This document shows, one piece after another, positions 1 through 38,690 of a stretch of DNA of 38,690 nucleotides. The DNA is from an uncultured archaeon (lineage in GTDB: Archaea; Asgardarchaeota; Hermodarchaeia; Hermodarchaeales; Hermodarchaeaceae), in NCBI GenBank assembly GCA_964347045.1, contig CAYFXC010000003.1:1-38690 (forward strand), read 5' to 3'. The number at the start of each line of letters is the position of its first letter. The stretch's first letter is position 1. Both the position numbers and the translations under genes were made by a program. Below the pieces are notes generated by a model. The model made no database searches, was not told the DNA's origin, and was given only the letters and a program-made list of their open reading frames with translations.

Positions 1-189
1 GATGTAATGTTGTGTCCGCATCGTTCCTCGCCCTCCCCTCGCTCCCCCTCCCTTAATTTCCCTTTTTTCAATGATACCTTCGCTTCCTTCTCTCCTTTCT
101 TAAAATTCGTTTTCGATTGCAGAATTACAAGTTAGGGGCTTTGCAGACACAAGACTCTTACATATGCAGTCGTACTGTGGTTCACTGAG

Positions 190-777
190 GTGAGGACAAT
201 CTCGAATCATTCTCAAACAGCGAAGTCAAGTACCGTTGAGGATTCTGAAAAAACTAAGTATGTTGTGAAAGCTGTAATTGTTGGTGATTGGGGAGTAGGA
301 AAAACCTGTTTAATTCGGAGGTTTGCCGAAAACAAGTTTGATCATGATTACAAACCCACTATCGGTGTCAATATTGTAACAAAGGTTATTGATGTAAAAG
401 GACGAAAACTAAAATTACAATTATTCGATACCGGGGGGCAAGAGCGATTTCAATCCCTTAGACAAAAGTATTACACTGGATCCAATGCTGTCATATTTGT
501 ATTTGATATTACGAGAGCTTCTTCTGCAGCCGCAATTGAATCTAAATGGCTAGATGAAGTAAATTCAATTTTAGGCGAAGATTATGTGAGGGTAGTTCTG
601 GCAAATAAAATTGACTTAGAATCAGAACGCCAGGTATCAGAATATGCAGCAAAACAAGCCACAGACCGAATTCGAGGAAAATATTTTGAAACAAGTGCAT
701 TAGATGGGCGAAATGTTGCCCAGGCTTTCACTGAACTTGCCACACAATTGATGCACAAACTCTTTCCTGAGGCGTAA
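190..777 (+). CDS. Rab-like small GTPase (Ras superfamily, Asgard-type, no C-terminal prenylation cysteines)
   Basis: G1 GDWGVGKT, G2 YKPTIGV, G3 DTGGQERF, G4 NKID, G5 ETSAL; RabF-like segments IGVNI, KLQLF, RFQSL, YYTGS, FVFDIT; GTG start. Confidence 0.93.
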   Translation: MRTISNHSQTAKSSTVEDSEKTKYVVKAVIVGDWGVGKTCLIRRFAENKFDHDYKPTIGVNIVTKVIDVKGRKLKLQLFDTGGQERFQSLRQKYYTGSNAVIFVFDITRASSAAAIESKWLDEVNSILGEDYVRVVLANKIDLESERQVSEYAAKQATDRIRGKYFETSALDGRNVAQAFTELATQLMHKLFPEA

Positions 778-781
778 TCCC

Positions 782-2005
782 TTGTCATCAAATGTCTATG
801 AATTAGCAGAAGATTACATACGAATGGCATTCCAAGTTGAGCATTTCCTTAAAAATCAACTTGGAGACAACATCATTGTTATCGATAATTATTTTGGTCC
901 ACCCGAATTCAAACCTACTAAAGAATTGGATGACCCTGATTCCCTCATTAAATCACTTAACATTTTACAAGGAAAGGTGAAAAAACGGATTCAGGAAAAC
1001 TTACGTAGATCATATTTGGCTAAACAATTGGATGCATTAATCCTTCTTATGAAAATTGTTCTTGACGATAAGGTCTCGTTTGAAGAAAGGGTAAGGGTCG
1101 GATTAGATATTGACCCTATCACTATATCGAGCGAACGCATCGATGAATTGAGCGCTTTAGTAGATCGCGCACTTAGAAAAGAGGTCCTGAAAGGGGATCT
1201 CACCACAATGGCCACACGATGGCAGAAGCGGGCATTGACTATTGGCGCCGAGGTCGTGCCCTTAGCACAAGAAGCGGCAATTGAAGCCCGCCGAGCCACT
1301 GAACAACTTCTCTTTAAGCTACCAGAAGAAGAATCTGTCCAGTTCCGGTCTGTCCCCAAGGCACCCTGGAGTGCTTATAATTATTATCAAGGGAATTATC
1401 AGGCAATTATTGAAATTAATATTGAATTACCCCAAAGCAAGTATAACATCTGGAAATGGGTAACACATGAGACCTATCCTGGACATCAAACCCAACTTGT
1501 CCAGCAAGAATCTGGCTACCAGCAAGGAATTCATAACCTCGAAGCAACCATAGCAATAATCAATAGCCCCGAATGCACCATTGCCGAGGGATTAGCCGAA
1601 GCTGGTACAGATATCTTGAGTGCCATTCGCCCATTAACCAGACCCGAAACTGTTTCCTCCTATTTAATGCGCCTTCGCCGTGCGGTGGGAATCAACGCTC
1701 TCGTCATGCTCCAACAAGAACAGCGTAACGAATCCGAAGTCGTTGAATACATCAAAGATCTTGGAGCTTACGAAGAAGCATACGCTAAAGCTCGTTTACC
1801 CTTTATGCAGGATCCAATGTGGGCACCTTACGGATTTACATACTTAGTAGGCGCCTGGTTGGTTTGTGGTTTTTTCAATGCCGCACAAGAAGCTCACCTT
1901 ACCGATGAGTTTGTCAAAGCACTATATTTTGAACTTCATAACCCCTCCACCCTAAAATCTCGAATTTCTGATCTTGAGCTTAAATTACCAAAGCAAATCA
2001 TCTAA
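782..2005 (+). CDS. DUF885-like putative zinc metallopeptidase
   Basis: HETYPGH metal motif followed by downstream EGLAE, the pattern of DUF885-related proteins; 4 bp after the GTPase stop; TTG start. Confidence 0.6.
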   Translation: MSSNVYELAEDYIRMAFQVEHFLKNQLGDNIIVIDNYFGPPEFKPTKELDDPDSLIKSLNILQGKVKKRIQENLRRSYLAKQLDALILLMKIVLDDKVSFEERVRVGLDIDPITISSERIDELSALVDRALRKEVLKGDLTTMATRWQKRALTIGAEVVPLAQEAAIEARRATEQLLFKLPEEESVQFRSVPKAPWSAYNYYQGNYQAIIEINIELPQSKYNIWKWVTHETYPGHQTQLVQQESGYQQGIHNLEATIAIINSPECTIAEGLAEAGTDILSAIRPLTRPETVSSYLMRLRRAVGINALVMLQQEQRNESEVVEYIKDLGAYEEAYAKARLPFMQDPMWAPYGFTYLVGAWLVCGFFNAAQEAHLTDEFVKALYFELHNPSTLKSRISDLELKLPKQII

Positions 2006-2062
2006 ACCGGAGAAGGGAAGACCCAAATAGCAGTTTTACCGTCAATTCATTTGAGGGATATC

Positions 2063-2959
2063 ATGTTTGTTCAAGGCGTCTCACCAGTAGTCAATACCTT
2101 CTTTGGGGCGCCAATAGAGCCATCAGTTGCTACGTTTATATTTGCAGGAGTGCCTTTTGACCAAACTAGTACCTATCGTCAAGGTTCAAAACAAGGACCC
2201 GCCGCTATTCGAAACGCCTCACACGTGATAGAAAGTTATTGTCTCCAAGAACAAAATAATGTTGATGCCGCACTTCTTCCAATCGCTGATATTGGTGATA
2301 TTAGTTTCGAACCCACCTCAGTCCAAAACATGCTTCGTAGTGTAGAATCAGTCATTGGGCAAATAATTCAGCATGATAAAATACCTCTCCTACTTGGTGG
2401 CGAGCATACATTAACCCTAGCTGCGGTTCGCGCGCTTCCACGCGATATTGTTCTCCTTCAGTTTGATGCCCATATGGATTTGCGCGATCGCTATCAAGAC
2501 AAAGAATTCTCTCATGCGTGTGTACAACGACGGATCGTTGAACAATTGGGCCCGGATCATTTAATCCAGATTGGTGTTAGAGCTGTATCCAAAGAAGAAT
2601 ATGATTATGCTCAAGAACAAAAAATTACGTTTTATACCTGTGATGATATTCGAAAAGAAGGTGTTAACAAGATAGCTCAACGAATTAACGACGCCATTCC
2701 GCCTGGACCGCCCATTTACCTCTCAGTTGATATGGATGTTTTAGATCCCGCTTTTGCTCCTGCGGTTGGAAACCCAGAAGCCGGTGGAATATCTACTTCC
2801 GAACTCCTAACTATCCTTCGGGTTATCGCCCCTCGAGCAATGATTTTTGATATTACCGAAGTTGCACCACAATATGACAAGGGGATAACCGCAATTGCGG
2901 CTGCTCGAATTGTTACAACATTTCTCTGTGTTCAGGCAAAACGCCTTAACCAAATGTAA
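2063..2959 (+). CDS. speB: agmatinase (ureohydrolase family)
   Basis: GVPFD, GP..IR, GGEHT, DAHMDLRD, SVDMDVLDPAFAPAVGNPEAGG motifs; ATG at 2063 chosen over TTG at 2051. Confidence 0.9.
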   Translation: MFVQGVSPVVNTFFGAPIEPSVATFIFAGVPFDQTSTYRQGSKQGPAAIRNASHVIESYCLQEQNNVDAALLPIADIGDISFEPTSVQNMLRSVESVIGQIIQHDKIPLLLGGEHTLTLAAVRALPRDIVLLQFDAHMDLRDRYQDKEFSHACVQRRIVEQLGPDHLIQIGVRAVSKEEYDYAQEQKITFYTCDDIRKEGVNKIAQRINDAIPPGPPIYLSVDMDVLDPAFAPAVGNPEAGGISTSELLTILRVIAPRAMIFDITEVAPQYDKGITAIAAARIVTTFLCVQAKRLNQM

Positions 2960-3072
2960 TCAAAATAACGATTTCAATAAACTAATCTGGCGTCTAGCCT
3001 GCAACCTCGTTTAGGAAAAACCTTAAAGTCCTAAACTGTAGGAGCTGACCATGCATTCGCTGGTGAAATTTG

Positions 3073-4086
3073 ATGGCTGATATTTTGCAGGTGTTGGGAA
3101 CGCTTGGGTCGCAAGTGGATGAGAAAATGCATGAGCTTCTTGCCATAAATGCTTCAAAAGATTTCCAAGAAGTAGTTTTTCATCAGATTCAGGCTGGAGG
3201 AAAACGCATCCGCCCCGCACTGACTCTTCTGTTCTGTCAGGCCACAGGCGGAACAACCGAGGAAGCTTTATCATCTGCTGCGGCAGTCGAGCTAACACAT
3301 AACTACTCTCTCATTCTTGACGATATCATAGACGATGCTGATATTCGGCGCAATCTTCCAACGACATGGAAAAAATATGGTCTTAACTTTGGCATTCTGG
3401 CTTCAACACATTACCGTGAAGCAATCGAGGAAGGCTCCCTTCAGTCTCCTAACCATTTGGCAATCTCTCGGATTATTGCCGATACGATTCGTGAACTAAT
3501 TGAAGGGGAGCGGCTGGATGTGCTATTCGAACAATTACCGAGTGATGAAGATTATACTGAAAAGCATAGATTCCGTGATGTCACTTTAGTTGACTACGAA
3601 ACCATGATTGGCTATAAAACAGCGGCATTAATTCGGGCGGCATGTGAAATTGGGGTTATTTGCACTGGGGGTTCAAGAAATTTACAAAAAGCTGCACGGG
3701 AATTTGGATGGAAAGCTGGCATCGCGTTCCAAATGGCGGATGATGTGCTCGACCTTTTCGCTGAAGAAGCAAAGCTTGGTAAGAAATTAGGCAAGGATAT
3801 TTATGAGCACAAACTTGGCAACATTGTCATTTTATATGCTCTCCCGCTACTTTCCCCTAAAAAGCGTGCTTTTGTGCTCAATGTTCTTCGTTCAGCAACT
3901 CCTACAGAATCTAATGTTGGTAAAGTGATAACCCTCCTCAAACAAACTACAGCTAGTGAAACCGTCCAAAAGAAAGCAAAGCAACTCGTTAACGATGCAA
4001 AAAAAGCACTTAAGGCTTTTCCAAACAAAAAAGCAACTAAACTACTTGAAGCACTTGTTGACTTTATCTATCAACGCTCTTTCTAA
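3073..4086 (+). CDS. idsA: geranylgeranyl diphosphate synthase (short-chain isoprenyl diphosphate synthase)
   Basis: GGKRIRP, FARM DDIIDD..RR with aromatic Tyr five residues upstream, KTAAL, SARM DDVLD, GKDI. Confidence 0.88.
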   Translation: MADILQVLGTLGSQVDEKMHELLAINASKDFQEVVFHQIQAGGKRIRPALTLLFCQATGGTTEEALSSAAAVELTHNYSLILDDIIDDADIRRNLPTTWKKYGLNFGILASTHYREAIEEGSLQSPNHLAISRIIADTIRELIEGERLDVLFEQLPSDEDYTEKHRFRDVTLVDYETMIGYKTAALIRAACEIGVICTGGSRNLQKAAREFGWKAGIAFQMADDVLDLFAEEAKLGKKLGKDIYEHKLGNIVILYALPLLSPKKRAFVLNVLRSATPTESNVGKVITLLKQTTASETVQKKAKQLVNDAKKALKAFPNKKATKLLEALVDFIYQRSF

Positions 4087-4102
4087 CGGATCAATAACTC
4101 GT

Positions 4103-5011
4103 TTATTCTAATCCATCAGTTTCCATTAGAGCACGAAGCTCATCCATACTGAGCTTTTGACCCGCCAGTTGTTTTGCTCGCGCTTGTTCGGCTAATTTCT
4201 CAATTGCCACCTTTTCTCGTTCTTGACGAGAAGTTATGCGCTCCTTTCGAATGGCATCTAATTGAGTTTTTAGCTTTCTTTCTTGGTCTTGCAATACTTC
4301 TAACCGGTTTCGCATTTCATCTGTCTCTTGAAGGCATTTGACATACATCTGATGTGCTTCATCAATCTCCGTTCGTGCAGGACCGAGACCCTGTGATAAA
4401 TCAACGATGCTTTGATGGGTTTGTTGGGCTTCGTCTACAAGTGCAATCATTTTTTCGTGATGTGATTGGGCTCTATTTCGAATATCTTGTATCTTCTGCC
4501 ACAATTGATGCATTTCATCAGATTGATTCATCAGCGTCGACTCATTTTTTGGCGTAGTTTCAATTGCTTTTGATAGCCTTTCCATTTCATCTAATAATTC
4601 CCGTTCTTCATCAACAGTTAGTGAAGTCGTTTGTTGTTTCCATTCTAATTCCTGAAATTGCCGCTGTAACTCCTTTAATGGCACATAATCCCTCTGGTTA
4701 TCCCGCTGTGTGCGTAACTCTTGGAGTTGTTCTTGTAGCAATTGGATCTCCTCATTTGCTTCATCTCGCAGCTTTTTTTGTCGTTGAACTTCAGCGTTAA
4801 GTTCATCTCTTTTTGCACGTTGATTGGACATTTCTTCATGAACAACAGGAGTTTCAGATCGTAATTCGTCTCTTCTGGTACGCCATTCCCAAGCTTTTTT
4901 CCGCATATCTTTGATGGCACGTATCAATACGCGCGTCGCCGCTTGCACCTTTCGTACCTGTTCAAGGATAACCCCAAACTCATCTTTTTCAGAGGTCGAA
5001 TTTCCTGCCAT
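4103..5011 (-). CDS. archaeal coiled-coil protein (COG1340-like)
   Basis: Heptad-rich E/Q/K/R composition; signature LEWKQQTTSLTVDEERELL and C-terminal KLSMDELRALME. Confidence 0.75.
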   Translation of the reverse strand: MAGNSTSEKDEFGVILEQVRKVQAATRVLIRAIKDMRKKAWEWRTRRDELRSETPVVHEEMSNQRAKRDELNAEVQRQKKLRDEANEEIQLLQEQLQELRTQRDNQRDYVPLKELQRQFQELEWKQQTTSLTVDEERELLDEMERLSKAIETTPKNESTLMNQSDEMHQLWQKIQDIRNRAQSHHEKMIALVDEAQQTHQSIVDLSQGLGPARTEIDEAHQMYVKCLQETDEMRNRLEVLQDQERKLKTQLDAIRKERITSRQEREKVAIEKLAEQARAKQLAGQKLSMDELRALMETDGLE

Positions 5012-5121
5012 AATATCCACGGTATAATTGGTTATATGTTACAAAGTTCTTGTAGCACAGAACTGCCCCGCCTAAATCTTTTTGGTCTCATAAACAAGAA
5101 CTTCTAAAAGGTGATAGATAA

Positions 5122-6270
5122 TTGGCGCTACCCTTGTTGAACATGGACAACAAAATCCAACTCGTCCGACAATACATGAAAGATTCCAACTTAGATGCTT
5201 GGCTAATCATTGATTTCAGAGGAATAGATCCTACCGGCACAGCACTACTTGGTGACTTAACACCCCGTTCACGGTTATATGCCATCCTTATCACCAACTC
5301 CGATCCCATTATCATTATCAAATCTCCTGTTGAAAGCAATGAGTTGATCGATATTCACCCATCTATCCAAACCATTGATGCTCGAACCCAAGCATCCTTC
5401 GTACAGTCTATAAAAGAACAGACAAAGGAACTTGAACACATAGCGTTAAACTATGGAAAGAACCCTCAAACCGATGTTCTCACAACTGGTCGATACATTC
5501 GTCTCCAACAGGCAATTCCAAATGTGATCTGGAAAACCGGTGAAAATCTGATGCAAATAATTCACTCAGTGCTTACACCGGAACAGATGACTAGCCACAA
5601 ACGTGCTGCTAAGACATTAACTAAGATTATGCAACAAACTTTCGACTTTGTTAAAGATCAAGTTGGATCCATAACAGAGAACCAAGTTGCTAAATTCATG
5701 CACGATTTGCTTGGTAAAGAAAAATTGAGTTTCATAGAAGGTCCTATTGTCGCAGTACAAGCCAATGCTGCAAATCCGCACTATACGTCAGGCGACATTC
5801 CTATTAAAAAGAACCAATTACTCATGATAGATCTTTGGGCAAAATATGAAATATATGCAGATATTACACACATGGCTTTCACAGGTTCACATGTTCCTTC
5901 TGAAATTCAATCTGTCTGGAATACTATTGTCGAAGCTCGAGAGGTAGCAAAAGCTGCTATCAAACCGAACATCCCTGCTCGGGTTCCGGATGAACTGGCT
6001 CGACAAATTATAATTGCGGCTGGTTTTGAAGAGGGCATATTACATCGCACAGGACACAGCATCGATGTACTGTCGCATGGAAAGGGCGCTAATTTAGACA
6101 GTTATGAGATGCCTGAAACGAGACTGTTACTCCCTAATACTTTGACCTCTGTCGAACCTGGGATCTATCTGAAAGGGCGATTTGGGGTCCGAAGTGAAAT
6201 TAACGTCGCAGTAACAAAATCAGGGTATCAGGTCACAACCCCTCCACAAGAAAGCTTATTGTGCTTGTAG
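5122..6270 (+). CDS. Xaa-Pro aminopeptidase, M24 family
   Basis: ANPHY, MIDLWAK, YADIT, HRTGHSI, SVEPGIY, GVRSE metal-ligand motifs; start could be ATG 5143. Confidence 0.88.
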   Translation: MALPLLNMDNKIQLVRQYMKDSNLDAWLIIDFRGIDPTGTALLGDLTPRSRLYAILITNSDPIIIIKSPVESNELIDIHPSIQTIDARTQASFVQSIKEQTKELEHIALNYGKNPQTDVLTTGRYIRLQQAIPNVIWKTGENLMQIIHSVLTPEQMTSHKRAAKTLTKIMQQTFDFVKDQVGSITENQVAKFMHDLLGKEKLSFIEGPIVAVQANAANPHYTSGDIPIKKNQLLMIDLWAKYEIYADITHMAFTGSHVPSEIQSVWNTIVEAREVAKAAIKPNIPARVPDELARQIIIAAGFEEGILHRTGHSIDVLSHGKGANLDSYEMPETRLLLPNTLTSVEPGIYLKGRFGVRSEINVAVTKSGYQVTTPPQESLLCL

Positions 6271-6327
6271 AGTAATAAAGAAAAGTGATTTGTTATTCGG
6301 AAATTGCAGCTAGCGGGGTAATTAACT

Positions 6328-7095
6328 ATGGCTGACAAATTTGTTTTACTTCTCGAGTTTTCCTCAGGAATTATCGAACCATTGCCCTTATCAACTGAAG
6401 CTCTAACAGAAGACCGAATAGTGATAGCTATTGATGAGTTAAAAGAACGTGTGTGGTTATGGCAAGGGGGTACAACCACTCTTGTTGAACGCCGTGCAGC
6501 CCAACGAAAAGCGCGGTCACTTGTTAGCGCAGGTTATCAGCTTGGTCCGTATAGAATTGGGCGAGATGTTACCAGTATTGAAATTATTGATGGAGAAATC
6601 CTAGACGATCCCGAAATCAAAGGATACTATGACCAATTAATTCACACGCTAAGTCAACAGTTTAAAATCACAGAAGGTGTACTCGGCCGATTTAGTGGAA
6701 CACCTTCTACGGCTCCTCCGCCAGCTGAACCCGCTCCTTCCAAAGCGCCTGCTGAAAAAACCATCGTGCCTACAGAAACGGTAGCTGAAGAAGCTCCAGC
6801 CAAATCTAGCTCCGAAATCATTGCTCCACAACCCTCCCGTGATTTACAAGATCTTGGAGTGATTCGGGTCGGGATTCTCATCTCTTCAATTCTTGACTTT
6901 TTTCCAATGTGCTACGTTAGTGCTACAAAAATTGAAGATGGCACTCGCTACTCAATAGAAGATCCAGATGGTATCATTTGTCAAGTCGAGGTCAGTCAAA
7001 GTTCGGTTCACTTTCTACAGCGATATGATTTTCGCGGAAGACGAAGTGATATACTTGGTCTTCTTCGTGACCGACTAGCCGCTGCAGACCTTTAG
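6328..7095 (+). CDS. gelsolin-like domain protein 1 (N-terminal gelsolin-like domain, P/A/E-rich linker, unknown C-domain)
   Basis: IVIAIDE..RVWLWQG....VERRAAQRKARSL matches the gelsolin repeat core (hydrophobic strand-D, W-x-G strand, long helix). Confidence 0.7.
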   Translation: MADKFVLLLEFSSGIIEPLPLSTEALTEDRIVIAIDELKERVWLWQGGTTTLVERRAAQRKARSLVSAGYQLGPYRIGRDVTSIEIIDGEILDDPEIKGYYDQLIHTLSQQFKITEGVLGRFSGTPSTAPPPAEPAPSKAPAEKTIVPTETVAEEAPAKSSSEIIAPQPSRDLQDLGVIRVGILISSILDFFPMCYVSATKIEDGTRYSIEDPDGIICQVEVSQSSVHFLQRYDFRGRRSDILGLLRDRLAAADL

Positions 7096-7299
7096 CATAC
7101 CAAGATTATCCTTTTTTTGCAAAAACTATATTAGATATTCTCGCCGGTGCATGTGCAGAGTCAACTTAATAAATGCGGTTACAAATTCTAAAGCAGATTT
7201 TGACAAAAACGCTTCTCCTCCCATGGTTTGGTGATGAATAAACTGTCAGAGTCGTTTCAAAAAATGTGTTTCTAACTCAATATAACCTAACGGAGTATA

Positions 7300-8028
7300 A
7301 TGCAGATGACACGGCTGGTAATGTTAGAAATTGGTGGCTTAGGTTTTGTCCGATCAATTCGTCCTGGTGCTAAAAAACTACGGGGTGATGTTTGTGTCGC
7401 TGTCGTTGATGAGCAAAATAACGCTCTTTGGTTTTGGATGGGCAGTGGAGTTCAATACGATAAACGACGAACAGCTAAGGCAAAAGCGGAACAAATCACC
7501 ACGGAAGGTCAACGAATCGGGGATGAAACCTTTGGACGCGGATATTCCCTTATTCTTCTCGACCAAGACAGCCTAGAAGATCCAACCACATCAAACAACT
7601 ACAATAATCTCATCGCTTTGTTGGAATCTCCAATGGAAATCAGTATCGTGCCAAATCCTAAAGGAACACTCATTGTGGGTCTCCTTCAAGGAACCGCTCC
7701 CTCGGCTCCTGTGCTCACAAGTGATCCTGCCGCTGCAGAAACTACAGCTCCACAAGAACCCGCTACACCAATTAAGCCCACATCAACCAAAAAGGCGACC
7801 AAACTTGATTTTGAAGCGGCTTTAATGGCAATCATTCGAGTTCATCATCAGGTCCATATCGAATACCGTAGCAAAGGCGATACAGAAGAAGTTTCCATCG
7901 AAAGCATCGATGGTCTCACTCACAAGATGAAAAGAAGCAAAGGCAAACTAACCTTTAAATGGGATTCTAAAACTCCTAAAGAGTATAAACAATTGGTCGC
8001 ACAAGAACTCAAAAACCTCGCCGGCTAA
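7300..8028 (+). CDS. gelsolin-like domain protein 2
   Basis: GDVCVAVVDE..ALWFWMGSG..YDKRRTAKAKAEQI; P/A/T-rich linker; alignable by eye to 6328..7095 at both ends. Confidence 0.72.
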   Translation: MQMTRLVMLEIGGLGFVRSIRPGAKKLRGDVCVAVVDEQNNALWFWMGSGVQYDKRRTAKAKAEQITTEGQRIGDETFGRGYSLILLDQDSLEDPTTSNNYNNLIALLESPMEISIVPNPKGTLIVGLLQGTAPSAPVLTSDPAAAETTAPQEPATPIKPTSTKKATKLDFEAALMAIIRVHHQVHIEYRSKGDTEEVSIESIDGLTHKMKRSKGKLTFKWDSKTPKEYKQLVAQELKNLAG

Positions 8029-8055
8029 TCCATCATTGAACACGGGCACGAGATA

Positions 8056-8628
8056 ATGAGCTCACTTTTTTTTGCGTTTACATTGATACTGTCATACTCA
8101 TTCATTGGTGCAGGTATCAAACTTCTTGACCAAGCTGCAGATCATCCAAATGGATTCCAGTCACACCAAACATTGCTTTGGTTGGTGACAGTCACGCTTG
8201 TAGTTCTTGTAAATCTCTGGGTCTACTATGATCTTTTCACTGCCGCCCTCGCCATAGGAATAATCATGGGATTAGTTGTCACCCGTAAAGTTAACAACAA
8301 TTATTTCTTTGTCCTAACCTTCGCCATATTACCTCTCAGTATTTTTCGAATCATTGACTTTGTTAACTTATTTTTCATTCTTCAGACAATCATCATAATC
8401 TTTCTTGCTTCAATAATAGATGAGTTACTCCACTCAACGGCCTCCAAGATTCAGTCCCCTCTCTTTCGTTGGATAATTGCTCGTCGTCCATTGTTGAAAA
8501 TCGTTGTACTAATACTACCTTTCTTTGGTTTATTGACCTTTATCCATACCATTGCATTCTGGGGCTTTGATTTTGCCTATGATTTCGTAACTCACTATTT
8601 TCGCGCCGCTCGTTTATCAATCAAATAA
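8056..8628 (+). CDS. polytopic membrane protein of unknown function
   Basis: About 5-6 hydrophobic segments; GAGIKLLDQAAD and IIDE polar motifs next to the membrane segments. Confidence 0.65.
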   Translation: MSSLFFAFTLILSYSFIGAGIKLLDQAADHPNGFQSHQTLLWLVTVTLVVLVNLWVYYDLFTAALAIGIIMGLVVTRKVNNNYFFVLTFAILPLSIFRIIDFVNLFFILQTIIIIFLASIIDELLHSTASKIQSPLFRWIIARRPLLKIVVLILPFFGLLTFIHTIAFWGFDFAYDFVTHYFRAARLSIK

Positions 8629-8675
8629 ATTTTTTCAGGCTAAGCAACTTGAACAAGTCGCCAAAGGCTATTTTG

Positions 8676-8687
8676 GAAAGGTTTAAG
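8676..8687 (+). promoter_or_regulatory. putative BRE/TATA promoter of 8731..8973
   Basis: GAAAGGTTTAAG about 45 bp upstream of the ATG; SD-like GAGGT just before the start. Confidence 0.5.
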
Positions 8688-8730
8688 TCGGCTCAATTGC
8701 CAAAGAACTACACGTAAGTGAGGTTTAATC

Positions 8731-8973
8731 ATGAAAGCAAACATTTCGCTTTCTTACAGAGGTTCCACTCGCGAAGAAAATGCGACAAAAACCGGTTGGA
8801 TTAATCTGCTTCTCAACCAACATGGACGAATAATTAGCAAATTACCTCTGGGAGATGGACGATACCATTTTGTCATTGAACTTGATGATCTCGAACGGTT
8901 CACCCAATCGCTTTTTGAATTCACCCGACAAAATCCATGGTTACGTGTGGAAAAAGTCTCAACCCATGCCTAA
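8731..8973 (+). CDS. small hypothetical protein, possibly ACT/ferredoxin-like fold
   Basis: 80 aa ORF filling an intergenic gap, with promoter and SD; beta-alpha-beta-beta-alpha-beta hydrophobic pattern. Confidence 0.6.
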   Translation: MKANISLSYRGSTREENATKTGWINLLLNQHGRIISKLPLGDGRYHFVIELDDLERFTQSLFEFTRQNPWLRVEKVSTHA

Positions 8974-8990
8974 AACCTACCTACAGTTTT

Positions 8991-10424
8991 TCACGCTAGA
9001 ATAAATCGATCTCCAATTCTTGGAGCTATTGCGGGTGATCGAAAAAGCCGTTTGGCAGTATTTGCAAGAGCTTTACAGGCTCTTGGGCTTCCATGAATGC
9101 AAAAAACGGTTTGTGGCGGCTTTCTTTTGAGGGAAAACAAAAATCCTAGTAATTCACGCTTGTCGGCATGAGCGGAAAAGCCATACAAACGTTCAATATG
9201 CGCGCGTACACGCTTTTTTCGTCTATAAATCGTGACATTTTTTGCACCTTGAACAATACGATGACCGAGAGTTCCTGGAGCTTGAAACCCAATGATCATT
9301 AGGTGAGTGTTTCTATCTTCGATCCGCCGAAAAAGGTGTCGGAGAATCCGCCCACCGTTCATCATCCCCGAACCTGCAACTATCATAATTGGGCCAAGTT
9401 GTTGACTTAGTCTATCGCTCTCATATTGTCTCTCAATATATTGAAGACCCTTGAAATCAAGGGGGGCGTCTCCAGATCTAATGAGGTTCCATGTTTCTTT
9501 GTCAAAACATTCTTTGTGGCGTTTGAAGATTTCTGTTGCCTTGATAGCTAAGGGCGAATCAATTGCAACTGGAATAACAGGAACACGTCTATTTTCCACA
9601 AGCAAGTTCAATGAATAGATTAGTGCCTGGGTACGACCAATGGCAAAAGCTGGCACTAAGATATGGCTTCGATGACGGTGTGCTTTGATGATTATTCGTT
9701 CAAAGCGTTTAATGGTTTTTGAGAATGGTTCATGAGCGCGATTAGCGTATGTGGACTCACAGAGAAGATATGTTGCCGCAGTTGGAAAATCAGGATCCCG
9801 GATAATCGGTGTATTTCTTCGCCCTACATCTCCTGTATAAACCAAGTGGATAACCTTTCCTCGTTCTTCAATCCATGTTTCGATAATTGATGATCCCAGA
9901 ATATGACCGGCATCTCGAAATCGTAAAGTCACATTTCCACGGAGGGTGGTTTTTTCTCCATAATTAACAATTCGCAACTGTTTGATAGTTCGTTCTGCAT
10001 CTTGTCTTGAAAATAATGGTTTGGTAGCAAACGCATGGTTGTTTTGTCGTGCTTGTTGGTATGAACGCGCTCTAGCAGCGTCCTCTTCTTCACTATCTGC
10101 CACATCTCTGAGAAGCATTGAACAAAGTTCAGAAGTAGCTGCTGACACGTAGATGGGTCCTCGAAAACCTGAACGGCTAAGAATTGGCAGTCGACCACAA
10201 TGATCGAGATGTGCATGGGATAAAATCACAAAATCTATTCTGGAGGCATCGAATGTAAAGACATGATTCCGTTGATATTGCTCTACAGACTTTCCCTGAT
10301 AGAGTCCGCAATCAATTAGAAACGATGTAGACTTGGTCTTAATCTTATAAAGGCTCCCTGTAACGGTTTGTCCCGCTCCATGAATGGATAATTCCAATGC
10401 GAATTGCTCCTCTTCGAGTGTCAA
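8991..10424 (-). CDS. beta-CASP MBL-fold ribonuclease (TTHA0252/bacterial CPSF-like)
   Basis: IDCGLYQG, SHAHLDHCG, DAGHILGS, YTGDVG, ESTYA, FSAHAD, IHG motifs; no N-terminal KH domains. Confidence 0.9.
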   Translation of the reverse strand: MTLEEEQFALELSIHGAGQTVTGSLYKIKTKSTSFLIDCGLYQGKSVEQYQRNHVFTFDASRIDFVILSHAHLDHCGRLPILSRSGFRGPIYVSAATSELCSMLLRDVADSEEEDAARARSYQQARQNNHAFATKPLFSRQDAERTIKQLRIVNYGEKTTLRGNVTLRFRDAGHILGSSIIETWIEERGKVIHLVYTGDVGRRNTPIIRDPDFPTAATYLLCESTYANRAHEPFSKTIKRFERIIIKAHRHRSHILVPAFAIGRTQALIYSLNLLVENRRVPVIPVAIDSPLAIKATEIFKRHKECFDKETWNLIRSGDAPLDFKGLQYIERQYESDRLSQQLGPIMIVAGSGMMNGGRILRHLFRRIEDRNTHLMIIGFQAPGTLGHRIVQGAKNVTIYRRKKRVRAHIERLYGFSAHADKRELLGFLFSLKRKPPQTVFCIHGSPRACKALANTAKRLFRSPAIAPRIGDRFILA

Positions 10425-10438
10425 AGAATAAAGCGAGA

Positions 10439-11368
10439 CTAACTAAAAAGATCGAAATCTGAAGATCCACTTTTCTTTTCTTTTTCTTCAGACCGCTCCT
10501 TTTCACTTTTTGTTAGTTCTGAGTCGCCCTCTTCTTCTTTTTTCGTATTTTGACTTATCTGAAATAATTGCCTACGCATGGAGTCTACAACAGAACCGGG
10601 TTTTTCTTCAGCTGAGGTTATGGGCTCAAGAGTTGCTAATGTGGACCCTATGTATACTTGTCCATCTGAAGTAAGTTGAAGTTGCTGGCCAAAGCACCGT
10701 GTAAAGGCATCAATATCTTCCTGCGCTGTCGCTCGAATCTGCGAAAAAAGAATTGCGTCCCCTTGACAATAGAACCGCATTTGTAGGCGAAGCACGGAAA
10801 CCAGAAACTCGTTTGGACCAATCGGGTTCATCGTGGCTTGGCCATAGCAGTCAGTCATTGCGAAAAGCACCTTTGTAGCTAGTTGTTCTTCATAAGTCAA
10901 TATTCGGCGACGAATTGGAGTTACTTGTCTAACGGGTTCAGGGACGATTGTTTGCTCAATAACTTCAACTTTGTCTTGGAATGATTCTTCAAAGGTTGAA
11001 ATTGGATCCTCTTCCTCTACAACAACAAGATAATCTGAGGTCTTAGGATTCTCCTCAAGACGTTTTTGTAGAAGGGATGCCTTTGGGTTCTTCAAATCAC
11101 CCGGTATTTCGATGAAATTAGTACATTTGGTCCCATAATGGATTTTGTCAACATGTGTTCCGTTTTTCATTATAAAACGAGCTTGACGAAGTGCAGTGGT
11201 TCGTTGCAGCATAGATGTTCCTCGACCCAGCCACACCCATACAATGCCTTCGGCTTCATCGACTATGAGAATGGCTCGTCCATCGACAAGGTGTTTGGGA
11301 TTCCAATGAAGAGGTTGCATTTCGCCTCCTTCGCCAAGGATTTCAATCATCCCAAGGTATTGCTTCAT
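10439..11368 (-). CDS. gelsolin-like domain protein 3 with charged tail ending DFDLFS
   Basis: AILIVDE..IVWVWLGRGTSMLQRTTALRQARFI; acidic linker; E/K/S-rich C-terminal tail. Confidence 0.7.
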   Translation of the reverse strand: MKQYLGMIEILGEGGEMQPLHWNPKHLVDGRAILIVDEAEGIVWVWLGRGTSMLQRTTALRQARFIMKNGTHVDKIHYGTKCTNFIEIPGDLKNPKASLLQKRLEENPKTSDYLVVVEEEDPISTFEESFQDKVEVIEQTIVPEPVRQVTPIRRRILTYEEQLATKVLFAMTDCYGQATMNPIGPNEFLVSVLRLQMRFYCQGDAILFSQIRATAQEDIDAFTRCFGQQLQLTSDGQVYIGSTLATLEPITSAEEKPGSVVDSMRRQLFQISQNTKKEEEGDSELTKSEKERSEEKEKKSGSSDFDLFS

Positions 11369-11467
11369 TTATTGTATCACCGCTAGAGTGACTATTACGC
11401 TTGTGCAGCCACACGTTGTGCGTATTTACTAAATATGAGGGTGTGAGGTGTATAAGAAATTGTTGTG

Positions 11468-12757
11468 TCAAGCTTTTTTCTTTCGGAGTTCCGCGAGAAT
11501 TTCTTGTGCTCGATCAAATCGAACTCGTTTTTCACCAATCATCTTCTGAGCTACTTGATCGACTTCTTTTTCCTCGGCTCCTGCTGCAACAGCAATATTA
11601 CGGGCATGAAGCTTCATGTGACCAGTTTGAATGCCTTCTTGGCTAAGGGCTCGAAGGGCTGCAAGGTTTTGTGCAAGACCAACACTAGCAATAACCTGTG
11701 CAAGCTCTGTTGCAGTTTTTACTCCTAATATCTTCACACATAACTGCGCAACTGGGTGAGTTCGGGTTGCTCCACCCACCAACCCAACTGCCAGAGGGAG
11801 CTCAATGGTTCCATGTAAATCGCCTTCAGATGTTTTTTCATAATGAGTAAGTGATTGGTAGCCTCCTTCTCGTGTTGCTGCATAAGTGTGAGCTCCTGCT
11901 TCAACTGCACGGAAATCTTGTCCTGTCGCCAAGAGGACAGCATCAATTCCATTCATGATCCCTTTGTTATGAGTGGCACAACGGAAGGGATCTGCCTGAG
12001 CAAAAGCATATGCTTTCAAAATTCCCTCTATAACACTAGAACCACCTAATGCCTTTGCTGGAAATGTTGCTTCAGCTCTTGCGAGTCGGTAGACTGCCAG
12101 ATTCGAAAGAATTCGTAGATACACCTTCCCCTCAGTTAATTCTTCGATCAATGGAGCCAATGCTTCACACATCGTATTTACAGCATTTGCTCCCATTGCA
12201 TCACGTGCATCAACAAGAAGATGAACAATAATCATCGGCCCCATCATAGTATCTAAAAGACGGACCTGTAAATCACGAGCTCCTCCTCCAAACTTCACCA
12301 GCACAGGGTCTTGAGCGTTGGCAAACTTTAACAAATTTACTTTCTGGGCAATAATAGCTTCTTGAGCGGCCCTAACATTGGGAATATCTGCTACCTGAAT
12401 CTGTCCAATCATCACGGGGTCAGTGGTACTTGCAGTAAACCCTCCGGTTTTTCGCGTCATTCTTGCTGCGTTTGATGCTGCAGCCACAACAGAAGGTTCT
12501 TCTAATGCCATGGGAACCAAAACATCTTGACCATTAATATGAAAATTCGTTGCAATGCCAAGAGGAAATGGATATGAGCCCACGACGTTCTCAATCATCC
12601 GATCTGCGGTAGCCGCATCCAAGGCCCCGAATGCTTCCAAAAGTGAAACTTCTTCGTCGCTAAGGTCCGCAAAAGCTCGAAGCTTTTTCACCCGCTCTGA
12701 AACAGACAGACGGTAAAATCCGCTAATAGCTGAAGTTTTATGGGACACGGCATTCAC
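11468..12757 (-). CDS. mvaA: hydroxymethylglutaryl-CoA reductase, class II
   Basis: ENVVG, EEPSVVAAAS, DAMGANAVNTMCE, THNKGIMNG, GIQTGHMKLHARN motifs of class II HMGR. Confidence 0.93.
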   Translation of the reverse strand: MNAVSHKTSAISGFYRLSVSERVKKLRAFADLSDEEVSLLEAFGALDAATADRMIENVVGSYPFPLGIATNFHINGQDVLVPMALEEPSVVAAASNAARMTRKTGGFTASTTDPVMIGQIQVADIPNVRAAQEAIIAQKVNLLKFANAQDPVLVKFGGGARDLQVRLLDTMMGPMIIVHLLVDARDAMGANAVNTMCEALAPLIEELTEGKVYLRILSNLAVYRLARAEATFPAKALGGSSVIEGILKAYAFAQADPFRCATHNKGIMNGIDAVLLATGQDFRAVEAGAHTYAATREGGYQSLTHYEKTSEGDLHGTIELPLAVGLVGGATRTHPVAQLCVKILGVKTATELAQVIASVGLAQNLAALRALSQEGIQTGHMKLHARNIAVAAGAEEKEVDQVAQKMIGEKRVRFDRAQEILAELRKKKA

Positions 12758-12851
12758 TTCACCGTGTCTCTGGCATTGGATAACTTATCAAACTTTCTTC
12801 TTTTGCTGTAAAACCAACCTATGTAGACAACGCGATGGTGTAGGAAGATCA

Positions 12852-13361
12852 CTATTTCTCTCGGAGTTCCCACATACAGCTGTCGGCGCCCCACGTTTTA
12901 CATTGGACTTCTTCGCATTCGCTGTTGAACCCGCGGAGAGTCAGGACGTGTTGAAATACTCCACTTAAAATATTGCAGTATTTCAAACCATGAAATTCAT
13001 CTGACATCCGAATGTTTTCACAAATTGGACAATCATTAAAAACATAGACAATTTTCCTTTCGGCCTTATCATAGTATGCGTTATCAAAGGCTTTCCCCAA
13101 CATTACGCGAGTTGCCAAAGTGAATGTGTCAAGAAAACCATCAAAAGTGGTTGCATGTTTTCCAATTGTGTCGCTGTATTCAAACAACAAGGTTTCAGCC
13201 ATTGCGTTACCCAGCCGGAGTAGTTTCTCGTTAGCTAAATTAACATCCCCCTTACTATTAAGAAGGACGTCGTCTACAACTGCTGCAACCAAGGCTTGAA
13301 ATGCATTTAGTGAGGTTTTTTGCATCTTAAAATGCCAACCGATCCAACCTTTGACACCCAT
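12852..13361 (-). CDS. V4R-domain protein (Bet3/TRAPP-related fold)
   Basis: C-terminal CPICE...YCNILSGVF...EEVQCKTWGADSC V4R cysteine pattern; N-terminal LLRLGNAMAETLLFEY helix. Confidence 0.75.
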   Translation of the reverse strand: MGVKGWIGWHFKMQKTSLNAFQALVAAVVDDVLLNSKGDVNLANEKLLRLGNAMAETLLFEYSDTIGKHATTFDGFLDTFTLATRVMLGKAFDNAYYDKAERKIVYVFNDCPICENIRMSDEFHGLKYCNILSGVFQHVLTLRGFNSECEEVQCKTWGADSCMWELREK

Positions 13362-13426
13362 ATTAGTTCACCAATTATTCGTATCTTATAACTAGCGTTA
13401 TGAATCATTCGTTCCTATTATTAGCG

Positions 13427-13912
13427 TTATACGCGTTTTTCGAAATCCACAAGTCCCCGCTTTTGAAGGTCTAAAAGCATTCGCATAGCGATAAAAAACT
13501 GTAGCCCCATTTTATCTGCAATTTCTTGGAGCGTTGTTTTTCCATCACATAAACTAAGCATGCGGAATTCGGTAATCGACAGTTTTTGCTTTTCCAAATC
13601 TGCGACAACACGAGGAACAATCCGATGACTTTTTGTGCCGACCATCCGAGTAGTTGGTGGAGCAGTAGGTTGAGGGGTTGTGCCTGGCTGAGTTTGTTTA
13701 GCCTCTACTTGATTACCTGCATGGATTTCGGAAACTTCGTGGCCACGCTCAACGAGATCTTGGTCAAGGTAAATTGTAATTACATGGGCCGGTTCTCCAT
13801 GGACGTAAGAGTAGGGAAATGGAAAGACGTTTTGTCGTTCAATGATATTGGGCGGGACGTCTATCGCAATATATGCCTTACATTTTTCGCAATAGGTGTA
13901 TACGACAGGCAT
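13427..13912 (-). CDS. putative Zn-binding domain plus C-terminal winged-helix protein
   Basis: CEKC...FPFPYSYVHGEPAH..IYLD N-domain, P/T linker, and LCDGKTTLQEIADKMG...LLDLQKRGLVDF wHTH; ATG 13912 preferred. Confidence 0.7.
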   Translation of the reverse strand: MPVVYTYCEKCKAYIAIDVPPNIIERQNVFPFPYSYVHGEPAHVITIYLDQDLVERGHEVSEIHAGNQVEAKQTQPGTTPQPTAPPTTRMVGTKSHRIVPRVVADLEKQKLSITEFRMLSLCDGKTTLQEIADKMGLQFFIAMRMLLDLQKRGLVDFEKRV

Positions 13913-14041
13913 ATCAATAGACTCCCAGGATTGTTTCAGAGTATAATGTAGAGAAAGCGTTCTTAACATTTCCTTCTGAAATACTTTAAGTCGGGATAAA
14001 TTCCAATTAATCTTGAATGCCTACTTTTTCTAGTATCCATA

Positions 14042-15337
14042 TTACTCTCTTGCATAAACAGCAATTTTGTTTGCTTCATGAAAGACATGGATTTTTGCTG
14101 CTGAATCGTTTTGGAGCCAAGAGTCGACAATCTTTTGGGGGTTCGGTGCATAGGAAATATGAGCCGTTTCTACCTGTATCTTATCTAGGCTTGTGTATAG
14201 CCAAACATGACGTAAGCGCTGGATTAGTTCTCCAAATTTCCAGCTTTTGTGTGTGTAGAGTCGATAGTTATTCTGAATTTTGGACATCATTTCTGGAAGT
14301 GGCATGATAAGATAATCATAGAAGAATTCGCGGGCGGTTGGAGTGGGTGCTATTCCTTTTGGACATTCAGCTAAAAGAAGAACCTCGCCGTTATCTCGAA
14401 CTGCGTTCTTGGTAAGTTCTAATCCTCGTTGCGCGTTGTAAAGACTCTCATCTTGAGGATTTCCGCCCGGCGTGACGACAATGTGATCTGTTACAGGAAC
14501 AGTGAAGGAAGCAGTATTGTCAATAACTTGGAAGCCTTCACGAGTGACCGGTTGCATTTTCCCACTCTTTGACCATATAATATAAGGGCCGCTCGTTACC
14601 ATAGCTAGAAGAAAGACGGGTCTGTCAGCGAGAATCATATTCATTCCCTCAAGCATATCTTCTGCCACTGGGTTAGTTCGGCGAGTAGGATTCGGGTGCA
14701 ACGGGTGTCTTCCAAACGTGGAATCGGGTTCCAATGCAAGACTATGATTAGATTCAATGGTATTGAAATCACAAATACCAGGTAAAAAATTCTTGAGGGC
14801 GTTTGAATAGCCCGCAAAATAATGGTTTTTCATGTCAGCTGCAACGACAAAAGCTTCCATTTGAAATACTTCTTCGTTAACTCGAACCTCGGTTCCTCGA
14901 CTAGTGGTTCCCACTAACTTACAAGTTGATTGAAGTGCATCATGAACTAATACACGATAGGCGTCGAGTTCATTTGTTTTACAGCTTTTGTGGATGGCTT
15001 GAATAATCTCCTGATTACGTTTGCTATTAGCTTCATGAGAACCTGTTGTAATAATAAAGATTAGATCCTTTGCCGGTTTAAAATGAGAGGTTAATTCTTC
15101 AATGATGATTTCGTGAGGTTCTGCTCGTGTTCCGTCTTCAACTAAAACACAAACTCTACGATTTGCTATGGTTTCAGTCAACGTAATGCCCATTGGTGTT
15201 TCCAAGGCATTTCGAAGTGAACCCGCAATATCCTTGGAGGCTTTTTGTTTGCGAGGTTGAATAATCTCACCGATATTATCATCGGGAATATTCAGTTGGA
15301 TATAGTCTTGACCGTATCTAAGTTGAAGTTTTGCCAT
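14042..15337 (-). CDS. lactate racemase LarA-family nickel-pincer-dependent racemase/epimerase
   Basis: EDGTR..P, TTGSH, HYFAGYSNALKNFLPG, ESNH, GGNPQDESLYNAQRG motifs match the LarA layout. Confidence 0.85.
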   Translation of the reverse strand: MAKLQLRYGQDYIQLNIPDDNIGEIIQPRKQKASKDIAGSLRNALETPMGITLTETIANRRVCVLVEDGTRAEPHEIIIEELTSHFKPAKDLIFIITTGSHEANSKRNQEIIQAIHKSCKTNELDAYRVLVHDALQSTCKLVGTTSRGTEVRVNEEVFQMEAFVVAADMKNHYFAGYSNALKNFLPGICDFNTIESNHSLALEPDSTFGRHPLHPNPTRRTNPVAEDMLEGMNMILADRPVFLLAMVTSGPYIIWSKSGKMQPVTREGFQVIDNTASFTVPVTDHIVVTPGGNPQDESLYNAQRGLELTKNAVRDNGEVLLLAECPKGIAPTPTAREFFYDYLIMPLPEMMSKIQNNYRLYTHKSWKFGELIQRLRHVWLYTSLDKIQVETAHISYAPNPQKIVDSWLQNDSAAKIHVFHEANKIAVYARE

Positions 15338-15343
15338 ATGCTC

Positions 15344-16891
15344 TCAAGAGTCCAAGGTGCCCAGTTGAGAAAAAATCTTTGCTTTCTCCAAAGCTTGGTA
15401 GATCTCCGTTTGAACCCTATAGAGCTTATTATAGCGGTTTGCCAATTCCTGTGTTGGCTGGTAGTTTTCACCTACAGTGACCATAGCTTCAGCCGCTTGG
15501 GTTACATTTTGGTAGATGCCACTACCTGTGGCTGCAAGAATGGCTGCTCCTAATGCAGTTGCTTCTTCTATTAGACTACGTTGCACTTTCAATTGAGTGA
15601 TATCCGATTGAATTTGATTCCATATTGTACTTCGTGTTGCTCCTCCTGTAAGGCGGAGTTCTTTCAACGATATTCCGATATTTTGCATAATTTCGAGATT
15701 ACGCCGAACTTCAAAGGCGGTTCCCTCCATAATTGCCCGGATAATGTCTGAACGTGAATGCCCTAAAGCAAGTCCGATGATTACACCCCGTGCGTCTGGA
15801 TTCCAATATGGTGCCCCTGCACCCACAAAATGCGGTAATAATATTATCCCTCTTGCTCCAGGTGGAGACTGCTTTGCCTGGTCATTCATTAGCTCGTATG
15901 CATCTGTATCCAACAACTTGGCAAGCTGTTTCTCTTCCTGTCCAAATTCGTCTCGAAACCATCGGTAGATAATACCGCTAGTGAAAATACTGGCTTCAAT
16001 AACCCATCGATTGGGGACAGCGTGGCAGCTACAAAGAAGTCGTCGTTGTGGGTCAAATAGCGGGTTTTCTTCAAAGGCTAAAATGAAGGTTCCAGTTCCA
16101 ATAGTGGCTTTCACACGACCTGGTTTGACTACACCGACACCAACTGCTCCACATTGCTGATCACCCCCTCCAATAATAACCGGCAGCCCTTTAGGGAGCC
16201 CGGTTGCTTTTGCTGCTTTCGGTGTGACTTCCGCAATTTTAGTACCCGATGGATGGGCTTCGGGAAGCCTATTTTTGGGGATTTCAAGCTGATCGCAAAT
16301 TGGGTTGGACCATTCCATCTTTTGTACAGCGAAGAGCATCGTTCGAGACGCATTACTATAATCTGTTGCAAACTCTCCGGTTAATCGTTGTAGGATGAAA
16401 TCGTGAACAAGTAGGAATTTGTGGGTTTTTTGAAAAAGTTGTGGTTTTTCCGTTTTAAACCAGAGAATCTTCGGTGCTGAAAAATATGGGTCAATTGTTA
16501 GTCCAGTTTCATAGTATACAGTGTCTGCTCCGAGTTCTTTTCTAATTTGTTGGCATTGAGGCGTTGTTCGTCGGTCTTGCCATACTAATGCGTTGTGAAG
16601 TGGTATACCTTTTAGGTCAACAGGTACTATTGTTTCACGCTGATTTGTTATACTTACAGCAGCGATTTTATTTGCCTGGTTGCCTAATTTTTTCAAAGTG
16701 GTCTTTGCGGTGCGACATGTAGTTCGCCACCAGTCCTCGGCGTCTTGCTCAACCCATGTTGGTCGTGGAAACATGGAAAAATACTCTTGATGGGCTTGTG
16801 CAACTAATTTTCCGGTTTTCGCACTAAACACCGCTGTTCGTGTCCCACTTGTACCAACATCAATTGCCATCACAAGTTCTGTAGTATCCAA
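15344..16891 (-). CDS. FGGY-family carbohydrate kinase (xylulokinase/glycerol kinase-like)
   Basis: IDVGTSG, TNQRET, WQDRR, DPYFSAPK, DYSNASRT, GGGDQQ, GTGTF, EATALGAA. Confidence 0.9.
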   Translation of the reverse strand: MDTTELVMAIDVGTSGTRTAVFSAKTGKLVAQAHQEYFSMFPRPTWVEQDAEDWWRTTCRTAKTTLKKLGNQANKIAAVSITNQRETIVPVDLKGIPLHNALVWQDRRTTPQCQQIRKELGADTVYYETGLTIDPYFSAPKILWFKTEKPQLFQKTHKFLLVHDFILQRLTGEFATDYSNASRTMLFAVQKMEWSNPICDQLEIPKNRLPEAHPSGTKIAEVTPKAAKATGLPKGLPVIIGGGDQQCGAVGVGVVKPGRVKATIGTGTFILAFEENPLFDPQRRLLCSCHAVPNRWVIEASIFTSGIIYRWFRDEFGQEEKQLAKLLDTDAYELMNDQAKQSPPGARGIILLPHFVGAGAPYWNPDARGVIIGLALGHSRSDIIRAIMEGTAFEVRRNLEIMQNIGISLKELRLTGGATRSTIWNQIQSDITQLKVQRSLIEEATALGAAILAATGSGIYQNVTQAAEAMVTVGENYQPTQELANRYNKLYRVQTEIYQALEKAKIFSQLGTLDS

Positions 16892-17006
16892 TTCAGCTAC
16901 ACCTTGCCTAAACAGTTCTTTTAACAGTTATAACTTGTATTGCCATCGAAACACCCACAGGTTTATGACTCACCATACCTTTGCCCTCCTGTATCGGTGA
17001 TAATCA

Positions 17007-17765
17007 ATGACCCTAGATCGTATTGAACAAGCAGCTCAAATGATACTAGGTTCAAAATCTACTGTTGCGCTGACAGGTGCAGGAGTTTCCACGAAAAGTG
17101 GGATTCCTGATTTTCGAGGGGCTGATGGTCTTTGGACAAAAGTTGATCCCGCAAAGTTTGCCAGTATTAACGGTTTTCTTAGCAACCCGAAGGCTTGGTG
17201 GGAAATGGCGCTAGAATTAGCGCCTACTATCTTGAATGCAAAGCCTAACACTTCTCACTTGAAGCTCGCAGAACTGGAGAAAATGGGGCTTTTAGACTGT
17301 GTAATAACTCAAAACGTGGATGGTCTTCATCAACGTGGTGGTAGTCAGTGTGTGCTTGAAGTTCATGGAAGCCTATTCAGTGGCACTTGCACTGTCTGTC
17401 AATTCCAAGTTGATCGTAAATACTTGGAAAAAGCTATGAAGAAACGGCAAATTCCTGTTATGTGTCCCACTTGTGGTTGTCTAGTTAAACTAGATACCGT
17501 GTTTTTTGGGGAAGCTCTCCCGCAAAATGAGTTAGCTTCTGCAATTGAATCGGCAAGACAGTGTCAGCTGATGCTAACAATCGGATCTTATCTGGTGGTT
17601 TACCCTGTTGCCTCTCTTCCGTCAATTGCACGGCAAAGTGGTGCACAACTTATTATCATCAATCAGGAACCAACACCTTTTGACAAAGAAGCTGATCTTG
17701 TATTTATTGCGGAAGCTGGTGAAACTTTAACTGCTATAGTTGAAGCAATTCGAAAACTAAAATGA
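17007..17765 (+). CDS. cobB: NAD-dependent protein deacylase, sirtuin family
   Basis: GAGVSTKSGIPDFRG, TQNVDGLHQ, EVHGS, CxxC...CxxC zinc site, VFFGE, IIINQEPT. Confidence 0.9.
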   Translation: MTLDRIEQAAQMILGSKSTVALTGAGVSTKSGIPDFRGADGLWTKVDPAKFASINGFLSNPKAWWEMALELAPTILNAKPNTSHLKLAELEKMGLLDCVITQNVDGLHQRGGSQCVLEVHGSLFSGTCTVCQFQVDRKYLEKAMKKRQIPVMCPTCGCLVKLDTVFFGEALPQNELASAIESARQCQLMLTIGSYLVVYPVASLPSIARQSGAQLIIINQEPTPFDKEADLVFIAEAGETLTAIVEAIRKLK

Positions 17766-17770
17766 TTCAC

Positions 17771-19495
17771 CTATACGCGTTGACGATACTGAACTTCATG
17801 GTTTGCATAATGCAGCGCACGAGGAACATCGTCGCTTCCGGGTACAACTGGTAATATGCTTAGTCGTTTCGTATGGCGTTGTTTGAGGGAATCAGGAAGT
17901 TCGCCGCCCATGGGATGTTCGAAGGGAAGTAGAAAACGATAGTCTTTTCCTAGGATGCCCGCTATGCGAGTAAGCATCCGCTTCGATTTGCCACCATGCT
18001 TATACCGGTAGTAGCTTAGGTAAAGGAAACCACCCACAAGTTTGATGATTTGCCGGTTGATCCAGGTGTCCTTGATATCACCCAGCCAAATATCTCGCCA
18101 GTGATGAAGATTATGATCCCAACATTCAACAAACATTTCCCATTGTAATTCTGTTAAACGCCGGAGATTCAAAGTTTTTTCCTTTCGTAATGCACAGTCT
18201 TCCAAAGAGACAAAGAACAGAGGTACAAAGAAGGTTTTGAAACGTCTCATACGATGAATTAAGTCGAGAGTATGCAGGACATCTTCTTCTTTCTCCTTCG
18301 GTAATCCTGTTACTAATGTGCATAAAGGCACCCAGTTTGCATCATTAAGAATACCATAAGCTTCACAAACGATTTCAGGCCATTGGCTGACATCATATGG
18401 TAAGGCTTTTCCTCGCATATGTTCCTGCATCAAGCGTGGACTACCCGTCTCAACTCCAACTTCTACAGTAACAACAGGATCCCCATGATACTTATACCGA
18501 CATCTATCACCAATTATTTCTGAAATTTCATGAACCATTTGAGGATCAATTATTGCTGGAGCTAGGGACGCATGTGCTGTTTGAATATATTTAACGCCAG
18601 GCTCGTCCAAAACGGCTTTGTAGACACTAACGACAGCTTCCCGGTTCGGAAGGAAGCGTTCTTTTGACCCATATAGAAAAACATCATCGGTGTTTAAAAG
18701 AATCATATTGGCACCGCAACGGAGGTTCGCTCGAACCTCTTGGAGAATTTTTTCAATGGGAAAGGTTCTTCGGTATTTCATTGTGGGAGAACAGAACTGG
18801 CAACCTCTCCCACAACCTCTTGAGATTTCGACCGCTCCATATATTGCGCCGTTCTTAATGGCAGGAATATCCTTATCTGCAGGGCGTTCTGTTTTTACTA
18901 TTGGAGGCAATTTTTCGCCACGAATTGCCTGTTCAAATAGCTTTGCAGCAGCATTTTCAGCTTCTCCCAAAACGAGGCAGTCGAATCCATATTCCTTGCG
19001 GAGCTTCGGGTTTTTTAGTTGCCAAGATCCTGCACCACCAAGAATGCGAGGAACTTTGTATTTTTTGAAGAGTGGATTTTGGGATAGCCGCCAAAACTCT
19101 AGACCTGTTGCGGGAACGTTTCCAAGACCTGTAAGAGAAGAATAGGTAACACTAACATAAGCCATTCCTAATGGATCCATACTTGATATACCTACAACTT
19201 TGGTGTTCGGTCCCATAGCACGTTTGAGTTGTTGGGGATGAACAGTTATTACGGAGTCCTCATCGAAACCGTTTTCTAAGAGCGCGGCTTCGATTTTCCG
19301 AAGACCATAAGGGGCAAACGGAGTCGAATAATCCTTATTTGGGGTATCTGGCTTATACATTCGTTTTAGCATAAAAGCTGGGAAGAGGCGACCAGGAAAT
19401 CCGCCTGCAAACGCTAGAAATGGATCAGCATCCCATCCCGCCATTTCAGCAACCGATGCGGTAAGGACGACTTTCTTACCACCGTTTCTTCCCAT
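17771..19495 (-). CDS. radical SAM protein with B12-binding-like N-terminal domain (COG1032-like)
   Basis: EISRGCGRGCQFC (CX3CX2C), APYGLRKIEAALL, SMDPLG, GVETGS. Confidence 0.88.
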   Translation of the reverse strand: MGRNGGKKVVLTASVAEMAGWDADPFLAFAGGFPGRLFPAFMLKRMYKPDTPNKDYSTPFAPYGLRKIEAALLENGFDEDSVITVHPQQLKRAMGPNTKVVGISSMDPLGMAYVSVTYSSLTGLGNVPATGLEFWRLSQNPLFKKYKVPRILGGAGSWQLKNPKLRKEYGFDCLVLGEAENAAAKLFEQAIRGEKLPPIVKTERPADKDIPAIKNGAIYGAVEISRGCGRGCQFCSPTMKYRRTFPIEKILQEVRANLRCGANMILLNTDDVFLYGSKERFLPNREAVVSVYKAVLDEPGVKYIQTAHASLAPAIIDPQMVHEISEIIGDRCRYKYHGDPVVTVEVGVETGSPRLMQEHMRGKALPYDVSQWPEIVCEAYGILNDANWVPLCTLVTGLPKEKEEDVLHTLDLIHRMRRFKTFFVPLFFVSLEDCALRKEKTLNLRRLTELQWEMFVECWDHNLHHWRDIWLGDIKDTWINRQIIKLVGGFLYLSYYRYKHGGKSKRMLTRIAGILGKDYRFLLPFEHPMGGELPDSLKQRHTKRLSILPVVPGSDDVPRALHYANHEVQYRQRV

Positions 19496-19806
19496 CTCAT
19501 CATCCCATTGAATTTACATAGCTAATTTTAGATATTGGTCACAAAATGGTAAGTTTATTCTCGAAGGGGTTTTACCTATTATGCTTTTCGTAAGACTGTT
19601 TTCTTTTTTGTTTTCTACTTATAAAATTGACGCGGTTTTAGATTGAAAGCTCTGCTATTGCACGACGTCGTAGTCGACACTAAGGAGCACCAAATCCTGA
19701 AACGTCATAGAATCGCAGGGAGTATCATGCTAGTTCTCTAAAAAGGCGTACTTATCTGTAGATTCTTATGAAAGAATTGAAAATATTCTCTCAATGGTGG
19801 TGCTTA

Positions 19807-20874
19807 CTACTCCCAGAAATATTTACCATTCTCGTAAATGATAAAATCACCTGCAAGAATTTTGCCATCATCCTTCATACTTTTGATAATATCAACATGA
19901 ACTGCGCTTTTGTTGGTGCCTTTACATTCGGGGTAAGCATTCCCCAAAGCACAATGGATAGTGTCACCAATTTTTTCATCGAATAGCATGTTCAAGGTAT
20001 ATTGCTGGATTCCTCGATTTGTCCCTATTGCCATTTCTCCTAGATACCGTGCCCGGTCATCCGCGTTGATTGCGGCATCCAATGCATCATGTCCTTTCTC
20101 TGCAGAATGGTTAATGACTTTTCCGTTCTTGAATTCCAATCGAACCCCTTGAACTTCCACTCCCGCATAAAGGAACGGTATATCGAAATAGATGTGTCCT
20201 TCAACAGATTTTTCGACGGGACTCGTAAACACCTCACCGCTAGGCATATTATTGGTGCCTTCTGATGCAACCCATATGCGACCTTTAGTGGAAGCCATCA
20301 GGTCAGTGTCTTTTCCAATGAATCGGATAGTTGAGTTTTCTTGGAGCTTATCACGTAATCTGCGCATGAGTTTTGCTTCTTTTTCCCAATCCAGGAGTGT
20401 TGCACCATAGACAAAGTTTTGATAATCAGTCAGGCTCATTTTCGCCTCTTGGGCAAGTGCTTGGTTAGGGTGTAGTGTCAAACACCATCGCTTAGTTAGG
20501 ACTTCTTCTGAGATAGGCTTCGTTGTTTTTTGTCGTCGCATAAGGCGTTTTGGATCAATACCGGCGAAAGCCCGTGTATTCCCCGGGGATCGCAATCGAA
20601 TTAAAACATCGGAAGCTTTGATAGCTTCCATCTGGTGCTTCGGAAACAAGTCTAAGGTCTTATTTGTGGCCGTGTCCATATAGGCTCGACTAATTTCAGA
20701 TGAATCCATAATTGTCATCGTAGCCGCACCTCGCTCTACAATTTTTCTTACAACCTCAACTGCGAGAGGGTGTGCATCCAAGTCAGAGATGATGTAGACC
20801 ATCTCACCCGCTTGGACATTGGTCGAATACTCAACTAGAATTCGAGCATGTTCTTTGATTCGCGGATCAACCAT
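19807..20874 (-). CDS. aminopeptidase, M29 (AmpS/AmpT) family
   Basis: NMPSGEVFTSP, LGEMAIGTN, LFDEKIGDTIHCALG, SAVHVD; ATG 20874 follows SD GAGGT. Confidence 0.9.
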   Translation of the reverse strand: MVDPRIKEHARILVEYSTNVQAGEMVYIISDLDAHPLAVEVVRKIVERGAATMTIMDSSEISRAYMDTATNKTLDLFPKHQMEAIKASDVLIRLRSPGNTRAFAGIDPKRLMRRQKTTKPISEEVLTKRWCLTLHPNQALAQEAKMSLTDYQNFVYGATLLDWEKEAKLMRRLRDKLQENSTIRFIGKDTDLMASTKGRIWVASEGTNNMPSGEVFTSPVEKSVEGHIYFDIPFLYAGVEVQGVRLEFKNGKVINHSAEKGHDALDAAINADDRARYLGEMAIGTNRGIQQYTLNMLFDEKIGDTIHCALGNAYPECKGTNKSAVHVDIIKSMKDDGKILAGDFIIYENGKYFWE

Positions 20875-21081
20875 ACACATCAACCTCAAAATAGAGTTAC
20901 CACGCAAAGGAAAAGAGCTAGGTTTAAAGCATTTTTGTTGCATCTCAGAGAATACTTACAATATATGAGAGGAGATATCACTTTTATTGCGGAAGGCTTT
21001 TGAGGAACTACTTTTCAATCAAATCCACTTTGAGGCAACATCATGGACTTTATTCATGTCGCTGCTTCAATCGATTGAAAT

Positions 21082-22248
21082 GTGAAGGGACTTCACTTGA
21101 CTGTAGCCATTGTCGGTGTCGGACACACAGATTTTCGTTCCACTTCGCCTGACATTTCATTTAAAGAGCAAATGTTCGAAGCAGCAGTCAAAGCCTATGC
21201 TGATGCAGGAGTTAACGCTCGTGAAGACATAGGCAGCTTTCTCACTGCTGCAGAAGACTACTGGGAAGGATACTCTATCTTCGATGAGTTTGTACCTGAC
21301 CAACTCGGTGCAGTATTACGCTCTGTGTGTACGATTGGTGGTGACGGTTTGCTCGCACTAGCGAACGGTGTAATGCAAATTGAAACCGGACTATTTGATG
21401 TGGTGGCAGTTGAGGCTCATAGTAAAGCCTCAGACATGCTCACCTTTGATGGTATTTTGACCCATGCATTAGACCCTGTCTTTAATCGTGCATTCGACGC
21501 CCACCCCTACTTCATTGCGGGGTTAGAAATGCAACGATATTTGCATGAGACCAAAACAACACGGGAACAATGCGCAACTGTGGTTGTAAAAAACAAACGT
21601 AACGCCATGAATAACCCTCTTGCGGCATTTCCTGCTGATATGACGATCGATGAGGTCATCGATTCCACGATGGTTTCTCATCCTCTCACCCAACGCGATA
21701 TTAGCCCACTTGCTGATGGTATGATTGTGATGGTCTTGGCTTCAGAAAAGAGAGCCAAAGAACTTTCAGATTATCCCATCTGGATTAAGGGGATGGGTTG
21801 GTGTTCTGATACGCCGTGGCTCGAAGCCCGTGACTGGAGTGCGGCGGAATATACGAATCTTGCACGAAATCGTGCATATAAGCGATCGGGAATAAAGGAC
21901 CCCAGAAAGGAAATCGATTTGGCGGAAGTAGACGACTATTTCAGTTTCAAAGAACTTCAACATCTTGAAGCTCTCCAAATCTGCGAACCTGGCGAAGCCG
22001 GTAAACTTGTAGAAGCCGGCGAATTCAATCAGGATGGCGCTTTTCCTGTCAATGTATCTGGTGGACGACTTGGAGCAGGTAACCTTCTTGAAGGTTCTGC
22101 ATTGCAATCCGTCCTTGAATGTGTCCTACAACTACGCGGTCATGCAGGGAAACGACAAATCAAAAATGCGAAAACCGCGCTCGCTCAAAGTTGGCGAGGG
22201 GTTCCCACAGCAAGCGGTTGTGTCGCCGTATTAAGCAACGAAATATAG
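21082..22248 (+). CDS. thiolase-fold protein lacking thiolase catalytic residues (Ltp4-like subunit)
   Basis: SCP2-type thiolase fold (KNKRNA..NP.A, SPLADG, VNVSGGRLGAGN); no Cys at the usual nucleophile position and no GHP His; EVDDYF in place of HD/YD. Confidence 0.8.
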   Translation: MKGLHLTVAIVGVGHTDFRSTSPDISFKEQMFEAAVKAYADAGVNAREDIGSFLTAAEDYWEGYSIFDEFVPDQLGAVLRSVCTIGGDGLLALANGVMQIETGLFDVVAVEAHSKASDMLTFDGILTHALDPVFNRAFDAHPYFIAGLEMQRYLHETKTTREQCATVVVKNKRNAMNNPLAAFPADMTIDEVIDSTMVSHPLTQRDISPLADGMIVMVLASEKRAKELSDYPIWIKGMGWCSDTPWLEARDWSAAEYTNLARNRAYKRSGIKDPRKEIDLAEVDDYFSFKELQHLEALQICEPGEAGKLVEAGEFNQDGAFPVNVSGGRLGAGNLLEGSALQSVLECVLQLRGHAGKRQIKNAKTALAQSWRGVPTASGCVAVLSNEI

Positions 22249-22264
22249 CTTGGAGGACGAAAAA

Positions 22265-23434
22265 ATGAACATTAAAAAACGTGTAGCCGTGATTGGCGCT
22301 GGAATTACGCTCTTTCGACGACGTCTTAAAGAATCGGGAAAAGAACTTTCCTTTCTTGCCTCAAATATGGCGCTCGAATCTGCTGGTATGACTCGAAATG
22401 AAATTGACAGTGTCGTCATGGGAACAGCTCCTGATGCCTTCGACGGCGTTCACATGAAATCCGAAAATCTCTTAGATGGTGCAGGCGCTACAAAAAAACC
22501 CTATACGCGCGTCTACGTTGGTGGGGGCACAGGTGTCTTTTCCACCATTGGAGGTTGGTGGCACGTCGCCTCTGGCATGCATGATACTTGCCTTGTTGTC
22601 TGTGAAGAGAAAATGAGTCCATGCTTCCCCCACCCTCAAACCGCTTTTCGTTCCATTTGGGATCCAATCATTAGCCGACCTCTCAATCCCAACCTTGTCT
22701 GGATATTCGCCCTCGAAATGCACCGCTATATGAAGGTTCATAATATCCCCAAAGAACACATCGCCCAAGTCGCCGTTAAAAACAAGGGAAACGCTCTCGA
22801 CCATCCAAGTGCTCAACTTGCTGCTAAAATCACGGTTGAGGATGTCCTCAACTCTGAAATCATGGTCTATCCTGTCAATCGCCTTGACATCAGCCCGCCT
22901 AGTGATGGCGCTGCCGCTCTCATCCTTGCTTCAGAAGATATTGCACGTAAATACACCGATGCACCAGTTTGGATTGATGGTGTAGGCTGGTCCCTTGACA
23001 GCGCATATTGGACTAACCGTGACCTCTATTTCCCACAATATGTTGCCGAAGCTGCAAAAATGGCTTATAAAATGGCAAAAATTAACAATCCACCAAAAGA
23101 AGTTAGCTTTGCTGAACCATATGATCCATTCACGTACAAGGAACTGCATCATACTGAAGGGTTATTGCTTGCTGAAAAGGGTCAGGCTCCAAAGTTAACA
23201 GTGGAAGGGGTCACCGCCCGGGATGGTGATCTTCCAATTTGTCCATCGGGCGGGTTGCTTGGTGTTGGGAATCCGATTGCTGCGGCTGGGTTGATGAAGT
23301 GCTGTGAGGCTTTCTGGCAACTTCGCGACGAAGCTGGTAAGCGACAAGTCCCCAAGGCAGAAACAGGTGTCTGCCAAGCATGGGGAGATTTGATGCAGGT
23401 CGGTACAGTCTGCGTCTTCAAGAGGGATAGTTAA
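22265..23434 (+). CDS. thiolase-fold protein, Ltp3-like putative retro-aldolase subunit
   Basis: GTAPDAFDGV, GATKKPYTRVYVGGGTG (no Cys), EEKMS, EPYDPF, PSGGLLGVGNPIAAAG resemble actinobacterial Ltp3. Confidence 0.8.
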   Translation: MNIKKRVAVIGAGITLFRRRLKESGKELSFLASNMALESAGMTRNEIDSVVMGTAPDAFDGVHMKSENLLDGAGATKKPYTRVYVGGGTGVFSTIGGWWHVASGMHDTCLVVCEEKMSPCFPHPQTAFRSIWDPIISRPLNPNLVWIFALEMHRYMKVHNIPKEHIAQVAVKNKGNALDHPSAQLAAKITVEDVLNSEIMVYPVNRLDISPPSDGAAALILASEDIARKYTDAPVWIDGVGWSLDSAYWTNRDLYFPQYVAEAAKMAYKMAKINNPPKEVSFAEPYDPFTYKELHHTEGLLLAEKGQAPKLTVEGVTARDGDLPICPSGGLLGVGNPIAAAGLMKCCEAFWQLRDEAGKRQVPKAETGVCQAWGDLMQVGTVCVFKRDS

Positions 23435-23446
23435 GGAGGGACTACA

Positions 23447-23962
23447 ATGAGCAAAAACATGAAAGAAATGCCAGGAACACCACTTTCGGGAAAGGAACTC
23501 AAATCTGACAAAGTCATTACATTTGAATGGCGTCCAAACGCAAAGTATGCGTGGAGCGCAGGGATTGCTTACGGTCGATTCCTCGATGAACTTAAGGAAG
23601 GCCGCATCATAGGTCGACGGTGCCGTCGCTGTGAACGGATCATCGTGCCTCCACGAATGTTTTGCGAACAATGTTTTGTTGCAACTGCTGAGTGGGTGTA
23701 TGTCAAGGATACTGGGACAGTGAACACGTTCTCATTATCCTATCTAGATGCAGATGCAAATCGCATCCAGGACCCTATTCTAGTCGCTGTAATCGACCTC
23801 GACGGGGCTAGCCCAGGAGTTGGTCTTCTCCATTTACTGGGAAACGTAGAACCTGAAAAAATTGATGTAGGGATGCGAGTGAAAGCCGTCTGGAAGCCTC
23901 CTGAAGAACGGGAAGGCTCAGTTACTGATATTCTCTTTTGGGAACCCTTGAAGGAGGACTAA
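23447..23962 (+). CDS. DUF35 Zn-ribbon/OB-fold acyl-CoA-binding scaffold protein
   Basis: CRRC...PPRMFCEQC zinc ribbon, GTVNTF, GMRVKAVWK. Confidence 0.88.
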   Translation: MSKNMKEMPGTPLSGKELKSDKVITFEWRPNAKYAWSAGIAYGRFLDELKEGRIIGRRCRRCERIIVPPRMFCEQCFVATAEWVYVKDTGTVNTFSLSYLDADANRIQDPILVAVIDLDGASPGVGLLHLLGNVEPEKIDVGMRVKAVWKPPEEREGSVTDILFWEPLKED

Positions 23963-23966
23963 GAAA

Positions 23967-24437
23967 ATGTCGTTTGATAAAATCCGAGATCCACGCAAGC
24001 TTCGCCATCAAATTGGGCATATGGAATGTGACTATATTTACACGGCAGGAGTTGCTGGTGAACGCTTCTACATTGCGTTACGAGATGAAGAAAAACTTCT
24101 TGCAACTCGTTGTGATAAATGTAACATAACCTTCATGCCCCCCCGGTTATACTGCGACCAATGTTTCACTGAACTCGCGAATTTCGCTGAGGTTCCCTCA
24201 ACAGGAGTTATTGAATCTTATACGATCACCTACTTTGATCGTGATGGAGAACCCTTACCCGAGCCCGAAATCTTAGCCTTCATAAAAATTGATCAGACCG
24301 ATGGTGGCCTCATCCACAGAATTAGTGAAATCAAATCGGAATCTCTGAAAATTGGAACGAAAGTCACTGCAGTCTTTGAAGCAAAGGCTAAACGTCAAGG
24401 TGCGCTCACCGATATCAAATACTTCAAACCCACGTAG
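23967..24437 (+). CDS. DUF35 Zn-ribbon/OB-fold protein (second copy)
   Basis: CDKC...PPRLYCDQC, GVIESYT, GTKVTAVF, TDIKYFKP. Confidence 0.88.
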   Translation: MSFDKIRDPRKLRHQIGHMECDYIYTAGVAGERFYIALRDEEKLLATRCDKCNITFMPPRLYCDQCFTELANFAEVPSTGVIESYTITYFDRDGEPLPEPEILAFIKIDQTDGGLIHRISEIKSESLKIGTKVTAVFEAKAKRQGALTDIKYFKPT

Positions 24438-24502
24438 CGAGCAGCTCTCTGCGGCTGCTCCGCTTCACATTTTTAATTCCCAATTAGCATTCGTTATGGA
24501 AT

Positions 24503-24802
24503 TTACCGTGCACAGCTTGGTTTCTGATAAGTAAGTCGATACCGTACTCGAAAAGTTACGTCGTCTTCTGCTTCGAAATCGACAACCGCTAGACTAATCG
24601 GAGATTGGTCATCTAGCTCATAGATTAAATCCTCAAAATATTCTAGCACTCCACAAGTACGACAAAATGGTCCTGTAAATCGAATAAAGACTTCGTTATT
24701 GTCAAAGCCAATAAACTCTGCAAAAGCCTCAGGGCTACGGAGTCGGTTGAAATTTGCAATTGCTCGGGCAATGGCATCTGGCGGGGCAGTCATAAAATAC
24801 AT
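24503..24802 (-). CDS. small CxxC protein, NifU C-terminal-like
   Basis: VFIRFTGPFCRTCGVLEYFED resembles the Nfu 'L.GAC.GC' loop. Confidence 0.55.
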   Translation of the reverse strand: MYFMTAPPDAIARAIANFNRLRSPEAFAEFIGFDNNEVFIRFTGPFCRTCGVLEYFEDLIYELDDQSPISLAVVDFEAEDDVTFRVRYRLTYQKPSCAR

Positions 24803-24856
24803 TTCTTATCTGTTTTCGTTTTGAGGGCTTCGGTTTTACCAATTAAAACAGATTCG

Positions 24857-25777
24857 TTAACCGTTTTTCGGAATTAGACTTTGAGTAAATCCAATTGCCA
24901 TGACTTTTATAAAAAGTGGACGTGCCTTGGGAGGAAATACTTCCAGTTCCTCAAGAAACCGTTGCCCTATAGCCTTCATTACCGAAGCTTGAGTGGATTC
25001 AGTATTCCACGCGTGTTCAACGGTTTCTTTCCAAGAATCCAATGTGGTCAACGCCCGATTGAAAATCACTGGAATATCCTTACCTGTAACTGCGCCAAAA
25101 TGGGAGAACACAAGGATGCGGGGATCATATTCCTGTAATTTTTCAATGGATTCTCGGTATGTGCCAAACTTGAAACTCGGTGGAAACGATGTCGGCGTTA
25201 CTGTGTGGTGTTCTGGGCCAAGCAACCCAGTTGCGTCTCCTGTATACAATGTGCGTGAGATGGTTTCAAAATACGCAAGGTGGTCAGAGGTATGCCCAGG
25301 TGTACCAATGATTTCAATTTCGACATTTTTTCCAAGATCTATTCGATCCCCATGATTGACCTTCCATGTTGATACCTCGTCTGGGAGCTGTTGAATTTCT
25401 TGGGCGTATGAGCCAAACAACTCGCGTGCACCTAGATTTAATCGACTGGGGTCATGAAGTGTAGCGATCGCATACTTATGCCCAACCACAGTAGCATTCG
25501 AAATCGCTGACGCTAAAGGCGTGGCTCCCCCACAATGATCTCCATGGCGATGAGTCACACAGATAAATCGAATATTATCAAGGGCAATGAATCGCTCCTT
25601 CAACGCGGTTAAAATTTGTTCGCCACATCGGTGATGCCCAGTTTCGATTATAGCTGTTTCATGTCCTCGGACGATTAAGCTACTTGTTGTATGTTGAAAG
25701 TCCCAGCCTTGAACATCAATCAAATCGATGTGATTGGTTAAGCTCTGGGGTTGCATAATAAATGGCATAATATTCAC
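24857..25777 (-). CDS. MBL-fold metallo-hydrolase
   Basis: THRHGDHCGG, TPGHTSDH, YTGDA, FSHFG; start may be an ATG at 25768 or 25756. Confidence 0.85.
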   Translation of the reverse strand: MNIMPFIMQPQSLTNHIDLIDVQGWDFQHTTSSLIVRGHETAIIETGHHRCGEQILTALKERFIALDNIRFICVTHRHGDHCGGATPLASAISNATVVGHKYAIATLHDPSRLNLGARELFGSYAQEIQQLPDEVSTWKVNHGDRIDLGKNVEIEIIGTPGHTSDHLAYFETISRTLYTGDATGLLGPEHHTVTPTSFPPSFKFGTYRESIEKLQEYDPRILVFSHFGAVTGKDIPVIFNRALTTLDSWKETVEHAWNTESTQASVMKAIGQRFLEELEVFPPKARPLFIKVMAIGFTQSLIPKNG

Positions 25778-25890
25778 ACACCAAAGAGGTTGTCACTCTA
25801 CTTGAATCTAGAAAAGGCTTTTTGCTTTTCATGTCCTTGGGACACTATAAACCTTCATTGTTAAACATTGATTTGTCGAGGGATATTCTC

Positions 25891-26577
25891 GTGGAAAACG
25901 CGCCTTTGAGAATTACACGGCACACCTACTGCATTGGCGGACCGAATATTACTGATCCCGATGATTGCTTCATCTATCTCGTCGACCTAGATGATAGACT
26001 CATTCTTATTGATGCTGGGATTGGACGAAGCACTGATCGTTTAATTGACAATATGGTAAAGTTAGGACTGGATCCTAAAAGGGTTGAACTCCTTATTTTG
26101 ACCCACGAGCACGTGGATCATGTTGGTGGAGCCGTTCCTCTTCAATCACGATTAAAATTCAAGATCGCAGCGCATGAAAATGCCGTTCGGGCTATCAGTC
26201 AGGGTGATCCTATTGCTACTGCTGCCAATTATTATCGTATGGATATACAACCAGCTTCCATAGATCTGATCCTGGTCAAGGATGCCGATGTCATTCCTAT
26301 TGGAAAAAAGAAGTTGCACTATATCCACACCCCCGGTCACACACCGGGGAGCATTGTGTTATATTTTACTGATGGAGATCGACGAGTGCTCTTTGGGCAA
26401 GATCTTCATGGACCATTTAATGCCGCCTGGGGGAGTGATGTTGCAAAGTGGCGGACTTCGCTGAATCTTATTTTAGCCCTTGAATCAGATATTCTCTGTG
26501 AAGGTCATTATGGCGTATATCGTGGAAAATCAGCCGTTCGTCAATTTATTTTTGGTCTCTTAGAACAAACCACTTAA
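25891..26577 (+). CDS. MBL-fold metallo-hydrolase
   Basis: LIDAG, THEHVDHVGG, HTPGHTPGS, FGQD, LCEGH; GTG 25891 preferred start. Confidence 0.85.
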   Translation: MENAPLRITRHTYCIGGPNITDPDDCFIYLVDLDDRLILIDAGIGRSTDRLIDNMVKLGLDPKRVELLILTHEHVDHVGGAVPLQSRLKFKIAAHENAVRAISQGDPIATAANYYRMDIQPASIDLILVKDADVIPIGKKKLHYIHTPGHTPGSIVLYFTDGDRRVLFGQDLHGPFNAAWGSDVAKWRTSLNLILALESDILCEGHYGVYRGKSAVRQFIFGLLEQTT

Positions 26578-26605
26578 TTCGCAATCATGATTTCCTCAGA
26601 ATCTG

Positions 26606-27775
26606 CTATTTGGCTCTTTCAATTATCGTCGCAGTTCCAAGACCTAATCCACAACAAAAGGTTGCTAGACCAAACTTACCATTTGTATGCTCTAAAACAT
26701 TAAGCAAAGTTGTGATAACCCTCGCACCTGAAGCACCGAGGGGATGACCCAATGCAATGGATCCACCATGGGCATTCAAACGTGGGTCTGAGAGCGGGTC
26801 AAAACCAAGCATCTTCCCCGCTGCAATAACAACACTTGCAAAAGCTTCGTTCACTTCAATAGCATCAAGTTCATCAATAGTAAGATTTGCACGTTTTAAG
26901 CATGGAGGCGTAGCAAAAATTGGTCCTTCTAGGCAGATCACAGGCTCCGTACCAACAACAGCTTGTGATTTAACAATCGCACGAGCCTTCAAGCCAAGCT
27001 CATCCGATTTTTCACGTGACATTAGCATAACGGCTGCAGCACCATCATTAATTGGACAACTATTTCCGGCAGTAATCACACCTCCAAAGAGAGGCGGGAG
27101 TTTTGCTAGTTTTTCCATCGAAGTCGTCGGGCGGGGACTTTCATCCTTCTCAATTGTGATCCAATTGTCGTCTTCTTGACGGGCTGGTGTTGGCACAACT
27201 TCTTTTCTGAATTTACCAGCTTCCCATGCCGCTACTGCTTTTTGGTGACTCCACAAAGCGAATTTATCCAGATCTTCTCGAGGAATCTCATATTTTTCTG
27301 CCATTCGTTCTGCGCTCATCGGCATTGGTATGAACTGGAATTTTTTAATTAGCTCAGGATTAAAAGCCGCGTACCCTTCTCCAAAGTCCGCCCCAATGGG
27401 GAGCCATGACATGTGCTCTACTCCGGCTGCAATGACGATGTCAGCATTATATGTAGAAATAGATTGGGCAGCGAAATTTACAGCTTGTTGTGAAGATCCA
27501 CATGCACGGTTTACCGTGCAACCAGGCACGGTGTATGGAAAATCTGCACCTAGCACTGCCAATCGCCCAATGTTTGCACCCTGCCATGAGGTTTGAGTGT
27601 TACACCCCATTATTACATCATCAATGTCTTTGGGGTTGATTTTTGTTCGCTTCGTTAGTTCACGAAGGACGTGGGAGGCAAGTTCATCAGGTCGGGTATG
27701 TGCATATGCACGATCTTTCCGCCCAATGGGTGTTCGAAGAGCATCAACAATAACCGTTTCTCGAAGTTCTTTCAT
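26606..27775 (-). CDS. fadA: acetyl-CoA C-acyltransferase (catalytic thiolase)
   Basis: NRACGSS nucleophile Cys, NEAF, GHPLGASG, CCGLGLG. Confidence 0.9.
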   Translation of the reverse strand: MKELRETVIVDALRTPIGRKDRAYAHTRPDELASHVLRELTKRTKINPKDIDDVIMGCNTQTSWQGANIGRLAVLGADFPYTVPGCTVNRACGSSQQAVNFAAQSISTYNADIVIAAGVEHMSWLPIGADFGEGYAAFNPELIKKFQFIPMPMSAERMAEKYEIPREDLDKFALWSHQKAVAAWEAGKFRKEVVPTPARQEDDNWITIEKDESPRPTTSMEKLAKLPPLFGGVITAGNSCPINDGAAAVMLMSREKSDELGLKARAIVKSQAVVGTEPVICLEGPIFATPPCLKRANLTIDELDAIEVNEAFASVVIAAGKMLGFDPLSDPRLNAHGGSIALGHPLGASGARVITTLLNVLEHTNGKFGLATFCCGLGLGTATIIERAK

Positions 27776-27795
27776 TTATGTCACCCTCGTGATTT

Positions 27796-28584
27796 TTATT
27801 CACCTTTGTATTCGGGTTTGCGTTTTTGCAGAAATGCAGCTATTCCCTCAAAAATATCTTTGGTAGTAAAGGTTTTTGCAAAGGCTTGTGCTTCATAGGC
27901 TAAGCCAACTTCGAGAGGAACTTGAGTACCATAATTTAAGCATTGTTTGACTAATTTTAAAGCAATCGGAGGTTGTTCTGCAAGCGATTTTGCGAAGGCT
28001 CGAACCTTCTTTTCAAAGGTGGCATTTGGGAATACTCGATCAACCAATCCAATCGCAAGAGCTTCATCTGCACTAAATTGCTTTCCGAGCATTATGGCTT
28101 CTCGGGCTTTTACTAATCCGATAATACGTGGTAGACGTTGGGTTCCTCCCCAAGCAGGAATTAAACCCAAATTTACTTCTGTAAGCCCTATCTTAGCACG
28201 TTTGGCAGCTAATCGAAAATCACAGGTTAACGCAATTTCACAACCCCCACCATACGCGTATCCATTGATAGCGGCAATAACTGGTTGGGGTAGTCGGTCA
28301 ATCATACCTAAGATTTCATGACCCTTCGCTGCAATATATTGGGCATATTGTGGTGTCACACCACCCATAAACACAGATAAGTCAGCACCACCTGAGAACG
28401 CCTTTTCTCCCGCACCCGTAATGATTAGTACGCGAATTTCCTTATCAAGTTCCACCTGCGCTAGAGTTCGTTGTAGTTGAAATGTAAGTTCTTCATTGAT
28501 AGTGTTCAATTTTTCTGGGCGATTCAATACGAGCCATGCAATCTTCTGTTTTGGTTCTTTTTTTAGAAGGATGGGATCAGTCAT
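27796..28584 (-). CDS. enoyl-CoA hydratase/isomerase (crotonase)
   Basis: AFSGGADL, GGGCEIAL, TEVNLGLIPAWGGTQRL with both catalytic Glu; ATG 28584 preferred. Confidence 0.9.
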   Translation of the reverse strand: MTDPILLKKEPKQKIAWLVLNRPEKLNTINEELTFQLQRTLAQVELDKEIRVLIITGAGEKAFSGGADLSVFMGGVTPQYAQYIAAKGHEILGMIDRLPQPVIAAINGYAYGGGCEIALTCDFRLAAKRAKIGLTEVNLGLIPAWGGTQRLPRIIGLVKAREAIMLGKQFSADEALAIGLVDRVFPNATFEKKVRAFAKSLAEQPPIALKLVKQCLNYGTQVPLEVGLAYEAQAFAKTFTTKDIFEGIAAFLQKRKPEYKGE

Positions 28585-28765
28585 CAGTTTTACCTCAGCA
28601 CTTGAGTGATATATGGTTGTCAAATTGTAGCAGTAGATATTCAGCTTCTAAACGAAAAGCCTTACGAAAGGTCATTAAAATTCACAACTGGCGACTGCAC
28701 CAGTATTTATAGTAGATGTAGTTGCTTGATGAAACAGTTAAAGATCCGTTTTGGGGTGTAAGTAG

Positions 28766-30406
28766 TTGAAACGGTTTTGGCATAAAAACTGGCCTGAAGG
28801 CTCTCCGTTTGATATTGAGTTACCCGATACAACGATTCACGAAACACTAACGGCAACAGCAACCAAGTATCCTAACAATCCAGCATATTATTTCCAAGGT
28901 AACACCCTTACATTTCGAGAAGTAGATCTTGTTTCTAATCAGTTAGCCAACGCTTTAATTCAGCTGGGTGTGAAAAAAGGTGATCGCGTGGCTTTCATGC
29001 TTCCTAATGTTCCTCAAGCGCCATTAGCACTTTTTGGAATTCTCAAAACAGGTGCAATCGTCACGCCAATCAATCCACTATTTAAACACCATGAACTAAA
29101 TTATCAGCTAAAATCTGCAGGTGTAAAACACCTCATAGCTCTCGACCTCTTTTGCACTGTCGTCGAAGCTGGTAAAAAAGATACGTCCCTTGAAACAATT
29201 ATCTATACACGCACTGGTGAATATCTAAGCAAGGCTAAAGCAATTCTAGGGAGACTATCTCGAAAAATCCCTCATCCAAAACTTCCTTCCACATCTGATA
29301 GTTACTTACTCCAAGATCTCCAAAGAACCCAACCTAAAACTACTCCTTCCGTTAACGTCAAACCAGCTGATACTGCTGCGTTGTTATATACTGGTGGAAC
29401 AACAGGACCGCCAAAAGGAGCGATGCTAAGTCATCTGAATCTCATGTTTAATGCAAAAGTCGGTAGCCAATGGTTCAATGTACGAGAAGGCGAAGAATGT
29501 TTTATTGGAGTTTTGCCTGCATTTCATGCCTTTGGGTTTTCTTGTATCATCGTACTCTCGGCGTTAATTGCTGCTTCAGTTGTTCTCATCCCCCGTCCTG
29601 AAATAAAAGAAATTCTGAAAAGCATCCAACAATATCGCGCAACCGTATTAGTAGGAGTTCCCACGCTCTACGTATCTCTGCTTGCGAGTCCCCTATTGAA
29701 GAAATATGATATCAGCAGTCTTGAAAACTGCTTCTCAGGTGCGGCATCATTACCTGTCGAAGTTCTCGAACAATTCCAGAAGGAAACTGGAAGCTACATC
29801 GTCGAAGGTTATGGCATGACTGAAACATCGCCAATTCTAACTCTCATCCCACAGGGCATCCTTCGTCCTGGAGCCGTTGGAATCCCTACTTTTAACACGG
29901 ATGTTAAGATTGTTGATCAAACTGATGACACGAAAAAACTCCCTATTGGCGATTGGGGAGAAATTCTAGCCCAAGGCCCTCAGATTTTCCAAGGCTACTG
30001 GAACGCTCCTGAAGCAACAGCAGACACGCTTCGGGGCGGTTGGTTACACACTGGTGATGTAGGACGTTTTGACGAGGATGGCTACTTGTACATTGGCGAC
30101 CGAAAAAAGGATCTCATAAAACGAAGCGGGTACTCTGTGTTCCCTGCAGAGGTTGAATCTTTACTCTACCGTCATCCAGCGATAGCTGAGTGCGCAGTTA
30201 TTGGAGTACCTGCACCTCGTGTAGGCGAGGAAGTTAAGGCCTTTATCGTGTTAAAGCCTGAATTTAAGGATGCAATCAATGAAGAGGAGATTCGAGAATG
30301 GAGTAAAAAAGAAATGGCAGCTTACAAGTATCCACGCATCGTTGAGTTCCGCGATGTTTTACCAAAATCTGCAGTGGGCAAAATACTTCGACGTGAGCTC
30401 CGTTAA
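28766..30406 (+). CDS. fadD: long-chain-fatty-acid--CoA ligase
   Basis: YTGGTTGPPKG, EGYGMTE, GWLHTGD, DRKKDLI, LPKSAVGKILRR. Confidence 0.9.
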   Translation: MKRFWHKNWPEGSPFDIELPDTTIHETLTATATKYPNNPAYYFQGNTLTFREVDLVSNQLANALIQLGVKKGDRVAFMLPNVPQAPLALFGILKTGAIVTPINPLFKHHELNYQLKSAGVKHLIALDLFCTVVEAGKKDTSLETIIYTRTGEYLSKAKAILGRLSRKIPHPKLPSTSDSYLLQDLQRTQPKTTPSVNVKPADTAALLYTGGTTGPPKGAMLSHLNLMFNAKVGSQWFNVREGEECFIGVLPAFHAFGFSCIIVLSALIAASVVLIPRPEIKEILKSIQQYRATVLVGVPTLYVSLLASPLLKKYDISSLENCFSGAASLPVEVLEQFQKETGSYIVEGYGMTETSPILTLIPQGILRPGAVGIPTFNTDVKIVDQTDDTKKLPIGDWGEILAQGPQIFQGYWNAPEATADTLRGGWLHTGDVGRFDEDGYLYIGDRKKDLIKRSGYSVFPAEVESLLYRHPAIAECAVIGVPAPRVGEEVKAFIVLKPEFKDAINEEEIREWSKKEMAAYKYPRIVEFRDVLPKSAVGKILRRELR

Positions 30407-30414
30407 ACATAGTC

Positions 30415-30422
30415 TTTTTTTT
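30415..30422 (+). terminator. oligo-T archaeal terminator candidate after fadD
   Basis: T8 tract about 9 bp after the stop, between convergent genes. Confidence 0.45.
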
Positions 30423-30447
30423 GGAACTCCAACTCTCCACCCAACTT

Positions 30448-31761
30448 CTAGTTGAACGTAATTGTTTGACCACAAGTGGCCGCTTGCGCGGTATAACCAA
30501 ACCGTTCTCGAGACATCTGAGCAAGCGCTTCACAAGATGCTGGTTCACCATGCATCGTGAAAATAGTAGGATTCCCTCGTGCATGTTTAAGATAGTTCAG
30601 AACTTCCCGTTGACCAACGTGACACGAAAAATCAAAGGCTGCAACCTTTGCTTTGACACGATGTGTTGTTGAGTCGCCATGATAGTCACCGAGTGTAATT
30701 ACTCCGTGATTGAGCAATTGCGCACCAGGTGTGCCTGGCAGTTGCTTTCCAACGAGTAATACACTGCTTCGTGGATCATCTGCGATACCCCGGAGATAGA
30801 TTTGTACGGTCCCACCTTTGAGCATACCTGCGGGGGCAACGATAATCGCCGGTTCATCAAGAGCTGCTTTTCGATCCGATTTATTGCGAATGAATACTAT
30901 GTCTTCGGCAGCCTTACTGAATTTGTAACCGCCAGTGAATGCTTTGGGATGTTGTAGCATAATCCTTGACACCTTCCGTGCCATACCATCAATAAAGATG
31001 GGATAATCTAGCCCACGATGATGGTTCTGATTCAAAACTGTTAAAATCTCTTGTGAGCGTCCCACAGCAAAGGAAGGCACCAACACAGTTCCTCCTGATT
31101 CGAGCGTCGATCGACACGCTTCTACGAACATCTCTTCTACTTTCTGTCGAGATAGGTGCTCCTCACGAGCGTATGTACTTTCTACAATAATGAAATCAAG
31201 GTCACCAAACCGTCGAAGGCTTTGAGCTCCTTTGACTAGGCGTGTATCAATAGTATTCAAATCCCCTGTGTACAAAATTCGTGCAGGACCCCCACCATTA
31301 GACTCGACTTCAATGAGGATTGAAGCACTCCCTGGGATATGACCAGCATCATGCAATGAAAACCTTGCCTTGGGATGAACCTGAATTGGGTGTTCATAAT
31401 TGAGAGTATAGGTATTTTTCAAAAGCTTCTGTACTTCTTTTCGCTCAAACGCTAAGGAATCTCCGCTAATACGAAGCATATCCATGAGCAGAAGTTTCAT
31501 TAGCTCCTTTGTTAGTGTCGTTGAATACATGGGTGCTCCTTGAGTTTGACTCCCAGTGATAATTGGGAGACTCCCACTATGGTCAAGATGTGCATGTGAC
31601 AATATGCCGATAAGGTTACGTGTGGATGTTGGAAGCGGTACACGTTGACTCCCATTAAAAGCGATGCCATAGTCCATCACTAAACGAGCACCTGCGTGTT
31701 CTACAAGCACTGCAGATGCTCCCACTTGATGGCAACCACCAAGGAAGGTTATTCTTGTCAT
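30448..31761 (-). CDS. beta-CASP MBL-fold ribonuclease (archaeal CPSF-like, no KH domains)
   Basis: FLGGCHQVGAS, SHAHLDHSG, DAGHIPGS, YTGDLN, ESTYA, PSFAVGRSQE, FSCH, MHGE. Confidence 0.88.
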   Translation of the reverse strand: MTRITFLGGCHQVGASAVLVEHAGARLVMDYGIAFNGSQRVPLPTSTRNLIGILSHAHLDHSGSLPIITGSQTQGAPMYSTTLTKELMKLLLMDMLRISGDSLAFERKEVQKLLKNTYTLNYEHPIQVHPKARFSLHDAGHIPGSASILIEVESNGGGPARILYTGDLNTIDTRLVKGAQSLRRFGDLDFIIVESTYAREEHLSRQKVEEMFVEACRSTLESGGTVLVPSFAVGRSQEILTVLNQNHHRGLDYPIFIDGMARKVSRIMLQHPKAFTGGYKFSKAAEDIVFIRNKSDRKAALDEPAIIVAPAGMLKGGTVQIYLRGIADDPRSSVLLVGKQLPGTPGAQLLNHGVITLGDYHGDSTTHRVKAKVAAFDFSCHVGQREVLNYLKHARGNPTIFTMHGEPASCEALAQMSRERFGYTAQAATCGQTITFN

Positions 31762-31793
31762 TTTATTTCATTCCCTCTATTTTGGGTAATTGT

Positions 31794-31995
31794 GACAAGT
31801 TTACTCGTAACGCAGAATCGAGTTCTACTGATTCAGGTCATTCGAGTTAGCTAGGTGTTTCTTTCACGCTGCCGCATCTGAAGAATCAACTTAACAGTAG
31901 CAATCTTCGCGCAGGTGAGTTTTCGTCGTTTCGCCTCGAACCCGATCATACAAATCAAATGGTCGAGTCACGACGTGGAACACATATCTCTTGTC
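31794..31995 (-). ncRNA. candidate structured 5' leader / ncRNA upstream of the beta-CASP RNase
   Basis: Nested complementary segments found by eye inside a 277-bp intergenic region, downstream of a TATA box; no known family recognised. Confidence 0.3.
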
Positions 31996-32018
31996 TGAGC
32001 TTGTGACAGTAACACTGG

Positions 32019-32033
32019 TTTTTAAACCTTCTC
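32019..32033 (-). promoter_or_regulatory. BRE/TATA promoter
   Basis: Minus strand GAGAAGG-TTTAAAAA just after the PHP gene stop. Confidence 0.55.
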
Positions 32034-32038
32034 ATTAT

Positions 32039-32938
32039 CTAGGCTGGTACTCTGGGGAATGGCAGCGAACCGAAGAGGTCTTTATAGCGGCGCCTCAGCA
32101 TTTCAAGTGTTTCAATAGGGACAGGCACCAATCCTAAATCGGCTTTTTTTGGTGTTGGTCCATGGTAATCTGATCCACCAGTTAAAATGAGATTATATTC
32201 TTTGGCGAGTTTCATGAGTTTCCTAAGATTAGATTCAATGTCTGCATACCAGTTCTGAGGTTTTCCTGCAACCTGCTCGTATGGATAATAGTATTCGATT
32301 CCTTGAATTCCAATAGAAACGAGATCTGAAATTAGGGACTCGGAATCTACATCAACGGTGAGTGGATGCGCAACTACTGGAATGCCCTGCGCATTTAAAA
32401 TTGTCTCAATGGCTTGTTTGATAGTTGGTCTGGGGCGATCTACATAGGCTGGGCGGCCATAACCAAGATATTTTTCAAAGGCCTCTTCGATTGAAGAAAC
32501 ATGGTTATGACGAAGAAGCACACGGGCTAGGTGGGGTCGTCCAGAGGATTCACCTTTTGCTTCAGCTTCGACCACACGTTGATCAATTTTAATACCTAAT
32601 CCTTCAAGTTTCGAAATCATTTTTGGTAGACGTTCTTCCCGTCCAACGCGCATCCATGCAAGCAAAGACTGTAAATCTGAATTCTGTGTATCAATGTAAA
32701 AACCAAGCAAATGAACATGCTCGGTTTGCCAGTTGCAGCTAATCTCCACTCCGGCGACAACTTCAATCCCGAGGTTGGTTCCAGCACGTAATCCTTCTTC
32801 AACACCTTCAATAGTATCGTGATCTGTAATAGCAACACCTGCTAATCCCAGAGCTTGGGCTTTAAATACGACCTGTGTCGGCGATTCAGTTCCATCCGAC
32901 GCCGTGGTATGTGTATGTAAATCAACGAATCCTTTCAC
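32039..32938 (-). CDS. PHP-domain phosphoesterase (TrpH/YciV-like)
   Basis: DLHTHTTASDG, ITDHD, GVEIS, HLLG, GRPHLA, VAHP, GGSDYHG. Confidence 0.9.
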   Translation of the reverse strand: MKGFVDLHTHTTASDGTESPTQVVFKAQALGLAGVAITDHDTIEGVEEGLRAGTNLGIEVVAGVEISCNWQTEHVHLLGFYIDTQNSDLQSLLAWMRVGREERLPKMISKLEGLGIKIDQRVVEAEAKGESSGRPHLARVLLRHNHVSSIEEAFEKYLGYGRPAYVDRPRPTIKQAIETILNAQGIPVVAHPLTVDVDSESLISDLVSIGIQGIEYYYPYEQVAGKPQNWYADIESNLRKLMKLAKEYNLILTGGSDYHGPTPKKADLGLVPVPIETLEMLRRRYKDLFGSLPFPRVPA

Positions 32939-32962
32939 AGGTATCTATCCCTCATTCTAGTA

Positions 32963-33853
32963 TCATTCAATTACTAAATCTGGTAAAAGTTTTCGTATTA
33001 CTTTCAATGACTCCAATGCTTGCTCTCTCTTCAGTTCAAAGATGATTGGACCATCAAATCCATATTCATCTAAAGCCATGAGGAAATCTACAATGGGTAA
33101 ATCGCCTTGACCCAATATCTTATGATCATAATAGGGAAACCGCTTTCCGTCCACTCGTCTAAGAGCCCCATCATGTAAATGAATCTCTAACAACCTATTA
33201 TGGTACCGTTTTACAAAGTCAACTACATCGGTTGATCCTGATTGCCCAGAGAGTAAATGTCCTGTATCCAAGCAAATTGACGTATCAAGTCTTTGAGCAA
33301 TATTCCAAGTTATTTCAAAGGGAAATTCAATCGATTCTAAAGCAAATTTCCGCGATGGAACTTTTGTCAATTGAATTAGTTCACGGATACTCTGTTCCGC
33401 TAGATTCCCTAAAATCATCGAAATCATCGGCTGGTCAATTCCCCCAATATTGAATTCACTAAATTCTGCTCCAATCCAACCTGCATTATGTACCACATAT
33501 ACTTCAGGATCAAGTGGTTCTGCCAACCGAACCGCATCCGCAAGACACGCAACCGATGCTTCACGAATGAAAGCGTTTGGGCTGGCAGGTTCAATGGACC
33601 ATATTGGAAGATGAGCAGTATAGGCTAAATCCAATTCTTTTTTCGCTTTAAGCAAATTCGTAATCTGCCGCTTTGATAGAGCTCCAGGAAGCACATAACC
33701 AAGGTCAAGTGTAAGTTCCATTAGAGAGAATCCGTACTCCTGAGTTATGCGTACGATTTCTGCAAAATTAAATTTACTTAGATCAAAGAGCCCATCAGCT
33801 GAAAGTTGGCTCAAAACAGTTGTCCAATCTAATGCTGTTATTCCAAACCGCAT
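32963..33853 (-). CDS. AP-endonuclease-2/xylose-isomerase-like TIM-barrel protein, CbiR-like
   Basis: TAHLP, YVVH, ALES, CLDTGH, IHLHDG, DH..LG, FEL metal-ligand pattern. Confidence 0.65.
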   Translation of the reverse strand: MRFGITALDWTTVLSQLSADGLFDLSKFNFAEIVRITQEYGFSLMELTLDLGYVLPGALSKRQITNLLKAKKELDLAYTAHLPIWSIEPASPNAFIREASVACLADAVRLAEPLDPEVYVVHNAGWIGAEFSEFNIGGIDQPMISMILGNLAEQSIRELIQLTKVPSRKFALESIEFPFEITWNIAQRLDTSICLDTGHLLSGQSGSTDVVDFVKRYHNRLLEIHLHDGALRRVDGKRFPYYDHKILGQGDLPIVDFLMALDEYGFDGPIIFELKREQALESLKVIRKLLPDLVIE

Positions 33854-33999
33854 GGAAGCTAACCTCTATACTCTTCTCTGCCCATCTCTTCTTCTATAAA
33901 GTTCAAGGTTATTCATGACCTTTATGAAAGCAAACAGGTAAAAGGAACTTCTAACCGGTAAGACACCTGACATTAAATCCTAAGGGAGAATTACGCAAA

Positions 34000-34764
34000 A
34001 TGTCCCAAGTCGAAATTAAAAAGGAGAATCAGATAGCGATTATCACCATTAACAATCCCCCAGCTAATGCGTTGAACCAAGAAATTTTCAAACAGCTCCG
34101 TGACGTCCTTACCGAACTCGAAGAAGATGACACTAAGGTCATTATCATCACAGGTGCTGGAGACAAATTCTTCATTGGCGGTGCAAACATCAAACAATTC
34201 ACTGGACAAGATGCCAAGGGCGCTGAAAAGCTATCTCGAATGGGTCAAGAGTTCACCCTCTTTTTAGAACAACATAGCAAAGTCCTCATCGTGGCCGTAA
34301 ATGGCTACTGTTTAGGTGGTGGCATGGAATTAGCACAGGCTTGCGATTTTATCATTGCCTCCGAAAACGCCCGATTCGGACAAACTGAAATTAAACTCGG
34401 CATTATCCCCGGATGGGGTGGAACCCAACGCCTTCAACGATGGATGGATCCTCAACAAGCACGTGAACTCATCTTCACAGGTGAGATTATTCCTGCGTCA
34501 GAAATGGGAAGCTTTGTTTACAAAGTTGTCCCTCCGAGCCAACTGATACCAACAGCAATGTATTTAGCCAATCGAATTGCAGCTCGTGGTCTCATCGCTA
34601 TTACGATGGCTAAGAAAGCCCTTAAGCAAGCAATGTATCTGCCACTTGAAGAAGGCCTTAAACTCGAAGCCCGCTATTTTGGTCAAGTCTTCGAATCCGA
34701 AGACGCTAAAGAAGGAATCAAAGCCTTCCTTGAAAAACGCGACCCCAAAGTGGTGAATAAATAG
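34000..34764 (+). CDS. enoyl-CoA hydratase/isomerase (crotonase)
   Basis: NPPANAL, GGGMELAQ, GQTEIKLGIIPGWGGTQRL, EGIKAFLEKR. Confidence 0.9.
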   Translation: MSQVEIKKENQIAIITINNPPANALNQEIFKQLRDVLTELEEDDTKVIIITGAGDKFFIGGANIKQFTGQDAKGAEKLSRMGQEFTLFLEQHSKVLIVAVNGYCLGGGMELAQACDFIIASENARFGQTEIKLGIIPGWGGTQRLQRWMDPQQARELIFTGEIIPASEMGSFVYKVVPPSQLIPTAMYLANRIAARGLIAITMAKKALKQAMYLPLEEGLKLEARYFGQVFESEDAKEGIKAFLEKRDPKVVNK

Positions 34765-34923
34765 GGTTTTCCTCAACGAATACTAGACCTTCCAGTCACA
34801 TTGGTACCTCGCAGAATCCATAGTATTCTCTGATTCCTCCCTCTGATGACAAAACCGTTAAAACGCCAAAGCCGACAGGTCAATACCGACATATGTTAGC
34901 ACTCCATTAAGGAGCGATTTGGG

Positions 34924-37900
34924 ATGCGAAAAAGTCATCTTGCCCTAGGGCTCTTCCTACTTTTCTTTTTGCTCAATTTTATAGTGCCAACCATGGCTAC
35001 ATCAAATACAAGCACTTTGATGGATGACGGTCCTACAATAGATTCACAAGTTAAAATCCCAGTTTTTACACCTATTAGTGATCTAATTCTTTTTACATCT
35101 GAAGACCATACACCTGTGGTTCCTGACAATCCACTCGGTACTGGTCGGGAAACACTTGTCGAATGGTGGAATACCTCTTACGATTTTCGACGAAAAGTCA
35201 CCATCGTCGAACCTAATCTTGTATCCCGAACCATGGAACCGGTTCATATATTTCTCACATTTTCTCCCAATACGGCACGCGAAAACATCATTGCCGTTGC
35301 CTATTGGGATCTAGCTACTTGGCATGAAATTCCATCCCAAATATGGAATGTAACACTCTCTGGAAATTTCTATGATTCTTGTACAGTTTGTTTTCTTGTC
35401 AATATCACTCAGAATCACCAAGAAGTGTTCTACATCTATTATGATGATGATGCAATTACGCCTCCATCTTATATTGATCATATAGACGCCATCCCTGCTA
35501 ATGGACCCGCCACAGATGACACTATCATGCCTTGGGTCTATTCTGATATCACATCAACAAACTATACTAATGTGGATACCATCTTTATCCGCTCTTCTGC
35601 AAGCCAATATGAACATTCAGCTATTCTTCTTGTTGACACTCTTCGGGGTGGATCTGATTGGGGTGGCCCCGCCTGTGGCCTAATAACGGCTCGTTATGGT
35701 GATGCTGATGCGTTCGATACGAGTAATGGCACTTCTGCTGATCAATATATGTTGTTAGGAGAATTTGCCCTTGATCCCTATCTTGAAAATCCCGGAATGA
35801 CATCTACCACTCGCGCAAACGTTGCACCTGATAACCCTGCAGAAGCATGGGTTGAGGGAGCGGGTGTGTGGATTCTCGATGATGGGCCTCTTTTCACCCG
35901 AATCAAAATCGTCACAAGTGATGGAGGGTATGAAACAAGCTCGTCAACTTATCCTTCGGACCCGTATCAAGACTCGTTTCCAAGGTCATGGGGAAGCCAC
36001 GGATTCTTCAACTATACAATCATTTACACCTTCTATTGGCACGGAAATAATCTGTTTGTAAATATTCTACTCGATATCGAAGCTAATCCCCAAGAATCTG
36101 GACAACAATGTGCTGTAAAGAATTATGGTGATTGGCCTCATATCATGACTTTCACATGTGGAATTGGAACACCTGGAACAATTGATGCACGTCAAAATCG
36201 AAAATCATGGTATGGATCAAAATACGGACTTTATAATGAGTCTGTTGATGGGCGACGCCGAGACTTTCCCATCGAACCATGGATGGTCTGGTATGATAAT
36301 GCAAGTGGCAGTGATCCCTCTGTAGGCATCACTGCAAAAGTTAATCCTGTGGGTTGGGAAGTCCTCTCATTAGCCGTCACTGGAATGGGCGATAATACCA
36401 TGTTACAACAAATTCTCCGATAAGGGCATCAGGGGGATTTTTTCGTAATGCCCGATGGAGTCCATTTCATCTATGACTACACACTTTATACGTCAGCATT
36501 TGGAACTAATTATTCAGAAACGCGCTCACTCTCAATGCAGGTTAACCAACCGGTCTCACAAACAATTGGTGAAGAAGAGCTCTACGCTCATAACGTACTG
36601 ACTTGCACTACAAAAGATGCTGCAAATACGAATATTTCGAATGTGTCCCTATACGTCTATAATAGTACAAATGACCTTGTTCGTTTTGGCATGACAGAAG
36701 CTGCAACAGCAAGTTTTCTAAAATTGCCGTCTGACACTTATTCAATTGTATCTAACTATACGCTTCTTTCCACCTATGGTGGTAGTGTTACCTTTACAGT
36801 TAATACAACGTCCATCGCTATTGATCATACTATTCAACGCGGTTGGTCAAAAATCATTGAATGTCAGCTTAGCTATCTGACGATAGAGGTCAGGGATTGG
36901 TATGATAATAGTCAATTACCGACCTATGCTGAAGTATTTCTGGATGATGCCTCATCCGGTGATCCAATTTTTGCCTTGAATGCCACTCCTTCCGCTTCAA
37001 CCTACATGTTTCCTGCTCTATATGATATTAGTATTCGTTATATCAATCGGTTCCGTATCCACAACCAAACTGCCCCTATCATAGTAAGTGATATTGGGGA
37101 TACGAATATTGCCGTGGGAATCGTTGCACGTGAGCATCGGACGGAATTGGAGCTTAAAGCTCCCATCACAGTACCGTATGTTGAAATCCCATATAACGTG
37201 ACGAGAACCTTTGTGGTCTTTTACAAGGATTTGGATTCAATACCACCTGGATGGGGTATTGATGTTGGGGCAACCTCGGTTCCCTATATTACCAACTGGA
37301 CGTTATACAATTCTACAGCAGATATCGCGGATTCAGGTACACTTACACCCGTTTCTGGTCAGGTTGGAAACTTTTCGATGACTTTCGATGCATCATTATA
37401 TCCTGTTAATGAGACTTACCAGCTTCGCTTCTTCTTAGACGCTGATGCTCCAGTTGATTATTGGCAAGCATTTCTCTCGGTAACTGTTGTAATCCGCGGA
37501 CGAGAAGTGCACATAGTACCCGCCACAACATCTTTTAGCGTGTTTTGGAATGACACATTCACTTTCGCTGTCTATTTAAACGACACAGCAGAGAATCAAC
37601 CTATTTTGGGAGCAGCACCACAATATTTTGGTATTGGCTTCTCTGGCACCCTGCTCCCCAATGGGACGGATGGATGGTATTCAGCCACCCTCCAAGTTGA
37701 GAACCAATCTGTAGGGACTTATACTATCACCATCCGTGCACAAATTGCCGCATACGAAGATGCCACGACTCAACTGCTACTTTATGTTGCCCCACAACCC
37801 ACCAATGCTGTCCTTATTAGTGTCTATACCACTGATCAGCAGGGTGTGACCAATAATACCATCACGGACTTCAACGATATTTGGGTATCAGTGAACGATC

Positions 37901-38690
37901 TCCTCATTTTAACGTTTAATTACACCGGAATGTGGGACCAAATAATCGACAATGCATCCGGGCAAATCAGCTTTCAAGTGGGCTACCTTCCCATAAATTA
38001 CATCGGGAATGGCCTATATCAGGTCGTGGTAGATTCCAGTACCATACCTATCGGGTCCTATTCAGCAGCTGTGGGCTTTGGTGGACAGAACTTTGATGTT
38101 GCGATTCTTAGTTTCACCATTGAGGTTCGTTTAATTCCCACAGAAATTCTTCTCCTCCACCCCCTCCTTAACACGACGTACCTTGAACTCAATATCGGTG
38201 ACCTATTTCGCATTCAAGTCTTCTTTAACGACACGGTCCACAATATCCCAGTCTCTGGCGCGTCATTTTATCTACAAATTTTCCAAATTACTCCTCAGTC
38301 ATTATTAATGCAAGAAATCGAGCCCGGTGTTTACGAAGCAATTGGTCTCACCATTCTCTTTGAAGGCGTTTACGATCTCCAGATTACCGGTATTTTGGAT
38401 GACCACGAAACCGGCGAATTCACACTTCAACTGGTGGTTCAGACACCGGAATTTACTCGAAATATCGTAACATGGAGTCTTATTGCTGCTATAATTGGCA
38501 TAATAATCCTCATCTCATGGGTTGCCTATACCCGGGTGTTTGCATTTCCCTGGCTGGTCCGCAAGATGCGTAAAATGTCGACTACCATCGGAAAGGGTAA
38601 GACGCCTAAATTATCAGGACGCGATCAGCGAGCCGCCCCAGGGTTTCGTTCCGCCGGAGCTGATCGACGAGCGCGCGGTGGATCTGGCAG
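34924..38690 (+). pseudogene. giant secreted, membrane-anchored Ig-like repeat glycoprotein; one frame interrupted by a single TAA at 36421-36423 and open to the window end
   Basis: Signal peptide (MRKSHLALGLFLLFFLL...); WWNTSYDFRRKVTI N-domain; manual translation shows no further stop from 36424 to 38690; many N-x-S/T sequons; TM helix at about 38464-38529; pseudogene versus sequencing error is unresolved. Confidence 0.7.

Follow-up and report, generated by a model that had tools for sequence, protein, structure and literature searches.

The window analysed here is a stretch of 38,690 nucleotides from an uncultured archaeon of the family Hermodarchaeaceae (contig CAYFXC010000003.1). It contains three related open reading frames, called paralogues A, B and C, located at positions 6328-7095 (plus strand, 255 aa), 7300-8028 (plus strand, 242 aa) and 10439-11368 (minus strand, 309 aa). 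An ORF check bore out these limits, which had been proposed in an earlier note on this DNA together with a membrane-protein gene that begins 27 bp past the end of B. The second Met of B (7306) is probably its start, since it matches the database entry and most orthologues. Paralogue A is composed of a gelsolin-fold domain (the head), a Pro-rich linker and a C-terminal domain that we call Y. B has the same architecture, and in C the gelsolin-fold domain is followed by a Y-fold domain, then by a short helix that is conserved, and finally by an acidic tail with a terminal Phe. In each of the two Hermod genera, the three genes remain clustered in a segment of 3.6-5 kb.

The genes lying between B and C are not considered to belong to the system. 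These are the membrane-protein gene (8056-8628, plus strand, 190 aa), a gene for an 80-aa conserved hypothetical protein (8731-8973, plus strand) and a β-CASP nuclease gene (8991-10424, minus strand). The last two are absent at both loci examined in the second Hermod genus, and the nuclease is also absent in L011. The family gene adjoins actin in none of the loci seen; its neighbours are metabolic genes in this genome and, elsewhere, often DNA ligase. A promoter and terminator scan, of a kind ill-suited to archaea, gave results at chance level.

The N-terminal pattern that the earlier note had described in the three proteins is indeed shared: the quoted motifs are present, and the domains are homologous (BLASTP E 6e-14 to 9e-6; family profiles 97-98% probability). 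The head of A spans aa 1-122 (6328-6693, plus strand), as delimited by its AF2 model, the match to ProGel and conservation, and that of C lies at 11015-11368 (minus strand). Given the model of the A head and the homology of the three, these heads almost certainly have a gelsolin fold, as previously proposed. The AF2 model of the A head matches ProGel (7C2F) with Z 12.4 and an rmsd of 1.8 Å over 87 residues at 17% identity, its top matches are all gelsolins (Foldseek, VIA), and the head profile matches villin at E 4e-11. The Pfam gelsolin model matches none of A, B and C.

The modelled A head shows the DWG residues, a basic long helix (52-68) and an extra C-terminal hairpin (112-122). The DWG residues are D36/W45/G47, invariant in A, and D37/W46/G48 in B and C, the Asp having been chosen by alignment with ProGel and being absent in some distant B orthologues. 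The GxEP end motif is absent from the heads of the family. After the long helix, A carries a family-specific β-hairpin insert (6532-6561, plus strand; G-x-x-h-G-x-x-x-I-G) with modelled strands at 70-72 and 75-77, which by column counts in the aligned rows adds about 9 residues beyond the lengths of ProGel, 1DGelX-type and 2DGel domains.

In trees, the A/B/C family branches separately from ProGel, 1DGelX-type and 2DGel proteins, as a clade of its own (support 100/99), and this separation persists when the hairpin insert is cut from the alignment. A survey of Asgard genomes, as the earlier note had suggested, found the family to be pan-Asgard: the gelsolin-domain profile has matches in 201 of 301 genomes and the Y profile in 189 of 301, largely in the same families. 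A, B and C are members of a distinct pan-Asgard gelsolin subfamily, here named GH-Y, which is apparently undescribed. Neither Pfam nor NCBIfam has an entry covering A, B, C, Y or the membrane protein, and literature searches of incomplete coverage found no description of the GH-Y architecture.

Asgard genomes usually contain one copy of the family, and every Hermod genome searched contains three. Given this usual single copy across Asgard archaea, three paralogues are not required for the basic unit of the family. Of the three-gene expanded family previously envisaged, the part that stands is the old subfamily: a recent Hermod-only triplication, with A, B and C as one clade, was rejected (p-AU 0.025). 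An A+B grouping, named after seeing the tree, was also rejected (p 0.003), and a B+C clade is compatible with the data (p 0.21), all these tests being based on short alignments. B-type and C-type Y domains are confined to the Hermod family (18/18 and 17/18). The Y-bearing form is scarce in some groups, with one case in 29 sampled Heimdallarchaeum-family genomes and one in 21 of Hodarchaeales type, and about 15 of 73 full-length clusters show, by eye, a short coiled-coil-like segment in place of Y.

At the type II Ca2+ positions, which we take to be the equivalents of D66 and E97 of gelsolin G1, the residue check proposed in the earlier note found acidic residues in A (D29 in 37/38 sequences, E54 in 38/38). 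Among the three paralogues only A keeps the Glu, this position being mostly Lys in B and always Gln in C; other Asgard members also lack it. The type I Asp, at W+21, is replaced in all three (V66 in A, T67 in B, M67 in C), and Lys occupies this position in 53/69 other members.

The sequences suggest that the heads of A, B and C probably bind actin, and we infer that the long helix is responsible. This helix is the most conserved element of the family head, with Arg at W+10, W+11 and W+15 in 54, 58 and 63 of 69 members, respectively; ProGel carries the W+15 Arg and B does not. The genome encodes actin (C30:2930-4042) and also 2DGel proteins (on C2 and C5). Monomeric ProGel binds actin weakly (Kd 337 µM), yet it bundles filaments (PMC7444086). 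Against actin binding stand the low identity of the A head to ProGel (17%) and the existence of gelsolin folds for which such binding is not shown, for example that of Sec23a (PMC7444086). GH-Y proteins could be dimeric adaptors with a head that no longer binds actin and instead recognises a different conserved partner, like the gelsolin domain of Sec23/24. The deep divergence of the family from every Asgard gelsolin that binds actin, the conserved insert and extra hairpin, the lost GxEP motif, the lack of a genomic link to actin and the match of Sec23/24 to the A head (Z 9.5) are all consistent with such a role. However, the best structural matches of this head are actin-bound ProGel and 2DGel, the long helix is its best conserved element, and in a Hodarchaeales-type genome a 2DGel carries a fused sister module, so that we regard an adaptor function as unlikely.

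The Y domain of A (aa 170-255; 6835-7092, plus strand) consists of a helix, four strands and a helix in the AF2 model and is the closest of the three to the single-copy Asgard form. The C-terminal domain shared by the three proteins, as claimed in the earlier note, was recovered by sequence for A and B, and by fold for C. The Y domain of B (7786-8025, plus strand) is linked to that of A by comparison with a pan-Asgard profile from which the Hermod A sequences were left out (hhalign 90%, E 1.4e-6; 0/60 shuffles reach the score). The Y-fold domain of C (10661-10921, minus strand) was delimited by the order of secondary structure in its AF2 model (pLDDT 94), which is H-E-E-E-E-H as in A; against the same pan-Asgard profile it reaches 3%, a score attained by 2/60 shuffles and not significant, so the register of C rests on secondary structure. 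Direct profile comparison of the C-terminal domains of A, B and C gave less than 1%.

As also anticipated, this domain has no named family: searches of Pfam, NCBIfam and PDB sequences found no match or relative, and an Atlas feature search with Y returned solely Asgard hypothetical clusters (about 0.8). Fold searches with the Y domain of C found nothing above background, which is not proof of a new fold, and Foldseek gave no match at E 0.001 or better. The best structural matches, both within background, were 5V8W (Z 5.1, rmsd 2.5 Å, 62 aligned residues) and the KA1 domain of Chk1 (5WI2; Z 5.1, rmsd 3.4 Å, 70 aligned). Y resembles the C-terminal domains of the IntS9-IntS11 (5V8W) and CPSF73-CPSF100 (8BA1) heterodimers in its helix plus β-meander topology and in the predicted pairing of paralogous C-terminal domains. 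With respect to TBP-like and KA1-like domains, the likeness (Z ≤5.1, within background, no sequence similarity) is a resemblance only.

A homodimer model of the A Y domain scored 0.82, the best of three controls scoring 0.00. This mark was reached by 20/30 proteins solved as same-chain pairs and by 1/23 solved as single chains, counts that are rough for Y, for which its own alignment was used, the score being a measure of model confidence and not of affinity. At least 95% of the contacts are common to the runs, and pLDDT is at least 86. In the model, the interface is formed by helix 1 (G182, I185) and the antiparallel strand 1 (C195-S198). The codon of G182 lies at 6871-6873, and all 48 of the other Asgard members have G, A or S at the dimer axis. 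Conservation on the surface of Y falls on this hydrophobic dimer face. According to the model, the domain is likely to dimerise.

Y might instead be a KA1- or adaptin-platform-like module that binds membranes or a partner and tethers an actin-binding head to the membrane, perhaps by way of the 8056-8628 protein. Acidic phospholipids are ligands of KA1 domains, and both KA1 domains and adaptin platforms figure among the best matches of the C Y model. B is followed by the membrane gene at every Hermod locus examined, and the 27-bp gap makes co-transcription of the two probable. Nevertheless, Z values of about 5 lie within background, and the surface conserved in Y is the predicted dimer face. 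The functional tie to the membrane protein suggested in the earlier note was not supported. Its synteny is limited to Hermodarchaeia, relatives occur outside Asgard archaea (Methanobacteriota and Thermoplasmatota), those of the Thorarchaeota compared lie on contigs other than that of the family gene, and the protein evolves faster than A (36-58% versus 43-86% identity). The link of A, B and C to this protein is weak and a tethering role for Y improbable.

Among known systems, ProGel (7C2F; Akil et al. 2020, PMC7444086) resembles the A head in its single gelsolin/cofilin core and DWG-type residues, and all the heads in having a basic long helix and no type I Ca2+ site. It consists, however, of a gelsolin domain only (about 90 aa) and belongs to a separate clade; A, B and C measure 242-309 aa and each contain another folded domain, and A adds the hairpin insert, the C-terminal hairpin, the linker and the Y dimer domain. 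2DGel proteins (7C2G, 7C2H, 7WHF, 7WHG; PMC9433394) would share with GH-Y two heads per unit, if GH-Y dimerises, but their two domains lie in a single chain that also has a WH2-like motif, and they have several Ca2+ sites, whereas GH-Y has one domain per chain, heads that would be joined non-covalently and type II ligands only in A. The B35_Gel proteins of Lokiarchaeum ossiferum, which co-precipitate with Lokiactin, also have a single gelsolin domain and a further region (10.1101/2025.11.30.690169; PMC13716822); this region is described as "one disordered domain", and one of them may be a GH-Y member.

A parallel in architecture is 1DGelX, widespread in Asgard archaea and characterised by Ca2+-independent severing and nucleation: its one gelsolin domain is followed by a low-complexity linker and a further domain at the C-terminus (PMC7444086). 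A, B and C could be further monomeric severing proteins of this type, already in the literature, and unclassified single-domain gelsolins do exist in L. ossiferum (10.1101/2025.11.30.690169). Several observations make this quite improbable. The identity of 1DGelX to ProGel is 35% (17% for the A head), and models of its X region showed a coiled coil or disorder (PMC7444086), while Y is an unrelated α/β domain predicted to dimerise; an X-type protein of Thorarchaeota is 36% identical to ProGel (32/88), but the GH-Y member of that group reaches only E 0.83. Y, B and C profiles do not match X-type proteins, this genome has two X-type genes of its own (C8:21874 and C20:19458), and the tree separates both types. 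GH-Y is therefore very probably not the published 1DGelX, which was compared by its description.

In B, the dimer-axis Gly is replaced by E172 (7813-7815), Glu being invariant in 37/37 sequences; in C, K166 (10871-10873) occupies the position touching the axis residue, Lys being invariant in 41/41. These two positions, 15 and 16, are charged in 0/48 other members, and the contacts listed in the A dimer model are 16-15', 15-15' and 16-16'. A second charge pair, at positions 11-23, is not among the listed contacts, and like charges occur there in 7/48 single-copy proteins. The invariant E172 and K166 at the axis suggest A-A homodimers and B-C heterodimers, the latter having, on this sequence evidence, a little less than an even chance. 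Since the modelled interface is two-fold and uses a single face, each Y takes one partner. The evidence therefore favours such pairs over the single three-way heteromeric module proposed in the earlier note: despite the conserved proximity of the three genes, a three-subunit complex is very improbable, given the one-face interface, the symmetric Gly retained in A and the location of C on the opposite strand.

A gelsolin head tethered to a self-pairing Y domain points to two-headed actin regulators. Together with the computational results on fold, family separateness, distribution and the Y homodimer, this makes the best explanation, which we hold with slightly better than even confidence, a GH-Y protein with an insert-bearing head, a flexible linker and a dimerising Y domain of about 85 aa. 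The Y dimer would form an eight-stranded sheet with crossed helices, holding two gelsolin heads on flexible arms. Like ProGel, each head would have a weak affinity for actin, mediated by the basic long helix, with avidity coming from dimerisation; the dimer would accordingly cross-link or bundle filaments or bridge the two subunits at a filament end. Among the Hermodarchaeia, A would keep the ancestral homodimer, possibly Ca2+-tuned through D29/E54, and B and C would form an obligate Ca2+-independent heterodimer through the E172-K166 pair. The complete proposal of a fourth Asgard gelsolin class acting as a non-covalent two-headed cross-linker or end-capper, with Ca2+-sensitive A-A and charge-coded obligate B-C forms, is tentative and, as a whole, doubtful.

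Asgard cells show actin-filled protrusions and crawling, and among the actin regulators known in them profilins and gelsolins predominate (PMC13716822). GH-Y is a conserved, probably dimeric gelsolin class overlooked by Pfam and NCBIfam; it was found in two of every three Asgard genomes searched and is a candidate cross-linker or capper. The few Y-form genes in Heimdallarchaeum-family and Hodarchaeales-type genomes bear on what the eukaryotic ancestor inherited, and the B/C pair provides a precise case for the transition from homodimer to obligate heterodimer. If the proposal is true, GH-Y would be an archaeal parallel, built from unrelated parts, to the dimeric cross-linkers and the heterodimeric capping protein of eukaryotes.

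The three paralogues A (6328-7095, +), B (7300-8028, +) and C (10439-11368, -) have the reading frames, the motifs and the 27-bp gap after B that had been described for this locus, and family-profile alignments relate their N-terminal domains at 97-98% probability, as the earlier note had proposed. The gelsolin-type fold claimed for these domains was also recovered: the AF2 model of A (pLDDT 80, with a disordered linker) matches gelsolins first in structure search and superimposes on ProGel, a published Asgard gelsolin, with Z 12.4 and rmsd 1.8 Å over 87 residues at 17% identity. The model and the alignment show that the long helix of A is followed by a β-hairpin insert of about 9 residues, and an extra C-terminal hairpin is also present in this domain.

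Searches of Pfam and the PDB gave no sequence relative for the C-terminal domain of about 85 residues, here called Y, in agreement with its first description as unrecognised. In fold searches it resembled KA1 domains, adaptin platforms and the CTDs of Integrator/CPSF proteins at background level only (Z 5.1 or less). The claim that the three proteins share it stood by profile for A and B; for C only the order of the fold is the same. Direct profile comparison of the three C-domains gave no match. Asgard-wide relatives were retrieved with a profile of A's Y, and the widened A-type profile, built without B or C orthologues, picked B as second-best of the 11,260 ORFs of the genome (E 7e-5). A Y profile of non-Hermod members only gave 90% against B, a score reached by 0/60 shuffles. 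The sequence similarity of C's domain to Y is not significant; its model (pLDDT 94) has the helix-four strands-helix order of A, and hhalign and secondary structure concur on a register of C = A minus 17.

Complex prediction with two copies of A's Y gave a score of 0.82 (best control 0.00). The score mark was reached by 20/30 proteins solved as one-chain pairs and by 1/23 solved as single chains, counts that are rough here because the Y-pair prediction used its own 65-row alignment. At least 95% of the contacts agree between runs, with pLDDT of at least 86. In the model, the first strands of the two copies pair in antiparallel orientation and the two-fold axis passes G182 and I185 of A; the position of G182 is G, A or S in 48/48 non-Hermod members, which independently supports the close packing of the helices. 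By eye, about 15 clusters carry a short coiled-coil-like segment in place of Y, a form that is an extra paralogue in at least one genome. A second Y-containing family is devoid of a gelsolin domain; in these proteins a linker joins an N-terminal Y to a conserved C-terminal domain of unknown type (loci L043:1492-2190, L044:1492-2190, L046:1495-2196, L129:1401-2072 and L131:2471-3169). These proteins could heterodimerise with the protein of the same genome that combines an insert-bearing gelsolin domain, a linker and Y (GH-Y).

Among 1.84 billion representatives, 93 clusters match the N-domain profile with E values no higher than 1e-10, Y being detected by profile in 50 of the 73 full-length ones. 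In the survey of Asgard genomes that had been recommended, Y was present in 189/301 and the N-domain in 201/301, mostly as a single copy, and three or more copies of the family occur in 18/18 other Hermod-family genomes. GH-Y proteins are found in named Thorarchaeota, in Atabeyarchaeia, in families taken to be Loki on the basis of their Loki-type 2DGels, and in others that are presumably Odin; they are rare in the Heimdallarchaeum-family (1/29) and Hodarchaeales-type (1/21) genomes searched. One protein (P0188, L104:766-2343) has two insert-bearing gelsolin domains in tandem and ends in a diverged Y-like region, and a second paralogue is present in its genome. Trees separate GH-Y from ProGel-like, X-type and 2DGel domains at 100/99, and do so again when the alignment is cut off before the insert, which leaves only 66 columns. 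Since A and B are each placed with proteins from outside the Hermod group and a single A+B+C clade was rejected in a tree test, the paralogues are old, and the description of the subfamily as old was borne out.

The same genome encodes an actin, two 2DGel proteins and two more single-gelsolin-plus-domain proteins, probably of the 1DGelX type (G000:C8:21874-22740 and G000:C20:19458-20423; L013, L014), whose X domain looks by eye β-rich and conserved, not coiled coil. The gelsolin domain of the published 1DGelX is 35% identical to ProGel (PMC7444086); a Thor protein of the type found on C8 and C20 reaches 36%, and for the Thor member of the window's family the match is marginal at best (E 0.83). 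Judged by this published identity, the window's family would not be 1DGelX. It is a real Asgard gelsolin subfamily, predicted to be dimeric, with three copies in Hermodarchaeia, and undescribed as far as we found.

A has its closest relatives in genomes that carry the names Hermodarchaeota, Hermodarchaeum yapensis or Promethearchaeota, which places the window in a Hermodarchaeia (Asgard) genome. The order M24 peptidase, A, B, membrane protein, 80-aa ORF, β-CASP nuclease (8991-10424, -), C and HMG-CoA reductase is kept in the 12 loci fetched, each as far as it extends, except L011, which is without the nuclease. The 80-aa hypothetical protein (8731-8973, +; 84-96% identity across the genus) had no match in Pfam or NCBIfam. 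In a second Hermod genus this ORF and the nuclease are absent, and an unrelated ORF of about 150 aa of unknown family (L132:3667-4128, L133:3320-3778) separates A from B, which in the window are spaced by a 204-bp gap only. The flanks hold typical Asgard genes: a Ras-family small GTPase, a V4R/TRAPP-like protein and a winged-helix protein (190-777, 12852-13361, 13427-13969). Outside Hermodarchaeia, a putative ATP-dependent DNA ligase, recognised by eye, often adjoins the GH-Y gene (L045, L047, L048, L050, L052, L085, L088, L134), which suggests an old synteny. The proposal that the membrane protein (8056-8628, +) works with the paralogues was not upheld: the Atlas clusters closest to it belong to Methanobacteriota and Thermoplasmatota (0.94, no more than a lead), and in the Thor genomes compared it lies on a different contig from the GH-Y gene. 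This protein is probably a bystander.

When B and C are mapped onto the interface of A, the axis position is an invariant Glu in B, and the adjacent position, which touches it, is an invariant Lys in C; every other sampled member is uncharged at both. A B-C pair would form a salt bridge, while B-B and C-C pairs would bury like charges. A second complementary pattern (K168/R180 in B, E161/D173 in C) is weaker evidence, because this contact is absent from the list and other members tolerate like charges at these positions. Y domains of the B and C types are confined to the Hermod family, where they are found together. This mapping makes a B-C heterodimer a tentative possibility, a little short of even. 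The end of C (10439-10600, -) has a conserved short amphipathic helix, an acidic tail and a terminal Phe, likely a partner-binding motif.

The acidic Ca2+ residues, whose inspection the earlier note had advised, gave a divided answer: both type II side chains are present in A only, and the type I Asp is absent from A, B and C. Conservation within GH-Y is highest in the long helix, which has arginines 10, 11 and 15 residues after the WxG Trp, the last of them common to ProGel, whose main helix binds actin in a cofilin-like position. A small sister module that lacks WxG but shares the helix and the hairpin insert aligns to the family at 98% in hhalign (G000:C5:98431-98757, +; L090, L098, L140; C-termini of the L141 and L116 proteins). 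It stands alone in Hermod (including this genome), Thor and Heimdall-group genomes; in one Hodarchaeales-type genome it is joined to the C-terminal side of a 2DGel, and in another genome to that of a long coiled coil. Helix conservation, likeness to ProGel and the sister module suggest that GH-Y binds actin; the main rival is that its gelsolin-fold head has a non-actin partner. If actin is bound, and since ProGel by itself binds weakly and yet bundles, the GH-Y dimer would most simply act as an actin cross-linker or a two-subunit end-binder.
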